Shown here: positions 1 through 11,320 of the stretch, one piece after another
Position numbering within the stretch: position 1 is the first letter of the stretch
Layout of the letters: the number at the start of each line of letters is the position of its first letter
UHGV virus genome: UHGV-0170512
Source of the DNA: a virus
Strand: one strand, 5' to 3'
DNA: 11,320 nucleotides
The notes under the pieces: model-generated
Told to the model about the DNA's origin: nothing
Seen by the model: only the letters and a program-made list of their open reading frames with translations
Database searches by the model: none
Position numbers and translations under genes: made by a program

Positions 1-758
1 CCACAGTGTGGACAGGGCCAGTACCAGCGACGGCGATCACCACGGTTATAGAGCGACAGGATCCCCGTGGTTGGTGGAGCCTCATGCGGTGAAGTCCGTC
101 GCCATTTCACATCCTTCACATCCCTGCCGGGGGAACTCTCCACCAGCGTCATACCACTGGACATAAATGTGGTGGTACGTTTTGAGGCAAGAGAGAAAGC
201 ATCCCCCTCGCCATCAATATCTTCCGGAAAACGGTCATAATCCGTCAGCGCGACGCATTTATAATCTGATGAGGACATGATATTGACTGACGGCCAGCCG
301 ATTTTCAGGTAGTTACCAGCAAGGAATGTTCTGTCATAAACGTTGTTGTCATTTTTGTTCGGACTCAGGCGACTGACCACTTCCGGGCTGACGCGAAACG
401 TTCTGGCGAGTCGTTTTTTGGAGTGTTCGCGGGCTTTTTCCTCCGTCATCTGAATGATCAGCATATCAGCAGGATCGCAAATCACGTTGTAAATCACCCA
501 GCCGTCAATCAGGCCGATAGTCTTGCCGGTTCGTGCCGGGCCAACAAATATCACTGCGTCGTATTCACGCGAGGCCAGGCAGTTCATCGGCTCAATAACA
601 TACGGTGCCACCAGCGGATCCCACGGGACTGAGTTCCCTGCCCCCATGGGCACCCGCATATACTGAGCAACGGCATCAGCAACCCGCATTCGTCTCGGTG
701 CGCGAAGGATATAACCTGAATCGGTTCGTGCTGCCTTTGCGGTTTCCTGATTCAGCAT
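1..758 (-). CDS. Phage terminase large subunit (lambda gpA-like), N-terminal part; gene continues past the window start
   Basis: Minus-strand frame is open from ATG at 758-756 to the window edge; absent from the ORF track because no stop lies inside the window. My hand translation starts MLNQETAKAARTDSGYILRAPRR, contains a Walker-A-like GPARTGKT, and ends WYWPCPHC at the edge, resembling lambda gpA (..ACPHCG). The ATG overlaps the stop of the upstream small-subunit gene by one base (TAATG junction). Confidence 0.8.
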   Translation of the reverse strand, partial: MLNQETAKAARTDSGYILRAPRRMRVADAVAQYMRVPMGAGNSVPWDPLVAPYVIEPMNCLASREYDAVIFVGPARTGKTIGLIDGWVIYNVICDPADMLIIQMTEEKAREHSKKRLARTFRVSPEVVSRLSPNKNDNNVYDRTFLAGNYLKIGWPSVNIMSSSDYKCVALTDYDRFPEDIDGEGDAFSLASKRTTTFMSSGMTLVESSPGRDVKDVKWRRTSPHEAPPTTGILSLYNRGDRRRWYWPCPHC

Positions 759-1249
759 TACTCCTCCTGCTGTAATTCCTCCTCATCATCCGCACCTGCT
801 TCGGTCACCCGCAGGGCTATCTGATCGCGCAGATCATCAATAATGGACTGAACACGGCTCACAGCGGCAGGCTGCAGACCGCAGTCACGTTCCAGAATAT
901 CCGGTAATGTCTCCAGCACCTGCACGACCGCTTTTGCCCAGATGGCAAACTCCCGTCTGACATCACTGGCCGGAATGAGTTGTGCCGTTTCCTGTTCGAA
1001 CTTAAGACGCTCACGTTCAGACTGATACCAGGCTTTGCGTTCATGTGGATCCATTTCGCCCTCAGCAACCGGCGGTGGTAACCCCATAAATTCAGTCAGA
1101 ATATCGGTCAACCGGTATAGCTTGAGTTTGTCATGTCCACCAGCGGGACGAATGTTTTTCAGTCTTGCCACGACAGTCTGGCGGTGCAGACCAGATAAAG
1201 CCGCCAGTTGATTAATATTCAGCACCAGGTTTTTCAACTCATGATCCAT
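758..1249 (-). CDS. Phage terminase small subunit (Nu1/NohA-like, N-terminal HTH)
   Basis: 163-aa ORF from the track. N-terminus MDHELKNLVLNINQLAALSGLHRQTV has the helix-turn-helix layout of Nu1-type small terminases; acidic C-terminus; directly precedes and overlaps the large-subunit gene. Confidence 0.7.
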   Translation of the reverse strand: MDHELKNLVLNINQLAALSGLHRQTVVARLKNIRPAGGHDKLKLYRLTDILTEFMGLPPPVAEGEMDPHERKAWYQSERERLKFEQETAQLIPASDVRREFAIWAKAVVQVLETLPDILERDCGLQPAAVSRVQSIIDDLRDQIALRVTEAGADDEEELQQEE

Positions 1250-1863
1250 ATTTCCTCCGGAGAGCTTTAAACATGCATCGTGCGAACAACTTTAAGAAAA
1301 CGCGTTCGATGTCGAACAAAAAACACTCAATTCGACATGCAAAAAACAAATAACCATTAATAATCAATAAGATGCAAAGATGATGGTGGCCGATAAAAAT
1401 GCAAAAACTAGCCTTTTTCCGCGACGCTCCCGCCCCGTGGCAGGCCACCCCACCGGGAGGACCCGTCAGCCTGACAGCCATGACGAACGTCTGATACAGC
1501 GCCTTGCATGAATGGCATCGGGATAATCCAGAAAGGAATAGCATCGTGCCCACAAGAATCTGTGTGAGTATCCTGTTTCTTCCACCCCCGCACAGGACTG
1601 GCGAGCATGAGGGACAAACCCGCGAACCATAAACGCGGTAAAAACCCGGTGTGCATCGTTTTTGATTATTCCCGCACACTCTCGCAGAAGGAGTTCCCCG
1701 TCGGGCTACGGTCTCTGTTAATACGGGAATACGGCGACGATACAGCGCATGATGTGTCAGGCTTGAATACCTTTATCCGTTAAAAGGGATATCAGTTAAG
1801 TTATCCCGTGCAGGGTATAAGCCATTATCAAGCCCCCCGTAGATAGGCTTTGTAATGACATCT
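1250..1863. other. ~600 bp noncoding spacer between rha and the terminase genes, with ATGCAAA(A)AC direct repeats and short palindromes; candidate terminase-binding/packaging-control region or ncRNA
   Basis: Only Cys-rich, overlapping, Met-poor ORFs in the track (1239..1679, 1408..1656), judged spurious. ATGCAAAAAC at 1337-1346 and 1399-1408 plus ATGCAAAG at 1372-1379; near-palindrome GTTCGATGTCGAAC around 1303-1316 with TTCGACAT inverted copy at 1331-1338. Confidence 0.3.
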
Positions 1864-2388
1864 TCAATTAATCAGCAGTTCAGGCTGTGTCACCTGCAAG
1901 ATGTATTCATGCTCGACAGCCAGGACACGCTTCTCTTTCTTCCGTTCGTTCATTAACCGACTGCCGATCGTACCTTTCAGCTTTGAGCGTGTTTCTTTGG
2001 TGGCGTAGCGGTGCTGCATTTCTTCGCCAATTGCCATGCGGCGGCTCAGTTGCTCTGCCATCCAGTTGAATGCTGCGATATAGCTCTCCTTGATTGCCGC
2101 AGCAGCTTTCCCGGTGAACCCCATCACAACCATGATCCAGCCATCTTTCGTCAGGCTGTACATCGGGCGAACCTTGCCCTGCTCATCGATATAATCAGCC
2201 GACGCAAAATTGCGTTGGCTAAACTCACGCGAGCAATCAGCCTTAACCTGCTCGATTTTCCTGAGAACATCACCGTGTCGCTTGCCGAAGTACTTGGCAA
2301 TTTTTCTGGATGTGGTAACGACCTCTCCGTTTTTGGCTTGCACCATTTCTCGGAAGTCGAAGGCTGGAATAACTGAATGATTATTCAT
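1864..2388 (-). CDS. rha: Rha-family phage regulatory protein
   Basis: Track ORF 1864..2424 (GTG start); I prefer the internal ATG at 2388-2386 (MNNHSVIPAFDF...). Contains TTSRKIAKYFGKRHGDVLRKIEQ, the signature region of the Phage_pRha family as I recall it. The start choice between 2388 and 2424 is unresolved. Confidence 0.65.
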   Translation of the reverse strand: MNNHSVIPAFDFREMVQAKNGEVVTTSRKIAKYFGKRHGDVLRKIEQVKADCSREFSQRNFASADYIDEQGKVRPMYSLTKDGWIMVVMGFTGKAAAAIKESYIAAFNWMAEQLSRRMAIGEEMQHRYATKETRSKLKGTIGSRLMNERKKEKRVLAVEHEYILQVTQPELLIN

Positions 2389-2442
2389 AGCGTCTTTACC
2401 TTTTAGAAAGTGAGCCTGTCTCACAGAAAAGCCGCCCGAGAG

Positions 2443-2454
2443 AGGTCGCCACCT
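2443..2454 (-). other. cosN-like cohesive-end site (lambda-type)
   Basis: Minus strand reads CGTTATAGGTGGCGACCTCTCTCGGGCGGCTTTTC; lambda cos as I recall it reads CGTTACGGGGCGGCGACCTCGCGGGTTTTCGC. Shared CGTTA, GGCGACCTC and a CGGG..TTTTC tail; the 12-nt core AGGTGGCGACCT matches GGGCGGCGACCT at 10 of 12 positions. Lies between the lysis and head genes as in lambda. Confidence 0.45.
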
Positions 2455-2528
2455 ATAACGGCATTTCTCAGGCTCGCTTACTGAAAGGCTCTCGTTAATA
2501 TGCGCGTGAGATGCGCTGTGAAATTCAG

Positions 2529-2556
2529 ATATAAAAAGCCCCGCGAATGCGAGGCT
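2529..2556 (-). terminator. Candidate Rho-independent terminator downstream of Rz
   Basis: Imperfect GC hairpin (plus strand GCCCCGCGAATGCGAGGC, 2538-2555) followed on the minus strand by TTTTTAT (plus 2531-2537). Confidence 0.35.
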
Positions 2557-2729
2557 AAATCCTGGTATTTGTAATGACTGGCTCTTATTTCAACGCAGCC
2601 CCTTACCGCGCGCCAGATGCTCAACTTCAAGCATCAGCAATGAGATGTTTAATCTGGATTCACTCCAGAAGTGATCACCACCCTGTCTACAGAGCCAGAT
2701 GTGAAGGATGATGAGTAAAATTATCGCTA

Positions 2730-3212
2730 TCATCGAAGGCATTGCGTCCTGATATATTCCTGAAGCGTTCTCAGTGCTGTCTGGTCTCTGATGATTCCGT
2801 CCCGGATACCGAGAACGTTTCGTCCAGCAACTGGAGAGAGTTCGACGGTGGCATCATTGCCCATGCCGGAGGCGCTGGAGGTTTCGGCTGAGGATGGCAC
2901 AGGGCATTTTCCTTTGACGAGCACCCGACCACCATTATCAAGCTTGCGCCGAAGAGCATCATTTTCAGCTTTCGCATCAGCCAACTCCTTCGTGTATTTA
3001 GCATCGAGTACATCAGCAGCACGCTGGCGTTGCTGCATGTCAGTAATGGTGGCGGTCGCCTGCTTCAGCTCACTGACTTTTTTATCACGCTGTTCTTTGT
3101 AGGCGATGGCGTTATCACGGTAATGATTGACCGCCCACGACAGGCAGACGATGATGCAAATAACCAGAGCATAAATAATCGCGGCGACTCTGCTCACTGA
3201 TCTATCCCCCAA
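2730..3212 (-). CDS. Rz: Rz i-spanin (inner-membrane spanin subunit)
   Basis: 160-aa ORF; N-terminal segment [38 protein letters not shown] closely parallels lambda Rz ([39 protein letters not shown]), with coiled-coil periplasmic domain and C-terminal Cys. The true start may be a few codons inside the track ORF; it overlaps the endolysin 3' end. Confidence 0.85.
2771..2977 (-). CDS. Rz1: Rz1 o-spanin lipoprotein, embedded in the +1 frame of Rz
   Basis: Track ORF 2771..3022 trimmed to the internal start [22 protein letters not shown]; lipobox-like VVGC followed by a proline-rich segment ([11 protein letters not shown]) parallels lambda Rz1 (MLKLKMML...VVVGC...PPPPPAW). Lies entirely inside Rz. 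Confidence 0.75.
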
Positions 3213-3727
3213 CAGGCTAATGCGCTTTCCTGGTCACGACGAATAACCTGTCCATAGCAGTTATTTGAACGTATGCGGCAATCGCGCCCACCATCTTTTA
3301 TCCACCAGCGAATCGCCTCGCATGCACTCTTACGATCACCGGCATTCAGCCGCTTATAAAACGTCGACGGGAAACACTTACCGGGGCCAATGTTATAGGG
3401 ACAAAATGACGCTATACCCGCTTTCTGTGGTTCGGTCAGTGGTACTTTAATATTGCGCTCCACCCATGCCAGCGCCTTATCACGTTCAATAGCGTTAACC
3501 TGGTCGCATTTTTCCTTCGACAGCTTCATTCCCGGTATGACGGGCTTACCATCCACCATTGTGGCACCACGACAGATGGTCCATATACCGGAACCATCGC
3601 GGTATGCCGTAGTGTGGTTACCCTCTTTTTCATCCAGAAACTGGTCAAGTATTTGAGGAGCAGACGAGCCTGCAGCAATCAGCGCCAGAACGGCAGCCGA
3701 CAGGCCGTATCTGATTTTTGCGTTCAT
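3194..3727 (-). CDS. SAR endolysin (phage lysozyme, T4/P21 R-type, GH24) with N-terminal signal-anchor-release domain
   Basis: 177 aa. N-terminal hydrophobic, Gly/Ala-rich segment [16 protein letters not shown], then catalytic-triad spacing E-x8-D-x5-T in [16 protein letters not shown], parallel to the P21 R lysozyme. Sits in a lysis cassette next to a pinholin. Confidence 0.85.
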
Positions 3728-3790
3728 GGATATTTATCAGGATTTATCGGTTTCTGCCCACGGACAGGTTTATCTGTTCCGGTCAGTGAC

Positions 3791-4141
3791 TTAAGGTTGT
3801 GATTCCGGAGGAGTCTTCAGAGAACCAGTAATTCTTCCTGGTAGCTTTCCTTTGTAGGTTATCCACACATTCTGCGCATCTAAAATTACGGGGCGCTTTT
3901 CCGGCGACTGCTCATCCCCTTCACATAACCCGGCAGCAACATCCAGGAAGACCTGTCTGATGCTCCTTCTGGCTGCTGCCTCATAAAACTCCAGCGCGGC
4001 ACCTTCAACACGGTCCAGCGAGATGTCCAGGTCAAAAATTTCACCGTCAAAGCGTTTTTTGTCCCGTAACGCTACAGTTACCGTAACTTTATTCTCAAAA
4101 TTGCGGATCCCTTTCACAATCAGTTCATAGTTTTGAGTCAT
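3791..4141 (-). CDS. Hypothetical protein between holin and endolysin (YdfR/DUF1327-like by position)
   Basis: 116-aa ORF with good SD (GGAGAG, 8 nt before the ATG at 4141-4139) lying inside the 3' end of the holin gene; 4-nt gap after the holin stop. A small gene (ydfR) occupies the same holin-endolysin slot in the K-12 Qin prophage as I recall; sequence-level family membership is not verified. Confidence 0.55.
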   Translation of the reverse strand: MTQNYELIVKGIRNFENKVTVTVALRDKKRFDGEIFDLDISLDRVEGAALEFYEAAARRSIRQVFLDVAAGLCEGDEQSPEKRPVILDAQNVWITYKGKLPGRITGSLKTPPESQP

Positions 4142-4145
4142 TGAA

Positions 4146-4361
4146 TTACTCTCCCCGTGCCGCCTTACGACGGTCCTCTCTGATTTTGAAATACAGGTTA
4201 GTCAGATATGTCAGCAGCCCAAACAGCAGACTTCCCAGCACGCCTATTGCCGCCCACTGAGACGGGGAAACCCTGTCCAGCAACTGCAGGAACCAGTAGC
4301 CCGTTCCCACCGCTGACGTGGTGTATGACACACCTGTTGTGATTTTTTCCATCTGGTCCAT
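4146..4361 (-). CDS. Pinholin, phage 21 S21-like (class II holin) with dual-start motif
   Basis: Track ORF 4146..4466 trimmed to the internal start [10 protein letters not shown]. The C-terminal two thirds, [51 protein letters not shown], are near-identical to P21 S21 as I recall it; 71 aa. Met1 and Met4 (MDQM) resemble the S21 antiholin/holin dual start. Confidence 0.85.
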
Positions 4362-4510
4362 ACCCCGTCTCCCGTTATCCGGAAGCTGACAACAATAAAA
4401 AAGCCACCAGTTAACTACTGATGGCTCTGATAACTCATGCAAGCGTCTCAGACGACCCACTGACACTACCGGTGAGTTTAACGATACCTTCCATTTGACT
4501 GGCTCACTTT

Positions 4511-4869
4511 TTATGATGATGCCGGTGCATTTATCTCCAGCGCCAGACTTTCTATCTCAACGCCATACGTTGCATTTTTGGTAATATCCGTCAGCGTCAG
4601 TGCATTTAGTCCCACTGCCAGACTGTCTTTTATGGCCTGGAATGCCGGGCCAGTACGATGACGTAGTATCACTCCGGCTCAGTTGCACCACTGACCACCA
4701 CATCACCTTCTGCTGCAATCGCCTGCATCAGGGTATAAGGGGTTATGGCCACCGGACTACCAAACGGCTGCCAGCCCTCTTTCAGTTTATGTGTCAGCTT
4801 TTCCGCAAGATCTGACGGCGGCGCCGCCCTGACAACATCATAGTGTTTAAATGCCATGGTTCTTTCCAC
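4511..4869 (-). pseudogene. DUF1737-like gene (NanS-p N-terminal-domain-like), apparently frameshifted/truncated
   Basis: Track ORF 4669..4869 (66 aa, MERTMAFKHYDVVRAAPPSDLAEKL...) stops at 4669-4671; a second stop-free frame of 55 codons ([55 protein letters not shown]) opens just after a stop at 4679-4681 and runs to 4511, overlapping the first frame in 4669-4678. Consistent with a single indel. The first Met may be the third residue (MAFKHYDVV). Confidence 0.35.
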
Positions 4870-5117
4870 TATCTGAAAAATAATTCTTTAAAATACCTGA
4901 CATGTAATACAGAAAAAACACAAAACTATACCTTAAATAAAAACCTGATTATCAAGCAGATATGCATGGATAAACTACAAGACGAGATATAAACCACCCT
5001 GCATTTAAATAAACAATAAACAACATCAGAAAAATAATTCTGCTCTATGGTTTACATTCAAAAATATCATTTATACTTTTCAGGACATCACCAGCAAGGC
5101 ATAAACAAGGAAACCAA

Positions 5118-5453
5118 ATGAAGTGGATTGTGATTGATACAGTTATCCAGCCATCATGCGGAATATCTTTTTCAGTCATATGGAGTAAAATAAAATTAAT
5201 AATCTGGTATCAATCGGATGCTTTCTTACCTCCTGAAAGTATATTTACACTGACTCACACAGGCATCATGCTCAATAACAAAGTGCTACCTGTAACCATT
5301 TACAACGTAGTACCATTCAATAAAACATTCTGGAATTTAATCAAAAACAGCCAGGAATGCCCTACAAATACAGATAACGTATTGAATGAATGCTTTAATA
5401 ACCGTTGCACTCTGCAAATATGTCCTTATGGACTAAAACAACAAAGTCCATAA
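5118..5453 (+). CDS. Hypothetical 111-aa protein, AT-rich convergent moron ORF
   Basis: Only credible plus-strand ORF in the window. Strong SD AAGGAA 7 nt upstream of the ATG at 5118, preceded by a ~250 bp very AT-rich stretch (4870-5117). Visibly lower GC than the phage backbone; 5 Cys; no recognisable family. Confidence 0.45.
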
Positions 5454-5487
5454 GGAGTTTACTCACATCTGACAAAATCAATATAAA

Positions 5488-5509
5488 CAGCCCCTCCGGA
5501 GAGGGGCTG
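5488..5509 (-). terminator. GC hairpin, likely Rho-independent terminator for minus-strand transcription (possibly also stops the convergent plus-strand ORF)
   Basis: CAGCCCCTC-CGGA-GAGGGGCTG, 9-bp perfect stem; on the minus strand it is followed by TTTATATTGATTTTG. On the plus strand it sits 35 nt after the 5118..5453 stop but has no U-tract. Confidence 0.4.
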
Positions 5510-5900
5510 GAGAGTGGCGCTATGTGCCATTGCATGGTGCCGGGTGCCTCCCGGTGAATTCAGTACCAGCACCTGAATCCGCGATTATCCCATATACCTA
5601 CTCGCTGATTGCCCCTCCGCACAGGGGGATTCACCATGCCAGTTTCTTTTAACAAACTCCCCGCAAACCAGACAACAGTCAACCGCCTGAATTGTGAAGT
5701 ATTTAAAAATTTCTCCCGCTAACTGATACCCGGCTAACAGTCTGGCGTTTTCTTTTTCAGCAACGGAAAAGCAACAACCACCACACCTGCCACCAGCACA
5801 CCGTCAGCCAGCACTGACATTATCCGGCTGCTGCAATGCCATTCACAAAAACAGTAAGCAATCACTTTTTACCGTAACAGGTGATAATCCAGATATGTAT

Positions 5901-6227
5901 CTACCCCAGATGAGTAATCCGAAGTTCATCCATACCACAGGTCCTGGCTATTCTGTTGTACTCCTGAACAAGAGCAAATAATTCTGAATTAGCAACCATG
6001 AACTCATCGCTAACCCTCTGTATAGCATCACTATTCAGAATAATAACGTCTCTTCCCGAAAGACGATCAGGAGTACAAAACAAAACTGTCAAACGGCTGA
6101 AGGCCTTTGCTCGTGCTGCATTGACTATATCAATACGCTGCCTAAGGATGAAACACCCCGACGCCTCATCAATATTCACTCTACCCACACCATATGAATG
6201 ATAAATATTTAATGCTGAAAAAACCAT
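5901..6227 (-). CDS. Hypothetical protein (108 aa from the internal ATG); doubtful
   Basis: Track ORF 5901..6254 starts at TTG; the first ATG is at 6227-6225 (MVFSALNIYH...) with a weak SD. No recognisable motifs; immediately downstream of the tRNA cluster. Confidence 0.25.
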   Translation of the reverse strand: MVFSALNIYHSYGVGRVNIDEASGCFILRQRIDIVNAARAKAFSRLTVLFCTPDRLSGRDVIILNSDAIQRVSDEFMVANSELFALVQEYNRIARTCGMDELRITHLG

Positions 6228-6364
6228 TAGACCGTATAACAAACACTCAATCAATACTTAACAGAACTTTTATTTTTGACAAACATATAATATTTTCAAC
6301 AATATCCTGAGCCAGGTATATTCCAGTATAAGGCTCTGCCGGAAGGAATCTGGAAGAATGAATA

Positions 6365-6441
6365 TGGCGCGTTGTACTGGATTCGAACCACTGACCGATT
6401 GCTTAGAAGGCAATTGCTCTGTCCTGCTGAGCTAACAACGC
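6365..6441 (-). tRNA. tRNA-Arg (anticodon UCU)
   Basis: Minus strand GCGTTGTTAGCTCAGCAGGACAGAGCAATTGCCTTCTAAGCAATCGGTCAGTGGTTCGAATCCAGTACAACGCGCCA: 7-bp acceptor stem, D arm GCTC/GAGC, anticodon loop CTTCTAA, T loop TTCGAAT, encoded CCA. One G:G mismatch in the T stem. Confidence 0.8.
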
Positions 6442-6454
6442 AGAATACCGATAA

Positions 6455-6531
6455 TGGACCACCATCGGGGACCCGAACTCCGCGCAACCAGCTTCGAAAG
6501 CTGGCGCTCTTTCCTGATGAGCTAATGGCGG
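6455..6531 (-). tRNA. tRNA-Arg (anticodon UCG)
   Basis: Minus strand CCGCCATTAGCTCATCAGGAAAGAGCGCCAGCTTTCGAAGCTGGTTGCGCGGAGTTCGGGTCCCCGATGGTGGTCCA: acceptor stem with one G:U pair, perfect anticodon stem CCAGC/GCTGG, loop TTTCGAA, encoded CCA. Non-canonical T loop TTCGGGT (G at position 58) and one A:C mismatch in the T stem. Confidence 0.7.
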
Positions 6532-6538
6532 TATGTGA

Positions 6539-6614
6539 TGGTGGCCCTTGCTGGATTTGAACCAGCGACCTGGCGATTATGAGTCGCTCGCTCTCACCAC
6601 TGAGCTAAAGGGCC
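6539..6614 (-). tRNA. tRNA with CAU anticodon (Ile2-type, ileX-like, or Met)
   Basis: Minus strand GGCCCTTTAGCTCAGTGGTGAGAGCGAGCGACTCATAATCGCCAGGTCGCTGGTTCAAATCCAGCAAGGGCCACCA: perfect acceptor and T stems, anticodon loop CTCATAA; closely resembles the E. coli ileX tRNA as I recall it. Confidence 0.85.
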
Positions 6615-6736
6615 ATATGCGGAATAATACTTATGCCAGTTTAGCTCTGCAATACCCTACCCTGATTAAATCCTGCATATTGGCCTACACATGATAAAAG
6701 AATCTGAGCGGTCAACAGAAAGTTACTCAGGCAATA

Positions 6737-7456
6737 TTAACGAACTCTGACTACATTAATTTCAAAGTCATCAATCTGCCCGCTATTAAGTATAACGAAT
6801 GCAGAACTCCCATTACTGTACGATTTCGATAAAACCAGACGATCATCATAGCGTGCAAGAACGTAATACCAAGTATTCTCATAGTGGATCGTCTGATATT
6901 CCCTCTTAAACTGGGGTTTATACCAACCGGCAATAAGAGAGAATGTCCAGAAATAAATCATGAATCCAGCCATAATAAACTCAATTCGGTGATGGCGAAT
7001 AAAAGACACTTCCGAAAAACATTTGACTGAAATAAGTCTTCTTCCTGACCTGACAAAAAGCGTAATTGTAAAGGCAGCAATAACACAAAAAAACAGCACA
7101 TCTGGCTCAACGTGCTGATGAATTACCGAAAACTCCAGAACAGGCGGAATAAAAAGCAGCAATATTGCCAGAAAAAGTCTGATAAAACTCAAATTCTGTA
7201 TATTGTTTTTTTGTTTTATGCCTAAAAAGAAAACAATACCTACTCCCCATCCAGTAAGGAATATAACGATAACGCTCACAGCATAAAACAAACTTCGGGC
7301 CACATCATCAACGCCAACCCCGACGATCCACCATGGAAAGCCATAGTAAAAGGAAGTCCCCCATCCATAGAAATAAGCGCTTCCCCATCCAAGACAGCCC
7401 ATATAAGCAATAAAAAGTGAAGAGTTCCTCAGCAGAGTGCTGTCATCCATACCCAT
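6737..7456 (-). CDS. Uncharacterised polytopic membrane protein (about 5 predicted TM helices plus ~60-aa C-terminal soluble tail)
   Basis: 239-aa ORF, first gene after the tR'-like terminator. Successive hydrophobic, aromatic-rich segments (FIAYMGCLGWGSAYFYGWG..., LFYAVSVIVIFLTGWGVGIVFFLGI, FIRLFLAILLLFIPPVLEF, VLFFCVIAAFTITLFV, IMAGFMIYFWTFSLIAGWY). Visibly AT-rich. Likely start is the second ATG (7450), with GAGAG 6 nt upstream. Confidence 0.6.
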   Translation of the reverse strand: MGMDDSTLLRNSSLFIAYMGCLGWGSAYFYGWGTSFYYGFPWWIVGVGVDDVARSLFYAVSVIVIFLTGWGVGIVFFLGIKQKNNIQNLSFIRLFLAILLLFIPPVLEFSVIHQHVEPDVLFFCVIAAFTITLFVRSGRRLISVKCFSEVSFIRHHRIEFIMAGFMIYFWTFSLIAGWYKPQFKREYQTIHYENTWYYVLARYDDRLVLSKSYSNGSSAFVILNSGQIDDFEINVVRVR

Positions 7457-7591
7457 CTCTCTAACAATTTTAAAACATCAACTCATCTTACATAACAAAG
7501 GAGATTCCATGCAGTCAAGAGACTTCAGAGCAGGAGAAACTCATTGCGCAATCGCCATCACGTTTAACGTTATGCACCGCTTTCCAGATAT

Positions 7592-7616
7592 AAAAAACCC
7601 GCTCGATGGCGGGCTG
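7592..7616 (-). terminator. tR'-like Rho-independent terminator downstream of Q
   Basis: Minus strand AGCCCGC-CATCGA-GCGGG followed by TTTTTTATATC; about 80-100 nt downstream of the Q stop, as expected for the short pR' transcript of lambdoid phages. Confidence 0.55.
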
Positions 7617-7662
7617 TAAAAATCCTTCTAACGTCAGGCATAAAACGCCCATCGTTAGAGCA

Positions 7663-7690
7663 AATTTACCACAGATTCGGGAAAAATCAA
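7663..7690 (-). promoter_or_regulatory. Candidate late promoter pR' (with presumed qut region)
   Basis: Minus strand TTGATT-16 nt-TAAATT with TGG immediately upstream of the -10 (extended -10-like), directly after the Q stop codon (7696). Confidence 0.35.
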
Positions 7691-7695
7691 CAACA

Positions 7696-8517
7696 CTATC
7701 GCGTTACCCTCTTTAACTGCCGCTCCGCCCATGCCTCTTCAATGTCAAACCGAACCACCAACGTATCGTAAAAGCGTTTCACTGATTTTTTCCACGTATC
7801 AAGCGTGATAGCACTCGTCACTTTGCGTATGGCATTAAATGCCTCCGTTGATGGTAGTCTTTCATAGCCCCGACCGCCACAACGCTGGCAGTTCCTGATT
7901 ACAGGCATACCCCGTTTTTCCGACTCTTCACGATGAATGGCAACACCACGCCCACGGCAGTCTTTACAGGCAGTGGAAATCTCCCCCTTCCCTTTACATT
8001 CAGGACAAGAAACTTTCACCACCTCCCGGATTTTTTTCCATTCTTCCCAGTAAGACGGATACACACCTTTCGTACACTTTGCCCATACCGGCGGCTTACC
8101 ATCCGGATACTGGACCTTGTTTGTAAAAACTACGCTTTCAATAAATTTTTCCCCATAGCAACAAGGGCACTGCTTTTTACTCGCTGCGCTGCGGGCATAA
8201 TCCTCAAAAGCGTACGAAGCCATAATGCGCATCACTACCGGTTTTATTTCTGCCGGAAGTTTTCTTAACGCCGCCACGCGATCGCACTGACTTAATGCAT
8301 AATCTGCCAGTAATTCTGTTGCCCGCGCCCTGTCATTCATACTAATACCCATTTTCCCCAGGAACGCAGAAAATCCCATCTCAGCCCGGTTTTGTGTCAT
8401 ACCCTGCGCAGCCATCACATCAGTGATGCTCAGCGCATCTTTTGACGTCGAGACGGATGCATCAGTCAGGCCTGGCGATTTTGGGGAATAGTATTTCGGT
8501 AAATCTTCCAGTCTCAT
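7696..8517 (-). CDS. Q-like late antiterminator (QuuQ-type, zinc-finger Cys pairs)
   Basis: 273-aa ORF with several CxxC pairs (CPCC, CPEC, CKDC, CQRC); positioned after rusA and before a promoter-terminator pair and the lysis genes, the canonical Q position. ATG overlaps the rusA stop (ATGA). Confidence 0.6.
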   Translation of the reverse strand: MRLEDLPKYYSPKSPGLTDASVSTSKDALSITDVMAAQGMTQNRAEMGFSAFLGKMGISMNDRARATELLADYALSQCDRVAALRKLPAEIKPVVMRIMASYAFEDYARSAASKKQCPCCYGEKFIESVVFTNKVQYPDGKPPVWAKCTKGVYPSYWEEWKKIREVVKVSCPECKGKGEISTACKDCRGRGVAIHREESEKRGMPVIRNCQRCGGRGYERLPSTEAFNAIRKVTSAITLDTWKKSVKRFYDTLVVRFDIEEAWAERQLKRVTR

Positions 8518-8888
8518 TTTTGGACCTGCCCGTCATGCATTATTTCGTAAATCTTCACGCCCAACCGACCACCAGGAACGAGCTGACCGCGCACAATATT
8601 GATTTCATCAAACTGCTCGTCGTCTATAAGTAGTCCGGCATGCGTCAGCGCATCCAGTGGTGCTTTCAGGATATTGTCCAGGTCACGACGGCGCTTATCC
8701 GGTGGCTCTGCAATCACCTTTATCGCCAGCCTTCCGGACAGGCTTAATTTCAGCTGCTGCTGGCGAACAATAAGCGCCACAGCCCGGCGATAACGCTTTC
8801 CCTCCTCCGAGATAAAATATGTGCTGCCACGGCGTCGCCAGTAAGTGTTCACCGTCGGCGGGTAAGGTAAAACCAAATCTATGAGCAT
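8514..8888 (-). CDS. rusA: RusA Holliday-junction resolvase
   Basis: 124 aa; PPTVNTYWRR... and DKRRRDLDNILKAPLDALTHAGLLIDDEQ parallel E. coli RusA (PPSNNRYYRH..., [30 protein letters not shown]). Strong SD (AGAGGTGA) upstream. Confidence 0.85.
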   Translation of the reverse strand: MLIDLVLPYPPTVNTYWRRRGSTYFISEEGKRYRRAVALIVRQQQLKLSLSGRLAIKVIAEPPDKRRRDLDNILKAPLDALTHAGLLIDDEQFDEINIVRGQLVPGGRLGVKIYEIMHDGQVQK

Positions 8889-8900
8889 CAGTCACCTCTT

Positions 8901-9950
8901 TTACCCAAGCACGCCGGTTGCAAAGGCGTGATCAAGAAAACGAAAAATTAAATCAACCTGAGAACCATGCTTTTCTTCGAACGCCAGCGGATCCGCATGA
9001 AGCTCGTTGTGATGCTCCCGACACAGCGGTAGCGTGAAAATATCGTGGGCCTTTGTTCCCATCCCTCCCTGACCGTGACCAATCAGGTGATGGGGATCGT
9101 CGGCTGGCTGACCACAACACGCACACGGCTGTGTCTTCACCCAGCGCGTATATTTCTCATTTACCCAACGGCGACGTTTAGGTCGCCTCATGAAAGATTC
9201 CGGAGAGTCCGGATCAACGGCAATGCTGACCACCGCCTTTTCCAGTGGTGGGTTCTGTTGCTGGTGGGCGTGAAGCAGCGGCGTAAGATTTTTTGTGCGC
9301 TGTTTCAGTATGCTGGTGGCGGTCTGCTCTCCCGGTACGATGTCGCTTTCGCGGTACACCGCGCGGATTTTTTCCGCACGTAACCCCAGAGAACGACGTA
9401 ATACTGCCTCCGGAAGCGCGTCCGCCACTTGATTGCAGACCGCCCACCAGGATAATTCAGCCAGCGATAACTCCCGCTCCTGCGTGCCATTCATTGCATG
9501 GCGTATGACGTCAATCATCCATGCTGCCAGGTTTTGTTGAGCAAGTTGCTCAAGTGATTCGGATGTCTGGTCACGCAGCTGGTTATCGCAGTGCCAGCAC
9601 AACACCATCGCGCCGGTGCCGTAACGATGTATGACGGTTTCACTGTGATGATAGTCACCATGAGGCCACTGGCAGGATTTGACATGACGCAACAGCCAGT
9701 CAGACAGTGCACCAGCGCCGCCAGCAGCACGAATCACACGCTCATTGCTGAAAAACCGCAGTAATGATTTATCCTCCGCCAGCGGCTGGCGAACGGCAGG
9801 GACGATGCCGGACGGCAGACCACGCATGCTTTTCGGTTCCGGCTCCACCAGCACTCGAGGGTTATGGAATACCTGCATGGATTCACGGCCTGGTTTAAGG
9901 ACCACCAGCCCAAGTTCCGGTACCGGAACAGGTCGAAGTAATACCCGCAC
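8901..9950 (-). CDS. DUF968 family protein (YdfU-like) with C-terminal Cys/His (HNH-like) motif
   Basis: 349-aa ORF, GTG start with strong SD GGAGGT 5 nt upstream. C-terminal CACCGQPADDPHHLIGHG...HDIFTLPLCREHHNELH. Same length and genomic context as YdfU of the K-12 Qin prophage as I recall. Confidence 0.65.
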   Translation of the reverse strand: MRVLLRPVPVPELGLVVLKPGRESMQVFHNPRVLVEPEPKSMRGLPSGIVPAVRQPLAEDKSLLRFFSNERVIRAAGGAGALSDWLLRHVKSCQWPHGDYHHSETVIHRYGTGAMVLCWHCDNQLRDQTSESLEQLAQQNLAAWMIDVIRHAMNGTQERELSLAELSWWAVCNQVADALPEAVLRRSLGLRAEKIRAVYRESDIVPGEQTATSILKQRTKNLTPLLHAHQQQNPPLEKAVVSIAVDPDSPESFMRRPKRRRWVNEKYTRWVKTQPCACCGQPADDPHHLIGHGQGGMGTKAHDIFTLPLCREHHNELHADPLAFEEKHGSQVDLIFRFLDHAFATGVLG

Positions 9951-9951
9951 G

Positions 9952-10230
9952 TTACCTCCAGATGCGTTGCTGGAATGTGCGGGACGGACGCGGTGGGCGT
10001 TCGGAGTAAGGCAATCTGACTGAGATTATCCAGTGACGGTAGTCGAGGCTAAGGGCTTTTTTAACCTCGTATCCGCGCCTGCGGTAACACTGAATTATCC
10101 ATTCAGCCTGCTCTTCAGTGCATGGAGGATGCTGGAACCAGTCTGATTTGAATGCGTGAAAACGCCGTCCGCACCTGCTGGCAAAGACGGCAGAATCATT
10201 AGAATTGTGTAATTTGGTATCGTGCGCCAT
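9952..10230 (-). CDS. Hypothetical protein, rem-like by position (between hok and the DUF968 gene)
   Basis: Track ORF 9952..10359 trimmed to the internal ATG at 10230 because a terminator hairpin (10301-10329) lies inside the longer ORF; 92 aa. Start and identity uncertain. Confidence 0.4.
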   Translation of the reverse strand: MAHDTKLHNSNDSAVFASRCGRRFHAFKSDWFQHPPCTEEQAEWIIQCYRRRGYEVKKALSLDYRHWIISVRLPYSERPPRPSRTFQQRIWR

Positions 10231-10300
10231 CGGTTGTCTCTGCTGGCGCAGCAGGTGCCAGTTGTTCAGGCTGGCGTGCGAATTGTAAACCAGAATGCCA

Positions 10301-10329
10301 GGAAAAAACAAAACCCGCCGAAGCGGGTT
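10301..10329 (-). terminator. Rho-independent terminator downstream of hok
   Basis: Minus strand AACCCGC-TTCG-GCGGGTT followed by TTGTTTTTTCC; about 70 nt after the hok stop. Confidence 0.55.
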
Positions 10330-10397
10330 AAGTGCGGGTGCGTTGAGGATGCCTGACACATCAGAGGTGGCGAGGGATTTCTCCCCCGCCTGGTCTC

Positions 10398-10553
10398 TTA
10401 CTCCTCAGGTTCGTAAGCTGTGAAGACAGCGACCTCCGTCTGGCCGGTTCGGATTCGTACCTCGCAGAGGTCTTTCCTCGTTACCAGTGCCGTCACTATG
10501 ACGGTTAAACAGATGACGATCAGGGCGATTAACATCGCCTTTTGCTGCTTCAT
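10398..10553 (-). CDS. hok: Hok-family type I toxin (HokD/RelF-like), 51 aa
   Basis: Hand-translated, below the ORF-track size cutoff: MKQQKAMLIALIVICLTVIVTALVTRKDLCEVRIRTGQTEVAVFTAYEPEE. Single TM segment and Hok/Gef signature; SD AGGAGAAG 6 nt upstream of the ATG. Confidence 0.85.
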   Translation of the reverse strand: MKQQKAMLIALIVICLTVIVTALVTRKDLCEVRIRTGQTEVAVFTAYEPEE

Positions 10554-10789
10554 AGCCTGCTTCTCCTTGACCTTTCGGTCCGTAAGAGGCTAATCTCTAT
10601 GTGTCGCATAGATATGGCCTCAGATTAATGTTAAGCGTCTTGCAGGACGCGTAATGTTAACTGGGGCTTTTCTCTATCTGCCTTTTGGTGTTCATGCCTG
10701 AGGCAGATAGCCTCAAGCACCCGCAGCAATTCTACTTAACTCACGTCACCTCGCCAATATGAAATCAATCAGAAAGGTGATCCATAAAA

Positions 10790-11320
10790 TCACTCCTTCT
10801 CTTCTTTTCCGTAGTGGAGTTGGCCAATTTTGATAAGAGGGCGCCCCTGAGATTTGCGGTGTAGATTGGTATCGCGCAGAGAATACACACAGCCACAATA
10901 TTCCTGCTGATAGAATTTTTCGCGCTTGCTGATTTCAATCATACGGGACGAGCCGCCCTGCTTGCGCCAGTTATAATCCCAGTACACCATACCCGGATAA
11001 TGCGCAACAGCTCGCCGCCCACACTCGTTAACCTGCTGCATATTTTTCCAGCGTGAAATGCCCAGTGAACTGCTGATCACACTGAAACCATTTTCAGCAG
11101 CGTACAACGCTGTCCGCTCAAAACGCATGTCAAAACACATGGTACAACGGATCCCCCTCTCAGGCTCCCATTCCATTCCTTTGGCACGTTCAAACCAGTT
11201 GTCGGTGTCGTAATCAGCATCGATAAACGGCACGCCGTGTTGTTCAGCAAAGCGAATATTTTCATCCTTACGAATTAAATACTCTTTCTGAGGATGAATG
11301 TTCGGGTTGTAGAAAAAGAT
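10790..11320 (-). CDS. Cys-motif protein, tentatively QueH/DUF208-like (epoxyqueuosine reductase family); 5' end beyond window
   Basis: Track ORF 10790..11233 (GTG) continues stop-free in frame to the window edge (..[42 protein letters not shown]..). Motifs FYNPNIHP, C-x2-C (CTMC) and YCGCVYS match my recollection of DUF208/QueH; the family call is not verified. Confidence 0.5.

Follow-up and report, generated by a model that had tools for sequence, protein, structure and literature searches.

Positions 1250 to 1464 of the analysed DNA (UHGV virus genome UHGV-0170512; 11,320 nucleotides, hereafter the window) are very probably the lambda-type cohesive-end (cos) site of a prophage, that is, its DNA cutting and packaging signal. 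Judged by its sequence anatomy, this lambda-type site appears to be complete, comprising cosQ, cosN, I2 and cosB. It takes up most of the ~600 bp before terS and is an ordinary example of a known signal. The initial annotation had listed cosB-like R and IHF sites beside terS as its first option, which was correct in kind, since an entire cos can be assigned here. Our reading is based on the anatomy of the sequence, the ends of deposited phage genomes, co-variation between TerS and cosB and the positional conservation of an IHF site, while binding, bending, nicking and termination at this particular cos would follow the lambda paradigm by analogy.

The window derives from a lambdoid prophage of E. 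coli whose late genes are encoded on the minus strand. The small terminase gene terS, of the DUF1441 family and Gifsy-2/Fels-1 type, is located at 758..1249 (minus strand), with a ribosome-binding site GGAGG read from the sequence at 1254..1258 (minus strand), 5 nt upstream of the ATG. The N-terminal part of terL, of the lambda gpA type, occupies 3..758 (minus strand; Pfam GpA_ATPase PF05876, E = 3e-64) and is truncated by the window edge, while in phage PhiR40_1 the full terL comes after terS. Both genes, recognised through DUF1441/phrog_141 and PF05876, adjoin the cos site and are transcribed away from cosN. On the side opposite terS, the spacer is bounded by rha (1864-2424, minus strand).

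The predicted nicking site cosN lies at 1419..1439 (minus strand) and aligns to lambda ACG/GGGCGGCGACCT/CGCGG. Its predicted 12-nt 5' cohesive end, GGGCGGGAGCGT, is found at 1424-1435 (minus strand), with the left chromosome end beginning at 1435 and reading downward. If compared to the lambda end GGGCGGCGACCT, positions 1-6 (the left half, GGGCGG) are the same, while positions 7, 8, 9 and 11 differ; in both phages the nicks are flanked by the same CG dinucleotides, such that ACG/.../CGCGG is conserved. The predicted packaging-termination signal cosQ, GGGTCCT, is located at 1458..1464 (minus strand). It is the same heptamer as in lambda, is conserved in relatives from many genera and lies 22 nt before the nick, compared to 23 nt in lambda. 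The distance from the nick to the start of terS is likewise close to that of lambda (187 vs 191 bp).

Deposited phage genomes agree with this placement. The record of phage cdtI begins exactly at the predicted nick, with 32 of its first 33 nt matching the window, and the record of phage Tritos (type C) both ends and begins exactly there, with all 33 matching. These record ends may have been experimentally determined or set by lambda analogy. GGGCGGGAGCGT is the predicted cohesive end common to the window, cdtI and Tritos. The record of mEp460_4F5 breaks 5 nt off the predicted nick and is without 3 nt of cosN, giving imprecise support only. The record ends of mEp460 and Ayreon were rejected as physical ends, because in both cases terS had simply been chosen as an arbitrary opening point. 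A lambda-like 12-nt end with a variable right half is also found in Gifsy-1, mEp213 and LLS-type lambdoid phages, which have the same TerS family, and for mEp213 a putative cos GGGCGGCGCGCT has been reported (PMC12315714). N15 resembles the window in its lambda-like cosQ and cosN and its gpA-type terminase, whereas its cosB consists of a single R3 without an IHF site (PMC4669245) and that of the window is of the complex form, with three candidate repeats plus an IHF-consensus site.

Within cosB, the order of the predicted elements is that of lambda: R3, IHF site, inverted R2 and direct R1, and the likeness extends to the A/T-tract I2 and the gpA-type TerL. This layout has been described for lambda, 21, phi80 and Gifsy-1 (PMC4669245, PMC9026076, PMC4856287), with the order R3-I1-R2-R1 reported for Gifsy-1 (PMC9026076). 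Two cosB types can be compared among relatives, type A, to which the close relatives of the window belong, and type B. Their sequences part at position 34 from the nick, and the divergent stretch extends no further than position ~400. The candidate TerS binding repeat R1, GTTCGACATCGAAC, is located at 1304..1317 (minus strand), with an exact copy of the core TTCGACATC at 1308-1316. It is invariant in 20 type-A relatives and corresponds in position to R1 (GTTCAYCATC) of 20 other cosB types. The palindrome GTTCGATGTCGAAC, which had been pointed out previously, is indeed present at 1304-1317 and coincides with this repeat. R2 is an inverted copy of R1 at 1331..1339 (plus strand), reading TTCGACATG on the plus and CATGTCGAA on the minus strand, such that R1 and R2 clearly pair as inverted repeats (TTCGACATC / TTCGACATG). 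The homologue of this R2 in the family is (A/G)ATGTCGAA, at positions 95-108 from the nick. The nick-proximal candidate TerS repeat R3, CCACCATCATC, lies at 1379..1389 (minus strand), belongs to the CATCATC class and is invariant within type A. Since it has only CATC in common with R1 and R2, its assignment rests on positional homology with relatives, in which an HRQT helix in TerS is always accompanied by a CATCATC/CATCACC run at positions 44-58. A test for an 8-mer triple of R3, inverted R2 and R1 was not significant for the window's own cosB type (p = 0.99); of the 21 diverse cosB types, 14 scored better than shuffles at p <= 0.05.

The IHF-consensus site I1, AATCAATAAGATG, is situated between R3 and R2 at 1362..1374 (plus strand) and agrees with WATCAANNNNTTR at 12 of 13 positions. 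One-mismatch matches of this kind, to which I1 itself belongs, are as frequent in the window as expected by chance (12 vs 11.6). The position of the site is conserved: 16 of the 21 diverse cosB types have the consensus at position 62-64 from the nick and on the same strand (a perfect match in 7), with only two other hits elsewhere in the first 130 bp. Furthermore, a block GTTGTTCGCACGATGCATGTTTAAA at 1266..1290 (minus strand) is conserved in cosB types A and B, with hardly any variation inside each type and near identity between the two, and it holds a fourth, R1-like element, GTTGTTCGCAC. We can only infer a role for this block. In most relatives only 129-138 bp separate the nick from terS, whose start codon directly adjoins R1, whereas the window type is ~57 bp longer, and these extra base pairs include the additional R1-like block.

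If this cos works as in lambda, TerS dimers would bind R3, the inverted R2 and R1 through their N-terminal helix-turn-helix domains during lytic growth, while host IHF would bind I1 between R3 and R2 and bend the DNA such that R3 faces R2. The A/T-tract I2 would provide a static bend between cosB and cosN, and the whole assembly would position the gpA-type TerL for nicks in cosN that are staggered by 12 bp. Nicking would leave 5'-GGGCGGGAGCGT as the cohesive end and place the left chromosome end at window position 1435. Packaging would then proceed toward terS and terL and end once cosQ (GGGTCCT) and cosN are recognised in the following cos of the concatemer. The components differ from those of lambda in several aspects. 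The R repeats of lambda are of the CGTTTCC type, those of the window of the CATCATC/TTCGACATC type; R2 and R1 are ~47 bp apart in lambda and ~22-27 bp in the window; and the small terminase of lambda is Nu1, while the TerS of the window is a DUF1441 protein without detectable sequence similarity to Nu1. A BLASTP comparison of TerS with lambda Nu1 gave no alignment at E <= 100, and by Pfam TerS is not part of the Phage_Nu1 family, as DUF1441 is the sole hit above cut-off and HTH_30 a weak, sub-threshold one.

TerS itself matches Pfam DUF1441 (PF07278) with E = 4.6e-44 and 150.3 bits (gathering cut-off 35.1) and phrog_141, annotated as 'terminase small subunit', with E = 2.7e-77, while a weak match to phrog_57 was obtained as well (E = 8e-9). 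All 120 listed homologues, of 690 found, have PF07278, and the identity of TerS is 62% to mEp213, 48% to Gifsy-2 and 44% to Fels-1. Structural modelling suggests a helix-turn-helix DNA-binding domain in the N-terminal ~65 residues: the AlphaFold2 model (pLDDT 78.5) shows a strand-helix-helix-beta-hairpin-helix arrangement at residues 9-55. The top Foldseek hits of this model were the winged-helix proteins BmrR, MerR, RacA and BldC together with 6hn7, at non-significant values (best E = 0.07), and a sequence search of TerS against solved structures delivered no significant match.

It is this N-terminal part of TerS that varies together with cosB. The C-terminal ~100 residues are the same in TerS alleles A and B, all differences falling into the N-terminal ~65. 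Among 73 loci, 34 of 34 carry TerS allele A with cosB allele A and 39 of 39 carry B with B, with no recombinants, while the flanks of type A and B loci are 97-100% identical. A comparable arrangement, in which cosB and the N-terminal domain of TerS form a specificity cassette, has been described for lambda and 21 (PMC4669245). As in that pair, the differences between our alleles are limited to cosB and the first ~65-70 terS codons, while cosQ, cosN, I2 and the TerL-binding part of TerS are common to both. In contrast to lambda and 21, types A and B both retain the HRQT helix, and their R cores differ only slightly (CATCATC vs CATCACC). In Enterobacterales at large, a different recognition helix in TerS is accompanied by different R repeats. 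Among 21 cosB types, the HRQT helix goes with R3/R2/R1 = CATCATC / GATGTCGA / GTTCAYCATC, the NRN(M/L)VARR helix with GTGCAGCAGCA / TTGCTGCA / GTGCAGCG and the HRDTVKKR helix with GGCGGCAGCATG. Covariation across relatives had been proposed as a check by the initial annotation: the cosB repeats do co-vary with TerS, but the repeats that do so are of the CATCATC/TTCGACATC type and not the ATGCAAA motifs it had in mind.

These motifs are nevertheless real. On the plus strand ATGCAAAAA is present at 1399-1407 (copy 1) and 1337-1345 (copy 3) and ATGCAAAGA at 1372-1380 (copy 2), all as direct repeats, and the spacing of ~30 bp noted before was measured as 35 and 27 bp. Copy 1 is held by the I2-like segment CGCGGAAAAAGGCTAGTTTTTGCATTTTTATCGG (1390..1423, minus strand; positions 13-46 from the nick), which comprises an A5 and a T5 tract and recalls lambda I2, an AT-rich, statically bent and essential segment at bp 18-50 (PMC4856287). 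Positions 1-34 from the nick are the same in cosB types A and B, and the I2-like segment is conserved across TerS specificity types, with close likeness in Citrobacter, Serratia and Klebsiella relatives.

One could argue that the three ATGCAAA(A)AC direct repeats themselves are the TerS (R) binding sites of cosB, as had been suggested. They are grouped within 71 bp inside cosB; copy 2 abuts R3 and copy 3 overlaps R2 by 3 nt; and copy 1 is invariant in type A. However, all three are direct, whereas R2 is inverted in the layout of the family. Copy 3 usually has the core GTAT instead of GCAT among 20 distinct close (type-A) relatives, the window carrying the minority allele, and the core of copy 2 is polymorphic among close relatives as well. 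Copy 1 belongs to an I2 block that is common to phages with different TerS DNA-binding domains, and it is absent from type B (GAAAT there), although the TerS of type B has the same HRQT helix. In addition, the motif is not enriched: 8 matches with up to one mismatch were counted in the whole window where 5.6 are expected, a number equalled by 41 of 200 shuffles, and the three clustered copies fall into an A-skewed stretch of 34-39% GC. We thus consider it improbable that they are R sites. Copy 1 is a part of the conserved I2, and copies 2 and 3, each a T-tract plus GCAT, border on or overlap R3 and R2 without being the recognition repeats themselves.

The repeats and the palindrome might instead form an operator or promoter that is bound by Rha or another phage regulator and controls terS and the late genes; an operator for such a regulator had been among the initial suggestions. 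In favour of this reading, terS lies directly downstream of the region and a Rha-family gene upstream, and 14-bp palindromes are typical of dimeric regulators. However, a scan of 1150-1950 detected no sigma-70-like promoter, and the same cos architecture occurs in PhiR40_1, mEp460 and cdtI without adjacent rha. Sequence variation follows the DNA-binding domain of TerS, not the upstream gene. Furthermore, transcription of the late genes in lambdoid phages reads through from the Q-dependent late promoter. A terminator scan returned only the R1 palindrome with a T-run, no more than expected by chance. The cos reading accounts for every conserved element, no positive evidence favours an operator for Rha, and we give the operator reading next to no probability.

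Identified as a cos, the region mainly allows an annotation clean-up, as the cos site and the predicted genome ends can now be placed for a group of prophages that is very common in E. coli. The current understanding of such sites is unchallenged by this finding. The comparative result is of modest use for packaging biology: it supplies candidate R3-I1-R2-R1 sites for the whole DUF1441 (Gifsy/Fels-1-type) small terminase family and reveals putative specificity cassettes that occur naturally (types A, B and cdtI-type), with common cosN and TerL. These cassettes could be used for testing TerS-cosB recognition, for predicting cross-packaging of prophages and satellites and for designing cosmid-like vectors.

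The spacer had been called non-coding, and we agree, as no convincing gene was found between terS and rha. Its length is not as unusual as assumed, since in lambda, too, ~190 bp separate the left end from Nu1, and more non-coding DNA lies upstream of cosQ. A decayed gene or a structured RNA, either a 5' leader or an sRNA, can be envisioned instead. Open reading frames of 58-146 codons do exist in the region and are annotated in some phage records. However, in an E. coli locus with 99% identity, PGAP called no CDS in this stretch. In the ORF at 1607-1783 (plus strand), substitutions are distributed 12:10:9 over the three codon positions, without third-position bias, and 7 of 27 distinct copies carry a premature stop or frameshift. 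The ORF at 1408-1656 (minus strand) was rejected as a gene because codon periodicity is absent. Two minus-strand ORFs cross the cos cleavage site, and the several ORFs annotated across cos, including one PHROG family of unknown function, are probably spurious. At the RNA level, predicted folding of the cosB transcript is no stronger than that of shuffled sequences (z = +0.46), and Rfam at gathering and permissive thresholds found nothing credible in 1240-1900. A structured RNA is thus unlikely for the cos part. What speaks in favour of an RNA lies next to it, in a highly conserved module at 1571-1857, where minus-strand RNA folding reaches z = -2.3 (plus strand z = 0.0) and a hairpin shows compensatory changes; yet its 25 aligned copies average 94% column identity, so that covariation is readable only at this terminal hairpin. 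For the spacer as a whole, we regard structured RNA or gene decay as very unlikely.

The module itself (1571..1857) is non-coding, separate from the cos site and present in 4041 of 5426 complete E. coli genomes, or about three quarters. Over 1631-1810 the mismatch amounts to only 1-4%, and no coding signature was detected in it. It ends in a terminator-like hairpin (1830..1853) just past the rha stop codon. Compensatory changes affect three stem pairs of this hairpin, which occurs as two alleles, the common one being AAAGCCACTC-loop-GAGTGGCTTTTGT; the allele of the window is weakened, and in phage Ayreon the hairpin is annotated as a terminator. The module was also considered as a remnant of a longer Rha gene and rejected, as, at the locus with a Rha CDS listed in the matching stretch, the two overlap by only ~20 nt at the 3' end of the gene. 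Whatever the terminase type, it is positioned at the junction of lysis/moron genes and packaging genes. Tentatively, this ~290-bp element may act in cis as DNA or may encode an undescribed prophage RNA (a convergent sRNA or a late-transcript leader element), a possibility that we rate well below even chances; alternatively, it might merely be a conserved recombination 'linker' between modules. No homology of the module to lambda was found, and K-12 has only a 108-bp fragment of it, in the unannotated borD-ybcV spacer of DLP12. The module is also found in Stx phages with a different terminase, and YDC107_1 carries two copies of it.

The window comes from a lambdoid prophage of E. coli in which the minus strand carries the late genes. 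Within the window, a spacer at 1250–1863 separates terS (758–1249, minus), whose product, the small terminase TerS, matches Pfam DUF1441 (4.6e-44) and phrog_141 'terminase small subunit' (2.7e-77), from a Rha-family regulator ORF (1864–2424, minus). A truncated ORF for TerL, a large terminase of the lambda gpA type (PF05876, 3e-64), is found at 3–758 (minus). The Rha-family protein (186 aa) matches positions 1–170 only of the 268-position PHROG 518 profile and may be a short or truncated form; in relatives, KilA-N or other genes occupy the place of rha. The spacer was matched in 4332 of 5426 complete E. coli genomes, and most of its length in 773.

As the initial annotation had proposed, this long spacer is non-coding. 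In one 99% identical chromosome, PGAP left the interval from the DUF1441 gene to its upstream neighbour without any annotated gene. A 58-codon ORF at 1607–1783 (plus) shows substitutions of 12:10:9 across codon positions, and of 27 distinct copies six are interrupted by a premature stop and a seventh by a frameshift, while codon periodicity is absent from the minus-strand ORFs across the cos cleavage site. Among the latter, the ORF at 1408–1656, which likewise lacks periodicity and spans cosQ and cosN, has a match to PHROG 17397, a family of unknown function (9e-48); spurious ORFs called on conserved cos DNA probably gave rise to this family. At the same place, phage Ayreon carries a 'putative late gene regulator' and PhiR40_1 a 'hypothetical protein'. 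A decayed gene is unlikely, since the ORFs have no coding signature.

The part from 1250 to 1464 is very probably a cos site of lambda type that belongs with the Gifsy/mEp213/cdtI group and carries a specificity allele. Such a site is an ordinary feature, expected at this position. The minus strand from 1464 to 1419 reads GGGTCCTCCCGGTGGGGTGGCCTGCCACGGGGCGGGAGCGTCGCGG and can be aligned to the lambda right-end/left-end junction (ACGGGTCCTTTCCGGTGATCCGACAGGTTACG/GGGCGGCGACCT/CGCGG). This alignment places cosQ (GGGTCCT) at 1458–1464, cosN at 1419–1439 and a predicted 12-nt cohesive end, GGGCGGGAGCGT, at 1424–1435, all on the minus strand. The cohesive end's left half and the flanking CG dinucleotides are the same as in lambda, whereas positions 7, 8, 9 and 11 differ; natural variation in the half with these positions has been reported among lambda-like phages (PMC4669245). 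In lambda Nu1 starts at 191, and the terS start codon lies 187 bp from the predicted nick (window 1435). Deposited phage genomes give independent support for this nick: the cdtI record starts exactly there, the Tritos record both ends and starts there, and their first 33 nt are identical to the window at 32 and 33 positions, respectively. In the linear record of mEp460_4F5 (LR595868.1, loci L007/L008), the break falls 5 nt upstream of the predicted nick; the record reads GGGCGGGAGCGCGG and is without 3 nt of cosN that all other copies have. Misassembly at the cohesive ends is the probable cause. The record ends of mEp460 and Ayreon are uninformative as physical ends, since these records were merely opened at terS. 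For mEp213, a putative cos, GGGCGGCGCGCT, has been given in the literature (PMC12315714).

For Gifsy-1, an R3-I1-R2-R1 arrangement of cosB, i.e., candidate TerS repeats plus an IHF site, has already been stated (PMC9026076). We compared 66 loci, one genome per species, which yielded 21 clearly different cosB sequences. Counted from the nick, their common layout begins with the 12-nt end and a conserved CGCGGAAAACGGCTAGTTTTT(T)GCATTTTAT block, followed by R3 at positions ~44–58, an IHF-like TTGAT core at ~62–76, R2 as an inverted copy of the repeat at ~95–108 and R1 as a direct copy at ~118–134. In the common form the nick is 129–138 bp from terS and R1 adjoins the terS ATG; most non-E. coli relatives (L095–L136) have this distance, with R1 (GTTCAYCATC) overlapping the ATG. 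In a test with 8-mers for R3, an inverted R2 and a direct R1, 14 of the 21 types scored above shuffles (p ≤ 0.05). The IHF consensus (at most one mismatch) occurred on the same strand at position 62–64 in 16 types, seven times perfectly, compared with only two matches elsewhere in the first 130 bp across all 21. Furthermore, the repeat sequence varies along with the TerS recognition helix: HRQT helices accompany (T)CATCA(T/C)C, GATGTCGA and GTTCAYCATC, NRN(M/L)VARR helices GTGCAGCAGCA, TTGCTGCA and GTGCAGCG, and the HRDTVKKR helix GGCGGCAGCATG. Within the HRQT class, residue 13 is mostly Asn with CATCATC and mostly Ser with CATCACC, while one CATCATC member has Thr.

Among 80 IMG/VR loci with close TerS relatives, two classes, type A (that of the window) and type B, share identical C-terminal ~100 residues of TerS, all differences lying in the N-terminal ~65, a predicted helix-turn-helix domain. 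At the DNA level, both are 97–100% identical from upstream of cosQ through position 33 past the predicted nick, but only 47–87% per 30-bp block from ~34 to ~400, a stretch that takes in cosB together with ~70 codons at the start of terS; beyond, identity returns to 97–100% until the last ~30 bp of terS (90%). The cosB type was linked with the TerS type in 73 of 73 loci (34 A-A, 39 B-B). In cdtI and Tritos, cosB and the TerS DNA-binding domain are each of a third kind and lie behind near-identical cosN and I2, an A/T-tract segment. The packaging specificity of lambda and that of phage 21 are arranged likewise (PMC4669245).

In the window we assign R3 to CCACCATCATC (1379–1389, minus), I1 to the IHF-consensus match AATCAATAAGATG (1362–1374, plus), R2 to TTCGACATG (1331–1339, plus) and R1 to GTTCGACATCGAAC with the exact core TTCGACATC (1304–1317, minus). 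While R1 and R2 form a clear inverted pair, R3 has just CATC in common with this pair, and the window's cosB type does not pass the triple test (p = 0.99); its assignment thus rests on positional homology with relatives. Overall, we consider the individual R-site assignments reasonably likely. On the plus strand R3 reads GATGATGGTGG, containing GATGGTGG, one mismatch from the Chi octamer GCTGGTGG, a likeness that is probably coincidental. Between R1 and terS, types A and B are ~57 bp longer; the extra DNA includes a conserved block, GTTGTTCGCACGATGCATGTTTAAA (1266–1290), which contains an R1-like element and has a putative role. This second R1-like block suggests a local duplication in the E. 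coli types.

The initial annotation had pointed to iterated ATGCAAA(A)AC motifs and a palindrome. Both are present: ATGCAAAAA at 1337–1345 and 1399–1407, ATGCAAAGA at 1372–1380 and the palindrome GTTCGATGTCGAAC at 1304–1317, which is R1 itself. The motif is statistically weak: the window contains 8 matches (at most one mismatch) where 5.6 would be expected, a number also reached in 41 of 200 shuffles, and the cluster lies in A-skewed DNA of 34–39% GC. The copy at 1399–1407 sits in an I2-like block that phages keep even when their TerS DNA-binding domains differ, so this copy cannot be a TerS specificity element. In its A5 and T5 tracts the block resembles lambda I2, a statically bent, AT-rich segment that an early step of packaging requires (PMC4856287). 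The copy at 1372–1380 adjoins R3 and has a variable core; that at 1337–1345 shares three bases with R2, and its core is usually GTAT, not GCAT, among 20 distinct type-A relatives, so the window holds a minority allele. Since all three copies are direct whereas the family R2 is inverted, the motif is not an R element. The general idea of cosB-like R/IHF sites was thus right, but not their identification with ATGCAAA. An operator for Rha or another regulator had also been envisioned; however, a scan of 1150–1950 found no promoter-like site, and the same cos occurs without an adjoining rha gene. Similarly, a structured RNA finds no backing in the cos part, where the fold z-score is +0.46 and Rfam gives no credible match.

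Judged by sequence, TerS is not a relative of lambda Nu1: BLASTP between both found nothing, and a sequence search of solved structures gave no significant match. Within the DUF1441 family it is 48% identical to the TerS of Gifsy-2, 44% to that of Fels-1, 62% to mEp213 and mEp043, and 42% to cdtI. An AlphaFold2 model (pLDDT 78.5) predicts strand-helix-helix-beta-hairpin-helix for residues 9–55, followed by long helices. The best Foldseek matches were the winged-helix proteins MerR, BmrR, RacA and BldC as well as 6hn7, an entry from the TerS-hijacking study. Because all have E ≥ 0.07, a winged-helix fold is plausible, yet not established.

The remaining conserved DNA, at 1571–1857, is a non-coding unit separate from cos. 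It was found in 4041 of 5426 E. coli genomes, with mismatches of only 1–4% over 1631–1810, and also in Stx phages with another terminase type; phage YDC107_1 has two copies, and a fragment lies in the unannotated borD-ybcV spacer of K-12 DLP12. As RNA, only its minus strand, which has the late transcript's sense, is better folded than shuffles (z = −2.3; plus strand 0.0). At the rha-proximal end, directly after the rha stop codon, a terminator-like hairpin (1830–1853) shows compensatory changes at three stem pairs, the only place where covariation is readable in the aligned copies (mean column identity 94%). Of its two stem alleles, AAAGCCACTC-loop-GAGTGGCTTTTGT is common, while that of the window is weakened by a stem mismatch; in one copy, PhiR40_1, the loop is inverted (CCTACA versus TGTAGG; L001:3372-3666 and L038:886-1180 compared). 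The Ayreon record annotates the same hairpin as a terminator. Two scenarios could be envisioned: the unit may combine a terminator with a conserved 'linker' between modules, or it may be an RNA or cis element not yet described. Outside the spacer, Rfam matched STnc100 sRNA (132 bits) and sok antitoxin RNA (108 bits), the latter implying a hok/sok-type toxin locus, and three tRNA genes (Arg-TCT, Arg-TCG and one with a CAT anticodon) lie elsewhere in the prophage; the window spans for these RNAs are 5479–5668, 10551–10722 and 6365–6614, all minus.

Follow-up and report, generated by a model that had tools for sequence, protein, structure and literature searches.

We conclude with considerable confidence that the rha gene of this window (the whole stretch of 11,320 nucleotides analysed, from virus genome UHGV-0170512) is an ordinary late-region gene. 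It is an ortholog of phi80 rha, carried on a 670-bp accessory cassette between the terminator of the lysis genes and a predicted lambda-type cos site, and would be the last gene of the right arm. We infer that it encodes a winged-helix regulator whose expression depends on Q and is gated at the Shine-Dalgarno sequence (SD), and that a 12-mer resembling cos upstream of the gene is the tip of an RNA hairpin. The position of rha before the packaging genes is the already known norm. An initial annotation had flagged this norm as an anomaly and misplaced cos, and its claim now carries little weight. The RNA leader that precedes the gene may well belong to a family without prior description, except for a trace of it, the P22F RNA.

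Identity and start of the rha gene

The open reading frame at positions 1864 to 2388 (minus strand) is intact, starts with ATG and encodes 174 amino acids followed by a stop codon. Judged by its sequence, it is a genuine member of the Rha family and the ortholog of phi80 rha. The product passes the curated threshold of the Pfam family Phage_pRha (PF09669) with 99.1 bits against a cutoff of 29.9 (E = 2.2e-28, amino acids 25-111), scores 113.8 bits against 45.95 with NCBIfam TIGR02681 (E = 3.9e-33), and matches PHROG 518, 'Rha-like transcriptional regulator', end to end (E = 1.2e-77). It is 72.8% identical to phi80 Rha over amino acids 1-173, which together with the three profile matches confirms the initial view that the gene is Rha-like. 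Identity reaches 99.4% with Rha of phiv205-1 and is about 37% with P22 ORF201 (amino acids 10-154). The protein also carries both marks of the late-operon phi80/P22 type, i.e. the YI(N/A)AFNWM motif and a C-terminal extension.

The N-terminal Phage_pRha domain (amino acids 25-111) is of the winged-helix type, and the product would thus be a DNA-binding regulator. The C-terminal 60 or so amino acids match no Pfam family, even at E ≤ 10. A profile-profile comparison with the P22-type ORF11CD3 tail, to which this C-terminus may be related, gave a probability of 97.7%, but the score is driven by the YINAFNWM end that the pRha domains share. The single-sequence AlphaFold2 model was unusable (pLDDT 38).

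Several records use an upstream GTG as the start of rha. We rejected the reading of the leader as coding from the GTG at 2424, because variants of the leader contain indels that shift this codon out of frame; the ATG at 2388 is therefore the start. The alignments with P22 and other homologues begin at the methionine of this ATG, and the annotated start of P22 ORF201 appears to lie 23 codons too far upstream. In annotation, the start of rha should thus be placed at the ATG and not at the upstream GTG. The founding rha gene is that of phi80 (Mozola & Friedman 1985; Henthorn & Friedman 1995, pmid 7768817; as cited in PMC4936722 and PMC8951638). The sole known phenotype of phi80/P22 Rha is a block of phage growth in IHF-deficient (himA/hip) hosts (PMC4936722).

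Gene order and the position of rha

The order on the minus strand is Rz, terminator, rha, cos, terS and terL. The i-spanin gene Rz (2730-3212, minus strand; Pfam Phage_lysis, E = 7.6e-29) is the last lysis gene upstream of the cassette, and a lipobox (LIMVVGC) in the translation suggests an embedded Rz1 lipoprotein frame at about 2771-2977. The end of Rz overlaps an ORF of 50 amino acids (2590-2742, minus strand; PHROG 11822, E = 8.6e-38), annotated as a hypothetical protein and kept in the rha-less phages mEp460, Ayreon and PhiR40_1. The terminator scan placed an intrinsic terminator at the close of the lysis cassette, with the hairpin AGCCTCGCATTCGCGGGGCT followed by TTTTTAT (2537-2556, minus strand). 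In phi80 and HK639, the homologous hairpin, which aligns with that of the window, carries a terminator annotation. Between rha and cos lies a right-end segment (1441-1860, minus strand) that is common to phages with and without rha, being 94-99% identical to mEp460_4F5, PhiR40_1, Ayreon and 2B8, and that has no terminator on the minus strand. An antisense ORF of 58 amino acids in this segment (1607-1783, plus strand) has no Pfam match. The initial annotation rightly put rha ahead of the terminase genes, since Pfam identifies both downstream on the same strand: terS (758-1249; DUF1441, E = 4.6e-44), of the type found in mEp460 (where it is annotated as terminase small subunit), Gifsy-2 and Fels-1, and the 5' part of terL (1-758; GpA_ATPase, E = 3e-64), of the lambda gpA type, which runs off the window.

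This location was initially regarded as odd. In phi80 and P22, which carry the eponymous rha genes, rha occupies the same slot between lysis and packaging genes, as it does in HK639, 2B8, phiv205-1, the E2348/69 prophage and the Stx2a phage phi191. Rz lies 201-349 nt upstream of rha on the same strand in all 75 IMG/VR loci that include upstream DNA, and the packaging modules downstream of rha in these loci are of several kinds, two with cos and at least two without. The cos pattern described below was found in 33 IMG/VR loci, in every one of them downstream of rha. The stretch made of terminator, leader, rha and flank is present in 141 complete E. coli genomes (at least 80% coverage). The P22 gene has been described as a late-operon gene (PMC4936722). 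The arrangement is thus standard in this phage group, which is the outcome that the initial annotation had itself named as speaking against an odd placement.

The accompanying premise was that Rha regulators usually reside in the early or immunity region. Rha-domain proteins adjoining cI do exist, for example Rha or Rha/Ash upstream of cI in the 'Eru' Stx phages (PMC8951638). Among the phage matches of the window protein, however, those from early regions show lower identity, of about 49% or less, and in several the match is limited to the N-terminal domain. The gene had also been assigned to the end of the late transcript, but its place is between lysis and head genes when the DNA is circular or concatemeric.

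The predicted cos site

A lambda-type cos is predicted at 1424-1464, between rha and terS. A search for the composite of cosQ (GGGTCCT), a 22-nt spacer and cosN (CG/GGGCGG..., the slash marking the nick) returned one match in the window and none in 200 shuffles. The match comprises cosQ at 1458-1464 (minus strand), 22 nt upstream of the predicted nick, and the predicted cohesive end of cosN, GGGCGGGAGCGT, at 1424-1435 (minus strand), with CG on both sides (1422-1437). Compared with the 12-nt end sequence of lambda, which is the same as the annotated phi80 end, the predicted cosN differs only at bp 7, 8, 9 and 11, and keeps the left half GGGCGG and the CG flanking both nick positions. This is the pattern of lambda-like phages, in which cosN variation is confined to bp 7-12, the CG flanks are conserved and the 7-bp cosQ is highly conserved (PMC4669245). 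Both phi80, within its annotated cosQ region, and 2B8, at its right end, have the GGGTCCT heptamer too, with a spacer of 23 nt to the nick against 22 nt in the window, and the flanks agree with those of these two ends. The record of the related phage mEp460_4F5 ends and begins at window positions 1441/1440, which is 5 nt away from the nick as placed by the lambda analogy. The record of mEp460 (NC_019716) was discarded as a reference for the ends, as it opens arbitrarily at the ATG of terS.

The region between cosN and the start of terS (1250-1423, minus strand) is the presumed cosB, to which TerS would bind by analogy with lambda, where cosB has to adjoin cosN (PMC4669245). An 8-bp inverted repeat (ATGTCGAA/TTCGACAT) is present there, together with repeats of ATGCAAA(A). 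The exact IHF consensus, WATCAANNNNTTR, is absent from the cos region, the leader and the spacer between rha and cos, and hence our analysis ties IHF to neither cos nor the leader.

As cos lies about 430 bp downstream of rha, the gene would close the right arm once the chromosome is packaged in linear form, and would not be the first gene after cos as initially described. In lambda, the end of the right arm leaves the capsid first. The suggestion that rha is the first gene to enter the cell thus keeps some ground, because the gene is near the analogous leading end, but for the opposite reason: it is the last gene before cos, not the first one after it.

The initial annotation mentioned a cos-like site upstream of rha and gave no coordinates for it. 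We took it to be AGGTGGCGACCT (2443-2454, minus strand), the only cosN-like 12-mer upstream of the gene, which agrees with lambda cosN at 10 of 12 positions. With a cos at this place, the left arm would begin with rha as an unusual, displaced regulator between cos and terS, and we find this extremely improbable. The two mismatches are both in the functionally critical left half of cosN, the flanks are TA and CT instead of CG, and there is no GGGTCCT upstream. The number of cosN-like 12-mers in the window at up to three mismatches is that expected by chance (7 observed, 7.3 expected). Such a search is uninformative on its own and misses the real site, which has four differences in the right half, and this is why we used the composite. 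In phi80 an identical 12-mer precedes rha, some 2.5 kb in from the annotated genome ends, and it is likewise internal in HK639 and 2B8, whose records end at cos elsewhere. It lies some 1.2 kb from terS, whereas cosB must adjoin cosN (PMC4669245), and a complete cosQ-cosN is found at 1424-1464. Across relatives, the two halves of the 12-mer change in step, as expected of an RNA stem (AGUC/GACU, AAGC/GCUU, UGCU/AGCA), while the GGCG loop between them is conserved. The 12-mer is the apical stem-loop of the rha leader hairpin (AGGU-GGCG-ACCU), and not a cos. These results have two consequences for annotation: the cos of phages with a DUF1441-type terS can be placed by the signature cosQ-N22-CG/GGGCGG, and GC-rich near-palindromes that resemble cosN arise by chance.

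The rha cassette

The leader and rha together form a cassette of 670 bp (1861-2530, minus strand) that is present or absent as a unit. In the rha-less phages PhiR40_1, mEp460 and Ayreon, blastn joins window position 2531 straight to 1860, and many E. coli prophages with about 99% identity elsewhere lack the cassette as well. It starts right after the T-run of the lysis terminator. All 79 rha loci with upstream DNA have the leader, and none of the rha-less relatives does. The same slot carries other cargo in some relatives, for example KilA-N genes in HK620 and JLK-2012.

The initial annotation suggested that rha is an inserted moron. Morons, a concept of Hendrix and Juhala, are exemplified by lambda bor and HK97 gp15. 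The clean presence or absence of an accessory gene between conserved late-region neighbours is shared with the lambdoid morons. The likeness stops there, as an own promoter and a downstream terminator were not detected and the cassette is apparently part of the late transcript. A simple consensus scan of positions 1200-2800, which makes for a weak negative, gave no sigma-70-like promoter. A simple scan for terminators gave none downstream of rha on the minus strand before cos, the only terminator-like sites of this strand being 2537-2556 and 1303-1318 (in the presumed cosB). On these results, the cassette falls outside the definition of a moron.

A true moron would have its own promoter in the 40 or so nucleotides between the terminator and the long hairpin of the leader, and would be expressed from the repressed prophage to act on host gene expression. 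Several observations would fit. Presence or absence between phages otherwise 99% identical is a hallmark of morons, the upstream terminator would insulate the cassette from the lysis genes, and the conserved GCGC-N7-GCGC might serve as an operator, with the A/T-rich hexamer behind it (TATTAA or the like) as a -10 box. The promoter scan used simple consensus matching, so that a weak promoter, or one of a non-sigma-70 kind, may be present in 2489-2530 and expression from the prophage is conceivable. However, only about 15-20 nt separate the T-run of the terminator from the conserved GCGC element, the P22 gene is placed in the late operon by the literature (PMC4936722), and the sequestration of the SD by the leader points to restrained rather than constitutive expression of rha. 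Together with the results of the two scans, this makes a moron unlikely. We favour the late-region reading, by which rha would be transcribed within a Q-antiterminated late transcript that reads through the lysis terminator.

The rha leader

The leader is a conserved non-coding element of about 130 nt, which matches our covariance model R1 at 2386-2530 (minus strand). It starts with a small hairpin (2502-2516, minus strand), made of GCGC, a 7-nt loop and GCGC, which is paired in 100% of the cells of the alignment and has compensatory CGCC/GGCG variants. A long imperfect hairpin follows (2399-2488, minus strand), with a 5' arm at 2458-2488 and a 3' arm at 2399-2435. At its base, CCUUU (2484-2488) pairs with the Shine-Dalgarno sequence of rha, AAAGG (2399-2403).

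The leader is better conserved than the protein that it precedes. Positions 2389-2516 are identical to phi80 at 128 of 128 nt, while the coding sequences are 73.6% identical. In other relatives, the leader is 76-91% identical where the coding sequence is 42-58% identical. The minimum free energy fold has a z-score of -3.39. In an alignment of 44 leaders (A6), which was fitted to the model so that its pair counts are inflated, 95.1% of the cells are paired, against 39-46% when the partners are slid, and 33 of 34 pairs show compensatory changes, against 4-13; none of 500 shuffles reaches the observed values. The RNAalifold consensus has 31 pairs, each of them supported by compensatory changes. 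Alignments made with MAFFT only agree with the covarying structure, apart from that of the 25 most divergent leaders, where the 3' arm is misaligned and RNAalifold recovers just the middle helix. Because of this misalignment, we added a folding test that is free of alignment. Folding each leader by itself paired the SD window to a 5' arm over 60 nt distant in 43 of the 44 cases, at a median z of -3.2. All 44 copies in A6 end at a fixed distance from the ATG, with the SD inside the basal helix. The apical and internal loops also show more sequence conservation than base pairing would demand.

Leader copies are also found in the same register before phi80 gp49, a P22_AR_N gene of phi191 and a gene encoding pRha+ANT, and an N15 gp59-like gene is among the accessory genes that the leader precedes. 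Most of the more distant relatives in our genome scan, largely from outside Enterobacterales, lack it. Searching positions 1200-2800 against Rfam at the gathering threshold and at E ≤ 1 gave chance-level matches only (a eukaryotic lncRNA and a miRNA model), and the leader has no sequence or model similarity to any family of Rfam 15, IsrK included. Our search of the literature for a described rha leader or motif returned nothing besides P22F, a discrete and abundant sncRNA of 89 nt found in P22-infected cells and in vesicles, which is uncharacterised and for which an IsrK-like role was suggested (PMC13397905, 2026). P22F maps exactly onto the long hairpin of the leader. The P22 copy of the leader scores 64 bits against the leader model (E = 2e-12).

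These structures and their conservation suggest that the hairpin probably limits the synthesis of Rha, whose translation would be held down by the sequestration of the SD in the long 5' hairpin. On balance, and from sequence comparison, we lean towards the view that the leader represents a widespread, undescribed family of portable cis-acting RNAs that sequester the SD and carry a GGCG loop. They would gate potentially toxic DNA-binding accessory genes (Rha, pRha+ANT, P22_AR_N, N15 gp59-like) in the region between lysis and packaging genes of temperate phages that infect Enterobacterales and certain other Gammaproteobacteria.

Alternative roles of the leader

The accumulation of P22F as a discrete RNA covering the hairpin, with the IsrK-like role proposed for it (PMC13397905), raises the question of whether the leader acts mainly in trans, or has a dual function like IsrK of Gifsy-1, with the hairpin being released to act on other transcripts. 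The conservation of the loops beyond pairing would fit such a role, and P22F itself could be either a stable decay fragment or a trans-acting RNA. Yet, the SD is found in the basal helix at a fixed distance from the ATG in 44 of 44 leaders (A6), or in 43 of 44 when no alignment is used, and a portable cis element would be expected to recur, as the leader does, in the same register before other accessory genes. We thus regard a mainly trans-acting leader as rather unlikely. Even less probable is that the conservation stems from a recent recombination event or from a site that acts as DNA, be it a 'linker' at a module boundary or a protein-binding site. The leader is indeed 100% identical in phages with differing flanks, the left boundary of the cassette abuts it, and mosaic joints of lambdoid phages often coincide with conserved short sequences. 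But divergent leaders keep their pairing by compensatory double changes at nearly every helix position, which conservation at the DNA level does not predict, and the leader RNA has been observed in vivo in P22.

Gating of rha by its leader has implications for the function of Rha. If true, the leader could supply what has been missing for 40 years in the explanation of the Rha/IHF phenotype, which would result from the over-production of Rha when the gate fails. An element better conserved than its protein gives a testable handle on how phages restrain Rha, and suggests what the orphan P22F RNA might do at the level of function.

Comparison with known systems

The closest parallel is phi80, which has the same order of Rz/Rz1, terminator, leader, rha and then cos. 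Unlike the window, where some 430 bp separate rha from cos, phi80 has four more ORFs (about 1.8 kb) in this interval, and its packaging module is of the lambda Nu1 type, whereas terS of the window is of the DUF1441 type. In P22, ORF201 (rha) lies between the lysis gene 15 and the terminase gene 3, and shares with the window gene the N-terminal pRha domain and the leader family. The C-terminus of ORF201 is an ORF11CD3 domain, whereas that of the window Rha is without a Pfam match, and P22 uses pac/headful packaging and has no cos. The Rha proteins of early or immunity regions and the Ant-type antirepressors share the Phage_pRha winged-helix domain. These Rha proteins differ in subfamily (about 49% identity or less) and genomic position, and are often fused to ANT or Ash. 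As for the leader, structured phage mRNA leaders include that of lambda cIII and the RNase III hairpin of the N leader. The isrK-orf45 leader of Gifsy-1 (PMC13397905) resembles the rha leader in having a stable 5' structure that covers the ribosome-binding site of a regulatory gene whose product may be toxic.

Identity and surroundings of rha

All features described here lie on the minus strand unless stated otherwise. On that strand, the window corresponds to the late region of a lambdoid prophage. It encodes a Q antiterminator (7696-8517), three tandem tRNA genes downstream of Q (6368-6614), a holin (4146-4466), a DUF1327 gene (3791-4141), a lysozyme (3194-3727), Rz (2730-3212), a 50-aa ORF overlapping the 3' end of Rz (2590-2742; PHROG 11822, function unknown) and conserved in mEp460, Ayreon and PhiR40_1, an intrinsic terminator retrieved by a terminator scan (2537-2556), rha (1864-2388, 174 aa), a DUF1441-type terS (758-1249) and the start of a gpA-type terL (from 758 downward). 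tRNA genes in this location, downstream of Q, are a frequent feature of lambdoid late regions, those of Stx-like phages among them. The Q protein has a DnaJ-type CXXCXGXG zinc-finger region besides its Antiterm domain, and the Rfam sRNA STnc100 has a full-length match (132 bits) at 5479-5668, between Q and the holin. Beside the DUF968 and RusA genes, 10398-10722 contains a toxin-antitoxin pair: a 51-aa toxin ORF of the hok family and a full-length match to the sok antitoxin RNA (108 bits). A QueH-like ORF (epoxyqueuosine reductase, 10790-11233) matches only positions 57-174 of the 175 in its profile and appears to be N-terminally truncated.

The product of rha matches Pfam Phage_pRha at residues 25-111 (E=2.2e-28, 99.1 bits for a cutoff of 29.9), NCBIfam TIGR02681 (E=3.9e-33) and PHROG 518 'Rha-like transcriptional regulator' (E=1.2e-77); the PHROG match is full-length. 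Its amino-acid identity is 72.8% to the Rha of phi80, the phage where rha was defined, 99.4% to that of phiv205-1 and approximately 37% to P22 ORF201. At the level of sequence, these matches establish the gene as rha, in agreement with the initial annotation. The start at the ATG at 2388 is also confirmed, since P22 and other homologues align from the Met that it encodes. Several database records start rha at the GTG at 2424, which we rejected because indels in leader variants put it out of frame; the GTG starts of phi80, HK639 and phiv205-1, equivalent to 2424, look 12 codons too long. The start annotated for P22 ORF201 (2405-2476 in our P22 locus, L010) lies upstream of an internal ATG at 2474. 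It is probably 23 codons too far upstream, given that the leader model described below stops at the internal ATG and that all homologues align from that Met.

The C-terminal ~60 residues of Rha have no Pfam match even at E<=10. Their alignment with the ORF11CD3 tail of P22-type proteins is colinear, but its score is driven by a YINAFNWM motif common to both, so the tails may or may not be homologous. The single-sequence AlphaFold model of Rha was unusable (pLDDT 38).

A conserved leader RNA pairs with the Shine-Dalgarno of rha

The leader of rha, the ~130 nt from the terminator to the ATG, is the sole element of this analysis that deserves follow-up. It is non-coding and unusually conserved. 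Between phi80 and the window, nucleotide identity is 100% in the leader (128/128) and 73.6% in the coding sequence. The corresponding values are 91% and 58% for L118 (Enterobacter), 87% and 56% for L121, 85% and 53% for L145 (Rouxiella), 81% and 42% for L158, and 76% and 50% for L157 (Raoultella). Two hairpins make up the predicted fold, a small one on the 5' side (2502-2516) and a long, imperfect one (5' arm 2458-2488, 3' arm 2399-2435), at the base of which CCUUU pairs with the rha Shine-Dalgarno AAAGG (2399-2403).

When 18 leaders were aligned with MAFFT, 96.6% of the cells were paired and 7 pairs showed double changes, against 44-50% and 0-2 with slid partners. With a covariance model built from this alignment, we recovered 44 distinct sequences that carry the element directly 5' of the ATG, including P22, phi80 and prophages of Erwinia, Yersinia, Xenorhabdus, Providencia, Gilliamella and Halomonas. 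Among these, 95.1% of the cells are paired (39-46% when slid), 33 of the 34 pairs have compensatory changes (4-13 when slid) and the covariation score is 0.555 (against 0.05-0.11); the observed values were reached in none of 500 shuffles. Independently, RNAalifold gave 31 pairs, every one with compensatory changes. As the 44-sequence alignment was fitted to the covariance model, we tested the structure in two further ways. When 25 divergent leaders were aligned by MAFFT without structural information, the middle helix was still recovered, with 8 of its 10 pairs compensatory. When the 44 leaders were folded individually, 43 paired 4 nt or more of the Shine-Dalgarno window with an arm located over 60 nt further 5' (median z=-3.2). 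Both the structure of the leader and its pairing with the Shine-Dalgarno are conserved.

No family of Rfam 15 matches this RNA. The covarying, Shine-Dalgarno-sequestering element spans 2386-2530 in the window and 2324-2476 in P22 (L010), and has two copies in phi80 (L002; 3027-3170 and 4620-4747) and in the Stx2a phage phi191 (L170; 1491-1642 and 2856-3003). The copies that do not belong to rha precede a few other accessory genes, several of them DNA-binding, in matching register: phi80 gp49 (N15 gp59-like), a P22_AR_N gene of phi191, a pRha+ANT antirepressor gene (L140) and an HNH/AP2-like ORF (L027). We found relatives of the window Rha on 438 IMG/VR contigs and examined the best 80, each at least 98% identical. 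Every one of the 79 IMG/VR rha loci with upstream sequence has the leader, and no rha-less relative has it; the leader is thus part of the rha cassette.

A 2026 small-RNA study described P22F, an abundant 89-nt P22 RNA (21301-21389) with 'no known function', whose 3' end lies 6 nt from the rha start (PMC13397905). Its coordinates coincide exactly with the P22 copy of the long hairpin, which indicates that the hairpin RNA forms in vivo. P22F may be a decay or processing product. One may envisage that Q-modified polymerase reads through the terminator after Rz to transcribe rha and that the leader holds its translation low, which would make sense because Rha can abort phage growth. Some trigger would then open or destroy this gate; temperature, processing by RNase III or RNase E, and a protein bound to the conserved loops are candidates.

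The predicted cos lies between rha and terS

The initial annotation made rha the first gene after a cos-like site, for which it gave no coordinates. We took this site to be AGGTGGCGACCT (2443-2454), since no other 12-mer upstream of rha resembles cosN. It departs from lambda cosN at 2 positions, both within the critical left half, and its match is at chance level: the window contains 7 matches of comparable quality for 7.3 expected, among them a better one (11/12) at 11009-11020, inside the QueH-like ORF. It lacks CG flanks and cosQ, and it is identical 5' of rha in phi80, HK639 and 2B8, remote from the record ends. We therefore rejected it as cos. The 12-mer is the apical stem-loop AGGU-GGCG-ACCU of the long leader hairpin, and the covarying stem pairs AGUC/GACU, AAGC/GCUU and UGCU/AGCA around an invariant-looking GGCG loop fit an RNA stem, not cosN.

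From 1464 to 1422, the minus strand reads GGGTCCT-N22-CG/GGGCGGGAGCGT/CG. The annotated phi80 end, where the cosQ region precedes the 12-nt sticky end GGGCGGCGACCT, and the right end of phage 2B8 share this architecture. The composite cosQ-spacer-cosN pattern matches once in the window and in 0 of 200 shuffles. The predicted cohesive end differs from that of lambda only at bp 7, 8, 9 and 11. According to Feiss and colleagues, natural variation in bp 7-12 is common among lambda-like phages, Gifsy-1 differs at 8, 9 and 11, and both the 7-bp cosQ and the CG dinucleotides on either side of the nicks show high conservation (PMC4669245). The predicted cos agrees with all these traits, and its signature places it between rha and terS. 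No exact IHF consensus occurs in cos or in the leader. The record of mEp460_4F5, a related phage that also has a DUF1441 terS, has its last base at window 1441 and its first at 1440, which is 5 nt ahead of the predicted nick; that of 2B8 ends with ...GGGCGGT and begins with GACCT... These consecutive accessions (LR5958xx) are broken inside cosN or a few nt beside it, off the nick, and their termini are thus approximate.

The initial annotation was therefore half right: rha is real and ahead of terS, and cos was misplaced. With cos at 1422-1464, the right arm of the virion chromosome would have rha as its final gene. In the circularised DNA, rha lies between the lysis and head genes within the late transcript, not at the end of that transcript as had been proposed. 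In lambda, the right end is packaged last and ejected first. By this analogy, and with the cosB end of lambda packaged first (PMC4669245), rha would indeed be near the first-entering DNA, but for the opposite reason to the one originally given. Early entry has no obvious consequence for a late gene.

The ~420 bp between rha and cos (1441-1860) are 94-99% conserved in phages with or without rha, alongside both lambda-type and DUF1441-type packaging. They contain a 58-aa ORF on the plus (antisense) strand (1607-1783), annotated as hypothetical in PhiR40_1 and lacking a family match. The segment may extend the cosQ side as a packaging or termination region, or it may be a small gene.

rha is carried by an accessory cassette

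In PhiR40_1, mEp460 and Ayreon, and in many E. coli prophages with flanks ~99% identical, window 2531 is joined directly to 1860. Positions 1861-2530 are thus a clean 670-bp cassette, which begins directly after the T-run of the terminator and ends 3 nt past the rha stop. The slot is empty in some relatives and occupied by other cargo in others (for example KilA-N genes in HK620 and JLK-2012). The earlier suggestion of an inserted moron survives in a weakened form, as an accessory cassette. A consensus scan found no sigma-70-like promoter in 1200-2800 and a scan of the rha strand found no terminator between rha and cos; moreover, the conserved leader follows the terminator after only ~15-20 nt. 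The cassette thus falls outside the classical definition of a moron as an autonomous transcription unit. The simplest reading is that the Q-dependent late transcript includes rha as an accessory gene, although a weak promoter inside the cassette is possible.

Position of rha in related phages

The initial annotation regarded the position of rha as unusual. Synteny refutes this by the criterion that the annotation itself had set, as the arrangement is standard in the phage group. The order is Rz/Rz1, terminator, rha, four ORFs and cos in phi80; gene 15 (Rz), ORF201 (rha), ORF80 and gene 3 (terS) in P22; Rz, terminator and rha in HK639; Rz and rha, the last gene before the end, in 2B8; an Rz homologue (unnamed in the record), rha and packaging genes in phiv205-1; and lysis protein (Rz) and Rha in phi191. 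A prophage of EPEC E2348/69 matches the window, with lysis protein (Rz), Rha, DUF1441 terS and terL. Among the best 80 of the 438 IMG/VR loci, Rz lies 201-349 nt upstream of rha on the same strand in all 75 with upstream DNA. Downstream, the packaging module has a lambda Nu1-type terminase in 27 of the 80, a P22 gp3-type terS in 10 and a DUF1441 terS in 7, while 20 have an HNH endonuclease and/or a phiv205-type terL. The cosQ-cosN pattern follows rha in all 33 of these 80 loci that show it and precedes it in none. The stretch of terminator, leader, rha and flank occurs at a coverage of at least 80% in 141 of 5426 complete E. coli genomes.

The placement of rha between lysis and packaging genes is already known from phi80 and P22. 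P22 rha has been described as belonging to the late operon, and its product as detrimental to lytic growth when IHF is lacking (PMC4936722). Some Rha-domain proteins are encoded beside cI, as in 'Eru' Stx phages (PMC8951638). Among the phage matches, the early-region Rha-domain proteins are more distant, with ~49% identity or less to the window Rha, and in several the match covers the N-terminal domain only.

Follow-up and report, generated by a model that had tools for sequence, protein, structure and literature searches.

A YdfR/DUF1327 family gene between the pinholin and endolysin genes of a phage lysis cassette, and its possible link to RNase E and RNA

The gene ydfR (b1555) of the Qin prophage of Escherichia coli K-12 lies in a lysis cassette with the order essQ (an S21-type holin), a 4-nt spacer, ydfR, rrrQ (the lysozyme) and rzpQ/rzoQ. 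The gene is found in Qin and in many Stx1 and Stx2c phages, always annotated as being of unknown function; ORF47 of the Stx1 phage BP-4795, together with its equivalents in H-19B and many Stx1a/Stx2c phages, holds the same position between the holin gene (S) and the endolysin gene (R). Min27 and most Stx2a phages have a homologous holin and an endolysin of the same family, but there the gene following the holin is the endolysin itself. The interest of the family is that of a widespread late gene wired to a ribosome binding site (RBS) in the holin, whose conserved domain was tied to RNase E by a study published in 2026, in which K-12 YdfR was reported to bind the catalytic half of RNase E and to co-purify RNA (PMC13232886).

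Here we compare with these systems a window, that is, a whole stretch of 11,320 nt from the virus genome UHGV-0170512, which has the same gene order as the Qin cassette and carries all its lysis genes on the minus strand. An S21-type (class II) pinholin gene (4146-4361; 71 aa, starting with MDQMEK) is followed by a 116-aa ORF (3791-4141), with its ATG at 4141-4139 and its TAA at 3793-3791. The holin stop TAA (4148-4146) and a TTCA spacer (4145-4142) give a junction that reads TAA-TTCA-ATG, and the Shine-Dalgarno (SD) sequence of the ORF, GGGGAGAG (4149-4156), is located within the last holin codons (Arg-Gly-Glu). Beyond the ORF, a 63-nt spacer (3728-3790) leads to the ATG of a SAR-type endolysin of the T4-lysozyme family (3194-3727; 177 aa; phrog_7 'endolysin'), and then to the Rz i-spanin (2730-3212; PF03245, E 8e-29, phrog_13) and, inside it, the Rz1 o-spanin ORF (approximately 2771-2977), a lipoprotein with the lipobox MVVGC; the start codons of both spanins are putative. 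The initial annotation had described an extra gene between pinholin and endolysin, translationally nested in the holin 3' end. The extra gene and its SD in the holin end are confirmed by our analysis; as for the nesting, the RBS is indeed inside the holin 3' end, but the two genes do not overlap, since the ATG stands 4 nt past the holin stop.

The pairing of an S21-type pinholin with a SAR-type lysozyme, as previously proposed for this cassette, agrees with Pfam matches to both proteins: PF04971 'Bacteriophage P21 holin S' for the holin (E 9e-33), which is also assigned to phrog_20/9876 'holin', and PF00959 for the lysozyme (E 2e-24). The holin, of about 70 aa, has two predicted transmembrane domains (TMDs) and a charged C-terminal tail, and differs from the Min27 holin at 2 of 71 residues and from that of BP-4795 at 4 of 71. 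In the translated lysozyme the N-terminal segment is rich in Gly, Ala and Ser (11 of 16 residues) and an E-x8-D-x5-T motif is present, and both features fit a predicted SAR endolysin. A dual start of the holin had also been suggested from the sequence MDQM. In phage 21, an extra Lys in the longer holin product makes that product the antiholin. The window holin has both Met1 and Met4, and in this respect the suggestion holds, but the antiholin-type Lys of the MKSM start found in K-12 essQ is absent (Min27 and BP-4795 start with MYQM): the 3-residue extension is M-D-Q, with Asp and no Lys, and therefore these residues do not imply an antiholin product from the MDQM start.

The product of the 116-aa ORF matches PF07041 (DUF1327) over residues 1-112 with an E-value of 2.4e-43 and 146.7 bits, the gathering cut-off being 25 bits, and PHROG families of unknown function with E-values down to 9e-69. 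NCBIfam gave zero matches, so that across Pfam, PHROGs and NCBIfam only DUF1327 or families of unknown function were retrieved for this ORF, and no lysis-regulator family. Copies of the gene with 100% identity are annotated as 'YdfR family protein', and K-12 YdfR shares 61 of 74 residues (82%) with the window protein over residues 1-74. What had been called a YdfR-like position is hence more than positional, as the protein is a true YdfR/DUF1327 homologue. We also estimated dN/dS over the N-terminal 70 codons against five homologues, obtaining values of 0.23-0.43; by this measure the ORF is under purifying selection and is a real coding gene. It is not a new one: YdfR/DUF1327 genes of this kind have already been catalogued and are very frequent in E. 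coli prophages. Almost certainly the ORF belongs to the YdfR family and is expressed along with the other genes of the lysis cassette. For annotation, we suggest the name 'YdfR/DUF1327 family protein' and not that of a lysis protein.

Codons 1-74 (3920-4141) correspond to the conserved DUF1327 N-terminal domain, as delimited by PF07041, AF2 and the alignment. Structure prediction, which the initial annotation had put forward as a check, gave a beta-beta-beta-alpha fold for this domain (beta strands at residues 5-14, 18-27 and 34-43, helix at 50-74) with AF2 per-block pLDDT of 75-90, whereas sequence-profile searches of the PDB from two alignments yielded only chance-level matches and no informative fold. 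The conserved core of the family is a domain of about 72 aa, in which Y53 and E54 do not vary, and Y5 hardly does, across an alignment of 28 members reaching down to 24% identity. Codons 75-116 and the stop (3791-3919) encode a variable C-terminal tail, CEGDEQSPEKRPVILDAQNVWITYKGKLPGRITGSLKTPPESQP, with a pI of 8.4; residues 76-116 have pLDDT below 50 and are predicted to be disordered or are modelled with low confidence. In other family members this tail is swapped for unrelated ones or lengthened, giving forms of 176-183 aa. Thus, unlike the window protein, K-12 YdfR has 103 aa and an unrelated tail, EKLSEKVESYLQHQYSFKIENPANKHERPHHKYL, whereas BP-4795 ORF47 has the same tail type as the window but only about 63% amino-acid identity to it, with a divergent beta2-beta3 region. 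The whole protein has a pI of 5.5 and a maximum Kyte-Doolittle value of 0.71 (19-residue window), and neither a transmembrane segment nor a signal sequence was found in it; by these values it is soluble and mildly acidic, with a tail that is probably disordered.

Concerning translation signals, the computed anti-SD duplex of the ORF SD (-8.5 kcal/mol) is the strongest in the cassette and is comparable to that of the holin-embedded SD of K-12 Qin (-9.5 kcal/mol). The holin-terminal SD of Min27 is identical to that of the window, and there too the next gene begins 4 nt past the holin stop. At the window endolysin start the duplex energy is +0.3 kcal/mol, with no SD and an A/U-rich leader near the ATG, and the R start is essentially SD-less (about 0 kcal/mol) in BP-4795 and K-12 rrrQ as well. 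With the ORF present and the R leader SD-less and A/U-rich, endolysin translation is organised differently from that of ORF-less cassettes. The spacer between ORF and R measures 63 nt in 77 of 80 near-identical IMG/VR loci, as compared with 50 nt in BP-4795, while in K-12 the ydfR stop overlaps the rrrQ start (ATGA). Folding of the 63-nt spacer RNA gave no structure beyond that of shuffled sequences (z-score -0.25), and no Rfam family was matched in the cassette.

A search of the minus strand from 2600 to 5200 retrieved no sigma-70-like promoter, and between the ORF and R no terminator was found. A terminator-like hairpin followed by a T-run (4400-4428) is located 38 nt upstream of the holin ATG, suggesting that the cassette probably needs Q-modified (antiterminated) late transcription. 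Since the ORF has no promoter-like site of its own and its SD is embedded in the holin gene, it is most likely translated from the Q-dependent late transcript alongside the holin.

We then considered how widely the gene occurs. DNA matches to the ORF were found in 4275 of 5426 complete E. coli genomes (79%), and in 172 of 173 non-redundant IMG/VR loci an S21 holin gene ends exactly 4 nt upstream of it. The same spacing is seen in BP-4795, K-12 Qin, PhiR42_1 and Evi; in PhiR12_2* the spacer is of 3 nt. Whereas the cassette finds a match in approximately 426 phage records, the ORF protein is encoded in just 101. The ORF-less S-R pairs have about 87-88% nucleotide identity to the window flanks and place the R ATG where the ORF ATG stands, which agrees with the earlier description of the gene as inserted between S and R. 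Min27 and most Stx2a phages, which are collinear relatives, are without the ORF at this junction, and the direct joining of S and R in Min27 shows that this pairing of holin and endolysin can do without the ORF. The 3' junction of the gene varies among loci, as does the C-terminal tail. From these sequence comparisons, the ORF behaves as an insertion and is an optional accessory gene directly behind the S21-type pinholin in E. coli lambdoid phages. As in classical morons, it is present in some and absent from other collinear relatives; the promoter and terminator that such elements carry of their own were not found.

Our best guess on function, to which we would assign a probability of a little under 40%, is that the ORF may encode a late-expressed accessory protein binding RNase E and/or RNA. 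The experimental data come from K-12 YdfR, for which residues 1-72 were enough, in two-hybrid (BACTH) assays, for an interaction of Rne constructs with YdfR that involved the N-terminal catalytic half of RNase E, the full-length T25-YdfR fusion gave a signal with Rne(1-597) alone, and Strep-YdfR co-eluted Rne(1-598)-FLAG together with DNase-resistant nucleic acid (PMC13232886). The co-purification was carried out from crude lysate without nuclease treatment (PMC13232886), and therefore that of RNase E may be RNA-bridged. On overexpression of ydfR, few transcripts changed and growth was unaffected. By homology to the N-terminal domain of K-12 YdfR, the window protein would have RNase E, RNA or both as its binding partners in the cytoplasm at a late stage of infection, and would influence how RNA is degraded or processed (the long late transcript, for instance, or RNAs of the host), and it would not be part of the hole-forming or wall-degrading machinery. 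As read from the sequence, the ORF takes over the strong holin-embedded RBS, which in ORF-less cassettes drives the endolysin.

The same study suggested for YdfR a role like that of small proteins with which some phages target the RNA-decay machinery of the host, to the advantage of their own gene expression (PMC13232886). Phage modulators of RNase E include Dip (gp37) of phiKZ and, as cited in PMC4980113, Srd of T4 and gp0.7 of T7; the analogy with them is functional only, and no sequence or fold similarity to the ORF was detected. According to the same paper, Dip associates with the RNA-binding sites of RNase E (PMC4980113), whereas the YdfR data concern the catalytic N-terminal half. An effect of YdfR on RNase E activity is, for its part, putative. 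If the link to RNase E were true, the family would represent in temperate phages what the known RNase E modulators are in lytic ones, and it could bear on late gene expression in Stx phages, including toxin release. It should be noted that against an RNase E role stand the origin of the link, a single paper on a paralogue, the difference between the C-terminal tails of the window protein and K-12 YdfR, and the strict tie to the holin stop codon in E. coli-type phages, which a pure RNA-decay function would not obviously need.

A doubtful but not negligible explanation, among those alternative to the binding of RNase E or RNA, is that of a mobile accessory module with no connection to lysis or RNA decay, composed of the DUF1327 gene and a convergent small gene, possibly a counter-defence, exclusion or self-immunity pair, which would land as a cassette in permissive late-operon slots and which in E. 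coli would have lost the partner, with the gene fixed behind the holin. Distant standalone DUF1327 copies (Pantoea, Yersinia, Sodalis) are mostly in tail clusters and usually beside such a convergent small gene, and some distant DUF1327 genes are placed before terminase genes, away from holins. Of 8 distinct contexts outside E. coli, 7 have a small opposite-strand gene that follows the DUF1327 gene within about 45 nt, as does the E. coli phage Evi; the partners belong to the families phrog_25324, phrog_10490 and phrog_18578, the pair of DUF1327 with phrog_25324 recurs at four different sites, and in PhiR12_2* the neighbour, a phrog_2572 gene, extends into the 3' end of a long-form DUF1327 gene. 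The patchy presence of the gene among otherwise similar phages also fits a module. On the other side, the ORF and six convergent partner proteins gave no match to PADLOC defence models at E <= 0.1, the partner gene is absent from the window and from the 116-, 114- and 103-aa forms dominant in E. coli, and the promoter and terminator of classical morons are missing. In favour of the RNase E/RNA reading, the DUF1327 gene points the same way as the late phage genes on either side of it in the tail-cluster, pre-terminase and Evi loci, and the same way as the downstream holin genes in a Pantoea prophage; this co-orientation fits a late cytoplasmic function independent of lysis proteins.

It is also possible, but unlikely, that the ORF modulates the timing of lysis, either as a cytoplasmic factor binding the charged C-terminal tail of the pinholin or by tuning endolysin synthesis from the SD-less R leader. 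For the first of these, phage T4 offers a similar logic, since RIII is an antiholin directed at holin T of that phage. According to PMC9409239, RIII interacts with ribosomal protein S1, affecting the RegB endoribonuclease. RIII, the product of a lysis-inhibition locus, provides a precedent in that a phage protein of small size, soluble and cytoplasmic, is tied to the control of a holin as well as to RNA metabolism, but no homology to the ORF was detected and its target is holin T, not a pinholin. The coupling of the gene to the S21-type holin stop, its co-translation from the holin-embedded SD, the ATGA overlap of ydfR and rrrQ in K-12 and the correlation between ORF presence and an SD-less endolysin start (window, BP-4795, K-12) are all in favour of a lysis role, as is the finding, in PMC3879167, that the delta-ydfR Keio mutant was among the primary hits of an envelope-integrity (CPRG) screen. 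However, that hit is an unvalidated one and could, as we infer, have arisen because the kan cassette disturbs expression of the lysozyme gene rrrQ downstream by polarity. The obligate co-occurrence with the holin expected of known lysis regulators (T4 RI/RIII, P1 LydB, the S21-71 product) was not observed, given that homologous S-R pairs exist without the ORF and that most of the cassette-matching records do not encode its protein. Furthermore, pinholins and SAR endolysins are controlled in the membrane, whereas the protein lacks both a TMD and a signal sequence; among the PHROG, Pfam and NCBIfam families, none of the lysis category was matched by it; the genes of its distant homologues are found in tail clusters or ahead of terminase genes; ydfR overexpression had no growth phenotype; and what experimental work exists on the family points to RNase E and RNA. 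In the literature on DUF1327/YdfR and on pinholin/SAR-endolysin systems we found no lysis study of this gene. A role as lysis modulator, which the initial annotation had raised, is less favoured than the binding of RNase E or RNA.

A more ambitious proposal, which we consider improbable, joins the two functions: the DUF1327 late protein would link, via RNase E or RNA, the decay or translation of the lysis transcript to lysis itself, with, for example, the S-ORF-R message being protected or processed, or translation from the accompanying SD-less endolysin leader being enabled. Linked to it is the possibility that the domain and its convergent partner form an undescribed mobile two-gene module of Enterobacterales prophages. 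If the link between transcript and lysis were true, a new cytoplasmic, RNA-level layer of lysis control would exist in pinholin/SAR-endolysin phages, including Stx phages.

Finally, that the ORF is non-functional filler or a mis-called frame, arisen by chance or decaying in an S-R recombination hot spot, is very improbable, because against the highly mosaic 3' half of the gene, the many truncated or frameshifted versions in databases and the predicted disorder of the tail stand the dN/dS of the N-terminal domain, the Pfam match (E 2e-43), a start context strictly kept at 172 of 173 loci and the accumulation of recombinant K-12 YdfR as a protein (PMC13232886).

Among the variant forms, database proteins that resemble natural holin-YdfR fusions (for example P0017 and P0032) look like frameshifted gene calls and are not counted as proof that such fusions occur naturally. 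A long form of 176-183 aa was rejected for the window, where in-frame stops follow the ORF; such forms carry extra DNA, approximately 320-335 nt ahead of R.

The window derives from a CFT073-prophage-type lambdoid prophage. The initial annotation read its lysis genes, all on the minus strand, as an S21-type pinholin paired with a SAR endolysin, and the Pfam matches, together with the SAR-type features of the lysozyme, agree with this description. The holin (4361-4146, 71 aa, MDQMEK...KAARGE) matches PF04971 'Bacteriophage P21 holin S' (E 9e-33), the lysozyme (3727-3194, 177 aa) matches PF00959 (E 2e-24) and Rz (3212-2730), in which a lipoprotein ORF is embedded, matches PF03245. In translation the lysozyme shows an N-terminal hydrophobic stretch rich in Gly/Ala/Ser and also an E-x8-D-x5-T motif, both in keeping with a SAR endolysin. 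A terminator-like hairpin of 12 pairs, followed by TTTTATTGTTG (4428-4400, minus), lies 38 nt 5' of the holin ATG and is presumably passed by Q-modified RNA polymerase. The dual start of the holin is M-D-Q-M (4352-4361, minus), whereas K-12 essQ starts with MKSM and the Min27 and BP-4795 alleles with MYQM. The longer phage-21 holin product is an antiholin owing to the Lys of the MKSM-type start; the three-residue extension found here has Asp and no Lys.

We show that the 116-aa ORF following the holin (ATG at 4141, TAA at 3793-3791, minus) belongs to the YdfR/DUF1327 family (PF07041 DUF1327, E 2.4e-43). Codons 1-70 give a dN/dS of 0.23-0.43 (Nei-Gojobori, against the BP-4795, PhiR12_2*, K-12 Qin and Evi copies), the DNA has matches in 4275 of 5426 complete E. 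coli genomes, among them 100% identical copies bearing the RefSeq label 'YdfR family protein', and the protein is encoded in 101 phage records, among them H-19B, BP-4795, mEp460 and many Stx1a/Stx2c phages. Because of these data and of the Pfam match we consider the ORF a real gene, and a spurious reading frame is essentially excluded. The extra gene reported by the initial annotation is correctly observed but already known, since K-12 (essQ-ydfR-rrrQ) and thousands of annotated genomes show the same arrangement. The gene had also been described as nested in the holin 3' end, but its ATG follows the holin stop TAA (4148-4146) after the four bases TTCA, and only its Shine-Dalgarno (SD) sequence GGGGAGAG (4149-4156) falls inside the holin, within the final three sense codons. 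This site is indeed strong, as had been proposed, its SD/anti-SD duplex of -8.5 kcal/mol being the strongest in the cassette. No promoter-like site of the ORF's own was found on its transcript.

Using four sub-types as queries, 318 IMG/VR loci were gathered, corresponding to 181 non-redundant ones. In 172 of the 173 loci with sufficient upstream sequence the S21-type holin stop lies exactly 4 nt 5' of the DUF1327 ATG; this nearly invariant junction is a modest addition from this work. The 3' junction to the endolysin varies, from a -4 nt overlap (K-12 type) to 50 nt (BP-4795 type), 63 nt (window type; 3790-3728, minus) and, in loci with additional DNA or a gene on the other strand, 320-450 nt. 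Most of the 426 phage records matching the cassette are without the ORF, including Min27 and most Stx2a phages, and the gene is shown to be optional and dispensable for this holin/endolysin pair. The Min27 holin has an identical end (...GCACGGGGAGAGTAA) and the endolysin begins four bases later with no ORF between (L011, the Min27 locus, 1130-1150), so that the position and the ribosome-binding site used by the ORF are those that otherwise belong to the endolysin. That the ORF displaces the endolysin from the SD embedded in the holin (-8.5 kcal/mol) is likewise a modest addition. In ORF-bearing cassettes (window, BP-4795 and K-12 rrrQ) the endolysin start is essentially without an SD, at about 0 to +1 kcal/mol, and is preceded by a conserved A/U-rich leader, ...ATAAATATC(C/T)ATG. 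The two cassette types thus differ in how endolysin translation is organised, with an SD in the holin or with an SD-less leader. No significant RNA structure was found in the ORF-endolysin spacer (3728-3790).

The DUF1327 family is tiny (343 clusters at 90% identity among 5.8 billion proteins, 90 at 50% identity among 1.84 billion) and limited to Enterobacterales, with named distant members in Pantoea, Yersinia and Sodalis. Its conserved core spans about 72 residues, and in the alignment Tyr53 and Glu54 are invariant and Tyr5 nearly so. AlphaFold2, run with 28 sequences, predicts beta5-14, beta18-27, beta34-43 and a helix at 50-74 with per-block pLDDT of 75-90; residues 76-116 of the ORF fall below 50. 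No informative structural match was found among solved or predicted structures. The tail is modular: K-12 YdfR (103 aa) has a tail unrelated to that of the window protein, and other members have 114/116 aa with the window-type tail, 176/183 aa with an added coiled-coil-like extension, or the domain alone (72-76 aa). C-terminal modules are shuffled, as seen in the proteins P0024, P0018, P0086, P0104, P0153 and P0132. The extension of the 176/183-aa forms is placed after the window-type tail, while P0153 has a similar coiled-coil at the N-terminus and the window-type tail at the C-terminus. P0132 (206 aa) carries a longer K-12-type tail, so that the K-12 protein itself may be truncated. Lacking any hydrophobic segment (maximum KD19 0.71) and with a pI of 5.5, the window protein is soluble and cytoplasmic.

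The one relevant experimental paper deals with the K-12 protein (Gopel et al., RNA Biol 2026, PMC13232886). [quoted passage not shown] In the same study full-length T25-YdfR gave a positive signal with Rne(1-597), FLAG-Rne(1-598) co-eluted with Strep-YdfR from lysates, and so did large amounts of DNase-resistant nucleic acid, from which the authors suggest that YdfR may bind RNA; overexpression altered few transcripts and left growth unimpaired (PMC13232886). The Strep-YdfR/Rne(1-598) co-purification had no nuclease control, so an RNA bridge is possible. Over exactly the two-hybrid region the window protein is identical to K-12 YdfR at 61 of 74 positions (82%). We infer, with a probability of roughly 0.35-0.4, that RNase E and/or RNA is a binding target of the conserved domain late in infection. 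The ORF is wired to the holin SD, on a transcript with a terminator-like hairpin 5' of the holin and no promoter-like site of its own.

A somewhat doubtful alternative is that the gene belongs to a mobile accessory module with a convergent partner and no assigned job. Standalone domains of 72-76 aa, located by exact look-ups, occur in tail clusters of lambda-like type, where they separate gpM-like from gpL-like genes or gpL from gpK, precede gpJ, or adjoin what seems from the translation to be the C-terminus of a tape-measure protein; another gene precedes a terminase operon, and in a Pantoea prophage one lies 5' of unrelated holins. All distant loci have the DUF1327 gene co-oriented with flanking or downstream late genes. 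A small convergent gene lies within about 45 nt 3' in seven of eight distinct contexts and also in E. coli phage Evi, where the 72-aa domain occupies the S-R slot (comparison loci L013, phage Evi, 2501-3040; L097, Pantoea, 5001-5542; L099, 449-1001; L096, Yersinia, 5001-5525; L100, 705-1232; L006, 4695-5515). The partners represent at least three unrelated PHROG families with no assigned function (phrog_25324, phrog_10490, phrog_18578), and in PhiR12_2* a phrog_2572 gene overlaps the 3' end of the long-form DUF1327 gene. The pair with phrog_25324 is present at four different genomic sites, so that it behaves as a mobile two-gene element moving as a unit, again a modest addition. The window has no convergent partner gene, and neither DUF1327 nor partner proteins matched PADLOC defence models.

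The initial annotation had proposed a lysis modulator, which we consider unlikely: the strict coupling to the holin in E. coli-type phages and the SD-less endolysin wherever the ORF is present speak for it, but the gene is optional, its product is cytoplasmic in character and distant homologues occur in non-lysis contexts. No lysis study of this gene turned up in full-text literature searches. The Keio delta-ydfR strain appears, unvalidated, in the primary hit lists of an envelope-integrity CPRG screen (PMC3879167 supplement; cited in PMC13232886). K-12 ydfR (5055-5366 in L012, the K-12 locus) runs into the start of rrrQ, the lysozyme gene downstream; the hit could therefore plausibly have a trivial cause, namely polarity of the resistance cassette on rrrQ.

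Elsewhere in the window, the Q antiterminator gene occupies 7696-8517, and three tRNA genes (Arg-UCU, Arg-UCG and one with a CAU anticodon; 6365-6614, minus) lie downstream of it, an arrangement familiar from Stx-type lambdoid phages. Between Q and the holin are also a 239-aa multi-pass membrane protein and a 117-aa protein (6737-7456 and 5901-6254, minus), both without Pfam match, and an AT-rich stretch (4870-5470) bearing a 111-aa plus-strand ORF (5118-5453). The same interval, upstream of the lysis cassette, contains a full-length match to the STnc100 sRNA family (RF02076, 132 bits; 5479-5668, minus). A hok/sok-type toxin-antitoxin locus is found at 10398-10722 (minus), with a Hok-like ORF of 51 aa (10398-10553, minus) and the Rfam 'sok' match RF01794 (108 bits, 10551-10722).

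Follow-up and report, generated by a model that had tools for sequence, protein, structure and literature searches.

NanS-p, the sialate O-acetylesterase of Stx and lambdoid prophages (933W L0105; z1466; phi24B gp84, vb_24B_21), is encoded by nanS-p (yjhS), which follows the Q/tRNA/toxin region in the late transcript and lies just upstream of holin S. Its N-terminal domain, DUF1737, has a published fold of one helix and three strands, and it has recently been assigned a role of its own in phi24B, in which residues 2–57 of gp84 (NanS-p) are reported to form a capsid-decorating protein that binds as a hexamer to the central hexons of the T=9 capsid and is apparently cleaved from the esterase after residues 54–57 (bioRxiv 10.64898/2026.04.10.717836). 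According to the same preprint, most DUF1737 proteins in InterPro consist of this single domain (bioRxiv 10.64898/2026.04.10.717836). An older suggestion holds that DUF1737 resembles the essential region of lambda CIII (PMC1838920). A sequence search of the PDB for a solved DUF1737 chain returned NanS and NanS-p C-terminal domains only.

Three intact genes served for comparison, from Stx1a phage LC567819 (L002), Stx2 phage 86 (L001), and E. coli WP4-S18-ESBL-09 (L004). The last of these is the closest relative and encodes a 617-aa "SASA family carbohydrate esterase" of three parts: DUF1737 at about residues 1–57 (Pfam match 3–50), a SASA/NanS esterase at residues 59–379, which matches PDB 3pt5, the NanS (YjhS) of the E. 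coli chromosome, and a lectin-like C-terminal domain at residues 421–613 (PDB match 6yp6; DUF6645).

The window, i.e., the whole analysed stretch of 11,320 nucleotides of the virus genome UHGV-0170512, represents the late region of a lambdoid E. coli prophage, carried on the minus strand. Its genes follow one another on this strand as a DUF968 protein, RusA, antiterminator Q (8517–7696), three tRNAs (6614–6365), an iraM-like gene in the opposite orientation (5118–5453), the remnant discussed here (4869–4511), a class II holin (4361–4146), DUF1327, lysozyme, Rz, and a Rha-family protein. The arrangement of Q, tRNAs, iraM-like gene, remnant, holin, DUF1327, lysozyme, and Rz matches that of nanS-p loci, in which the gene upstream of the holin measures about 1.85–1.9 kb, in line with the figure of about 1.9 kb that the original prediction had given for this slot. 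The iraM-like anti-adapter gene (NCBIfam PRK09919, 162 bits; no Pfam match) runs against the late genes directly upstream of the remnant, lies in an AT-rich stretch (33% GC at 4801–5200), and accompanies intact as well as deleted nanS-p in relatives.

Two segments of the locus align with intact nanS-p, at either end of the gene, the first 210 nt of the remnant being 95–97.5% and the last 143 nt 96–98% identical to their counterparts. The first block, window 4857–4648, corresponds to nt 1–210 of the intact gene without gaps (95–97.5% identity to the genes of the Stx1a phage and WP4-S18-ESBL-09), and the gap-free alignment extends over 4857–4638, i.e., nt 1–220 (95.5–97.5% identity). The second block, window 4653–4511, comprises the last 143 nt including the stop codon; it is 98% identical to positions 5235–5398 of L004 and 95.7% identical to Stx2 phage 86, with whose nanS-p stop codon that of the remnant coincides. 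Nucleotide homology at both gene ends, in the slot between the Q/tRNA region and holin S, identifies the locus as orthologous to nanS-p, and the earlier suggestion of a NanS-p-type remnant from which the bulk of the gene had been deleted is borne out: 1,507 of the 1,854 nt are absent relative to intact relatives, namely nt 211–1717, which hold codons 71–571 and part of codon 572.

The alignment that the original prediction had proposed for locating the breakpoints places them inside a 16-nt repeat. The two homology blocks overlap by 16 nt, CTGGCCCGGCATTCCA, which represent one copy of an imperfect direct repeat, CTGGCCsGGCAkTCCA. In the intact L004 gene, the repeat is present as CTGGCCGGGCAGTCCA at 3728–3743 and as CTGGCCCGGCATTCCA at 5235–5250, the copies being identical at 14 of 16 positions and spaced exactly 1,507 nt from start to start. 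The junction in the window (4638–4653, minus strand) is the surviving 3'-type copy, CTGGCCCGGCATTCCA; since this copy is retained, the crossover lies in or before the perfect core CTGGCC (4653–4648). A junction of this kind is the usual signature of deletion between short repeats. As a first step in the history of the locus, the alignments show a 1,507-nt deletion between the 16-nt imperfect direct repeats, with the last 46 codons left in the -1 frame. Because 1507 = 3x502+1, the reading frame of the 3' stub is shifted by one base, and the frame change on which the original prediction was built thus follows from a deletion length that is not a multiple of three.

The deletion has its 5' edge inside the catalytic-serine motif (VLA|GQSN) and removes this motif together with the entire SASA esterase domain and the greater part of the lectin-like domain at the C-terminus. 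Nothing homologous to the chromosomal NanS is left at the locus, as the segment that corresponds to it (residues 59–379 of the intact relative) falls within the deleted part. Consistently, neither ORF1 nor ORF2, the two reading frames of the remnant, has a SASA match in Pfam, and of the lectin-like domain residues 572–617 alone remain, in another frame than the DUF1737 part. Because the whole catalytic domain is lost, the locus should be incapable of yielding an esterase.

The first of these frames, ORF1, is the 5' remnant of nanS-p and occupies 4669–4857 on the minus strand, from the ATG at 4857 to the TGA at 4671–4669, encoding a stand-alone DUF1737 of 62 aa. A mechanical ORF call had placed its start at an upstream GTG (4869..4669, minus strand, 66 aa); the ATG at 4857 is the likely true start, and the pseudogene annotated by RefSeq on the identical sequence of strain SK1144 begins at the same ATG. 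ORF1 covers the whole Pfam DUF1737 profile (PF08410; positions 1–53 of 53, 62 bits, E 4e-17) and thus has the N-terminal domain that characterizes NanS-p. Free-standing DUF1737 proteins of phages and prophages are likewise complete domains of similar size; ORF1 differs from them in its origin, since it was formed within E. coli by recent shortening of a gene with three domains and did not descend as a small gene, and in the out-of-frame 3' stub of that gene behind it.

The second frame had been noted as a 55-codon open stretch that begins within 10 nt of the end of a 66-aa ORF stopping at 4669, and these coordinates are exact: the -1 frame relative to ORF1 is free of stops from 4678 to 4514, up to the TAA at 4513–4511. 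On its own, such a stretch is weak evidence, because a frame scan found 17% of all 55-codon stretches in the window to be stop-free; it acquires meaning through homology, because the -1 frame is the native frame of the NanS-p C-terminus. The 3' remnant proper (4511–4653, minus strand) consists of the last 46 codons, Gly572–Ser617 of the 617-aa relative, followed by the TAA at 4513–4511, and 43 of these 46 residues are identical to those of the closest intact NanS-p protein. ORF2, a mechanical 53-aa ORF (4511–4672, minus strand), lies within the open stretch, starts at a GTG at 4672 that overlaps the ORF1 stop as GTGA, and matched no Pfam or NCBIfam family in profile searches. It is not a separate gene but a by-product of what is left of the nanS-p 3' end.

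Unlike the frame change, the stop codon of ORF1 was not produced by the deletion; it lies upstream of the junction. At codon 63, the window reads GAG TGA TAC and the Stx1a phage gene GAT TGG TAC, in an ungapped alignment in which the L004 protein reads EPEWYY; intact genes carry GAG or GAT followed by TGG TAC at this point, i.e., EPEW or EPDW. The stop at 4669–4671 (minus strand) is thus a secondary nonsense codon, due to a TGG>TGA substitution of Trp63. The intermediate form also exists, since TGG is combined with the identical junction in strain SF-468 (L006) and in nine IMG/VR loci. In these 10 loci, the ORF1 product is 75 aa long and ends in ...VLARHSRP, frame translation taking it to an out-of-frame TAA at 4630–4632 (minus strand), five codons past the junction. 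A search with exact 32-mers in 5,426 complete E. coli genomes recovered TGA with the junction in 729 and TGG with the junction in 109, the latter group including the type strain DSM 30083. That both forms exist shows a second step, in which TGG>TGA at codon 63 shortened the product from 75 to 62 aa, and the simplest history, on grounds of parsimony, is that the deletion came first and the nonsense mutation later. The 5' end of the TGG alleles is recombinant and diverges more (173 of 186 positions identical in ORF1), so that the two forms might also go back to reversion, to gene conversion, or to the same repeat having undergone deletion twice.

Taken together, the segment 4857–4511 on the minus strand is very probably a nanS-p copy that was inactivated by the 1,507-nt repeat-mediated deletion and subsequently shortened further in its product by TGG>TGA, with ORF2 as debris; no evidence contradicting this history was encountered. 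The allele is widespread within one species. At least 80% of a 391-nt stretch at the locus is present in 850 of the 5,426 complete E. coli genomes, and the junction, with TGA or TGG, occurs in 838 (about 15%). It is likewise found on 81 IMG/VR contigs, and in E. coli only among 185,579 species-representative genomes of GTDB. The literature search found no published description of this deletion allele; the degenerate state itself is already known, as the RefSeq annotation of SK1144 lists ORF1 among its pseudogenes ([quoted passage not shown]), with ORF2 annotated there as a "hypothetical protein" (WP_001327246.1), and the decay is common, specific to E. coli, and mechanistically ordinary.

Sequence variation among 74 TGA-type alleles distinguishes the two frames. 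The upstream non-coding region holds 17 segregating sites in 131 nt, ORF1 holds 8 in 186 nt (5 nonsynonymous and 4 synonymous changes; pN/pS ~0.39), and the part that belongs to ORF2 only holds 15 in 134 nt (13 nonsynonymous and 2 synonymous; pN/pS ~2.3). Segregating sites are sparser in ORF1 than in ORF2 (Fisher p = 0.027) and than in the upstream region (p = 0.006), whereas the two ORFs do not differ significantly in their nonsynonymous as against synonymous changes (p = 0.15). Among the 13 nonsynonymous changes in ORF2 is a stop at Q12, carried by four of the 74 loci, and one further locus shows a rearrangement at the ORF2 3' end; this pattern marks ORF2 as decaying, non-functional debris under relaxed constraint. 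ORF1 is uninterrupted in all 84 alleles in which it is readable, and its variants include W29G and D7A; recombination with intact paralogues may have introduced variants. The data provide weak evidence of constraint on ORF1. The term "dead" applies to the esterase only; the locus could still specify a complete, free-standing DUF1737 from the late transcript; of the earlier statement that the DUF1737 gene looks degenerate, the part concerning the esterase gene stands, whereas the DUF1737 domain itself is complete and uninterrupted.

The abrupt change from a stop in one frame to a long open stretch in the neighbouring frame within 10 nt had suggested that a single-nucleotide indel near 4660–4685 had split one DUF1737 gene. 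This reading is refuted: the alignments to intact genes are ungapped over 4857–4638, the stop arises by TGG>TGA, the frame changes at 4653–4648, downstream of that stop, and ORF2 corresponds to residues 572–617 of the intact protein and not to the residues that follow codon 63. Homologues that end at the same position are numerous but carry the same allele, and the second frame matches the C-terminus of NanS-p proteins that bear DUF1737. One megablast row, in which 226 nt of the query were aligned to 227 nt of the record, reflects an alignment running into the junction repeat and contains no true indel. A sequencing or assembly error in the window, conceivable as a general matter, is excluded, given that the 32-mer over TGA and junction recurs in 729 independent genomes, that the 391-nt stretch is 100% identical in SK1144, and that the junction is present on the 81 IMG/VR contigs. 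The GTGA overlap, together with the position of ORF2 in the -1 frame, would fit a programmed -1 ribosomal frameshift or translational coupling of the two ORFs, for which the chances are nonetheless minimal. No slippery heptamer of the form X XXY YYZ is found at the overlap (CCGGAGTGA / CCGGAGTGATAC), the sole GGAG overlaps the GTG, so that its spacing is unsuitable for a Shine-Dalgarno sequence, and the overlap was absent before the TGA mutation; moreover, ORF2 shows the aforementioned stop and nonsynonymous excess and comprises the last 46 of about 190 residues of the 6yp6 domain, too few to fold alone. Stand-alone DUF1737 proteins in other lineages could be taken to indicate that the short form is ancestral and that an esterase module was inserted into it to give full-length nanS-p. 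This reversal of direction is scarcely credible, as the stubs are out of frame with each other, the 3' stub corresponds to the end of a structural domain, and the junction consists of a single copy of a repeat which in intact genes occurs on either side of the segment missing here; among the GTDB species representatives, moreover, the junction is confined to E. coli.

The explanation that deserves the most consideration beside simple decay is that ORF1 survived as a small functional gene whose 62-aa DUF1737 product would act on its own, for example as a phi24B-like capsid decorator or in a CIII-like role, ORF2 being junk. We regard this as unlikely, though far less so than the preceding alternatives. 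Room for a retained function is left by the lower number of segregating sites in ORF1 than in its surroundings, and further points in its favour are the complete domain, the unbroken frame in all readable alleles, the lower pN/pS, the likeness of DUF1737 to the CIII region, the prevalence of single-domain proteins in InterPro, and the nearly exact correspondence of ORF1 to the fragment that is retained on the phi24B capsid, residues 2–57 (bioRxiv 10.64898/2026.04.10.717836). An HMMER search against 1.84 billion cluster representatives also returned distant homologues of 80–134 aa that consist of DUF1737 only, some in tandem; its close matches are mostly fragments or other truncations and carry little information on the natural lengths of relatives. 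Against this reading, an N-terminal domain survives any truncation that retains the 5' end, without selection, and the same search recovered many differently truncated nanS-p fragments; RefSeq treats ORF1 as a pseudogene, and the nonsignificant nonsynonymous/synonymous contrast, the W29G and D7A variants, and possible import from intact paralogues weaken the argument from constraint. Furthermore, near-identical DUF1737 sequences stand beside unrelated head modules, so that a matched capsid partner is not evident: the head of SK1144 is of the lambda type and includes a separate decoration protein, that of the Stx1a phage belongs to a different type, and phi24B has a T=9 capsid. The window holds no capsid genes, and its packaging module differs again from that of SK1144. 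At the sequence level, ORF1 is a complete domain with 59% identity to the phi24B-type DUF1737, the two differing in the loop with the anchoring tyrosine; a single-sequence AlphaFold2 model of ORF1 was of low confidence (pLDDT 61), too low for comparison with the published fold. A more specific version, in which ORF1 would be retained as a genetically "pre-cleaved" capsid decorator and the TGA, now in 729 genomes as opposed to 109 with TGG, favoured because it trims the 13-residue out-of-frame tail, seems somewhat more doubtful still.

On the preferred reading, a decayed nanS-p copy, the prophage adds no NanS-p esterase to its host, and matches to DUF1737 only should be left out of per-genome counts of nanS-p. 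What is annotated in hundreds of genomes as a 53-aa "hypothetical protein" (WP_001327246.1 and variants) is the out-of-frame end of a gene otherwise deleted, and the exact junction 32-mer provides a convenient marker of the allele. Beyond such annotation hygiene, the importance of the locus is slight; the phi24B work makes capsid decoration by a free DUF1737 domain testable.

Some further features of the window and its relatives may be recorded. Two other truncated nanS-p products (P0001 and P0005) have their breaks only a few codons from the LAGQSN-coding site at which the present deletion begins: in the former, VLAG is followed by the fused C-terminus of a lambda-K-like C40 peptidase, and in the latter the sequence diverges after LAGQ; this could be a recurrent breakpoint region, or a coincidence. 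Between the remnant and the holin start lies a terminator-like hairpin (4400–4428, minus strand; 12 pairs followed by a T run). The hairpin also shows the mechanical 106-aa holin ORF (4466–4146) to be over-extended; in RefSeq relatives, the annotated holin begins at the counterpart of position 4361. The tRNAs at 6365–6614 (minus strand) comprise Arg-tct, Arg-tcg, and a tRNA with a CAT anticodon (Ile according to RefSeq). A 117-aa ORF at 5901–6254 (minus strand) matched no family, and the homologous stretch of RefSeq relatives carries no annotation beyond a small DUF3927 protein and a partial pseudogene. A 239-aa hydrophobic ORF at 6737–7456 (minus strand; GC ~39–42%) has no Pfam or NCBIfam match, and the segment 6630–7590 between Q and the tRNAs is absent from SK1144, in other respects the closest relative, which gives it the look of an inserted moron. 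The packaging module occupies window positions 1–1570, with a small terminase at 1249–758 and the start of a GpA-like large terminase that runs off the left end; it has no nucleotide match in SK1144, while the lysis region is 95–99% identical, a contrast that is the usual lambdoid mosaicism. Finally, a hokD-type toxin ORF is located at 10398–10553 on the minus strand.

Follow-up and report, generated by a model that had tools for sequence, protein, structure and literature searches.

iraL, an STnc100-family sRNA and a small conserved reading frame as cargo of a Stx-phage-like late region

The locus described here spans positions 4870-6360 of an 11,320-nt stretch of viral DNA (UHGV virus genome UHGV-0170512), the whole of which we call the window. 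We are highly confident that this locus is a variable moron region in the late operon of an ExPEC lambdoid prophage of the type found at the CFT073 potB island. It is a patchwork in which three elements that work or probably work, namely the RssB anti-adaptor gene iraL, an sRNA gene of the STnc100 family and a short reading frame, ORF92, stand next to two wrecks. The original prediction had placed unknown, undescribed cargo at this site. This did not hold, since a paper of 2014 already describes the main gene product, IraL (PMC4045071), and the GC-rich segment belongs to the Rfam family STnc100. Moreover, the region aligns from end to end, with 100% identity across all 1,491 nt, to an annotated segment of E. 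coli CFT073 and likewise of many ExPEC genomes, and it contains the decayed remains of known genes. The cargo segment is thus already known and annotated; the small novelty left over consists of ORF92 and the convergent placement of iraL.

The late region and its stx-equivalent slot

The late operon of the window lies on the minus strand. Its gene order from Q to Rz had been likened to that of Stx-converting phages, and this was borne out by Pfam, tRNA, terminator and Rfam matches and by a comparison with phage 933W. The late antiterminator Q (7696-8517, minus strand, 273 aa) matches Pfam PF03589 (Antiterm, 174.5 bits) and is annotated as 'antitermination protein' in CFT073 and IHE3034. Located 3' of Q, the terminator scan found an intrinsic terminator on the same strand (7596-7615; a 7-bp stem with 5 GC pairs, then TTTTATAT), which from its position we infer to act as tR'. 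The tRNA trio (6365-6614, minus strand), consisting of a CAT tRNA of the Ile2/ileZ type, Arg-TCG and Arg-TCT, was detected by ARAGORN and by Rfam tRNA matches; it is annotated as ileZ-argN-argO in 933W and as tRNA-Ile/Arg/Arg in CFT073. After the cargo come DUF1737 (4869-4669), a P21-type holin, YdfR/DUF1327, lysozyme and Rz. The backbone Q, tRNAs, slot, STnc100, nanS-p/DUF1737, S, R, Rz is therefore found in the window, and the same synteny recurs in 933W, phi296 and JLK-2012, in agreement with a moron locus in a Stx-phage-like late region.

Between the tR'-like terminator and the tRNA genes lies a 239-aa membrane ORF (7456-6737, minus strand) that was absent from the first description of the region. 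The CFT073 prophage has IS200C in its place, and the outer flanks differ as well, so that the CFT073 prophage is another mosaic.

The closest counterpart of the locus is the stx2AB region of 933W, which reads Q, pR'/tR', ileZ-argN-argO, cargo, STnc100, nanS-p (DUF1737), S, R and Rz. In 933W, stxB2 is followed after 75 nt by STnc100 and then by nanS-p. The window differs in having a Q of a different type (the 273-aa PF03589 protein), in lacking Stx A/B and AsxR, in carrying ORF92 and tciA/tciB relics in the place of stxAB, in the insertion of iraL after STnc100 and in a gutted nanS-p. That the slot holds no Stx-like sequence had been judged by eye and was confirmed: a tblastn search with Stx2A/B of 933W gave no match within 4870-6360 and only chance-level matches elsewhere in the window. 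We therefore rejected Stx remnants as part of the cargo.

The slot had also been taken to comprise the entire ~1.5 kb. As a moron locus, this extent can be kept. However, when aligned by gene order with 933W, the strict stx equivalent is only the interval from the tRNA genes to STnc100 (6364-5669), in which ORF92 lies together with a 28-nt relic of tciA and the decayed gene tciB/DUF3927. The gene iraL occupies a second interval, between STnc100 and the DUF1737 part of the gutted nanS-p.

The anti-adaptor gene iraL

The plus-strand ORF with a strong ribosome binding site that had been noted as convergent with the late operon is iraL (5118-5453), preceded by the Shine-Dalgarno sequence AAGGAA at 5106-5111. 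It encodes the RssB anti-adaptor IraL (111 aa), and the product is identical in every residue to CFT073 WP_000871291.1. The protein scores 162 bits against NCBIfam NF007393 (IraM subfamily; cut-off 121) with residues 1-110 covered, and it shares 62% identity over 107 aa with K-12 IraM. Over its first 78 residues, IraL gives a gap-free alignment with the crystallised fragment IraM(1-78) (PDB 8TWD_A, E = 9e-32), which predicts for IraL the PmrD-like beta-barrel core that contacts RssB.

The AT-rich, promoter-like stretch described before is real (27-31% GC at 4850-5150) and corresponds to the promoter and 5' UTR region of iraL (4870-5117, plus strand). We located the published iraL transcription start site, determined by 5'-RACE (ACATCACCAGCAAGG..., PMC4045071), at position 5085. 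It is preceded by a -10 element TATACT (5072-5077) and a -35-like element TTTACA (5051-5056). This start site suggests that iraL has its own promoter that would be active in the lysogen. Not only the protein but also the promoter with its start site and the flanking 1.5 kb are identical in CFT073, leaving no difference at the sequence level. Among iraL-positive strains, the promoter is at least 96% conserved, and the gene is intact in 1,440 genomes.

IraL has been characterised experimentally as an RssB anti-adaptor in uropathogenic CFT073 (Hryckowian et al. 2014, mBio; PMC4045071). There, it binds RssB's N-terminal domain in a two-hybrid assay and stabilises RpoS in log phase, and deletion and complementation of iraL alter RpoS level and stability (PMC4045071). 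The level of IraL is higher when fur is mutated in CFT073 (PMC7157518). The idea that the cargo is expressed in the lysogen can thus be retained for at least one gene, as published for iraL in CFT073 (PMC4045071). In the prophage described here, iraL would be transcribed in the lysogen from its own sigma-70 promoter, against the direction of late transcription. IraL would bind RssB, the adaptor, at its N-terminal receiver domain and block the hand-over of RpoS to ClpXP, and RpoS should therefore be stabilised in exponential growth. Each of these steps has been demonstrated by experiment with the CFT073 protein, whose sequence is the same.

K-12 IraM (PDB 8TWD; PMC10844676) and Salmonella RssC belong to the same family as IraL, and IraL and IraM both inhibit RssB. 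Mg2+ shortage triggers the production of IraM, which makes contact with both domains of RssB; IraL, unlike IraM, is active in log phase and contacts the N-terminal domain only (PMC4045071, PMC10844676). We considered whether K-12 iraM is a fossil of the same slot and rejected this, as the homology is confined to the coding sequence (71% nucleotide identity), STnc100 is missing and the flanks are unrelated.

In the window, iraL is a lambdoid late-region moron that adjoins the STnc100 element found after stx2 in Stx phages. This placement makes it a phage-borne factor that raises RpoS in ExPEC; in Stx phages, the pR'-tR' RNA StxS has this effect (PMC7547250). The parallel suggests that tuning of the general stress response of the host is a recurrent theme of lysogenic conversion at this locus.

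The STnc100 element and its hairpin

The hairpin-rich GC segment of the original prediction is present at 5479-5668 (~54% GC) and proved to be an STnc100-family sRNA gene on the minus strand (Rfam RF02076). The match covers model positions 1-206 of 206 with 132.4 bits (gathering score 47, E = 1.2e-29). The segment has a minimum free energy of -74.6 kcal/mol (z = -2.3), and an alignment of six phage copies shows conserved core helices. The copy diverges from that of 933W, which scores 208 bits against 132 here, in its internal variable region and at its 5' end. A plus-strand pseudogene called by PGAP at 5524-5649 falls within STnc100 in antisense and matches no family; we regard it as spurious.

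The strong hairpin that had been described is also found, at 5488-5509, where STnc100 and iraL converge (9 bp, 7 GC pairs). According to the terminator scan, it is followed by a T-run (TTTATATTGA) on the minus strand only, and in the Rfam alignment of STnc100 it forms the 3' stem. By these features, it is the predicted terminator of STnc100, so the element would be a structured minus-strand sRNA gene ending at the hairpin that parts it from iraL.

The relative position of STnc100 in the prophage late region, after the slot and before nanS-p, is alike in 933W, phi296 (where it lies between the tRNAs and nanS), 640R1 and mEp460. We infer that STnc100 is a conserved joint at which phages exchange different cargo modules. 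The RNA EcOnc27/sRNA103 of EHEC O157:H7 overlaps STnc100 and has been reported as a discrete, Hfq-associated RNA (PMC12711010), and STnc100 has been related to PasD (bioRxiv 10.64898/2026.05.13.724894). Complementarity to stxB has been proposed for the copy of Stx phages (PMC12370729). The targets proposed for that copy do not apply here because stx is absent, and the function of STnc100 is so far only hypothesised in the literature.

The convergent layout of iraL, STnc100 and the late operon might in addition form a regulatory device, which would add to the main explanation and not replace it; we consider this possible but rather unlikely. On induction, Q-antiterminated antisense transcription would run through iraL and switch off IraL and with it the stabilisation of RpoS, a doubtful scenario that, if true, would tie prophage induction to a shut-off of RpoS stabilisation. 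In the other direction, iraL transcripts could read through into STnc100 as antisense since on the plus strand the hairpin lacks a T-run, and this, too, we rate as somewhat improbable. The arrangement is compatible with such a device, as iraL ends at 5453, the hairpin with its minus-only T-run follows at 5488-5509 and STnc100 runs from 5668 to 5479; furthermore, the orientation of iraL relative to the late operon is alike in CFT073 and 640R1. However, opposite-strand morons such as bor are common in lambdoid phages without having such a role.

A small conserved reading frame at the stx position

A 108-aa ORF in the slot had been listed as doubtful. It exists, but the doubt was probably misplaced, as we found a conserved 92-aa core that is probably a real protein-coding gene at the exact stx position. 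This core, ORF92 (5901-6179, minus strand), begins with a GTG at 6179. Alternative in-frame starts lie upstream, at an ATG (6227; 108 aa) and a TTG (6254; 117 aa; ORF 5901-6254). Homologs down to 32-40% identity begin at the MNIDE position. The motif FSRLTVLFCTPDR is kept in homologs with 55-64% identity and is still recognisable in those with 32-40%. In a single pair with a homolog of 65% nucleotide identity, dN/dS was 0.35 in frame; the other frames gave 1.16 and 0.92. ORF92 matches phrog_2873 over positions 1-108 of 108 with 230.7 bits. It had no match in Pfam, NCBIfam or PADLOC, and its family is tiny (21 clusters among 1.84 billion representatives). We discounted two long repetitive matches (P0030, P0032) that the deep search had given as spurious.

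The AF2 model of ORF92 (pLDDT 89.3) is a helical hairpin with helices at residues 3-33 and 50-81 and shows neither a signal peptide nor features of an enzyme or toxin. A Foldseek search of PDB and BFVD returned no fold match at E <= 0.001. The structures retrieved were generic antiparallel helical hairpins only (the EmrA hairpin, prefoldin, TraM and designed bundles), and we therefore rejected an assignment of function by fold.

An AT-rich stretch with a promoter-like TTGAAA-16-AAAAAT site lies upstream of ORF92. A consensus scan of the region found 7 promoter-like sites compared with 8.3 in shuffled sequence. Because such sites are no commoner than in shuffled sequence, no promoter is established for ORF92 or STnc100. 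Expression of ORF92 would come from late transcription or from a weak promoter nearby.

ORF92 is present in ~1,200 complete E. coli genomes and is absent from the annotation of CFT073 and of the other RefSeq records examined; pointing out this 92-aa gene is of modest use in itself. It is the only truly uncharacterised part of the cargo, although its family has already been catalogued as phrog_2873. Could it, and not IraL, be the key new effector, so that the slot does hold an undescribed payload? We consider this unlikely. ORF92 sits exactly where 933W has stxAB, is under purifying selection, and combines its wide occurrence and promoter-like upstream site with the lack of a Pfam, NCBIfam or PADLOC family and of a CFT073 annotation. 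On the other hand, the family is known and tiny, the product is a 92-aa helical hairpin without the hallmarks of an enzyme, a toxin or a secreted protein, and known elements explain all the remaining 1.5 kb. The corollary that ORF92 is expressed as such a payload, whether on induction through the late transcript or in the lysogen through a promoter of its own, is correspondingly improbable.

Compatible with the patchwork reading, the neighbourhood of ORF92 in other prophages gives a hint of its context. Distant homologs adjoin TerB-like and DUF3927 genes between Q and holins, and the pair of ORF92 and DUF3927 is syntenic in loci L008-L011. A further pair in L007 was rejected, as the 45-aa neighbour is not DUF3927-like. 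We tentatively propose that ORF92 is a genuine stx-position moron, perhaps forming an undescribed small-protein module with TciA and TciB. Targets of such a module may be the lysogen envelope, stress physiology or a superinfecting phage, and ORF92 may be its last surviving member here. PADLOC defence models gave no match for DUF3927 or IraL, as for ORF92; the other PADLOC scores reached only 14-15 bits (JLK-2012 TciA to PDC-S48 and the 239-aa ORF to AbiC).

Decayed genes in the cargo region

In JLK-2012, the slot between the tRNAs and STnc100 that harbors these remnants in the window is occupied by tciA and tciB. JLK-2012 lacks ORF92, which the window has, and the distant prophage L008 carries all three genes. 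Intact tciA is found in JLK-2012 and L008, and TciA matches Pfam TerB with 60.2 bits. In the window, an adjacent intact tciA was not found, only a 28-nt relic (5866-5893, minus strand) of the 3' end of this TerB-family gene and the start region of tciB. It is collinear with JLK-2012 in blastn (24/28 identical), and the native start codon of tciB has changed from GTG to GTT (5878-5876).

Identity to JLK-2012 is 91% over the 3' two-thirds of tciB and the spacer downstream of it. The residual ORF (5734-5865, minus strand) encodes 43 aa and matches Pfam DUF3927 with 95.6 bits (threshold 25) and phrog_1470 ('TciB-like') with 49 bits; RefSeq lists it as 'DUF3927 family protein'. Relative to TciB of JLK-2012 and L008, a net 20-nt deletion has shifted the frame and removed the first transmembrane segment, and VTVK...LLFL remnants sit in another frame. 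The window thus has no intact tciB: the native start is gone, and one of the two hydrophobic segments is missing. The 43-aa form nevertheless outscores full-length TciB (71.7 bits) against the Pfam model, so the short form is common and might still be made. A literature search for 'TciB' returned nothing relevant. We suggest that tciA and tciB, the latter coding for the small membrane protein DUF3927, are intact at the slot in other prophages but persist here as the relic and the frameshifted ORF.

Beyond the cargo, nanS-p (4511-4869, minus strand) is internally deleted. Its DUF1737 N-terminal fragment (4669-4869; Pfam 62.2 bits) is annotated in CFT073 as an incomplete pseudogene, and a 53-aa ORF (4511-4672) corresponds to the last ~50 residues of NanS-p-like proteins of full length (phrog_143 positions 582-632 of 634).

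That a defective prophage has left nothing but inert debris in this interval, with iraL, STnc100 and ORF92 as hitch-hiking relics that no longer serve any function in this host, is highly improbable: three neighbours (tciA, tciB and nanS-p) have indeed decayed, and the 95-100% identity of the segment elements among genomes reflects recent spread and is alone no proof of selection, but the effect of iraL deletion and complementation on RpoS in CFT073 (PMC4045071) refutes this view for iraL, whose promoter and reading frame are conserved as described above, and the same elements occur in the deposited phage genomes mEp460 and vB_EcoS-640R1.

Prevalence and mosaicism

Among 5,426 complete E. coli genomes, 863 carry at least 80% of the region 4870-6360, which places the segment among the commonest E. 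coli prophage fragments. In CFT073, RefSeq annotates it with an IraM-family anti-adapter, a DUF3927 protein and a pseudogene. Taken in its entirety, the window is a mosaic, with a collinear coverage of at most 75% in every complete E. coli genome, and the slot is empty in IHE3034. The individual elements also occur in other combinations: mEp460 shares ORF92, tciB' and STnc100 with the window and lacks iraL, and 640R1 shares STnc100, iraL and DUF1737 and carries STnc100 in two copies.

Organization of the late region

The original prediction saw, in a gene order matching that of Stx-converting phages, a cargo slot for an unknown payload at 4870-6360. The gene order itself proved right, with a single omission. 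The late operon runs on the minus strand, from the Q antiterminator gene (8517-7696; PF03589, 174 bits) through a tR'-like terminator (7615-7596), the overlooked 239-aa multi-transmembrane ORF (7456-6737; phrog_1521) and three tRNAs (6614-6365; anticodons CAT, a tRNA-Ile of ileZ type in RefSeq, Arg-TCG and Arg-TCT) to the interval (6360-4870). A 66-aa DUF1737 ORF follows (4869-4669), marked incomplete in CFT073 by RefSeq, and then, in this order and on the same strand, a P21-type holin, a YdfR/DUF1327 protein, lysozyme and Rz. The gene nanS-p is internally deleted (4511-4869, minus strand): after the DUF1737 ORF there is a 53-aa ORF that matches only positions 582-632, the last ~50 residues, of the 634-aa NanS-p-like family phrog_143, so the esterase domain is gone.

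The 239-aa ORF heads the late transcript as its first gene. Copies with 100% identity, labelled 'hypothetical', occur in IHE3034, UPEC 26-1 and others, and CFT073 has IS200C in its place. PADLOC returned only AbiC for this ORF, at a non-significant 14.8 bits.

A known and partly decayed segment

All features listed for the interval in the original prediction were found in it, and tblastn with 933W Stx2A and Stx2B gave no match there. The 1,491 nt of the interval match CFT073, clone D, ZH063 and many further ExPEC strains over their full length at 100% identity. By megablast, 863 of 5,426 complete E. coli genomes contain at least 80% of the interval and 2,860 contain some part of it. RefSeq labels in it read 'anti-adapter protein IraM', 'DUF3927 family protein' and a partial hypothetical pseudogene. 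Because the segment aligns end to end with a common annotated E. coli segment, an outcome that the original prediction itself had named as its refutation, it is already known, and it is partly decayed. The observation and the positional reading thus stand, but the unknown payload does not, since IraL, STnc100 and DUF3927 are known. Little novelty is left: a 92-aa gene without annotation exactly where stx would lie, and the location of iraL inside the late operon, a point not taken up in the IraL paper (PMC4045071).

The plus-strand ORF encodes IraL

The plus-strand ORF at 5118-5453 does have the predicted strong ribosome binding site (AAGGAA). Its product scores 162 bits against NCBIfam NF007393 (IraM subfamily; cut-off 121), aligns without gaps over residues 1-78 with the crystallised IraM core (8TWD_A, E = 9e-32), is 62% identical to K-12 IraM and equals CFT073 WP_000871291.1 residue for residue. 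The latter is IraL, described by Hryckowian et al. in 2014 after a screen for RpoS effectors; it increases RpoS level and stability in logarithmic growth, and its gene is enriched in UPEC and Shigella (PMC4045071). IraL binds the receiver domain of RssB and blocks RssB-dependent delivery of RpoS to ClpXP, so that RpoS rises (PMC4045071). It is elevated in a CFT073 fur mutant (PMC7157518) and regarded as an IraM paralog in the IraM-RssB structure paper (PMC10844676). A locus shared with K-12 iraM was considered and rejected: homology is confined to the coding sequence (71% nt), with no common flanks and no STnc100 at the K-12 locus.

The published 5'-RACE start (PMC4045071), ACATCACCAGCAAGGCATAAACAAGGAAACCA, lies at 5085, 33 nt before the ATG, with TATACT upstream at 5072-5077. 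The AT-rich stretch thought to be promoter-like (4850-5150, GC 27–31%) is therefore the mapped iraL promoter region. From this sigma-70 promoter, identical in sequence, iraL is transcribed in exponentially growing lysogens (PMC4045071). Our survey found iraL with its promoter in 1,446 of 5,426 complete genomes.

STnc100 and a proposed exchange of cargo modules

The GC segment is structured (~54% GC, 5479-5668), as had been noticed, but rather than unknown cargo it is a full-length member of the sRNA family STnc100 on the minus strand (Rfam RF02076, 5668-5479; model positions 1-206, 132.4 bits against a gathering score of 47). STnc100 has been located downstream of stx2 and found in outer-membrane vesicles (PMC12370729), overlaps the Hfq-binding sRNA EcOnc27/sRNA103 (PMC12711010) and was reported as PasD-related (bioRxiv 10.64898/2026.05.13.724894). 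The strong hairpin (9 bp, GC-rich, 5488-5509) is its terminator. Its T-run is on the minus strand only, which makes it a poor terminator for the convergent iraL, and iraL read-through may be antisense to STnc100. Conversely, late transcripts running past this hairpin are antisense to iraL. The PGAP partial 'hypothetical protein' pseudogene (5524-5649, plus strand) is probably spurious; a family search with it gave no match. It lies wholly antisense inside STnc100, and phage vB_EcoS-640R1 has an annotated 70-aa version of it.

In the Stx2 phage 933W, stxB2 is separated by 75 nt from an STnc100-family element downstream of it, after which come AsxR, encoded on the other strand, and then nanS-p; in phi296, STnc100 stands between the tRNAs and NanS in an otherwise empty slot. 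By comparison with 933W, only the stretch from the tRNAs to STnc100 (6364-5669) corresponds strictly in position to stxAB, and iraL sits at a second point of insertion, between STnc100 and what is left of nanS-p. Each of the two parts moves without the other. Phage mEp460 is 99% identical over 6360-5531 (ORF92, DUF3927, most of STnc100) and diverges beyond, while vB_EcoS-640R1 and relatives match at 96.6% over 5697-4871 (STnc100, iraL, the AT-rich region and the DUF1737 start). In IHE3034, Q and the 239-aa ORF are those of the window, the tRNAs differ and the holin follows immediately. The mEp460 homology breaks inside the 3' part of STnc100 (L002 4693-4883), and vB_EcoS-640R1 has two STnc100 copies in its slot (L003 3561-3754 and 4030-4218), which suggests that STnc100 serves as a conserved joint for recombination of cargo modules.

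The stx position: a probable tciB remnant and ORF92

In phage JLK-2012 the slot holds the translationally coupled genes tciA (TerB-family, 60 bits to PF05099) and tciB (DUF3927, 54 aa), followed by the STnc100 region and yjhS/nanS-p. From mid-tciB on (5833-5660), the window is 91% identical to it; all that is left upstream is a collinear relic, 28 nt from the 3' end of tciA and the start of tciB (5893-5866). The native GTG start of tciB is now GTT (5878-5876), and a net 20-nt deletion shifts the frame, so that the N-terminal hydrophobic segment, kept in JLK-2012 and a divergent prophage (L008), is lost. Given this start loss and frameshift, the 43-aa 'DUF3927 family protein' of RefSeq (5865-5734) is most likely a remnant, although the short form is common, judging by its 95.6 bits against Pfam, and might still be made.

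The minus-strand ORF at 5901-6254 (ORF92; 108 aa from ATG, 117 aa from TTG) had been called doubtful but is probably a genuine gene, with a match to phrog_2873 at 230.7 bits. Its dN/dS against one homolog (65% nt identity) is 0.35 in frame, versus 1.16 and 0.92 in the other frames. Relatives are few: 5.8 billion protein clusters, searched by word index, gave 17, and 1.84 billion cluster representatives, searched exhaustively, gave 21 clusters at E <= 1e-3, two of which we took for spurious repeat proteins. Divergent members (32–40% identity, 91–95 aa) have their start where the window has an in-frame GTG (6179), which gives a conserved core of 92 aa; it carries a conserved FSRLTVLFCTPDR motif. 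A distant prophage has, between Q and its holins, a homolog of 38% identity with a TerB-like and a DUF3927 gene after it, which makes ORF92, tciA and tciB a recurring neighbourhood. AlphaFold2 confidently predicts a pair of long helices in antiparallel arrangement (3-33 and 50-81; pLDDT 89.3, pTM 0.76). Foldseek searches of PDB and BFVD gave generic helical hairpins only, with nothing at E <= 0.001, and PADLOC, Pfam and NCBIfam gave no match. The stretch spanning ORF92 and the tciB remnant occurs in 1,183–1,388 complete genomes. CFT073 has no annotation for ORF92, and the gene is likewise missing from the features given for the match in the 12 sampled genomes that cover it. A 55%-identical homolog on a short metagenomic contig (L007 164-1261) lies directly 3' of an AraC-family regulator gene (HTH_18, 50 bits), a setting different from the phage late region.

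Possible expression of the slot

The present analysis shows which genes these are, where the promoter lies, how they are oriented, and how the region around them is built and varies as modules; for expression, we propose the following. STnc100 would be made within, or processed from, minus-strand transcription, and ORF92 may be translated from the late transcript or a weak local promoter. On induction, Q-antiterminated late transcription would cross iraL antisense and could silence it. There may also be a notable parallel with StxS, the pR'-tR' RNA of Stx phages, which activates RpoS (PMC7547250), as IraL likewise raises RpoS.

Upstream of the DUF968-RusA-Q block, we noticed a hok/sok type I toxin-antitoxin locus (10398-10722, minus strand; sok 108 bits and a 51-aa Hok-like ORF), adjoined by a weak isrK-like match (10308-10389, minus strand; 27 bits, under the gathering score). 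The window (1-11320) is a mosaic: none of the complete E. coli genomes in the collection is collinear with it over more than 75%, and each of its blocks (Q with the 239-aa ORF, the cargo and the lysis genes) is 96–100% identical to some ExPEC prophage.

Follow-up and report, generated by a model that had tools for sequence, protein, structure and literature searches.

Probable moron cassettes account for AT-rich patches in the late region of an Escherichia coli lambdoid prophage

What gives rise to the AT-rich patches that punctuate the GC-richer backbone of the virus genome UHGV-0170512? The window (the whole stretch of 11,320 nucleotides that was analyzed) spans the part of an E. coli lambdoid prophage devoted to late regulation and lysis, which reads on the minus strand in the order Q, pR'/tR', cargo, tRNAs, cargo, small RNA (sRNA), cargo, nanS-p remnant, holin, lysozyme, Rz and terminase. 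An original prediction, made by eye, described 4870-5460, 6255-6360 and 6640-7500 as AT-rich and proposed that a plus-strand ORF and a membrane protein were acquired independently as two cargo units that flank a tRNA block. Based on composition, genome counts and a comparison of ten loci (related prophages, phages and the K-12 chromosome), the AT-rich patches are very probably separately acquired moron cassettes lodged in the interval from the Q antiterminator to the lysis genes. Moron mosaicism of this type is ordinary and well documented, and these findings leave the current understanding of phage mosaicism unchanged.

Base composition of the late region

The GC content is 0.321 at 4870-5460, 0.340 at 6255-6360 and 0.389 at 6640-7500, compared to 0.508 outside of 4870-7500. 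Measured against equal-length windows outside the region, the empirical z scores are -7.4, -3.3 and -5.4, respectively (binomial z of -9.1, -3.5 and -7.0), with no outside window as low for the two long patches and 0.7% as low for 6255-6360, an island that is real, yet short and modestly significant. Sliding-window GC is 0.30-0.365 over 4801-5500, 0.345-0.35 over 6101-6400 and 0.37-0.40 over 6601-7300, compared to ~0.47-0.60 in the flanking lysis, terminase and nin genes. Similarly, the GC of third codon positions (GC3) is lower in the three cargo ORFs (IraL, 0.34; phrog_2873 ORF, 0.35; membrane ORF, 0.38) than in 13 backbone ORFs (0.47-0.65). As the GC3 of the cargo ORFs is also low, the AT bias is more than an amino-acid effect. 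The AT-richness seen by eye is thus borne out by sliding-window and codon-usage analyses alike.

Optimal-partition segmentation sets change points at 4830/4831 and 5490/5491 (segment GC 0.324), within ~40 bp of the limits predicted for the first patch, and a wider low-GC stretch from 5491 to ~7700-7840. The low-GC region is interrupted by two GC-normal blocks: the STnc100 sRNA block (5489-5706, GC 0.54), which is the spacer that separates cassettes 1 and 2, and the tRNA block (6357-6629, GC 0.52). The AT-richness sets the cassettes apart from the backbone as foreign in composition and names no donor. Low GC that extends to synonymous sites would be the usual signature of accessory DNA circulating on mobile elements. 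Part of the low GC resides in intergenic or regulatory DNA (4858-5117 and 6255-6360) and part in a membrane protein rich in Phe, Ile and Tyr; composition taken alone overstates the 'foreignness' of the cassettes.

Cassette junctions and late-operon punctuation

The edges of presence and absence in the ten-locus comparison coincide with the compositional edges, in agreement with the original prediction, and fall on the punctuation of the operon: the T-tract of a terminator, a start codon, the terminator of an sRNA and a tRNA gene (Table 1). The locus is a worked example in which composition change points predict module junctions to within tens of bases. Three discrete accessory cassettes would occupy the known Q-to-S cargo hotspot, each apparently delimited by punctuation that the late operon already possessed. 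The upstream boundary of this hotspot is Q, which is annotated as an antitermination protein in IHE3034, CFT073 and JJ1886.

Table 1. Features of the late region, with positions in the window (backbone GC ~0.51; cassette z scores are binomial).
Feature	Position	Strand	Details and basis
nanS-p (SASA esterase) remnant	4362-4857	-	GC 0.50; Pfam DUF1737; BLAST; alignment
Cargo cassette 1, with iraL and its own promoter	4858-5488 (631 bp)	+	GC 0.323 (z -9.3); junctions; segmentation 4831-5490; GC
iraL promoter region and published transcription start site (TSS)	5051-5085	+	+1 at 5085; -10 TATACT at 5072-5077
iraL, 111 aa, RssB anti-adaptor, IraM family	5118-5453	+	NCBIfam PRK09919
STnc100-family prophage sRNA	5479-5668	-	Rfam RF02076
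GC-rich hairpin, right junction of iraL cassette	5488-5509	both	terminator scan
Cargo cassette 2, 'stx slot'	5707-6356	-	GC 0.414 (z -4.8), 0.388 for 5834-6356; pairwise BLAST block map
DUF3927/TciB-like small membrane protein	5734-5865	-	Pfam PF13064, E 1.7e-27; phrog_1470
phrog_2873 ORF, 108 aa	5901-6227	-	phrog_2873, E 3.8e-69
Island 2, intergenic 5' leader of cassette 2	6255-6360		between tRNA-Arg(TCT) and phrog_2873 ORF
tRNA-Arg(TCT)	6365-6441	-	ARAGORN; Rfam tRNA
tRNA-Arg(TCG)	6455-6531	-	ARAGORN; Rfam tRNA
tRNA, CAT anticodon (annotated tRNA-Ile, ileZ-type)	6539-6614	-	ARAGORN
Cargo cassette 3, membrane-protein gene	6630-7589 (~960 bp)	-	GC 0.398 (z -6.9); junctions vs. L003, L004, L001
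Membrane protein ORF, 239 aa (237 aa from ATG at 7450)	6737-7456	-	PF27470 'TfpB'/phrog_1521
tR'-like intrinsic terminator	7596-7615, T-tract down to ~7590	-	terminator scan
Candidate late promoter pR'	7663-7690	-	TTGATT at 7690-7685; 16-nt spacer; extended -10 TGgTAAATT at 7671-7663
Q antiterminator gene, 273 aa	7696-8517	-	Pfam Antiterm PF03589, E 4.9e-52

The iraL cassette, antisense to the late operon, abuts the start codon of nanS-p (CAT at 4855-4857, plus strand) at its left junction and the STnc100 terminator on the other side. The left edge is mapped relative to JLK-2012, phi296 and phage 434, and the right edge relative to JLK-2012, phi296 and the O157 Stx2c prophage. JLK-2012 and phi296 diverge from the nanS-p ATG to the STnc100 hairpin and have at this position unrelated DNA of 171 bp and 231 bp, respectively. 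IHE3034 lacks the iraL cassette altogether and has the membrane cassette. The hairpin, where phi296 and the O157 Stx2c prophage become homologous again, is the STnc100 terminator on the minus strand and is located 35 nt past the iraL stop codon. It is a candidate terminator of iraL, a role that is unproven as the plus strand has no T-tract. The STnc100 assignment is full-length (RF02076, 132.4 bits, gathering score 47, E 1.2e-29). The adjacent nanS-p remnant consists of a DUF1737 N-terminal piece (4669-4857) and a C-terminal fragment, with ~1.49 kb deleted compared to JJ1886 at a 16-bp overlap (4638-4653; BLAST HSPs 3802-4653 and 4638-6653).

The stx-slot cassette is replaced by 57 bp in phi296, stx2AB in the O157 Stx2c prophage and tciA/tciB in JLK-2012. 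Homologs of its phrog_2873 ORF (53-98% identity) are from E. coli and Shigella only, and the ORF is without PGAP annotation in CFT073 and JJ1886. Its leader, island 2, includes promoter-like hexamers on both strands (TTGACA-16-AACAAT on plus, TTGAAA-16-AAAAAT on minus). Since island 2 is part of this cassette, the cargo units proposed at the outset are separate but number at least three, not two. Of the two units thought to flank the tRNA block, the membrane cassette adjoins it, whereas the iraL island does not do so directly, as the sRNA and the stx-slot cassette intervene.

The membrane cassette fits exactly between the tR' T-tract (after Q) and tRNA-Ile. The T-tract is its exact right junction, with homology returning at ATAAAAAACCCGC in all four comparators. 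The cassette is 100% identical in IHE3034, while the site is empty in 23CRST014 (~37 bp from terminator to tRNA-Ile) and occupied by IS200C in CFT073 and a DNA methyltransferase module in JJ1886. The tR'-like terminator has compensatory stem changes across the prophages and is an annotated terminator in phage 434. The adjacent elements at 7663-7690, which we infer to be the late promoter pR', scored below the threshold of the consensus scan and were read from the sequence; they are identical in five prophages with differing adjacent Q 3' ends.

The window itself joins two prophage types by recombination, resembling CFT073 on the left of tRNA-Ile and IHE3034 on the right. The window matches CFT073 over 3802-6629 (100% identical over 4090-6614) and again from 7590, with IS200C in between in CFT073, and its nearest relative to the right of tRNA-Ile is IHE3034 (98.5%). 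In the sense of transcription, the window corresponds to IHE3034 upstream of tRNA-Ile and to CFT073 downstream. All four prophages aligned have an identical tRNA-Ile gene despite different neighbors, and this gene would be the exchange point. Inter-prophage recombination probably drove the independent gain, loss and exchange of the cassettes; presence/absence alone leaves the direction (insertion versus deletion or replacement) unfixed.

Distribution and competing explanations

The distribution was determined by BLAST coverage thresholds over 5,426 complete E. coli genomes, rather than a curated pan-genome. The iraL cassette is present in 1,431 of these genomes and the membrane cassette in 154, while 1,228 genomes have an empty tR'/tRNA-Ile junction, free of the membrane cassette, and 645 have a JLK-2012-type junction without iraL. 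In none of the 5,426 genomes do the iraL and membrane cassettes occur in one place. Likewise, all 28 contigs that were read with the identical membrane protein have the IHE3034 arrangement, and none has the iraL-block genes (iraL, DUF3927 and the DUF1737 remnant) between the membrane gene and holin. The two cassettes are distributed independently, and the proposal that the plus-strand ORF and membrane protein are separate, independently acquired units agrees with both the junctions and the absence of co-occurrence.

Could the patches have instead evolved in place, with AT-richness a by-product of function (hydrophobic codons such as TTT, ATT and TAT, and AT-rich promoter or curved DNA)? Phe, Ile, Tyr and Leu residues abound in the membrane protein, the GC2 of its ORF (0.36) is like that of several backbone genes, and non-coding DNA with promoter-like hexamers makes up island 2 entirely and ~260 bp (4858-5117) of island 1. 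By contrast, GC3 is low in all three cargo ORFs, the soluble IraL has GC1, GC2 and GC3 values that are all ~0.35, and the islands are polymorphic in presence/absence with sharp junctions at the compositional edges, with hundreds of genomes in which the same backbone has slots that are empty or otherwise filled. Most of the case for evolution in place falls to GC3 and the empty-site alleles, making it very unlikely. Harder still to credit is the acquisition of the whole low-GC block (~4830-7700) in a single event. While high-penalty segmentation merges 4831-7700 (GC 0.41), and the stretch fills one inter-gene gap (Q to holin) of an IHE3034-type phage, the block is interrupted by the GC-normal tRNA and sRNA genes, its nearest relatives differ from left (CFT073) to right (IHE3034), and the cassettes differ greatly in population frequency, with no co-occurrence.

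Separate acquisition of moron cassettes is the preferred explanation, and a further proposal refines rather than opposes it: the cassettes are mobile and their AT-richness is kept within the mobile elements of Enterobacteriaceae, e.g., by selection for H-NS binding, through which accessory genes would stay silent or tunable, or by mutational bias of accessory DNA, such that no foreign donor is implied. This proposal is a serious possibility that falls somewhat short of probable. All detectable homologs of IraL/IraM, PF27470 and phrog_2873 are enterobacterial, with none found outside of Enterobacteriaceae in the homolog searches, and the families remain AT-rich throughout the contexts examined, even in hosts of ~54% GC. 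The PF27470 genes, for example, have a GC of 0.33-0.41 in Citrobacter, Salmonella-plasmid, Klebsiella and phage 434 contexts, and K-12 iraM has a GC of 0.34. AT-richness is a property of the cargo gene families in whatever context they occur. H-NS represses K-12 iraM. On composition only, the island GC of 0.32-0.40 is compatible with H-NS-silenced xenogeneic DNA. The same argument is presented for another un-ameliorated prophage moron of CFT073 (PMC3573123). By contrast, active transcription of iraL during log-phase growth of CFT073 (PMC4045071) means that the gene is not fully silenced.

Cargo genes and known systems

The plus-strand ORF of the original prediction is iraL, a gene that is already characterized. 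The encoded protein is 100% identical to IraL of CFT073 and 62% identical to IraM of K-12, scores 162 bits (cutoff 121) against NCBIfam PRK09919 (NF007393, IraM) and matches the IraM sequence of PDB 8TWD by phmmer (E 9e-32). In CFT073, the TSS of iraL is mapped by 5'RACE, the promoter is active and transcribed in log phase, and the identical protein binds RssB and stabilizes RpoS in log phase (PMC4045071). The published 5'RACE sequence matches window 5085-5116, with the +1 sequence ACATCACCAGCAAGG starting at 5085. As iraL runs counter to late transcription under a sigma-70 promoter of its own, it should be expressible from a repressed prophage; promoter activity in this state is predicted from DNA identical to that of CFT073, where the activity was measured (PMC4045071). 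IraL of the window would likewise bind RssB and stabilize RpoS in log phase, a function carried over from the identical CFT073 gene.

The CFT073 phi-potB prophage/island shares with the window the IraL protein, DNA, promoter and TSS, but has IS200C in the tR'-side slot where the window has the membrane cassette. The horizontal acquisition of iraL was noted by Hryckowian et al. 2014 (PMC4045071), with the cassette and its junctions left undelimited. The gene is now placed on a precisely delimited 631-bp cassette that is carried by about one quarter of complete E. coli genomes. IraL raises log-phase RpoS, and the gene is over-represented in uropathogenic strains of E. coli and in Shigella. The homologous anti-adaptor gene of K-12, iraM (b1160), is similarly found in an AT-rich islet that adjoins prophage-type genes (ycgX, DUF1398) beside the cryptic prophage e14. 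By contrast, the DNA of iraL and iraM can be aligned in the coding region only (~71%) and the flanks differ; IraL contacts only RssB's N-terminal domain, and iraM responds to Mg2+ starvation via PhoP whereas iraL is expressed in log phase (PMC4045071).

The window shares its gene order with the Q-S region of Stx phages (Q, pR'/tR', ileZ-argN-argO, stxAB, nanS-p, S), as Q, terminator, tRNA(CAT)-Arg-Arg, variable slot, sRNA, nanS-p and holin follow one another in this order. The tRNA trio (CAT, Arg-TCG and Arg-TCT) is 92.8-94.2% identical to the blocks of phi296 and the O157 Stx2c prophage, nanS-p and the STnc100-type sRNA are equally placed, and the O157 Stx2c prophage has a 75%-identical iraM-like allele in the iraL slot, after stx2B. 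The window is, however, a non-Stx relative: it has no stx genes, the slot being filled by the phrog_2873 ORF and DUF3927, its nanS-p is internally deleted, and its Q is of a different, 273-aa zinc-finger type. Phage 434 (OL657226; PMC9119081) resembles the window in Q, the terminator, a PF27470 protein, TciB/DUF3927, a nanS-type esterase and the lysis genes, but lacks the tRNA block and iraL, has another Q type and is only 74% identical in membrane gene DNA over part of the length.

Morons of lambdoid phages were reportedly described by Juhala et al. 2000 and Hendrix et al. 2000. The concept denotes genes that have a GC content unlike that of their neighbors and their own promoter and terminator (the review 'The moron comes of age'; PMC3594210). 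The iraL and membrane cassettes are each extra DNA at an inter-gene position of their own, absent from close relatives at that position and deviant in GC. The iraL unit, in addition, has its own promoter and is positioned independently of the surrounding operon, but shares its hairpin with the convergent sRNA and has no clear terminator of its own. By contrast, the membrane cassette has no recognizable promoter or terminator: a consensus scan of 7457-7589 detected no sigma-70 promoter for the membrane ORF (a non-canonical promoter could escape such a scan), and a terminator scan detected no terminator between 6737 and 6614. Therefore, the membrane gene is most likely the first gene of the Q-antiterminated late transcript, and the cassette may represent an accessory gene of the late operon, as opposed to a moron expressed from the lysogen.

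The membrane protein draws attention as a conserved PF27470 member at a privileged position of the late operon. It matches phrog_1521 over residues 19-239 (E 6.5e-86), and PF27470 is found in all 96 of its homologs in a precomputed table, while the meaning of the family name 'TfpB' was not found. An AF2 model of low confidence (pLDDT 66) has ~five long helices, which are read as transmembrane, and a C-terminal beta domain. The protein is 57% identical to CPT_434_68 of phage 434, which occupies the same slot directly after tR', and homologs of the gene also occur outside of prophages on plasmid and island contigs. A speculative and rather unlikely role is that of an envelope-acting accessory factor (e.g., in superinfection exclusion or in outer-membrane/lipid A remodeling) encoded by a single-gene unit, mobile among prophages, plasmids and islands, that lambdoid phages captured as the first Q-dependent late gene after tR'. 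In phage 434 and on the Citrobacter rodentium chromosome, two contexts that are unrelated, the membrane gene adjoins lpxR, an adjacency that could reflect a functional link.

Composition and junctions of the late region

ORF, tRNA and domain searches identify the window as a lambdoid prophage's late region, which is encoded on the minus strand, and megablast groups it with E. coli B2/ExPEC prophages. The region shares the overall architecture of the cargo region between the late antiterminator gene Q and the holin gene S of Stx phages, from which it differs by having no stx.

Features of the late region, in order along the window
Feature	Coordinates	Strand	GC	Remarks
AT-rich patch	1201-1400		0.37	intergenic
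Holin, YdfR, lysozyme, Rz, terminase	beyond the DUF1737 remnant, away from Q	-
nanS-p remnant	4362-4857		0.50
DUF1737 remnant	4669-4857	-
iraL cassette	4858-5488		0.323
IraM-family ORF (iraL)	5118-5453	+		domain search
STnc100-family prophage sRNA	5479-5668	-		full-length Rfam RF02076 match, 132 bits
STnc100 sRNA block	5489-5706		0.54
stx-slot cassette	5707-6356		0.414
DUF3927 ORF	5734-5865	-
108-aa ORF, phrog_2873	5901-6227 (up to 6254)	-
tRNA block	6357-6629		0.52
tRNA-Arg-TCG	6455-6531	-
tRNA-Arg-TCT	6365-6441	-
tRNA-Ile, tRNA(CAT)	6539-6614	-
Membrane cassette	6630-7589		0.398
Membrane ORF, 239 aa	6737-7456	-
tR' hairpin (late terminator)	7596-7615	-		stem variation takes the form of compensatory changes across prophages
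Candidate pR' (late promoter)	TTGATT 7690-7685; extended -10 TGgTAAATT 7671-7663	-		16-nt spacer; conserved in five prophages
Q antiterminator	7696-8517	-		domain search
RusA, DUF968, hok/sok	upstream of Q
isrK-like match	10308-10389			27 bits, sub-threshold
hokD-type toxin ORF	10398-10553	-
sok antisense RNA	10551-10722	-		Rfam RF01794, 108 bits

A 200-bp GC profile has three dips, located where the original prediction had placed AT-rich islands by eye: 4870-5460 (GC 0.321; empirical z -7.4, binomial z -9.1), 6255-6360 (GC 0.340; -3.3 and -3.5) and 6640-7500 (GC 0.389; -5.4 and -7.0), compared to a GC of 0.508 outside 4870-7500. Neither long island is equalled in AT-richness by any window of its length in the rest of the sequence, and for the short one 0.7% of the windows outside reach a GC as low. 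Greedy binary segmentation yielded just one segment, owing to the central position of the low-GC block; optimal partitioning, used in its place, sets change points at 4830/4831 and 5490/5491. GC3 values are 0.34 (IraL), 0.35 (108-aa ORF) and 0.38 (membrane ORF) versus 0.47-0.65 for 13 backbone genes; thus, the bias is more than an amino-acid effect. The AT-rich islands of the original prediction are confirmed. The cargo genes are also enriched in the rare codons ATA (31% vs. 19% of Ile codons) and AGA (27% vs. 11% of Arg codons); co-adaptation of the tRNAs and the cargo is not claimed, as AT-richness predicts the same enrichment. The AT-richness should be read as the mark of compositionally distinct accessory DNA and points to no particular donor, since homologues of the cargo families were not found outside of the Enterobacteriaceae and the families are AT-rich everywhere. 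The same argument is made for another moron (accessory phage gene cassette) of a CFT073 prophage (PMC3573123). Outside the cargo islands, the AT-rich patch upstream of a DUF1441-type small terminase gene (758-1249) includes inverted TCGAA repeats and, thus, may be a cos/terminase-binding region; a sequence search with lambda cosN found no significant match.

Junctions were mapped by BLAST homology blocks and alignments against fetched loci of JJ1886, IHE3034, CFT073, 23CRST014, phages JLK-2012, phi296 and 434, and an O157 Stx2c prophage. In this comparison, which includes relatives lacking the inserts, the homology blocks and their junctions match the compositional segments. At the Q-side edge of the membrane cassette, all comparators re-align exactly at the T-tract of the tR' terminator; at the other edge homology resumes at the tRNA-Ile gene or shortly beyond it. 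The slot is empty in 23CRST014 (terminator ~37 bp from the tRNA) and is occupied by IS200C in CFT073, a methyltransferase module in JJ1886 and the same membrane gene (100% identity) in IHE3034. At the left edge of the iraL cassette, the comparators are all collinear to the nanS-p start codon (CAT, 4855-4857) and diverge directly beyond. At the right edge, phi296 and the O157 prophage re-join at a hairpin (5488-5509) that forms the terminator of the STnc100 sRNA, and JLK-2012 re-joins ~30 bp beyond it. Comparator phages lacking the cassette have 171-231 bp of unrelated sequence in this slot, and the O157 prophage has an iraM-like allele (75% identical). The short island is the 5' leader of the stx-slot cassette. 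In place of this cassette, phi296 has 57 bp, the O157 prophage has stx2AB and JLK-2012 has tciA/tciB. The 108-aa ORF of this cassette was considered as a TciA homologue and rejected, as it gives no BLASTP alignment to JLK-2012 TciA and belongs to phrog_2873.

Two further observations concern the sequences around the iraL cassette. The STnc100 sRNA is a GC-rich (0.54) spacer with AT-rich cassettes on both sides, and the plus-strand ORF that overlaps it (5524-5652), labeled a partial hypothetical protein in RefSeq genomes, is probably spurious. Compared to JJ1886, the nanS-p gene (SASA/9-O-acetyl sialate esterase) lacks ~1.49 kb, lost at a segment of 16 bp that is repeated (overlap 4638-4653). 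What is left is a DUF1737 stub of 63 aa and a fragment of the C-terminus; the identical deletion is present in CFT073.

Independent distribution and recombination of the cassettes

The original prediction held the plus-strand ORF and the membrane protein to be separately acquired cargo units flanking the tRNA block. The separateness is borne out by independent distribution and distinct junctions, while the number is revised to three cassettes instead of two. A search of 5,426 complete E. coli genomes finds 1,431 with the iraL cassette at 80% coverage or more and 154 with the membrane cassette, with an empty tR'/tRNA-Ile junction in 1,228 and an iraL-less junction of the JLK-2012 type in 645. 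In none of the 5,426 does a place cover 80% of window 4400-8000; thus, the iraL and membrane cassettes were not found together. The 28 contigs read for the identical membrane protein all follow the arrangement of IHE3034, and in none does a gene of the iraL block lie between membrane gene and holin.

By sequence identity, the window is a recombinant in which a CFT073-like part (4090-6614, 100% identical) is joined to an IHE3034-like part (6539-11320, 98.45% identical). The two parts overlap in the tRNA-Ile gene, and the crossover lies inside this gene, whose sequence is the same in all four prophages even though its neighbours differ. Such a crossover fits the classical picture of module exchange via conserved linker sequences. 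The CFT073-like/IHE3034-like combination occurs in 0 of the 5,426 complete genomes. Separate acquisition is supported as an interpretation, and is refined in that the cassettes number three, their junctions are exactly placed, one gene has a name and the recombination point is located. This is an ordinary phenomenon. The iraL unit has been characterised before, and the membrane cassette belongs to a known kind.

The tRNA-Arg(TCG) of the window corresponds in position to a tRNA-Lys(TTT) of the IHE3034 locus (L002 7847-7923). The acceptor, D and T arms of the two are nearly identical and the anticodon arm differs, which suggests an anticodon-arm replacement within a paralogous prophage tRNA. A degenerate, non-tRNA version is found at this position in 23CRST014. 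One match with the iraL cassette beside a tail gene (H115) was dismissed as a sign of cassette movement, as it is a deleted, decayed prophage. In a decayed relative (L009, NZ_CP185938.1, 4001-5450), a large deletion joins tail gene L to the iraL cassette; this locus has two tandem STnc100-like copies, with window 5486-5833 matching a second place at 77%.

The iraL cassette

The plus-strand ORF is iraL. The protein is 100% identical to that of CFT073, passes the NCBIfam IraM threshold (162 vs. 121 bits) and shares 62% identity with K-12 IraM; a structure is solved for the family (PDB 8TWD). Hryckowian et al. (PMC4045071) mapped the +1 of a sigma-70 promoter specific to iraL, the sequence of which is found at 5085 with a -10 TATACT at 5072-5077. 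The same study places iraL on the potB island, describes the gene as horizontally acquired and reports its enrichment in UPEC and Shigella. With a promoter of its own and an orientation antisense to the late operon, iraL can be expressed from the repressed prophage. Of the PhoP box (T/G)GTTTA-N5-(T/G)GTTTA, inspection by eye upstream of iraL finds a single half-site only (GGTTTA, 5049-5054), consistent with the finding of PMC4045071 that iraL and iraM are regulated differently.

The K-12 iraM resides just beyond the annotated e14 boundary in an AT-rich islet (L008 6579-8328, 1.75 kb, GC 0.34) shared with ycgX, of a lambdoid-prophage gene family (DUF1398); thus, the chromosomal iraM may be a prophage remnant too. 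Only its coding region can be aligned to the iraL cassette (~71%).

The membrane protein cassette

By the published definition (PMC3594210), morons are DNA that is extra compared to close relatives, deviates in GC and comes with a promoter and a terminator of its own. The iraL cassette has all of these features except a clear terminator of its own, and the membrane cassette has only the extra DNA and deviant GC. Since no promoter of consensus type and no terminator were detected within the membrane cassette, the membrane gene would be read from the late transcript, as the first gene that is transcribed by Q-mediated antitermination. The candidate pR' and the tR' hairpin, each of them conserved among prophages, would yield a short leader RNA of ~65 nt.

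The membrane ORF is assigned to phrog_1521 and, in precomputed tables, to Pfam PF27470 ('TfpB'), a family of Enterobacteriaceae only that is found in phages 434 and 2B8 alone among 50,697 phage records. The phage 434 copy is 57% identical and has the same position after the terminator. Elsewhere, homologues adjoin lpxR in Citrobacter rodentium and are carried by a Salmonella IncFII contig as well as by a Klebsiella contig with IS3, on which the gene is near those for an AraC-family regulator, DsbA and an STb enterotoxin-like protein; in all contexts the gene is AT-rich (GC 0.33-0.41). A low-confidence AlphaFold model (pLDDT 66, pTM 0.47) has a beta domain at the C-terminus and ~5 long helices, here interpreted as transmembrane. 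Foldseek of this model against the PDB found nothing at E < 0.5, and searching the PDB sequences with a profile found no match. The sole PADLOC match, AbiC at 14.8 bits, was dismissed as noise, and literature on the name 'TfpB' yielded only unrelated uses (chemistry, anaesthesia and an Acinetobacter PilB-like ATPase). In two contexts that are unrelated (loci L011, 3863-5717, and L007 of phage 434, 2011-5062), the PF27470 gene neighbours the lipid A deacylase gene lpxR. On the C. rodentium chromosome the two genes adjoin in divergent orientation, within an AT-rich islet that core genes flank, and in phage 434 lpxR is on the other side of Q from the PF27470 gene.

Follow-up and report, generated by a model that had tools for sequence, protein, structure and literature searches.

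A plus-strand gene in the late region of a lambdoid prophage is very probably iraL, a described gene for an RssB anti-adaptor

The closest described counterpart of the locus analyzed here is IraL (c1429) of Escherichia coli CFT073, so named by Hryckowian et al. in mBio in 2014 (PMC4045071). This protein stabilizes sigma-S in unstressed, logarithmic-phase LB cultures and is made from its own sigma-70 promoter (PMC4045071). [quoted passage not shown] The same paper reported 5' RACE of iraL on log-phase CFT073 RNA and gave the location of the gene as “the potB genomic island” (PMC4045071). Two further inputs have since been reported: IraL levels are higher in a fur mutant (PMC7157518), and iraL (c1429) mRNA is up by 1.6 log2 units at 37 °C compared with 23 °C (PMC12890032).

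Structural information comes from IraM. Residues 1–78 of that protein form a PmrD-like beta-barrel that bridges both domains of RssB, and IraM keeps sigma-S off the alpha4-beta5-alpha5 face of the RssB receiver (PMC10844676). The biological interest of iraL lies in its rewiring of RpoS stability in uropathogenic E. coli and Shigella: a prophage moron reprograms a core host stress pathway. Later reviews and omics studies cite the 2014 work.

How does the present locus compare? The window is an 11,320-nucleotide stretch of virus genome UHGV-0170512. Its segment 4870–5560 (691 bp, promoter included) is 100% identical to E. coli CFT073 in a megablast search of complete E. coli genomes, and it is also 100% identical in many other, mostly human-derived, E. 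coli isolates. The CFT073 counterpart is annotated as “anti-adapter protein IraM” (WP_000871291.1), and translation of the window ORF yields the identical protein. The describing paper separated iraL from iraM by requiring at least 95% identity to CFT073 iraL plus its promoter region; here, the identity is 100% over the 691 bp, and the exact sequence of the transcription start is present. Searches at the level of protein families agree. The NCBIfam model NF007393, “anti-adapter protein IraM,” matched residues 1–110 with 162 bits, its curated cutoff being 121, PHROG 4407 matched at 244 bits, and the sole significant match in a PDB sequence search was 8twd_A, the IraM chain of the IraM-RssB crystal (E = 9e-32, residues 1–78). 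BLASTP aligned the protein to K-12 IraM without gaps over all 107 residues of the latter at 62% identity; the DNA identity was 70.7%.

We conclude, with a probability of roughly 95%, that the plus-strand ORF is iraL, the characterized prophage-borne gene for an RssB anti-adaptor; we encountered no evidence that contradicts this identification. It is a rediscovery: the gene has been in print since 2014, and the identification adds no new biology. It does give the ORF a definite name, and it shows that a reading from the sequence only, which had proposed an autonomous, lysogen-expressed moron, had arrived at the right kind of answer. One element of that reading was mistaken, namely that the protein belongs to no recognizable family, given the matches to NF007393, PDB 8TWD and PHROG 4407. 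A local Pfam scan returned no family up to an E value of 10 for IraL, a 98%-identical relative, a K-12-type IraM representative and a distant member. At odds with this local result, PF11183 (PmrD) is precomputed for IraL/IraM family members in the protein database. PADLOC left IraL unmatched, and a defense-system reading of the protein was rejected on that account.

The features of the locus are as follows.

4858–5084, plus strand: AT-rich regulatory DNA upstream of iraL, bounded by the start codon of the divergent DUF1737 gene and the transcription start
5049–5077, plus strand: core sigma-70 promoter, with a -35-like element GGTTTACA at 5049–5056 and the -10 element TATACT at 5072–5077
5085–5117, plus strand: 5' untranslated region of iraL, 33 nt, with the Shine-Dalgarno sequence AAGGAA at 5107–5112
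5118–5453, plus strand: iraL coding sequence, ATG start, 111 amino acids, RssB anti-adaptor of the IraM/IraL/RssC family
5358–5432, plus strand: family-invariant C-terminal motif C-P-x9-C-x4-C-x4-C-P-Y-G, codons 81–105
5423–5456, plus strand: 12-bp hairpin over the last ten codons and the stop of iraL, -17.5 kcal/mol, z = -4.1, no U-tract
5479–5668, minus strand: prophage sRNA STnc100, convergent neighbor of iraL, Rfam RF02076 at 132.4 bits (gathering threshold 47) over the full-length model
5488–5509, minus strand: GC-rich intrinsic terminator of STnc100 and right boundary of the iraL cassette, 9 pairs (7 GC) followed by TTTATATTGA

That 5118–5453 is a genuine gene, as had been proposed, is borne out by its ATG, its Shine-Dalgarno sequence, the conservation of its frame and its dN/dS. 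The proposal that it is the only credible plus-strand gene in the window was essentially right as well: of ten further plus-strand ORFs that were tested, nine had no PHROG match, and the exception, at 2791–3102, lies antisense inside Rz. The AAGGAA hexamer had been called near-ideal at a 7-nt spacing; the motif is present, and the spacing of 7 nt holds when counted from the GG core, the distance from the end of the hexamer to the ATG being 5 nt. The upstream DNA is as AT-rich as had been claimed, with a GC content of 28.6% over 4870–5117 (248 bp) compared with 34.5% in the coding sequence and 48.5% in the window. The count of five cysteines also held; they are residues 14, 81, 92, 97 and 102.

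The neighborhood was then considered as a whole. On the minus strand, the window holds, in order, a DUF968 gene, RusA, the antiterminator Q (7696–8517), a tR'-like terminator (7596–7615), an ORF for an uncharacterized protein of 239 residues, three tRNAs (6365–6614), a 117-residue PHROG-2873 ORF and STnc100. Beyond iraL, the same strand continues with DUF1737, a class II holin, DUF1327/YdfR, lysozyme, Rz, Rha and the small terminase subunit. The gene is located within the Q-dependent late region of a lambdoid prophage and is antisense to the late genes; the opposite orientation inside a late operon, noted earlier from the sequence, is thus real, with Q through the lysis genes all on the minus strand and iraL on the plus strand.

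Comparison with phages that lack the gene delimited the insertion. Phages PPyecE_EH1910 (L006) and Stx2_PV11-77 (L007) keep both the DUF1737/nanS-p start and STnc100, but the interval between them consists of 264 and 231 bp of unrelated DNA, respectively, versus 672 and 630 bp in the window. The upstream region 4858–5084 is missing from both, and Stx2_PV11-77 retains sequence from window position 5489 onwards. This comparison brackets an iraL cassette of about 630 bp at approximately 4858–5488. Where the gene is present, a near-identical allele (98%) has the same neighborhood in induced E. coli phages, and Stx2a and Stx2c phages have a homologue of about 74–75% identity in the corresponding position, immediately downstream of stx2AB.

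It is correct to describe iraL as a horizontally acquired moron. Four features define such an element, and the gene shows all of them: a promoter of its own, a deviant GC content, expression in the lysogen and presence or absence among otherwise collinear phages. The suggestion of a lysogen-expressed moron made by the sequence-only reading is supported by the log-phase transcription start at 5085, by the ectopic function of the fragment from -100 through the coding sequence, by the empty-site phages and by the low GC content. Because the original paper had placed iraL on “the potB genomic island,” spelling out its moron anatomy within the late region refines that account and is no discovery.

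Taken whole, the window is a mosaic. Among the complete E. coli genomes in the collection, every one covers less than 80% of it; CFT073 covers 72% of it at 95.7% identity, and E. albertii and E. coli loci with an identical IraL match the window in pieces only. Because of this mosaicism, we infer expression in this particular host and prophage only from the identity of the cassette.

The geometry of the locus suggests how phage and moron transcription might coexist. During lytic growth, Q-antiterminated late transcription would read antisense across iraL in order to reach the DUF1737, holin and lysis genes, and to judge from this geometry only, such transcription should oppose iraL expression. 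In the lysogen, the minus-strand terminators upstream (the tR'-like element at 7596–7615 and that of STnc100 at 5488–5509) would insulate iraL.

The start of the iraL transcript could be placed precisely. The published 5'-RACE sequence ACATCACCAGCAAGGCATAAACAAGGAAACCA matches the window once, at 5085–5116, with 0 mismatches (0.00 chance matches expected), which sets the transcription start at 5085 and yields a 33-nt leader. The -10 element TATACT ends 7 nt 5' of that published start. We infer that GGTTTACA is the -35 element; this assignment is supported by the mention in the original paper of a second allele with a -35 point mutation (PMC4045071) and by a C-to-T change in phage 640R1 at the position equivalent to 5055. 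A simple sigma-70 scan missed the mapped promoter and instead listed other AT-rich matches, 6 in number versus 5.0 expected. The upstream region of K-12 iraM does not align to that of iraL, and the region upstream of the Stx2-phage homologue aligns in part.

Could such AT-rich upstream DNA be xenogeneic DNA silenced by H-NS, the regulatory idea of the sequence-only reading, leaving the gene mostly off in the lysogen? The GC contents of 28.6% upstream and 34.5% in the gene make some silencing plausible. H-NS reportedly controls iraM and iraD in K-12, to go by the title of Battesti et al. 2012. A literature search, which did not extend to that paper, found no H-NS data specific to iraL. The activity of the gene in unstressed log phase implies that any silencing of iraL would be incomplete: log-phase LB cultures of both CFT073 and Shigella sonnei transcribe it and show its phenotypic effect, so silencing is partial at most (PMC4045071). 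We thus regard a gene that is mostly off in the lysogen as possible, if on balance doubtful.

Another explanation equates IraL functionally with K-12 IraM, that is, with an anti-adaptor activated by PhoP/PhoQ and induced by Mg2+ starvation rather than acting constitutively in log phase. Membership in the same family speaks for it, as do a direct repeat resembling a PhoP box, TGTTTATTGTTTATTTA, one mismatch away from the consensus, at 5006–5022 on the minus strand (63–79 bp upstream of the transcription start), and a perfect GGTTTA half-site that overlaps the -35 region. The box is not statistically significant, however: 0.19 matches were expected and at least one occurred in 35 of 200 shuffles, a comparison unadjusted for local AT-richness. 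With 3 mismatches allowed, the search gave 39 matches versus 26.6 expected. We make no claim of PhoP control for iraL, as 35 of the 200 shuffles do equally well. PhoP-box sites in the K-12 iraM upstream region carry two mismatches, and the upstream region of iraL cannot be aligned to it. The published expression from a sigma-70-type promoter, with stabilization of sigma-S, in unstressed LB log phase (PMC4045071) also counts against PhoP control, as do the other inputs reported, loss of Fur and the shift to 37 °C (PMC7157518, PMC12890032). Taken together, these points render control of the K-12 IraM type improbable.

The identification as iraL was also examined in terms of protein structure. 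An AlphaFold2 model of IraL was built from a 15-sequence alignment; this is shallow, so only one of five models folded confidently. The pLDDT was 80–93 over residues 1–80 and below 50 over residues 81–111. Foldseek superposed the N-domain model on chain A of 8TWD with a TMt of 0.91 and an rmsd of 1.2 Å. Residues 1–78 are accordingly modeled as a PmrD-like antiparallel beta-barrel with a flanking helix. The N-terminus had been described as hydrophobic, with a hint of secretion. The hydrophobicity is there in mild form (the highest 19-residue Kyte-Doolittle mean is 1.12, with Asp7 inside the segment), but the hint of secretion fell away, since residues 2–11 align to crystallized IraM and are strand beta-1 of a cytoplasmic barrel in the model. 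A signal peptide or transmembrane segment was rejected on the maximal hydropathy, Asp7 and the barrel strand.

Residues that contact RssB in the IraM complex were compared between the two proteins. All five residues of cluster I, the group in contact with the RssB N-terminal domain (I4, I6, W22, K26 and I42), are identical. Cluster II, which contacts the C-terminal domain, retains three of five, the changes T13S and L75I being conservative; cluster III, which contacts the linker and signaling helix, retains two of four (H63N, I64V). This pattern would fit the two-hybrid result in which IraL bound the N-terminal domain only.

The similarity of the model to PmrD raises another scenario: IraL might be a connector of the PmrD kind with a response regulator other than RssB as its target, for instance protecting PmrA~P. 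The N-domain model does match PmrD structures 4HN7 (TMt 0.75), 2JSO and 2RQX, with TMt values spanning 0.69–0.75, and PF11183 is listed for family members. [quoted passage not shown] We consider a target other than RssB very improbable.

For an RssB anti-adaptor encoded by iraL, the published data on the identical CFT073 protein imply that the window protein would bind RssB and stabilize sigma-S. In the lysogen, iraL would be transcribed from its own sigma-70 promoter (start at 5085) in the direction opposite to the phage late operon. The N-terminal PmrD-like barrel of IraL would bind the response-regulator adaptor RssB, and RssB so bound would be unable to deliver sigma-S (RpoS) to ClpXP. Sigma-S would be stabilized during exponential growth, and the general stress response would thereby be primed.

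The reading frame is under purifying constraint to judge from dN/dS, which ranged from 0.10 to 0.17 against diverged homologues (dS > 1; 107 codons, 0 indels); the value was 0.15 against K-12 iraM (dS 1.6) and 0.12 against the Stx2-phage homologue (dS 1.1). Frame-disrupting indels in relatives, which the sequence-only reading had named as the observation that would speak against a gene, were not seen for iraL in those 107 codons. At a query coverage of 80% or more, iraL is present in 1430 of 5426 complete E. coli genomes. The scan of the genome collection added only Escherichia, Shigella and one Citrobacter relative; Salmonella RssC was not recovered. Separately, one frameshifted iraM was encountered, in a single E. 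coli strain (L014). The idea of a chance ORF or decaying pseudogene in AT-rich intergenic DNA, to which the AT-richness of the region, the local Pfam null and the L014 frameshift lend some color, is refuted by these conservation data, by the strong family matches and by the genetics and biochemistry published for the identical gene (PMC4045071).

The C-terminal segment of iraL merits separate comment. Residues 79–107 of IraM were left out of the crystal construct as unstable, and the tail was called less conserved and flexible; zinc and cysteine go unmentioned in that structure paper (PMC10844676). Across 16 family sequences with identities as low as 53%, C81, P82, C92, C97, C102, P103 and G105 never vary, and the Cys4 motif is also present in the Citrobacter homologue. 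Cys14, which contacts RssB, is variable, being Ser in about half of the 16 members. Residues 81–105 of IraL/IraM may conceivably form a small zinc-binding or redox-sensitive knuckle rather than a disordered, dispensable tail, a proposal that we advance tentatively and hold to be rather unlikely. If true, such a knuckle would tune the stability or activity of the anti-adaptor and provide a second, post-translational input to the sigma-S proteolysis switch.

The 3' end of the gene had been described as followed by a strong hairpin. A strong hairpin exists, in the form of two stems, neither of which is a simple downstream element of iraL: the stem at 5423–5456 contains the stop codon and lacks a U-tract, and that at 5488–5509 is the terminator of STnc100. 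The latter belongs to STnc100 and is not dedicated to iraL because its T-run is on the minus strand, where the structure folds with -20.3 kcal/mol (z = -4.05). A terminator scan called no plus-strand intrinsic terminator 3' of iraL and left the 5423–5456 hairpin uncalled. The 5' arm of this hairpin encodes the invariant CPYGL, and its 3' arm supplies four extra residues and the stop. The Stx2-phage homologue is devoid of the 3' arm and the adjoining sequence, and its stop lies 11 nt from the 3' end of STnc100. The 5423–5456 hairpin may be a 3'-end or stabilizer element of iraL, and the STnc100 terminator may stop transcription in both directions.

The prophage sRNA family STnc100 has been described before and is related to PasD (bioRxiv 10.64898/2026.05.13.724894). 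An iraL/iraM-like gene lies tail-to-tail with it in all four phage or prophage loci examined; the arrangement is absent at K-12 iraM. Weaker than the idea of a knuckle is the possibility that iraL forms a conserved functional module with the convergent STnc100, the two sharing a bidirectional terminator.

Set beside known systems, the locus is closest to iraL of CFT073, with which it has in common the 111-residue protein and the DNA of 4870–5560, comprising promoter, transcription start, Shine-Dalgarno sequence, coding sequence and 3' hairpin. CFT073 differs only in the wider prophage: it carries an IS200 where the window has the 239-residue ORF between Q and the tRNAs, and its packaging and Rha region is different.

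K-12 IraM (YcgW), the PhoP-dependent anti-adaptor for Mg2+ starvation, is of the same family and fold; IraL shares with it all five cysteines and the complete set of five residues in contact with the RssB N-terminal domain. The 3' hairpin encodes four C-terminal residues of IraL that IraM lacks; the two genes have unrelated upstream regions; and IraL is reported to bind only the N-domain of RssB and to act in log phase. Unlike iraL, K-12 iraM has no neighboring STnc100; its position is just outside the e14 prophage. The IraM-like gene of Stx2a and Stx2c phages (Stx2_EH2201, phage 2851) resembles iraL in its late-region slot, its convergence with STnc100 and its similar Shine-Dalgarno sequence, but its neighbors are stx2AB, directly upstream, and a full-length nanS-p esterase, downstream, and it encodes 107 residues.

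PmrD, which protects phospho-PmrA, is like IraL a small beta-barrel plus helix that targets a response-regulator receiver; it differs in its low identity (13–21%), in its target, which is PmrA and not RssB, and in having no Cys4 tail. Classical lambdoid morons (bor/iss, lom, stx) have in common with iraL their autonomy, deviant GC content, position between late genes, expression from the prophage and variable presence. In contrast to them, iraL runs antisense to the late operon, with no clear plus-strand intrinsic terminator found, and its product is a cytoplasmic regulator of host proteolysis rather than a surface protein or a toxin.

In the protein database, nearly all members of the IraL family (P0001-P0020) are given a precomputed Pfam assignment, PF11183.15 (PmrD). 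A local hmmscan against Pfam-A covered the window's own reading frame (5118-5450), a 98%-identical relative, the K-12-type IraM cluster representative P0009 and a distant member; no match was returned, even when E-values up to 10 were accepted. Three features mark the 3′ part of the gene and the sequence beyond it:

5358-5432 (iraL codons 81-105), plus strand: C-terminal motif CP-x9-C-x4-C-x4-CPYG
5423-5456, plus strand: iraL 3′ hairpin
5479-5668, minus strand: STnc100 sRNA gene, full length, scoring 132 bits with Rfam RF02076

The C-terminal motif shows no variation across the IraL/IraM family, the Citrobacter member included; Cys14, unlike the motif, is not invariant. The IraM construct that was crystallised had this C-terminal region removed. 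The region is a candidate module that may serve a Zn-related or redox function.

The invariant CPYGL is encoded by the 5′ arm of the 3′ hairpin, while the 3′ arm codes for QQSP, the four residues that IraL has beyond IraM, together with the stop codon. The Stx2-phage homologue differs in having neither this 3′ arm nor the sequence directly after it. Because both are missing there, the hairpin and the extension of the iraL ORF seem, from this sequence comparison, to have been created together by a small insertion.

iraL and STnc100 are convergent in the window, with 26 nt between their 3′ ends. The same tail-to-tail arrangement of STnc100 with an IraL/IraM-like gene was found in two phages and in another E. 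coli prophage. Phage vB_EcoS-640R1 has two STnc100 copies (L003 6362-6550 and 6826-7019); in the Stx2a phage (STnc100 at L004 6335-6546), the gap between the two ends is only 11 nt; and the prophage copy lies at L005 5863-6052. No STnc100 was found next to K-12 iraM.

Two sequence variants of these genes were observed. Phage 640R1 has a C-to-T change in the iraL promoter, at the equivalent of window position 5055 within the -35-like GGTTTACA. A second iraL copy with a -35 point mutation is mentioned for strain JJ1886 in the IraL paper (Hryckowian et al. 2014, PMC4045071), and the two may be the same allele. A frameshift at about codon 22 or just beyond disrupts the iraM copy of E. coli ECGI0523 (L014 4001-4340), which regains frame only at ...KICPYGLK; in this one strain, iraM is a pseudogene.

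Elsewhere in the window, the following features were identified:

2791-3102, plus strand: antisense ORF within Rz, 103 aa, matching PHROG 35444 (unknown function) at E = 1e-17
5901-6254, minus strand: 117-aa ORF (PHROG 2873, unknown function; 231 bits)
6047-6065, minus strand: terminator-like hairpin inside the 117-aa ORF
6365-6614, minus strand: phage tRNA genes for Arg-UCU, Arg-UCG and a third with anticodon CAT, all three downstream of Q
6737-7456, minus strand: 239-aa AT-rich ORF, GC about 0.38-0.40 (PHROG 1521, unknown function; 289 bits)
7596-7615, minus strand: hairpin resembling a terminator, AGCCCGC...GCGGGTT and then TTTTATAT, some 80-100 nt past the stop codon of Q
10398-10722, minus strand: hok/sok-type type I toxin-antitoxin locus
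10398-10553, minus strand: hokD-like ORF, 51 aa
10551-10722, minus strand: sok RNA (Rfam RF01794, 108 bits)

Besides iraL, the 103-aa ORF is the only plus-strand ORF that matches any family; it probably represents an artefact that recurs in annotations. The hairpin beyond Q lies where tR′ of the late promoter module is expected.

RefSeq annotates nothing equivalent to the 117-aa ORF in the homologous part of CFT073. The 239-aa ORF, situated between the Q/tR′-like terminator and the tRNAs, matched nothing in Pfam or NCBIfam, and its sole PADLOC match, AbiC, was insignificant (E = 0.0037). CFT073 has an IS200 in its place, and no gene is annotated at this position in strain 23CRST014. The ORF resembles another moron-like insertion, the second in the window. 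The CAT-anticodon tRNA is called Met by ARAGORN but Ile in the RefSeq annotation of CFT073. The same tRNA trio is present in the Stx2a phage, where it is located upstream of stx2.

Follow-up and report, generated by a model that had tools for sequence, protein, structure and literature searches.

The stretch analysed here, hereafter the window, comprises 11,320 nucleotides of the virus genome UHGV-0170512, and positions 5510–5900 within it raise the question of whether a GC-rich, hairpin-dense segment encodes a small RNA (sRNA) or is what remains of a gene. An earlier note, made from the sequence alone, had entertained both: a regulatory sRNA of the kind known from the late regions of EHEC prophages, or the decayed 3′ end of a lost gene, to be checked by an Rfam search and by covariation across homologous prophages. 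The step in composition that it described is borne out, with GC content rising from 0.355 (5301–5500) to 0.545 (5501–5700), and both of the stems that it quoted are present (CCGGG-TGCCT-CCCGG at 5540–5554 and CCCCT-CCGCAC-AGGGG at 5612–5627). A whole-window Rfam scan with cmscan matched the STnc100 family (RF02076) on the minus strand at 5668..5479. The match scored 132.4 bits (E 1.2e-29) against a gathering score, the Rfam cut-off, of 47 bits, and it covers the model in full (positions 1–206 of 206). The quoted stems are not chance hairpins, because they are two consensus hairpins of this family, P5 and P2 respectively, in a match of that significance. In a permissive Rfam scan of 4800–6400 (E ≤ 10), STnc100 was the sole credible family. 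A passage of PMC9029176 attributes STnc100, a gammaproteobacterial sRNA, to the Salmonella Hfq co-immunoprecipitation study of Sittka et al. (2008), the main text of which does not mention STnc100.

The allele as well as the family can be named. Positions 5709..5489 of the window align by blastn with a locus in prophage Sp4 of the E. coli O157:H7 strain Sakai, EcOnc05, at 218/221 identical positions; the three mismatches all lie at the 5′ edge, and the two are 100% identical from TCACAAT to where the terminator stem ends. EcOnc05 was reported as an orphan Hfq-CRAC peak at 1179806–1179914 (+) of Sakai (Tree et al., 2014; PMC4104026), which maps to window positions 5607–5499, i.e., the 3′ half of the element, and it gave a northern band of ~222 nt (PMC4104026). 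The published northern probe corresponds to window positions 5576–5610 (+) and is antisense to a minus-strand RNA. The window likewise contains exact matches to the primers with which “STnc_100” was measured by qPCR in STEC vesicles. A literature search for the name EcOnc05 turned up no main text that uses it. Among other members of the family, 11 STnc100 copies are transcribed in EDL933, one of them northern-positive, and RpoD ChIP-exo signal has been reported at STnc100 copies of Salmonella LT2. Demonstrated function in STnc100 is so far limited to the effects of overexpressing sRNA103/EcOnc27 and includes no target.

Judged by its sequence, window 5709..5479 on the minus strand is a prophage sRNA gene that belongs to STnc100 and represents the EcOnc05 allele of Sakai Sp4. 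The earlier suggestion of a late-region regulatory sRNA has thereby found a specific answer, in which both the kind of RNA and the allele were already known: the family is curated, and the allele has been detected experimentally in EHEC before. We put the probability of the whole explanation, comprising STnc100 identity, the shape of the RNA and the mode of action proposed below, at roughly 85%; within it, family membership, strand, covarying helices, terminator, synteny and identity to an Hfq-crosslinked, northern-visible allele are shown here. The features are collected in Table 1.

Table 1. Features of the sRNA gene and its immediate neighbours, in window coordinates.
Feature	Position	Strand	Basis or remark
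Conserved sRNA module (leader, five-helix core, tail, terminator)	5482..5709	-	Conservation profile; blastn against EcOnc05 locus
Rfam STnc100 match	5479..5668	-	cmscan, 132.4 bits, E 1.2e-29
5′ leader/promoter region, type L0	5640..5712	-	Invariant columns across differing upstream contexts
Distal -10-like CACAAT	5691-5696	-	Behind A/T-rich block 5699-5712
Proximal -35-like TTGTCT	5670-5675	-	18-nt spacer to proximal -10-like element
Proximal -10-like TAAAAG	5646-5651	-	Ends 6 nt before P1
Structured core, P1-P5	5532..5639	-	MFE fold, Rfam consensus and covariation
P1 closing helix	5632-5639 paired with 5532-5539	-	
P2 hairpin	5612-5627	-	
P3, weak and variable	5581-5605	-	
P4 hairpin	5556-5580	-	
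P5 hairpin	5540-5554	-	
3′ tail, type T0, AAUGGCACAUAGCGCCACUCUCC	5510..5531	-	Between core and terminator
Intrinsic terminator hairpin GCCCCUCUCCGGAGGGGC	5488..5509	-	9 pairs, 7 G-C (minus-strand terminator scan); part of Rfam consensus
DUF3927 small-protein gene, 43 aa, GTG start	5734..5865	-	Pfam PF13064, 95.6 bits, E 1.7e-27; PHROG 1470 “TciB-like”; annotated in CFT073
IraM anti-adapter homologue, convergent with sRNA	5118..5453	+	NCBIfam NF007393, 162 bits, cut-off 121
Mechanical 42-aa ORF antisense to sRNA	5524..5652	+	RefSeq pseudo “hypothetical protein”

The boundaries of the element differ from those proposed earlier. Across 100 unique homologues, the conservation profile climbs at ~5709 and drops past ~5482; the Rfam model begins at 5668 in the window, and conservation runs on from there to ~5709. 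The sRNA thus does lie within 5510–5900, but a left edge at 5510 cuts off its own terminator, and the right edge lies well past the end of the conserved module at ~5709. The hairpin at 5488–5509, from which the segment had been taken to start, belongs to STnc100 and is its terminator. The view that the segment holds no convincing ORF fits the sRNA part, which lacks any protein family, and is wrong for 5734–5865 on the minus strand: the upstream third of 5510–5900 is coding for a DUF3927 protein (the gathering cut-off of PF13064 being 25 bits). Nor could an EHEC origin be established, as it is human extraintestinal strains, CFT073 among them, and not EHEC that match the window as a whole best. 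None of the complete genomes in the collection carries more than 80% of the window at one place, and the window is a mosaic.

The structured core was studied in a set of homologues in which 120 loci from an exact-pattern scan of IMG/VR, together with phage records and the window, make up 128 instances (100 unique). Thirty-five distinct cores were aligned with plain, structure-naive MAFFT. In this alignment, 95.2% of the cells at consensus pairs are paired, compared with 39.7–48.1% when the 3′ partners are slid by 1–3 columns, and the covariation score of 0.268 exceeds that of shuffled alignments (0.157 ± 0.007), none of 500 shuffles reaching it. Changes on both sides of a pair occur in seven pairs, six of which belong to P4 (6/8 P4 pairs), and P2 is found as either CCCCU/AGGGG or CCUUUC/GAAAGG. 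The covariation sought across homologous prophages is therefore present, with the qualification that the 35-core set says nothing on P5 or on the 3′ strand of P1, both of which were prescribed by the retrieval pattern. Members from Klebsiella phages, found by blastn and scoring 81–88 bits with Rfam, show A-U to G-C changes in P1 and an unchanged P5.

Folding of single sequences agrees with this architecture. The MFE fold of the minus strand recovers the Rfam arrangement of P1–P5, a 22-nt tail and the terminator, and in independent single-sequence folds P1 is kept in 31/35 cores. The energy of the fold is modest (z -2.3 on the minus strand), and the opposite strand folds even better (z -3.2); folding energy alone therefore says little. 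The strand is fixed as minus because G-U and U-G pairs are frequent: pair 85–108, for example, is G-U in 25/35 sequences and would be an A-C mismatch on the other strand. An MFE pairing between leader and tail (GGGGAGU/ACUCUCC) was not adopted, because it is lost where leaders and tails recombine. Even in the Klebsiella-phage members, P5 (CCGGGAGGCACCCGG), the adjoining P1 strand and GGUGAAUCC are invariant, and the rest of the sequence diverges. A scaffold that needs only to fold would not usually be so strictly invariant in sequence as P5 and GGUGAAUCC are.

Within its lambdoid prophage, the gene belongs to the “moron” zone, after the Q antiterminator gene, a tRNA trio and the DUF3927 gene and before the lysis cassette, on the strand of late transcription. 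The order on the minus strand is Q (8517–7696), tRNAs (6614–6365), DUF3927, sRNA and holin/lysozyme, and the same order of Q or morons, sRNA and nanS-p or holin recurs in phage and prophage records. Among 127 viral-contig instances, the nearest upstream gene is DUF3927 in 31, Q in 15, stx2B in 6 and stx1B in 1, while the downstream neighbour is nanS-p in 51, a convergent iraM in 26 and a holin gene in 5. The DUF3927 gene, a tiny membrane-protein gene, shares its strand with the sRNA and directly precedes it. Its product in the window shares 45–48% identity with DUF3927 proteins of EPEC and lacks their N-terminal hydrophobic stretch.

The start of the transcript was approached through the conservation of the leader. 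Most of 53 distinct leaders have a -35-like TTGnCn, a spacer of 17–18 nt and a -10-like TAnnnn a few nucleotides before P1, so that otherwise dissimilar leaders share a promoter-like pair at a fixed distance from P1; the HK639-like group has a clean TTGACC-N18-TAACTT. Promoter-consensus scores were only ~1 point above those of shuffled leaders, with 25% of shuffles reaching the median, and in a generic promoter scan the region upstream of the sRNA gave no call, the matches overall being as many as expected by chance. It is thus the conserved position, and not the score, on which the promoter calls are based. In EPEC, the RNA-seq start of the related sRNA PasD1 is the first base of P1 (Pearl Mizrahi et al., 2021; PMC8550237). 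This pattern in the sequences argues for an ancestral proximal promoter, from which an RNA of ~159 nt would be made.

The length of the RNA in Sakai points further upstream for this allele, as does the distal L0 block, which is kept in every genomic context. Northern sizes in Sakai exceed sequence-based lengths by 8–11% throughout: EcOnc06 is predicted at 160 nt and was observed at ~177, PasD has 173 nt compared with ~187 for EcOnc13, and EcOnc27 is predicted at 218 nt, with a start 7 nt past CACAAT, and was observed at ~235. On the same scale, the ~222-nt band of EcOnc05 corresponds to ~204 nt, and transcription would therefore start near 5684, just downstream of CACAAT (5696–5691). We consider it more likely that the major 5′ end of this allele falls within 5684–5700 than that it derives from the proximal promoter or from processing at the A/U-rich sequence that marks the left end of the conserved block.

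The strongest competitor of an autonomous promoter is the proposal that the RNA has none and is cut, as a processed or 3′-UTR-type sRNA, from a longer transcript, which could be the DUF3927 mRNA, a moron transcript or the late transcript from PR′. Several arrangements would suit it. A DUF3927 gene is close upstream in the window, where it ends 65 nt before the start of the Rfam match, at PasD1 and PasD2 of EPEC E2348/69, which begin ~40 nt past one, and at the EcOnc06 copy of Sakai Sp17, which directly follows one. In Stx phages, 75 nt separate stx2B from the start of the element, and the bands of EcOnc27 measure 235 and 247 nt. At its left edge the conserved block has the A/U-rich AAAUUUUUAAAUA, which would make a suitable site for RNase E. 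The northern band, at ~222 nt, exceeds the length expected from the proximal promoter, and CACAAT has no convincing -35 element upstream of it. However, the L0 block (TCACAATTCAG..GTTGAC) is kept behind stx2B, stx1B, Q, tRNA or DUF3927 genes, with no common gene upstream. HK639-like and PasD-like members have a good TTGAC(C/T)-N17-18-TAnnnT promoter abutting P1, and RpoD occupancy has been reported at the Salmonella copies. We regard processing as the rather unlikely option; it is in any case compatible with the main reading of the locus as an sRNA gene.

At the other end of the gene, the terminator hairpin is followed by an interrupted U-rich tail, UGUUUAUAUUG, at 5479–5487. This is found on the minus strand only, no T-run being present on the plus-strand side of the hairpin. 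The U-tract is broken in this way in the iraM-linked variant, compared with UUUUUU in other copies, and the interruption may weaken both termination and Hfq binding. The single-stranded tail T0 contains an anti-Shine-Dalgarno-like CUCUCC and lies inside the Sakai Hfq-CRAC peak (window 5499–5607), which makes 5510..5531 a candidate seed or Hfq-contact region. When trans-pairing was scored against the start regions of 16 neighbouring genes, tail and leader did no better than shuffled sequences (equalled by 158/200 and 152/200 shuffles, respectively).

From these elements, a mode of action can be proposed for the sRNA. The RNA would measure ~160–210 nt and consist of a 5′ leader, a core in which P1 closes a junction of P2–P5, and a single-stranded 3′ tail followed by the intrinsic terminator. 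In the lysogen, it would be driven by its own sigma-70 promoter and stop at its own terminator at 5488–5509. Hfq would make contact through the tail and terminator, and possibly also through AAAAGAAAC in the leader, which is also an A-R-N run. Regulation would proceed by base pairing in trans, with the exchangeable 3′ tail and its CUCUCC as the most likely seed, while the conserved core would act as a stabilising or protein-binding scaffold. The terminator may also guard the lysis genes from transcription until Q-modified polymerase reads through.

The division of labour between tail and core could be the reverse, in that the core would be the functional part, as an RNA that binds proteins or acts as a sponge, for instance of ProQ, RNase E or some other factor, or as a cis-acting module of the late transcript. 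The invariance of P5, the adjoining P1 strand and GGUGAAUCC, around which leaders and tails are exchanged, is what would be expected of such a core. PasD, on the other hand, lacks P5 and is still an abundant, Hfq-dependent sRNA: both PasD1 and PasD2 depend on Hfq, and their RIL-seq partners touch their 3′ region (PMC8550237). The Hfq peaks of EcOnc05 and EcOnc27 likewise span tail and terminator (PMC4104026), and in the Rfam scan of 4800–6400 nothing other than STnc100 resembled the core. We therefore think it improbable that the core and not the tail carries the function.

Less probable still is that the element serves mainly in cis, as a terminator or insulator for the lysis genes and the convergent iraM, with the free RNA as a by-product. 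Its position is suggestive, as it always lies between the late promoter or morons and nanS-p or holin genes. In HK639, the corresponding gap holds four annotated terminators, one of which is that of the STnc100 element, and in the window the hairpin is common to the 3′ end of iraM, which lies 35 nt from it. A hairpin of ~30 nt would suffice for this purpose, yet a multi-helix core of ~110 nt covaries from E. coli to Klebsiella phages. Moreover, the RNA accumulates and is bound by Hfq, and tails are swapped among members while the type of terminator is often retained.

The decayed protein-coding gene can be set aside as almost certainly wrong, in spite of mechanical ORFs of 40–50 aa on both strands, a PGAP pseudo-CDS at 5524–5649 (+) and antisense ORFs annotated in some phage records, because no protein family is found on either strand (the 42-aa plus-strand ORF has no Pfam or PHROG match and the 40-aa minus-strand ORF no Pfam match) and core lengths of 104, 108, 109, 113, 114, 117, 120 and 122–130 nt run off multiples of three and keep no frame, while the substitutions are compensatory for RNA helices and the covariance-model match is full-length. 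The 42-aa ORF is probably not a gene, and the RefSeq pseudogene “hypothetical protein” laid over the sRNA is probably a mis-annotation. RefSeq labels the family as “hypothetical protein” and not as ncRNA.

The family is very common. It is present in 2860 of 5426 complete E. coli genomes (53%), at 7876 places and with up to 12 per genome; a 16-nt degenerate pattern run over genome contigs gave only chance matches, in unrelated phyla. Around the conserved core, the 100 unique sequences carry 13 types of leader and 12 types of tail. The pair found in the window, L0/T0, is the commonest, with L0 occurring alongside eight tails and T0 alongside three leaders. L175 combines the leader and core of the window with another tail that starts right after P1, one Stx2a phage has the tail of the window with another leader and a variant core, and hybrids with PasD-type leaders or tails on STnc100 cores also exist. 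The family thus has the appearance of a constant scaffold whose ends can be swapped. A preprint by Zhu, Shabalina and Storz (2026) proposes, in the passages that concern these RNAs, a common ancestor of PasD and STnc100; cassette-like exchange is not described in those passages. A broader idea, possible though on the doubtful side, is that STnc100 and PasD form a modular sRNA chassis, in which an invariant core with a function of its own (factor binding or RNA protection) is surrounded by recombined leaders and seed-terminator cassettes. If so, one scaffold would have given rise to many regulators with different targets, and the L0/T0 pair of the window would merely be the commonest allele. 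A conserved core with swappable ends also offers a handle for finding the partner of the core and the targets of each tail.

Lambda 6S RNA is a short PR′-tR′ leader RNA. Such leader RNAs, StxS (PMC7873438) among them, resemble the RNA of the window in being small terminated transcripts of the late-operon leader, through whose terminator Q-modified polymerase reads. They start directly after Q, whereas in the window an ORF, three tRNAs and two further ORFs intervene, Q (7696–8517) being >2 kb upstream. In HK639, Q is immediately followed by another terminator and an isrJ-like element, with the STnc100 member ~450 nt further on. A 6S-like identity was rejected because of the distance from Q in the window and because HK639 has that terminator and isrJ-like element of its own after Q. 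IpeX or another RNA of the K-12 prophage DLP12 was also considered and rejected, as the quuD-nmpC-essD region of MG1655 gave no Rfam match. The “anti-sRNAs” AsxR and AgvB (RF02703 and RF02702) occupy the same gap in EHEC prophages, as convergent partners of STnc100-type RNAs; they are unrelated in sequence, 51–60 nt long and on the opposite strand, and the convergent neighbour in the window is iraM. Neither was detected in 4800–6400 at E ≤ 10; AsxR was found in VT2-Sakai, the positive control.

PasD1 and PasD2 share with the RNA of the window P1, P2, P4, the GCAUGGUGAAUCC start and a place between Q and the lysis genes (PMC8550237). They differ in lacking P5, in a TTGACT-N17-TTAAAA promoter/leader and in a tail with a UGUGAG seed, and they fall below the Rfam threshold. 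The RNA of the window has P5, a T0 tail without UGUGAG and the leader L0, and so does not have the PasD architecture. EcOnc27/sRNA103, downstream of stx2B, belongs to the same family (208 bits) and has the same class of leader and the same strand relation to late transcription; it differs in P3, in its tail/terminator type (T4) and in the convergent AsxR that abuts it. Overexpression of sRNA103/EcOnc27 raised fimZ and espA, according to passages of PMC7873438 and PMC12711010 that cite Gruber and Sperandio (2015). Passages of the same two sources associate EcOnc27 variants just 5′ of P1 with HUS, linking stx2-adjacent variants of the family to clinical outcome. The stx-linked STnc100 copies score 158–208 bits, compared with 132 bits for the copy in the window, which scores lower because of its short P3 and differing tail.

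The nearest relative, EcOnc05 of Sakai Sp4, lies directly after the tRNA gene argO and before nanS-p, ends in a UUUCUU tail and has a reported convergent sRNA (EcOnc08/21). The copy in the window, unlike EcOnc05, follows a DUF3927 gene and precedes a convergent iraM, and its U-tract is interrupted. With the Rfam family STnc100 as a whole it shares all consensus helices, the terminator and the site in the late region of a prophage.

Paganini et al. (2025) reported two HUS-predictive variants after stx2B, namely +90 T/C and +103 delT. Both variants appear to lie directly 5′ of core helix P1 in the STnc100 copy linked to stx2, within CATTTGTTAAAAAAATTTC, with +90 off by one in this count. This segment is a putative proximal promoter/A-R-N run. 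A clean TTGACC-N18-TAAnnT promoter abuts P1 in the STnc100 genes of Klebsiella phages (81–88 bits) and coliphage HK639 (53 bits), which are divergent members located between the antiterminator gene Q and the lysis genes. In these members, helix P5 and GGUGAAUCC are unchanged, while the remainder has diverged. HK639 also contains a near-threshold isrJ match (L252 2006–2078; 34.6 bits against a gathering score of 37) that coincides with an annotated terminator directly after its Q gene, and this isrJ-like element may be the PR′-tR′ leader RNA of HK639. Tandem pairs of STnc100 genes occur in some phages, and the two copies differ in leader, P3/P4 variant, and tail.

Features in the window and in related phage loci
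Feature	Record	Position (nt)	Strand	Source or score
IraM anti-adapter homologue	Window	5118–5453	+	NCBIfam, 162 bits
Antisense pseudogene over the sRNA, labelled as a partial “hypothetical protein”	Window	5524–5649	+	PGAP
ORF of phrog_2873	Window	5901–6254	−	PHROG, E 4e-69
Three tRNA genes (CAT, TCG, TCT) between Q and the sRNA	Window	6365–6614	−	
ORF of phrog_1521	Window	6737–7456	−	PHROG, E 7e-86
sok antisense RNA; adjoining 51-aa hok-like ORF	Window	10551–10722; 10398–10553	−	Rfam RF01794
Tandem STnc100 pair	L004	1533–1744; 1806–2019		
Tandem STnc100 pair (two pattern matches, 484 nt apart)	IMG/VR L140, L147, L154, L167, L210			
Tandem STnc100 pair (two pattern matches, spacing 275 nt)	L195			
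Divergent STnc100 member	L254 (Klebsiella phage)	1486–1681		
Divergent STnc100 member	L255 (Klebsiella phage)	1489–1675		
Divergent STnc100 member	L252 (HK639)	2505–2710		
HUS-variant sites downstream of stx2B	L007 (VT2-Sakai)	about 1544; 1556–1558		

At the sRNA locus of the RefSeq genomes (hits H91–H95), the PGAP annotation has the antisense pseudogene and no ncRNA feature. Antisense ORFs over the STnc100 element are also found in some phage records, and in all these cases a GC-rich RNA gene has probably been systematically mis-annotated. The neighbouring IraM homologue, a prophage moron, is AT-rich (GC ~0.35) and convergent with the sRNA, ending 35 nt from the shared hairpin that serves as the sRNA terminator. 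Where iraM is the neighbour, the sRNA U-tract is interrupted (CUGUUUAUAUUGA).

Elsewhere in the window, both ORFs with a strong PHROG match are without a Pfam or NCBIfam match, and that of phrog_2873 is missing from the RefSeq annotation of E. coli CFT073. The sok RNA (108 bits against a gathering score of 59) and the hok-like ORF are, on sequence grounds, a type I toxin-antitoxin module of the prophage; hokD is annotated at the corresponding position in CFT073. The tRNA with anticodon CAT is assigned to Met by ARAGORN but to Ile by RefSeq, and in its composition the trio matches the ileZ-argN-argO cluster found in prophage Sp4 of Sakai.

Follow-up and report, generated by a model that had tools for sequence, protein, structure and literature searches.

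A hydrophobic 28-codon reading frame in a lambdoid prophage is probably a non-functional relic of the DUF3927 gene tciB

Does a short hydrophobic open reading frame (ORF) in a prophage encode a toxin-like membrane peptide, or is it what remains of a gene that has been lost? The question is raised by a minus-strand ORF of 28 codons in an 11,320-nucleotide viral sequence (UHGV-0170512), the whole of which is referred to here as the window. A first-pass annotation had attributed to this ORF a single transmembrane helix, a polybasic tail and a weak ribosome-binding site, had likened it to type I toxins and small membrane peptides, and had considered its chance occurrence in GC-rich DNA plausible. 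A lambdoid prophage found in E. coli CFT073, among many other strains, matches the region with 100% identity, and the region shares its arrangement, at 99% identity, with the phage record mEp460_ev081. Here, we describe a comparative analysis of the ORF, its flanks and its homologues, and we present evidence that it is probably the still-open 3' half of a decayed tciB gene, a relic that no longer functions.

Translation of positions 5734-5820 yields MSVLADGVLVAGVVVVAFPLLKKKTPDC followed by a stop codon, and the ORF is therefore present exactly as first described. Its hydropathy profile contains one hydrophobic segment and then KKK, in agreement with the proposed helix and basic tail. The description of the DNA as GC-rich was mistaken, the GC content being 48.5% in the window and 51.7% in the ORF. 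The window contains 83 ATG-initiated ORFs of at least 28 codons versus 69 +/- 6 in shuffled sequences, and the length of the ORF is thus uninformative on its own. A chance ORF with no evolutionary coding history would accord with such common lengths and with the weak ribosome-binding site. It is refuted, however, by homology: the 28 residues alone match the Pfam family DUF3927 (PF13064) at E=7.3e-16, over profile positions 26-53 of 53 only; the nucleotide sequence of the ORF is almost identical to the 3' half of intact tciB; and the 113 database relatives, nearly all from E. coli or Shigella, all carry PF13064 and are labelled DUF3927. This homology raises the ORF above chance, an origin to which we attach practically no probability.

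In addition to the ATG at 5820, a GTG at 5865 opens a 43-codon ORF that ends at the same stop and cannot extend further because a TAA lies two codons upstream of this GTG. Residues 2-11 of the longer ORF (IAYCFCEWHC) represent the old helix-1 coding sequence read out of frame; the ancestral frame is regained at SSRIM, and GTG 5865 itself was an internal Val codon of the ancestral gene. The weak ribosome-binding site noted initially was confirmed for both starts, with calculated anti-Shine-Dalgarno duplex energies of -2.6 kcal/mol at ATG 5820 and -3.0 at GTG 5865 versus -6.4 at the native, coupled start of intact homologues. The features of the locus are collected in Table 1.

Table 1. Features in and around the 28-codon ORF, in window coordinates
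Feature	Position	Strand	Basis and remarks
28-codon ORF	5734..5820	minus	Corresponds to ancestral tciB codons Met30 to stop (second hydrophobic helix and KKK tail); translation, Pfam, alignment to intact 54-57-residue homologues
43-codon GTG-started ORF, same stop	5734..5865	minus	RefSeq "DUF3927 family protein" WP_000562553.1
Degraded tciB 5' part	5821..5878	minus	DNA alignments to intact loci L004, L005, L042 and L017
Surviving 3' end (~19 nt) of tciA (TerB-domain gene), otherwise lost	5875..5893	minus	Local alignment and Shine-Dalgarno energies
phrog_2873 ORF, function unknown, 117 codons	5901..6254	minus	PHROG, E=3.8e-69 over residues 10-117; in place of tciA
STnc100 sRNA	5479..5668	minus	Rfam RF02076, 132 bits (gathering score 47); right-hand slot boundary
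tRNA cluster: anticodon CAT (RefSeq tRNA-Ile), Arg(tcg), Arg(tct)	6365..6614	minus	ARAGORN, Rfam, RefSeq; left-hand slot boundary
iraM (anti-adapter protein)	5118..5453	plus	RefSeq; the L004 homologue carries the PmrD Pfam family

Intact members of the DUF3927 family are 50-57 residues long, with a VDFTSxxMSvxaDG motif set between two hydrophobic segments, and D24, S31 and D35 (numbering of protein P0056) are nearly invariant in an alignment of clusters. A profile search of 1.84 billion cluster representatives returned 112 clusters, mostly of 50-64 residues and covering the whole profile, and the database relatives fall into length classes of 28, 43 and 54-57 residues (for example, MTVKMRLAVVALLLFLVVMVVMVDFSSRIMSVLADGVLVAGVVVVAFPLLKKKASGD in the longest class). 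The ORF of the window retains S31 and D35; D24 is replaced, the sequence reading ...EWHCSSR..., and the full-length two-helix architecture is absent, with a single hydrophobic segment and true homology only from SSRIM onward. The 43-residue and 28-residue forms score 95.6 and 58.3 bits against PF13064 (gathering cut-off 25), a model that abundant truncated E. coli forms in the databases may have helped to shape. PHROG 1470, named "TciB-like", also matches the ORF, and an NCBIfam search with it returned nothing useful. The 54-residue TciB of phage P1 aligns with DUF3927 profile positions 1-53 at E=7e-31. The C-terminal 32 residues of the window ORF (SSRIMSVLADG...PLLKKK) can be aligned with this protein's second helix and family motif, but the window copy differs in having no first helix, no D24, no native start and Shine-Dalgarno sequence and no TerB gene upstream, and in carrying a stop in the ancestral frame. 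Judged by these alignments, the ORF is a remnant of the DUF3927 family and not an intact member, and the earlier likening to small membrane peptides was apt in that the ORF derives from a small-membrane-protein gene.

The names TciA and TciB come from the annotation of P1, where they were given "by homology". Searchable literature yielded annotation mentions only and no functional study of TciB, tciA or DUF3927, and PADLOC made no defence-system assignment for TciB, with TerB giving only a weak match (E=0.0035). A tblastn search of the phage collection with the intact 57-residue protein gave no match, probably as a result of low-complexity masking, and the iraM region of strain K-12 contains no DUF3927 remnant, the nearby ymgK and ymgL being unrelated. 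An AlphaFold2 model of an intact member, built from a 41-sequence alignment, is one continuous helix over residues 2-55 (pLDDT 89, pTM 0.43), a result that speaks neither for nor against a hairpin. Judged by the two hydrophobic segments and the basic residues that flank them, an N-in/C-in hairpin would be the favoured topology of TciB.

In the usual arrangement, the GTG start of intact tciB overlaps the TGA stop of tciA (GTGA), which encodes a TerB-domain protein of 143 residues. Because the GTG or ATG start of tciB overlaps or abuts the tciA stop, the pair is probably translationally coupled. A TerB gene lies directly upstream at all five loci fetched for the 57-residue protein, at 74 of 80 IMG/VR loci, the other six being of the window's truncated type without TerB, and in 11 of 13 species genomes, including Pseudescherichia, Buttiauxella, Rosenbergiella, Franconibacter, Enterobacter and Pantoea. 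The two exceptions among the species genomes (L217 and L219) have no TerB and carry degraded DUF3927 ORFs, and in P1 tciB directly follows tciA, with its TerB domain (L089, 25234-25930). Every intact locus examined therefore has TerB upstream (5/5, 74/74 and 11/11, plus P1). The linkage spans lambdoid prophages, P1-like phage-plasmids and several enterobacterial genera (loci L003-L007, L009-L088 and L210-L222), and tRNA genes are found near the pair in both the lambdoid and the P1 contexts. The pN/pS ratio of intact tciB is 0.41 and is equal in the N-terminal and C-terminal halves, indicating that the half lost from the window is constrained in functional copies. We infer that TciB is a small inner-membrane partner or anchor of the soluble TerB-domain protein TciA.

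The intact lambdoid cassette (L004 and L005, annotated in RefSeq as 'tellurite resistance TerB family protein' followed by 'DUF3927 family protein') occupies the same slot as the window ORF, flanked by the Q/tRNA cluster on one side and by STnc100, iraM and the lysis genes on the other, and window 5833-4700 is 92.7% identical to L004. By BLAST, homology to the intact loci spans window 5833-5481, breaks off upstream of it and begins again at 6352, within the tRNA cluster. The difference lies in window 5834-6351, which carries the phrog_2873 ORF in the place of TerB and the 5' end of intact tciB, and the window gene is accordingly preceded by this ORF and not by a TerB gene. The ORF at 5901-6254 was considered as a diverged TerB and rejected, having neither a Pfam TerB match nor BLASTP similarity to TerB. 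Its likely start, given that the profile match begins at residue 10, is ATG 6227 (108 codons); the RefSeq annotation of CFT073 has no CDS at 5901-6254.

Traces of the tciA-tciB junction are still recognizable. It reads CTGTTACGG in the window versus CTGTGACGG in the intact loci, with 24 of 28 positions identical over 5893-5866 and an alignment score of 36, compared with 14 +/- 2.4 (maximum 26) in 500 shuffles. Within it, the ancestral tciB start has changed from GTG to GTT (5878-5876), the tciA stop from TGA to TTA (5877-5875), and the tciB Shine-Dalgarno sequence, eight bases upstream, from GGAG to GGAT. The distance from the old start to the conserved AGCAGC (Ser-Ser) is 46 nt in the window versus 75 in the 57-codon allele, a net change of -29 nt that is spread over several small deletions in the 5' part of tciB, and a TGA (5845-5843) lies in the ancestral frame. 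By comparison with the intact loci, then, the window gene is disrupted: its start, one of its two helices, D24 and its partner gene are lost, and a frameshift is present.

As the ORF has lost its start, helix 1 and its partner gene, the likeliest account is that of an unremarkable gene remnant and not of a novel toxin. The likening to type I toxins in the first-pass annotation is not supported by this comparison: the ORF is the C-terminal half of a TerB-coupled TciB whose 5' half and partner gene have been destroyed. Among the curated families of Rfam, no antisense or antitoxin RNA overlaps the ORF locus, the nearest match being STnc100, which is co-directional and downstream, and a simple consensus scan of 5700-5900 found no promoter-like site on the opposite strand. 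A sigma-70-like site at 5848-5819 scored no better than chance, and a transcript from it would begin within the ORF. The window does contain a genuine type I pair on the minus strand, hokD at ~10462-10617 (L001 10563-10718) with sok RNA at 10551-10722 (Rfam, 108 bits). The ORF resembles hokD/sok and other type I toxins in encoding a short hydrophobic peptide with a charged tail in a prophage; it differs from them in having no antisense RNA or Rfam antitoxin at its locus and in its ancestry, which is a two-helix protein coupled to a TerB-domain gene and not a stand-alone toxin.

The remnant might nonetheless be translated into a single-helix membrane peptide of 28 or 43 residues with a retained or new function, either toxin-like or as a decoy against the TciA-TciB proteins of phages that share the cell or newly enter it. 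Situated on the strand of the late operon, beyond Q and the tRNAs in the downstream direction, the ORF is probably transcribed during induction, and the retention of S31 and D35 of the family motif would also be consistent with a functional peptide. Weighing on the other side are the weak Shine-Dalgarno sequences at both starts, the loss of helix 1, D24 and the TerB partner, and the absence of an antisense RNA in Rfam. Further evidence came from a DNA pattern scan specific to the truncated allele, which identified 120 IMG/VR loci, 104 of them with full flanks and used for substitution counts. None of the complete copies in these 120 loci has an interrupted 28-codon frame, as a translated peptide would lead one to expect. 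However, GTG 5865 is GTT in 7/104 of the full-flank copies (8/121 in a wider set) and ATG 5820 is ATA in 1/104; one copy has an in-frame 3-nt deletion. The truncated copies differ by no more than ~5% and almost all share the phrog_2873 flank, which indicates that they descend from one recent event, and since fewer than one stop-creating mutation is expected at this divergence, the open frame is uninformative either way.

The pattern of substitution argues in the same two directions. In the 104 copies, the ORF has accumulated 15 substitution events in 87 nt, or 17 per 100 nt, compared with 4-12 per 100 nt in the flanking segments except the outermost (6270-6171, at 18); this greater polymorphism than in most of the flanks counts against a functional peptide. 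The substitutions divide into 9 synonymous and 6 non-synonymous, a marginal excess over the expected synonymous fraction of 0.35 (one-sided P=0.04) that would favour translation, but six frames were examined, the P value fails after such testing, and the antisense frame likewise gives 9:6. Recombinational import of variants from intact genes was considered as a source of the excess; one of the 15 ORF variants is shared with the few close intact alleles compared, which does not demonstrate such import.

Variants in the protein database also count against a functional peptide: they include frame-shifted forms (P0021 and P0023) and a Leu4Pro form (P0050) that is present on 1000+ Shigella contigs, in addition to repeat-slipped forms (P0005, P0044, P0098 and P0102). 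The GTG/GTT-rich repeats that code for the helix (GVLVAG and VVM units, in the 5775-5800 region) expand and contract in frame among alleles (P0005, P0044, P0098, P0102 and P0094). These changes in repeat length suggest replication slippage, which may explain the raised polymorphism of the 5775-5800 region. The truncated arrangement is widespread, a further point in favour of a translated peptide: of 5426 complete E. coli genomes, 1184 match a 901-nt query over at least 80% of its length, compared with 737 of 5426 for the intact TerB-tciB pair at the same coverage and at megablast sensitivity. On balance, we regard a translated and functional remnant as unlikely. A more specific version, in which the orphaned helix-2 peptide of 28 or 43 residues is made on prophage induction and acts alone in the inner membrane, for example as a mildly toxic membrane-active peptide or as a dominant-negative decoy for the TciA-TciB modules that competing phages carry, is less likely again. 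If true, such activity would explain why, among complete E. coli genomes, carriers of the truncated allele outnumber those of the intact cassette.

The surroundings of the ORF bear on both its origin and a further alternative. The minus-strand order is hokD; DUF968, RusA and the Q antiterminator; IS200C; three tRNAs; an unannotated stretch; and the DUF3927 ORF, followed by iraM (plus strand), a DUF1737 pseudogene and holin/lysis genes. STnc100, which is co-directional with the ORF, begins 66 nt past its stop, and a terminator scan placed the hairpin at the end of the sRNA at 5509-5488; on the opposite strand, at window 5524-5649, RefSeq places a partial 'hypothetical protein' pseudogene. This proximity, together with the linkage of the ORF to STnc100 in both intact and truncated loci, would fit a role at the RNA level, with the sequence kept as a leader or promoter region of STnc100 and not for coding. 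Against it, Stx-converting phages share with the window only 5483-5713, that is, STnc100 without the ORF; the homology ends at 5713 and includes no tciB sequence, and in Stx2 phages STnc100 instead lies 75 nt after stx2B (PMC12370729). STnc100 is thus independent of the ORF. Moreover, the ORF segment is more variable than either the 5669-5733 spacer or STnc100, and we consider an RNA-level role very improbable.

On the loci compared here, the interval from the tRNAs to STnc100 is a cargo ('moron') slot that holds stx2AB, tciA-tciB or, in this prophage, phrog_2873 and the tciB relic. The stx2AB cassettes of Stx-converting phages have the same late-operon position and strand and the same STnc100 flank (PMC12370729), but their cargo is unrelated to the phrog_2873 ORF and tciB relic of the window. 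A 2026 preprint describes STnc100 as a prophage sRNA related to PasD and notes that the conserved gene neighbourhood of PasA and PasC includes TerB (doi 10.64898/2026.05.13.724894). An IS200C transposase gene (~6737-7456, minus strand) is inserted between Q (7696-8517) and the tRNAs, and terminator-like hairpins lie by Q at 7615-7596 and 7662-7646; the insertion may alter how the ORF and all other sequences downstream of it are transcribed late in the cycle. The window prophage also contains a second decayed cargo gene, the truncated DUF1737 pseudogene at 4672-4857 (minus strand), which is the N-terminal fragment of a nanS-p-type esterase gene (DUF1737-SASA); the intact loci L003-L007 carry this gene at its full length of 647-660 residues.

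The changes at the locus can be summarized as follows. A different cassette, carrying the phrog_2873 ORF, replaced tciA and left only ~19 nt of its 3' end; the start codon and Shine-Dalgarno sequence of tciB were mutated, and the small deletions destroyed the part coding for helix 1 and created the TGA. The remaining ORF can begin only at the internal Met (28 codons) or at the fortuitous GTG (43 codons). In the probable reading, that of a relic, such a remnant would have no function of its own and would persist between the retained tRNAs, STnc100 and iraM in a cassette spread widely by phage recombination.

The ORF of the window is already known, as a RefSeq-annotated relic of a known family. 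In E. coli and Shigella genomes, by the thousands, annotation pipelines call the truncated ORF a 'DUF3927 family protein' and leave its status as a fragment unmarked. The intact tciA(TerB)-tciB pair is strictly linked and resides in the late-operon cargo slot that holds the Shiga toxin genes in Stx phages, and it is this intact pair, not the remnant, that is the sensible target for experiments.

Follow-up and report, generated by a model that had tools for sequence, protein, structure and literature searches.

The tRNA cluster in the 11,320-nucleotide stretch of virus genome UHGV-0170512 that we analyzed (hereafter the window) is, with a probability that we put at about 0.7, the ileZ-argN-argO cassette of Escherichia and Shigella lambdoid prophages, a small tRNA operon of the late region found here without stx, of which ileZ would be intact, argO probably weakened and argN probably impaired. 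The minus strand carries three tRNA genes with CAU, UCG and UCU anticodons, which ARAGORN placed exactly where the initial annotation had put them, with the same 7-nt and 13-nt spacers (Table 1). In Rfam cmscan searches the three genes scored 72.5 bits (E=1e-14), 45.5 bits (E=3e-7) and 62.3 bits (E=7e-12), respectively, against RF00005, the gathering score of which is 29, and all three scores are far beyond chance. CCA is encoded in all three genes, and their order, common strand and short spacers are those of the ileZ-argN-argO cassette. A search with the 400 bases around the cluster gave matches at 93-95% identity in 289 phage records, most of them of Stx2-converting phages, and in AP012539.1 (Stx2a_WGPS6; 95.1% identity) the genes are annotated as ileZ, argN and argO. 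Hence, the order had been correctly recognized as that of the Stx phages. The cassette is already known and routinely annotated, and identical argN and argO alleles are already in RefSeq; it was reportedly described in the 933W genome by Plunkett and colleagues in 1999. Our literature searches on ileZ/argN/argO, on 933W tRNA genes and on phage tRNAs with Stx found nothing specific in the papers available, and a paper on pR' (PMC6266700) does not mention the tRNAs.

The CAU gene had been labeled Ile/Met. By comparison with the host genes the Ile half of that label stands and the Met half falls: the tRNA is of the Ile2 type, because its body is ileX-like, its acceptor and anticodon stems are unlike those of metT, and PGAP labels identical copies tRNA-Ile. 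The gene is identical to K-12 ileX at 68 of 76 positions. Its acceptor stem (GGCCCUU/AAGGGCC) retains both C4:G69 and C5:G68, which are reportedly the TilS determinants (Ikeuchi et al. 2005), and ileX C6:G67 has become U6:A67, a compensatory change. The cmscan alignment also flagged a feature absent from the initial annotation, A27:C43 in place of ileX G27.U43; it is present in all ileZ copies surveyed and is therefore a tolerated feature of the family. For this survey about 120 prophage loci were gathered by an exact ileZ 25-mer (the first 120 IMG/VR hits plus fetched records) and analyzed by script. The window ileZ allele is that of 84 of the 96 prophage copies surveyed, and ileZ is nearly invariant, in a sample that favors intact ileZ and argO, since every locus was picked by the exact 25-mer of ileZ and by an approximate match to argO; the loci are not independent, many of them belonging to related E. 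coli prophages, so that this and the other survey counts are to be read qualitatively. By allele comparison the window ileZ is the intact consensus allele. The exact 3' 25-mer of ileZ occurs in the genomes that represent the species E. coli, E. albertii, Shigella flexneri and a further Escherichia species; three more records have it as well, two of them MAGs and the third an uncultured Collinsella assembly.

The minus-strand order of the window is hok/sok, a DUF968 gene, rusA, Q, the 239-aa ORF, the three tRNA genes, the 117-aa ORF, an STnc100-like RNA, an IraM-like gene (on the opposite strand), holin, a DUF1327 gene, lysozyme and an Rz-like gene. The cassette is thereby in the late region, after Q and a putative PR'/tR' (7690-7590) and before the holin (4146-4466) and lysozyme (3194-3727) genes. 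The earlier placement of the cassette downstream of Q is thus correct, with the addition that the two do not abut, since PR'-tR' and the 239-aa ORF lie in between. Directly 3' of the Q stop codon is the string TTGATT-16-TAAATT-TGCTCT-AACGATGGG (7690-7648), the TAAATT-N6-AACGATGGG part of which recurs unchanged in lambda where PR' is known to lie (locus L129, 776-796) and was found in 24 related loci. As MAFFT misaligned the promoter when the Q-ileZ interval was aligned with lambda, an exact motif search was used. Given the PR' motif and the terminator after Q, a PR'-tR' unit precedes the tRNA genes, as it does in Stx phages. Without Q this unit would be expected to yield a short transcript, about 65 nt long.

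Table 1. Features of the ileZ-argN-argO locus and its upstream region in the window
Feature	Positions	Strand	Basis
Q antiterminator gene, 273 aa	7696-8517	minus	Pfam PF03589, E=4.9e-52
PR'-like late promoter: -35 TTGATT (7690-7685), -10 TAAATT (7668-7663)	7663-7690	minus	Exact motif match
AACGATGGG: lambda-type initial transcribed/pause-inducing element, putative +1 near 7656	7648-7656	minus	Function predicted from lambda PR'
tR'-like intrinsic terminator, AGCCCGCCATCGAGCGGGTT plus T run	7590-7615	minus	Terminator scan; common to ZH063
Multi-pass membrane ORF, 239 aa, between tR' and the cassette; context, not part of the cassette	6737-7456	minus	phrog_1521, E=6.5e-86, function unknown
Cassette promoter-like element: TTGCAG (6652-6647), 17 nt, TATTAT (6629-6624), 9 nt to ileZ +1	6624-6652	minus	Layout conservation
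ileZ: tRNA-Ile2-type, CAU, 76 nt, CCA encoded	6539-6614	minus	ARAGORN, Rfam 72.5 bits, ileX comparison
ileZ/argN spacer, 7 nt	6532-6538	minus	ARAGORN, direct reading, alignment
argN: tRNA-Arg(UCG), 77 nt, derived G52>A and A58>G; also U32, U70, C1:G72, U73	6455-6531	minus	ARAGORN, Rfam, allele survey
argN/argO spacer, 13 nt	6442-6454	minus	ARAGORN, direct reading, alignment; pi 0.20
argO: tRNA-Arg(UCU), 77 nt, derived C50>G giving G50:G64	6365-6441	minus	ARAGORN, Rfam, allele survey

We considered the STnc100 match (5479-5668) as the short RNA of the PR'-tR' unit, which would put the tRNA genes upstream of PR', and rejected it: the PR' motif and terminator are found directly after Q, and the STnc100 homologue of the Stx2a phage lies downstream of stx2B. 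The match itself (RF02076; 132 bits, minus strand) ends in a terminator hairpin. STnc100 matches were present in 11 of the 15 loci scanned, with two copies in two of them, were downstream of the cassette where checked and adjoined AgvB in some loci. The 239-aa ORF is carried by a 960-bp module (6630-7589) that is absent from ZH063, and occurs with both the Ile-Arg-Arg cassette and an Ile-Lys-Thr-Gly cassette. It was also considered as a defense or tRNA-related gene and set aside, as the searches gave one weak AbiC match (E=0.0037) and no Pfam or NCBIfam match.

The tRNA genes are preceded by a promoter-like element of their own. The layout TTGxxx-17-TATTAT-9-ileZ was found in 123 of 125 ileZ copies, including those with non-homologous upstream contexts, and conservation upstream of ileZ peaks in the -10 hexamer (1.68 bits/position versus 0.44 further upstream); common descent of the bases near the tRNA may account for part of the conservation of the hexamers. 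A consensus promoter scan reported this site in the Stx2a phage locus; a scan of the window did not report it there, where the hexamers are weak by consensus (8/12). The conserved layout suggests that the cassette has its own, predicted promoter. At the other end, 75 of 104 loci have a strong intrinsic terminator after argO (for example, locus L002, 2481-2498). The terminator scan found none there in the window (6300-6364) or in the ZH063/CFT073 type, and therefore cassette transcripts would run into the 117-aa ORF. That ORF (5901-6254, minus strand) matches phrog_2873 (E=4e-69), contains a weak terminator-like hairpin (6065-6047) and has no annotation in the homologous ZH063 stretch.

The initial annotation had noted a G:G mismatch in the T stem of the UCU tRNA, together with G58 and an A:C pair in the T arm of the UCG tRNA, and had called the function of both uncertain. 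All these features were seen by cmscan alignment and by direct reading, and the doubt was justified: by comparison with the other alleles the T-arm oddities of argN and argO are derived, lineage-specific lesions rather than features of the family, and lower the score by about 8 bits in argO and by 10-13 bits in argN relative to canonical alleles. In argO the T arm (AGUGG/UUCGAAU/CCAGU) gives G50:G64, the one break from a canonical tRNA core, and all 12 of the 12 core nucleotides checked are kept. The E. coli ArgRS identity set comprises A20, C35, U or G at position 36 and a purine at position 73. argO has A20, C35, U36 and G73, and its anticodon loop is identical to that of K-12 argU. Across argO and host argU, 98.4% of cells are paired, with nine compensated pairs in which both sides changed, and none of 500 shuffles reached 98.4%. 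In the prophage survey argO is canonical in 80 of 96 copies. The 50:64 pair is C:G in most copies, G:C in seven and U:G in one, and no copies other than those of the window and the ZH063/CFT073 type had G:G. The G:C copies are a compensated switch. The window G:G allele is unlikely to be an intermediate of that G50:C64 lineage, as its A17 and A59 match the C:G background and not C17 and C59. The Rfam score of argO is 62.3 bits versus 70.1 bits for the common allele, and G50:G64 costs about 3.6 kcal/mol of computed cloverleaf energy. Because its lone mismatch, rare and derived, hits a T-stem pair that is kept paired elsewhere in the family, argO is probably functional but weakened.

The argN T arm (CGGAG/UUCGGGU/CCCCG) gives A52:C62 and G58, where canonical alleles (CGGGG/UUCGAGU/CCCCG) have G52:C62 and A58, and with these two changes the gene departs from the canonical elongator core, of which G53:C61, U54, U55 and C56 are retained. 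argN also has C1:G72, U73 and U32, which the initial annotation had not listed. Of the ArgRS elements A20, C35 and G36 are present; position 73 is U throughout the family. Among the 96 copies surveyed, 36 are canonical, 10 have one defect, two (the window and ZH063) have two, 18 have at least three and 30 are scrambled or carry indels. The 64 full-length copies include 21 with A58G, 16 with G52A and 14 with T67A, the last of which breaks pair 6:67. As alleles with G58 alone, with G58 and A52, and with G58, A52 and A67 were all found, stepwise decay is indicated. The window argN scores 45.5 Rfam bits, the Stx2a phage copy 43 and canonical alleles 55-58, and several copies do not reach the Rfam threshold and lack a PGAP annotation. 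Its cloverleaf energy is -22.5 kcal/mol versus -29.4 kcal/mol with A52G reverted, so that A52:C62 costs about 7 kcal/mol. The argN alignment gave no covariation beyond that of shuffles, and eight pairs depart only through unpaired cells. Since argN is canonical in only 36 of 96 copies and scrambled or deleted in 30 of 96, the argN slot appears to be under relaxed constraint and is decaying across prophages. The window argN, in which A58>G would have been followed by G52>A, lies at an early point of the stepwise decay path seen in many prophages, and is probably impaired and dispensable.

The opposing reading is that the T-arm irregularities are tolerated and the three tRNAs, all of them fully functional, decode AUA, AGA/AGG and CGA/CGG as in Stx phages. 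We consider this unlikely, although all three score above the Rfam gathering score, identical sequences are annotated tRNA-Arg with no pseudogene flag, the ArgRS elements A20, C35 and G36 or U36 are present, and a bona fide Stx2a phage argN of 43 bits also has an A:C mismatch (A51:C63). Indeed, ARAGORN, Rfam and RefSeq annotation each accept the three as tRNA genes, and one T-stem mismatch or A58G is no proof of lost function. Against full function, the nucleotide displaced by G58 is among the most conserved in tRNAs, the clade with these derived lesions gathers further breaks (A6:A67 and others), the scrambled or deleted argN copies indicate weak selection, and the computed cloverleaf losses fall on both Arg tRNAs.

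The commonest single argN allele is an 80-81-nt scrambled remnant found in loci L016 and L059 and about 20 others, in which the acceptor, D and T stems are kept but the anticodon region is foreign and the T loop measures 6 nt. As an unusual tRNA the 80-nt form was rejected, since ARAGORN did not accept it even with relaxed thresholds and introns allowed. The tRNA-Lys(UUU) of the Ile-Lys-Thr-Gly cassette (L005 2501-2577; also L018 and L033) has acceptor, D and T arms in common with argN and differs in the anticodon arm alone, and one locus has an argN with a UCU anticodon. Common arms joined to UCG, UCU or UUU anticodon arms indicate remodeling of the anticodon arm of one tRNA scaffold. It is conceivable, although improbable, that the middle slot is an evolvable scaffold of this kind, the remnants of which are retained in register between ileZ and argO in about one-third of copies, and that G58 and A52 are an early step toward a tRNA-like element with a non-decoding role, either as punctuation for RNase P/E processing or as a decoy. 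If true, such a role for a retained argN-slot element would be new.

The initial annotation had proposed that the tRNAs supply decoding of rare codons (AGA/AGG, CGA/CGG and AUA) for AT-rich cargo. We ran the codon usage check on 17 window ORFs, with 14 K-12 genes as the host sample. Per 1000 codons, the window and K-12 sample gave, respectively, 11.3 and 0.7 for AGA, 8.9 and 0.4 for AGG, 16.3 and 3.9 for AUA, 7.0 and 3.3 for CGA, and 12.4 and 5.6 for CGG. Hence, AGA, AGG and AUA are enriched 4-20-fold in the window ORFs, and CGA and CGG only about twofold. The proposal is therefore supported for the codons of argO and ileZ and weakly for CGA/CGG; its restriction to AT-rich cargo is not supported, as the enrichment is spread across early, cargo and lysis genes. 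Codon demand is thus high for the argO and ileZ codons and modest for the argN codons, which matches which of the tRNAs are conserved. In the reading that we favor, that of a prophage tRNA operon with an impaired middle gene, the cassette would be transcribed in the lysogen from its own sigma-70 promoter, and Q-antiterminated read-through from PR' would add to this after induction. RNase P and 3' trimming would excise the tRNAs, after which ileZ would be lysidinylated by TilS and decode AUA, AGA/AGG would be decoded by argO, and argN would decode CGA/CGG. Together the three tRNAs would supplement the scarcest host tRNAs for the prophage genes.

An inert cassette, the relic of a defective prophage with no useful tRNA expression and with conservation owing to recent common descent, seems very improbable to us. 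The window haplotype is a rare mosaic, the usual terminator after argO is missing and two of the three genes carry lesions, all of which would fit a relic. However, ileZ is invariant and argO pairing is kept by compensatory change across divergent flanks, whereas the adjoining 13-nt spacer is the most variable segment of the survey (pi 0.20), which argues for purifying selection, and the promoter-like hexamers are conserved in non-homologous contexts. Least probable of all is a counter-defense function in which the tRNAs replace host tRNAs cut by anticodon nucleases (colicin D for tRNA-Arg, PrrC/PARIS for tRNA-Lys): such a role is proposed or shown for other phage tRNAs in PMC10264068, PMC11464382 and PMC11555353, and the alternative cassette at the same site has a tRNA-Lys(UUU), but the 7-nt anticodon loops are as in the host (CUCAUAA in ileZ and ileX, CUUCUAA in argO and argU), so that the loop changes predicted for nuclease-insensitive tRNAs (PMC10264068) are absent, codon demand accounts for which tRNAs are conserved, and no tRNA nuclease was found within the window.

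Among the closest known systems is the ileZ-argN-argO cassette of Stx-converting lambdoid phages (933W type; AP012539.1), which has the same anticodons, order, strand, spacers and place after Q/PR', and an identical ileZ. The two differ in that the window Q is of a different type, a 239-aa ORF precedes ileZ and no terminator follows argO; moreover, the window argO has G50:G64 and the window argN has A52:C62 and G58 where the Stx2a argN has A51:C63. The cargo also differs, the window having the 117-aa ORF, the STnc100-like RNA and the IraM-like gene and no stx: the downstream ORFs are the phrog_2873 member, the IraM-like gene, the holin gene and others, none of them with a toxin match, and stx is left unaligned when the window is compared with the Stx2a locus. 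Relative to K-12, argO has the D arm, anticodon loop and T loop of argU, with stems that differ by compensatory changes. ileX and argU are host genes, whereas the cassette tRNAs are extra copies borne by the prophage, and argN (UCG) has no known host counterpart in the established K-12 tRNA set.

Of 5426 complete E. coli genomes, 2317 had a match to the argN+argO segment, and the exact allele (at least 99%) was found in 32 records. The two genes are 100% identical in CFT073, ZH063, clone D and others, where RefSeq gives two tRNA-Arg genes with no pseudogene flag. The pseudo-tRNA call that the initial annotation had named as a refutation was thus not encountered in these records. That the exact allele is unchanged in at least 32 genomes could reflect clonal descent (CFT073/ST73-like strains) or tolerance of the lesions. 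In the CFT073/ZH063-type prophage cluster the downstream 2.8 kb is also 99.3% identical to the window, and this identity to ZH063 spans window positions 3802-6629. Upstream, the ZH063 type has Q/tR' 22 nt from ileZ, and the window instead has the 960-bp module with the 239-aa ORF and a Q region like that of E500002 and IHE3034, to which window positions 6330-10207 are 93-97% identical. The Ile-Lys-Thr-Gly cassette that occupies the same site (for example in IHE3034) has an identical ileZ and an identical upstream module of 239-aa ORF and Q; its anticodon arm is remodeled from UCG to UUU, and Thr and Gly tRNAs take the place of argO. Both Arg genes belong to the ZH063 type and the bases just upstream of ileZ to the E500002 type, and the crossover therefore maps inside the invariant ileZ/spacer segment (6532-6629). 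By these matches the window joins a left module of the E500002 type to a right module of the CFT073/ZH063 type. Crude typing of the flanks gave 42 upstream/downstream combinations in 100 loci, the window combination being seen once, and among complete E. coli genomes the highest coverage of the window did not exceed 75%. The conserved tRNA genes coincide with a module boundary, and they may serve as homology for exchange.

For annotation, the CAU gene is to be called tRNA-Ile2 and argN, in the lineage of the window, a doubtful or decaying gene, and the element marks a non-Stx lambdoid prophage rather than a toxin phage. A modest general point is that within one three-tRNA operon conservation tracks codon demand: the readers of AUA and AGA/AGG are kept, and the CGA/CGG reader repeatedly decays or is remodeled.

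Two other loci of the window were observed. The IraM-like anti-adaptor gene (5118-5453, plus strand; NF007393, E=5e-48) is in a 33% GC island (AT-rich at 4800-5450), and uses AUA at 54 per 1000 codons with no rare Arg codons. At 10398-10722 on the minus strand is a hok/sok-type toxin-antisense module, in which the sok match (RF01794, 108 bits) adjoins a 51-aa hok-like ORF.

Follow-up and report, generated by a model that had tools for sequence, protein, structure and literature searches.

A TfpB/STM1630-family membrane protein gene as optional cargo behind the late terminator of a lambdoid prophage

Introduction

Just past the late terminator of a lambdoid prophage and ahead of a small tRNA cluster, the virus genome UHGV-0170512 carries an open reading frame for a hydrophobic protein. 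The question raised by this locus is what kind of gene has come to stand there, how it is expressed, and whether it serves the phage or the bacterium which carries it. The window analysed here is the whole stretch of 11,320 nucleotides, and the features bearing on the question are collected in Table 1. An earlier note made from the letters alone had described the frame as the first gene of the late transcript, and its placement as the first open reading frame past the tR'-like terminator, before the tRNAs, is confirmed.

Table 1. Coordinates of the gene, its domains and its surroundings in the window
Feature	Position	Strand	Details and basis
Late antiterminator Q	7696-8517	minus	273 aa; PF03589 Antiterm, E=4.9e-52
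pR'-like late promoter (putative)	7663-7690	minus	TTGATT, 16 nt, TGG-TAAATT; read from sequence
tR'-like intrinsic terminator	7590-7615	minus	7-bp GC-rich stem and T-run; left boundary of cassette; hairpin scan
Moron cassette, about 950 bp	6636-7589	minus	leader, CDS and 3' UTR; alignment with sister prophage L023
Promoter-like element	7489-7518	minus	TTGACT (7518-7513), 18 nt, TGT-TATGTA (7497-7489); leader conservation
TfpB/STM1630-family CDS	6737-7450	minus	237 aa and stop; alternative start at 7456 gives 239 aa
Membrane domain, residues 1-176	6923-7450	minus	hydropathy, AlphaFold2, conservation, motifs
C-terminal beta-domain of about 60 aa, residues 177-237 (predicted periplasmic)	6740-6922	minus	AlphaFold2, conservation
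tRNA cluster Met/Ile2(CAT), Arg(TCG), Arg(TCT)	6365-6614	minus	ARAGORN and Rfam tRNA matches

The Late Region and the Inserted Cassette

The antiterminator gene upstream of the frame is named 'antitermination protein' by RefSeq in the identical locus of IHE3034. It is followed by a pR'-like block, which lies under the threshold of the consensus scan and is nearly identical, with few substitutions, in a prophage without the gene (L023). The tR'-like stem (7615-7596) has five GC pairs and runs into a series of T residues, and folding of the leader RNA yielded a z of -4.95. Comparison with L023, which has a near-identical Q, pR' and tR', sets the limits of the insertion. L023 diverges right after the T-run of the terminator, and homology comes back about 20 nt before the tRNA-Ile, the name given by RefSeq to the CAT-anticodon tRNA in related prophages. 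Many E. coli genomes share this order of tR' followed by tRNA-Ile. A block of about 950 bp which L023 does not have is therefore regarded as a moron cassette inserted right after tR', and the acquired cargo suspected in the earlier note is borne out, as it is exactly this block that is missing there. From the other side, homology to prophages with other types of Q starts exactly at the tR' hairpin. The GC content is 39.4% in the reading frame and 39.8% in the cassette, compared to 48.8-52.3% in the flanking regions (48.8% in Q, 50.6% in the lysis genes). Of the features of a Hendrix-type moron, presence or absence between genes adjacent in a sister phage and a deviant base composition are both found here. 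Judged by these alignments the gene is optional moron cargo, which a lambdoid prophage carries directly behind its late terminator. In the window no terminator-like site separates the stop codon (6737) from the tRNA (6614); in a related locus (L019) a second tR'-like hairpin lies 3' of the gene.

The arrangement resembles that of bor and lom in phage lambda and of the stx cargo, where an optional insert of deviating composition likewise separates genes which adjoin each other in sister phages. The cassette of the window probably has a promoter of its own, and the interval from Q to the lysis genes is a hotspot used by stx, LT-II and tRNAs as well. Bor and Lom differ in being outer-membrane proteins with no sequence relationship to the protein studied here, and the cassette of the window has no terminator of its own.

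The candidate for this promoter came from comparison of five diverged leaders, in which 35 of 116 columns are invariant, the two longest invariant runs being CTTGAC and TTTGTTATG. Measured from the ATG, the element lies at -66 to -68 in the window, L019, phages 434 and 2B8, EDL933, E. albertii, Escherichia sp. L007, L005 and a plasmid of enterotoxigenic E. coli (ETEC). Its position is kept even where the upstream flanks are unrelated, including contexts outside phages. Its -10 region is weak, missing the canonical T at -7, and was not reported by the consensus promoter scan; from the Shigella and Salmonella copies the TTGAC-N18-TATG element is absent. On the strength of this conservation it is probably the gene's own promoter, and expression is therefore probably not purely Q-dependent. 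The assignment to a Q-dependent late transcript is thus right as to the position downstream of Q and tR' and is probably incomplete. The non-phage relative STM1630 is expressed from its own promoter (PMC6785131 Text S1). In a lysogen its own promoter would drive weak transcription of the gene, and induction would add strong transcription by Q-antiterminated read-through from pR'.

The Reading Frame and Its Family

The second of two possible ATG codons, at 7450, is used by RefSeq and by nearly all homologues and yields the 237 aa protein WP_000342820.1. A GAGAG Shine-Dalgarno motif read from the sequence (7461-7457) lies 6 nt before this ATG, and translation probably starts there. The frame is more than a chance occurrence, since 96 homologues of its product are found at E<=1e-3 and dN/dS ranges from 0.05 to 0.21 in every unsaturated pair. 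A 60-aa frame on the plus strand (7437-7619) is probably spurious.

Three catalogues agree on the assignment of the protein. The model of PHROG 1521 matched residues 19-239 over profile positions 1-221 of 222 (E=6.5e-86). The protein of exactly 237 aa falls into the 90% cluster of P0003, which carries a precomputed PF27470 (TfpB) annotation. The same annotation stands on its cluster mates, which are 88-98% identical, on the 97-98% identical proteins P0001 and P0002 and on all other homologues listed. RefSeq uses the name 'STM1630 family protein' for alleles which are 89-90% identical at the DNA level. A Pfam-A set which does not contain the PF27470 model yielded no match, whether it was searched with the whole protein, with each of the two domains separately or with three distant relatives, and a scan of the protein against NCBIfam gave no match either. 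The name-giving TfpB of Moraxella (P0305) is a full-length homologue, aligned by a profile of the subfamily of the window over 228 columns with 26% identity (hhalign 99.5%, E=4.5e-23), and has the AYxYGWG...YGYPWW...ARSL and YYIL motifs in common with it. It differs in its length of 261 aa and in its location, which is a type IV pilin cluster on a Moraxellaceae chromosome and not a phage. It is not known to have been assigned a function in the Moraxella literature of the 1990s. Elsewhere in the literature 'tfpB' mostly stands for other things, among them chemistry, a nerve block in anaesthesia and a PilB-like ATPase of Acinetobacter.

Published work exists on STM1630 of Salmonella Typhimurium (P0159), a protein of 238 aa which is 48% identical to that of the window at 100% coverage. 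Its identity follows from its location next to sseJ and from the published STM1630 deletion primer, which encodes NSSMLLAYLGGLGWG. It has the same five transmembrane segments and beta-domain, and its gene too is an AT-rich, horizontally acquired single gene beside virulence cargo. It differs in being chromosomal and outside any prophage and in having no TTGAC-N18-TATG leader; instead, its own promoter is silenced by H-NS and induced under SPI-2 conditions (PMC6785131 Text S1).

By sequence, the gene of the window is thus a member of the family known as PF27470 TfpB, as the RefSeq 'STM1630 family' and as PHROG 1521. It is a genuine gene for a conserved inner-membrane protein, belongs to a catalogued family and is not a new kind of gene. 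The earlier note had called the protein uncharacterised and had named confident homology to a known family as the outcome which would overturn this; such homology is found, and the word still applies insofar as the PF27470 family has no assigned function.

Predicted Structure

Alignments and AlphaFold2 point to an architecture common to the family: a length of about 230-260 aa, an N-terminal transmembrane hairpin rich in aromatic residues and glycine, five transmembrane segments in total and a C-terminal beta-domain with a YY(V/I)L motif. In the protein of the window 47 of the 237 residues are aromatic and 17 are glycine, in line with the aromatic and glycine-rich character noticed before. The AlphaFold2 model, built on an alignment of 37 sequences (pLDDT 82.6, pTM 0.75), yielded five long helices (residues 4-36, 47-81, 88-111, 116-136 and 155-181), followed by five strands (184-190, 193-201, 204-208, 218-222 and 231-235) which form the beta-domain at about 183-235. 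Together with the hydropathy profile it upholds the earlier description of a polytopic protein with five transmembrane helices and a soluble tail. In the first helix small residues form a stripe, spaced at i+4 (G21/A25/G29/S33/G37), and the second has a GxxxG motif; a YYGFPWW loop, predicted to be periplasmic, and a DDVARS motif are also part of the membrane domain. The loops at 78-91 and 135-157 are rich in lysine and arginine, which by the positive-inside rule yields an N-in/C-out orientation. We infer five transmembrane helices with a cytoplasmic N-terminus and a small periplasmic beta-domain, a predicted topology derived solely from the positive-inside rule and the model. The weak hydrophobicity of the first helix and three K/R residues after the fifth speak against it.

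In the family alignment only G175 and Y195 are invariant, and the near-invariant residues are A, Y, G, P and F; conserved catalytic or polar residues are not evident family-wide. The protein therefore most likely acts through contacts with other proteins or with the envelope rather than as an enzyme or transporter. A Foldseek search of the model against BFVD gave nothing at E<=0.001, and neither the single protein nor the family profile matched any PDB sequence, even at E<=10.

Distribution and Neighbours

About 22% of complete E. coli genomes contain a DNA match to the gene; among 50,697 phage records only 434 and 2B8 match. The absence of any deposited Stx phage genome from these matches agrees with the earlier statement that nothing was known at this place in Stx phages, but in an Stx1 prophage of Enterobacter cloacae a family gene directly follows stx1AB. 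The site itself is not without precedent. Besides the abundance in E. coli, the corresponding place in the classical phage 434 is taken by the gene for a 57% identical protein (gp68, 'putative membrane protein', CPT_434_68), and Q, terminator and gene follow each other there as in the window. The homologue of an EDL933 prophage (WP_001302581.1) agrees with that of 434 in position and in the conserved leader element. Both differ from the window in a Q of the Q82-like type and in a highly diverged middle part of the protein (TM3-TM4, dN 0.59). What follows differs as well: in place of tRNAs, DUF3927 is found downstream, succeeded by a SASA/NanS-p-type esterase in 434 and by a DUF6645 protein in EDL933. 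Literature searches on DUF3927/TciB yielded nothing relevant.

The family is also found beside a variety of virulence genes. Members adjoin genes for LT-II and pertussis-like toxins, and one copy lies beside eltAB (LT-I) on an ETEC plasmid. Matches are present in 106 Shigella plasmid records, and the copy examined (pWR100, pINV) is intact. On the chromosome, copies occupy a syntenic site, which adjoins sseJ in Salmonella and lpxR in C. rodentium. The gene is present in all Salmonella enterica subspecies examined, which keep the position next to sseJ, with a dN/dS of 0.05-0.07 between them. Lone copies stand among housekeeping genes in Pasteurellaceae and Neisseria. In Moraxella, tfpB is flanked by pilin genes, a linkage seen there only and found neither in the window nor at the enterobacterial, Pasteurellaceae and Neisseria loci. 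A profile search with a narrow alignment retrieved six species-representative loci. The adjacency to toxin genes is explained by insertion into one hotspot, used by both, in the interval from Q to the lysis genes, and the isolated copies beside eltAB, sseJ and lpxR hint that those virulence loci passed through lambdoid late regions.

Function

Since phage 434B, from which the gene is missing, was propagated as a clear-plaque phage (PMC9119081), the gene is dispensable for phage growth. On the side of the bacterium, STM1630 falls into a cluster of genes co-regulated with SPI-2 (PMC2639726). The gene is bound by H-NS and expressed in SPI-2-inducing medium and in macrophages; mutants are reported to be attenuated in calf and chick models, deletion in strain 4/74 raises intramacrophage replication, and growth in LB is without defect (all PMC6785131 Text S1). 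In invasive ST313 its promoter is inactivated and from S. Typhi the gene is absent (PMC6785131 Text S1). A hypermotility described for STM1630 (PMC4219756) was left out of account, as follow-up work using clean deletions does not include it in its confirmed phenotypes (PMC4534456).

With moderate confidence, the gene is read as one for a TfpB/STM1630-family inner-membrane protein on a self-contained moron of about 950 bp after tR', with its own promoter-like element, dispensable for the phage and acting in lysogenic conversion. The protein would have a non-enzymatic, envelope-associated function which is of advantage to the bacterium in animal-associated niches. This reading builds on the family membership, the cassette boundaries, the purifying selection, the dispensability in 434B and the genomic contexts, which were observed here, and the host-benefit role is what we infer from them; such a role would explain the survival of the gene under purifying selection outside phages.

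Of the other readings, exclusion of superinfecting phages or another form of anti-phage defence deserves most attention, although it is considered unlikely. The protein would block incoming phage DNA at the cytoplasmic membrane or act otherwise, in the manner of P22 SieA, T4 Imm and HK97 gp15, which are likewise small, stand-alone, non-enzymatic inner-membrane proteins. In favour of this, the protein is polytopic, belongs to the inner membrane and shows no catalytic signature, while its gene lies on a prophage moron, is dispensable, has a promoter likely to be active in the lysogen and is retained singly, like those for single-gene exclusion proteins. The resemblance is one of functional analogy only, no homology to the three proteins being detected, and no PADLOC model is credibly matched, so that the abortive infection suggested in the earlier note also finds no homology to back it, neither to abortive-infection nor to other defence proteins. 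A match to AbiC (14.8 bits, E=0.0037, over one transmembrane stretch) was rejected as an artefact of transmembrane composition because no more than 2 of 37 family members show it. The non-phage copies stand among housekeeping genes and not in defence islands, and the slow evolution and long vertical retention in Salmonella, together with SPI-2-type regulation (PMC2639726), are atypical for genes engaged in an arms race. As the first late open reading frame the gene is also placed where a lytic-cycle function would suit it equally. It would then tune lysis or membrane physiology, as an oligomer resembling a holin or antiholin or by protecting the energised membrane until the holin triggers. Such a role looks improbable. 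Its co-orientation with the lysis cassette downstream of pR'/tR' and the small-residue stripe and GxxxG motif, which suggest helix packing or oligomerisation, are in its favour, but 434B (PMC9119081) does without the gene, as do sister prophages whose Q and lysis genes are the same, the window already has an S21-type holin (PF04971, 4146-4466), no holin family of Pfam is matched by the protein, and purifying selection acts on members far from any lysis gene.

Still a little less probable is an accessory role in export, with the protein assisting structures of the surface or periplasm, be it type IV pili or AB5 toxin release. The pilin genes around the name-giving member, the neighbouring stx1AB, LT-II, pertussis-like and eltAB genes and the predicted periplasmic location of the beta-domain invite this idea. 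Against it, neither toxin nor pilin genes are found near the frame in the window or beside most family members, and the hotspot accounts for the toxin adjacency, in which order and orientation vary. That the gene is a functionless hitch-hiker, a decaying remnant persisting in a recombination hotspot, is hardly credible. Disrupted copies are common, including insertions of IS1 or IS903B, a frameshifted pseudogene in E. coli 536, frameshifts in the proteins P0072, P0075 and P0093, and fragment PHROGs. The selection analysis largely refutes it nevertheless, as dN/dS is low in all comparisons, the frame is intact across Enterobacterales, Pasteurellaceae, Neisseria and Moraxella, the motifs are conserved, and STM1630 has in vivo phenotypes (PMC6785131 Text S1).

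A bolder extension, which seems rather unlikely, takes the family as a stand-alone envelope factor functionally coupled to the virulence cargo it travels with and not merely adjacent to it. This cargo includes AB5 toxins (Stx1, LT-I, LT-II and pertussis-like), type III secretion effectors (sseJ), Shigella pINV and the Moraxella pilins. The protein could condition the inner membrane or the periplasm so that virulence proteins of the periplasm and surface are exported or released, or it could be an anti-virulence modulator which restrains intracellular growth. If this were true, about one in five E. coli genomes would contain a previously unrecognised virulence accessory disseminated by phages.

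For the window itself, lysogenic conversion by a moron remaining the preferred reading, the result is an ordinary one: a catalogued family member in a typical position. The gene marks a cargo hotspot downstream of Q which also carries Shiga toxin, LT-II and pertussis-like toxins. As STM1630 has colonisation phenotypes in vivo and phenotypes in macrophages, the role of this small membrane protein could reveal a widespread function in lysogenic conversion.

Gene Content of the Late Region

The window is a lambdoid prophage late-regulatory and lysis region with its phage genes on the minus strand. In sequence come hok/sok, a DUF968 protein, RusA, Q, the membrane-protein ORF, three tRNAs, small unknown ORFs, an IraM-like gene, DUF1737, an S21-type holin, DUF1327, lysozyme, and Rz; the annotated IHE3034 locus has the same order. 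ExPEC strains including IHE3034 and UPEC 26-1 carry the ORF at 100% identity.

Features of the region and their positions in the window
Feature	Position	Strand	Match or remark
QueH-like ORF	10790-11233	-	its counterpart in the related IHE3034 prophage (early region) bears the annotation "epoxyqueuosine reductase QueH"
hok/sok type I toxin-antitoxin module	10398-10722	-
sok antisense RNA	10551-10722		RF01794, 108 bits
Hok-like ORF, 51 aa	10398-10553	-
RusA	8514-8888	-
Q	7696-8517	-	PF03589
pR'-like element	7690-7663		TTGATT-16-TGG-TAAATT
tR'-like hairpin, stem	7615-7596		GC-rich, followed by T-run
Leader element	7518-7489	-	TTGACT, 18 nt, TG-n-TATGTA
Membrane-protein ORF	7456..6737	-	239 aa
Hairpin inside the ORF	7094-7117	-	terminator-like, 9-bp stem, then T7
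Three tRNAs	6614-6365	-
117-aa ORF	5901-6254	-	PHROG 2873, E=3.8e-69
STnc100 sRNA	5479-5668	-	Rfam RF02076, full-length, 132 bits (gathering score 47)
IraM-like anti-adapter gene	5118-5453	+	opposite to late genes; NCBIfam NF007393, E=4.7e-48; PHROG 4407
S21-type holin	4146-4466	-

Besides the ORF, several neighbours deserve mention. The IraM-like gene, located where the window is richest in AT (32-33% GC), is a second moron between the tRNAs and the lysis cassette; it also occurs in a sister prophage devoid of the membrane-protein gene (L023), and the STnc100 match lies just downstream of its region. The IHE3034 copy of the Hok-like ORF is named hokD in RefSeq. Directly after the tRNAs, roughly at the stx position of Stx2 phages, lies the 117-aa ORF. 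The 273-aa Q protein combines its antiterminator domain with CXXCXGXG DnaJ-type zinc-finger repeats, for which the PF00684 match scored 32.1 bits, just below the cut-off of 32.7. The QueH-like ORF is a tRNA-modification gene carried as prophage cargo beside the phage tRNA cluster.

The Gene and Its Family

The ORF is clearly a real gene, because dN/dS ranges from 0.05 to 0.21 in all pairs with unsaturated dS, with constraint strongest over the N-terminal 80 residues (0.06-0.12). The second ATG (7450, yielding 237 aa) is the likelier start, since it is used by RefSeq (WP_000342820.1), homologues align from there, and a GAGAG Shine-Dalgarno sequence stands 6 nt upstream. GC content is 39.4%, against 49-52% in the neighbours. 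The intragenic hairpin coincides with the coding region of the variable loop 3 and TM4; transcripts not modified by Q could be truncated there.

The earlier note had called the ORF an uncharacterised membrane protein, and this description proved accurate. The ORF is, however, a member of an already catalogued family in which some proteins bear names, and a classical laboratory phage carries it too. Local Pfam, NCBIfam and PDB searches gave no match for the protein. PHROG 1521 matched with E=6.5e-86, the newer Pfam family PF27470 (TfpB) was found on every homologue in a large protein collection, and alleles with 89-90% DNA identity bear the newer RefSeq name "STM1630 family protein". A Salmonella protein 48% identical over the full length is STM1630 itself, as its gene adjoins sseJ and its N-terminal peptide is encoded by the primer published for deleting STM1630. 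The Moraxella protein labelled tfpB, whose gene is flanked by pilin genes, aligned with 228 columns of the window-subfamily profile (hhalign 99.5%, E=4.5e-23). The family is small: at 50% identity it forms 69 clusters in a set of 1.84 billion representatives. The organisms of its named members are animal-associated Proteobacteria (Enterobacterales, Pasteurellaceae, Neisseria, and Moraxella). What is added here are the exact limits of the cassette at tR', a conserved promoter-like element, the linking of 434 gp68, STM1630 and Moraxella TfpB over their full length, and the repeated association with toxin and effector cargo.

Predicted Topology

Hydropathy and an AlphaFold2 model (37-sequence alignment, pLDDT 82.6, pTM 0.75) yielded five long helices and, at the C-terminus, a domain of five strands. 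Family-wide counts of lysine and arginine were 3.7 for loop 78-91 and 3.6 for 135-157 versus 0.08 for 33-50 and 0.9 for 111-117. From this distribution the positive-inside rule predicts a cytoplasmic N-terminus and cytoplasmic loops 2 and 4, and places the conserved YYGFPWW loop and the C-terminal beta-domain in the periplasm. The C-terminus would remain periplasmic should TM1, which is weakly hydrophobic, not cross the membrane. Only G175 and Y195 are invariant in the whole family, and the near-invariant residues are A, Y, G, P, and F. No acidic, basic or His/Cys set is conserved across the family, which argues against an enzyme or an ion-coupled transporter. TM1 carries a small-residue stripe (G21/A25/G29/S33/G37) and TM2 a GxxxG motif, both typical of helix-packing or oligomerisation surfaces.

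Cassette Boundaries and Transcription

In the stretch from the Q stop codon (7696) to the ORF, the pR'-like element and a strongly folding leader that ends in the GC-rich hairpin with its T-run would form the expected pR'/tR' arrangement; in phage 434 a terminator is annotated at the equivalent place. In L023 Q, pR' and tR' are nearly identical to those of the window and a tRNA-Ile follows about 45 nt after the T-run, so that the window has some 950 extra bases (about 7589-6636) with the ORF as sole gene. This arrangement without the family gene is common. With prophages whose Q genes differ (CFE299, 434), homology starts exactly at the tR' hairpin, and in CFE299 a second hairpin copy lies 3' of the family gene, from which the terminator appears to be the recombination joint of the cassette. 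The two CFE299 hairpins (L019 3839-3859 and 4745-4765) are 906 nt apart and bracket the gene. By these comparisons the ORF lies on an optional cassette.

In the 145-nt leader 35 of 116 columns are invariant across five diverged sequences, the longest runs being CTTGAC and TTTGTTATG, 14 columns apart. The element containing them is fixed at -66 to -68 from the ATG despite unrelated upstream flanks, as on an ETEC plasmid and at an Escherichia sp. chromosomal site (L007), and is read as a candidate promoter of the cassette's own. Its -10 is imperfect, and a consensus promoter scan did not report it. With such an element, the gene would be transcribed in two ways, independently and through Q-modified polymerase that passes tR'.

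Distribution

Phage 434 has a 57% identical gene in the same place. Its derivative 434B, in which the region from Q to lysis was exchanged for DLP12 DNA, is devoid of the gene yet was still grown and purified as a phage with clear plaques (PMC9119081); for 434B the gene is dispensable. Among 50,697 deposited phage genomes only 434 and 2B8 matched, and among 5426 complete E. coli genomes 375 matched at megablast level and 1197 at blastn level, including EDL933 (Q, gene, DUF3927, DUF6645 protein, holin). Prophages of the toxin-converting kind carry it as well. An Enterobacter cloacae prophage (L028 2162-7017) shows Q, stx1A, stx1B, the gene, and lysis (lysozyme). A Cronobacter-labelled, type II ETEC-like prophage (L029 1070-8369) has Q, LT-IIA/B, a Q fragment, a terminator, the gene, a pertussis-like S2S3/S1 pair, holins, and endolysin.

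Copies outside phages were also found. On the ETEC plasmid pUMNK88_Ent (L020 1982-4709) a 77% identical gene that has kept the leader element is oriented divergently to eltAB (LT-I), with about 870 bp between it and eltA. This hints at an earlier passage of the plasmid's LT-I locus through a lambdoid late region. The gene stands amid IS remnants, with estB 3 kb away. Intact copies occur in 106 matching Shigella plasmid records, of which pWR100 was examined, and E. coli 536 has a pseudogene and a tRNA-Arg beside the iro genes. At a syntenic chromosomal site the gene adjoins sseJ in three Salmonella subspecies and lpxR in C. rodentium; frmA, MCP and LysR genes border it in both, and the upstream neighbour differs, being sseJ in Salmonella and, in C. 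rodentium, an lpxR gene that is split. Phage 434, too, encodes LpxR near its Q gene. Avibacterium, Mannheimia, H. ducreyi and Neisseria have single family genes among housekeeping genes at differing sites.

Possible Function

For STM1630, H-NS binding, expression in SPI-2-inducing medium and inside macrophages, reported attenuation of mutants in calf and chick models, increased intramacrophage replication upon deletion in strain 4/74, and no growth defect in LB have been described; ST313 has a mutated STM1630 promoter, and S. Typhi lacks the gene (PMC6785131 Text S1). It groups with SPI-2-co-regulated genes (PMC2639726). A hypermotility phenotype (PMC4219756) is missing from the phenotypes that clean deletions confirmed (PMC4534456).

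The examined family loci have no partner gene in common; the protein therefore works by itself or together with a universal host component. An accessory role in pili or toxin export, for which adjacency is the sole basis, is quite improbable: order and orientation relative to the toxins vary, and the recurrent adjacency to toxins and effectors is most simply explained by a common cargo hotspot situated between Q and the lysis genes. An accessory role in lysis is likewise improbable given a dispensable gene with non-phage copies, and a functionless remnant, contradicted by purifying selection, can hardly be entertained. Superinfection exclusion would suit the type of protein and the moron structure, but homology gives it no support and it agrees poorly with evolution that is slow and vertical and with neighbourhoods of housekeeping genes; it is a rather unlikely role. 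Best supported, with about an even chance of being correct, is a lysogenic-conversion moron encoding a non-enzymatic inner-membrane protein with a periplasmic domain. Its gene would be expressed from a promoter of its own, with late transcription raising the output, and the protein would benefit the bacterial host in animal-associated niches.
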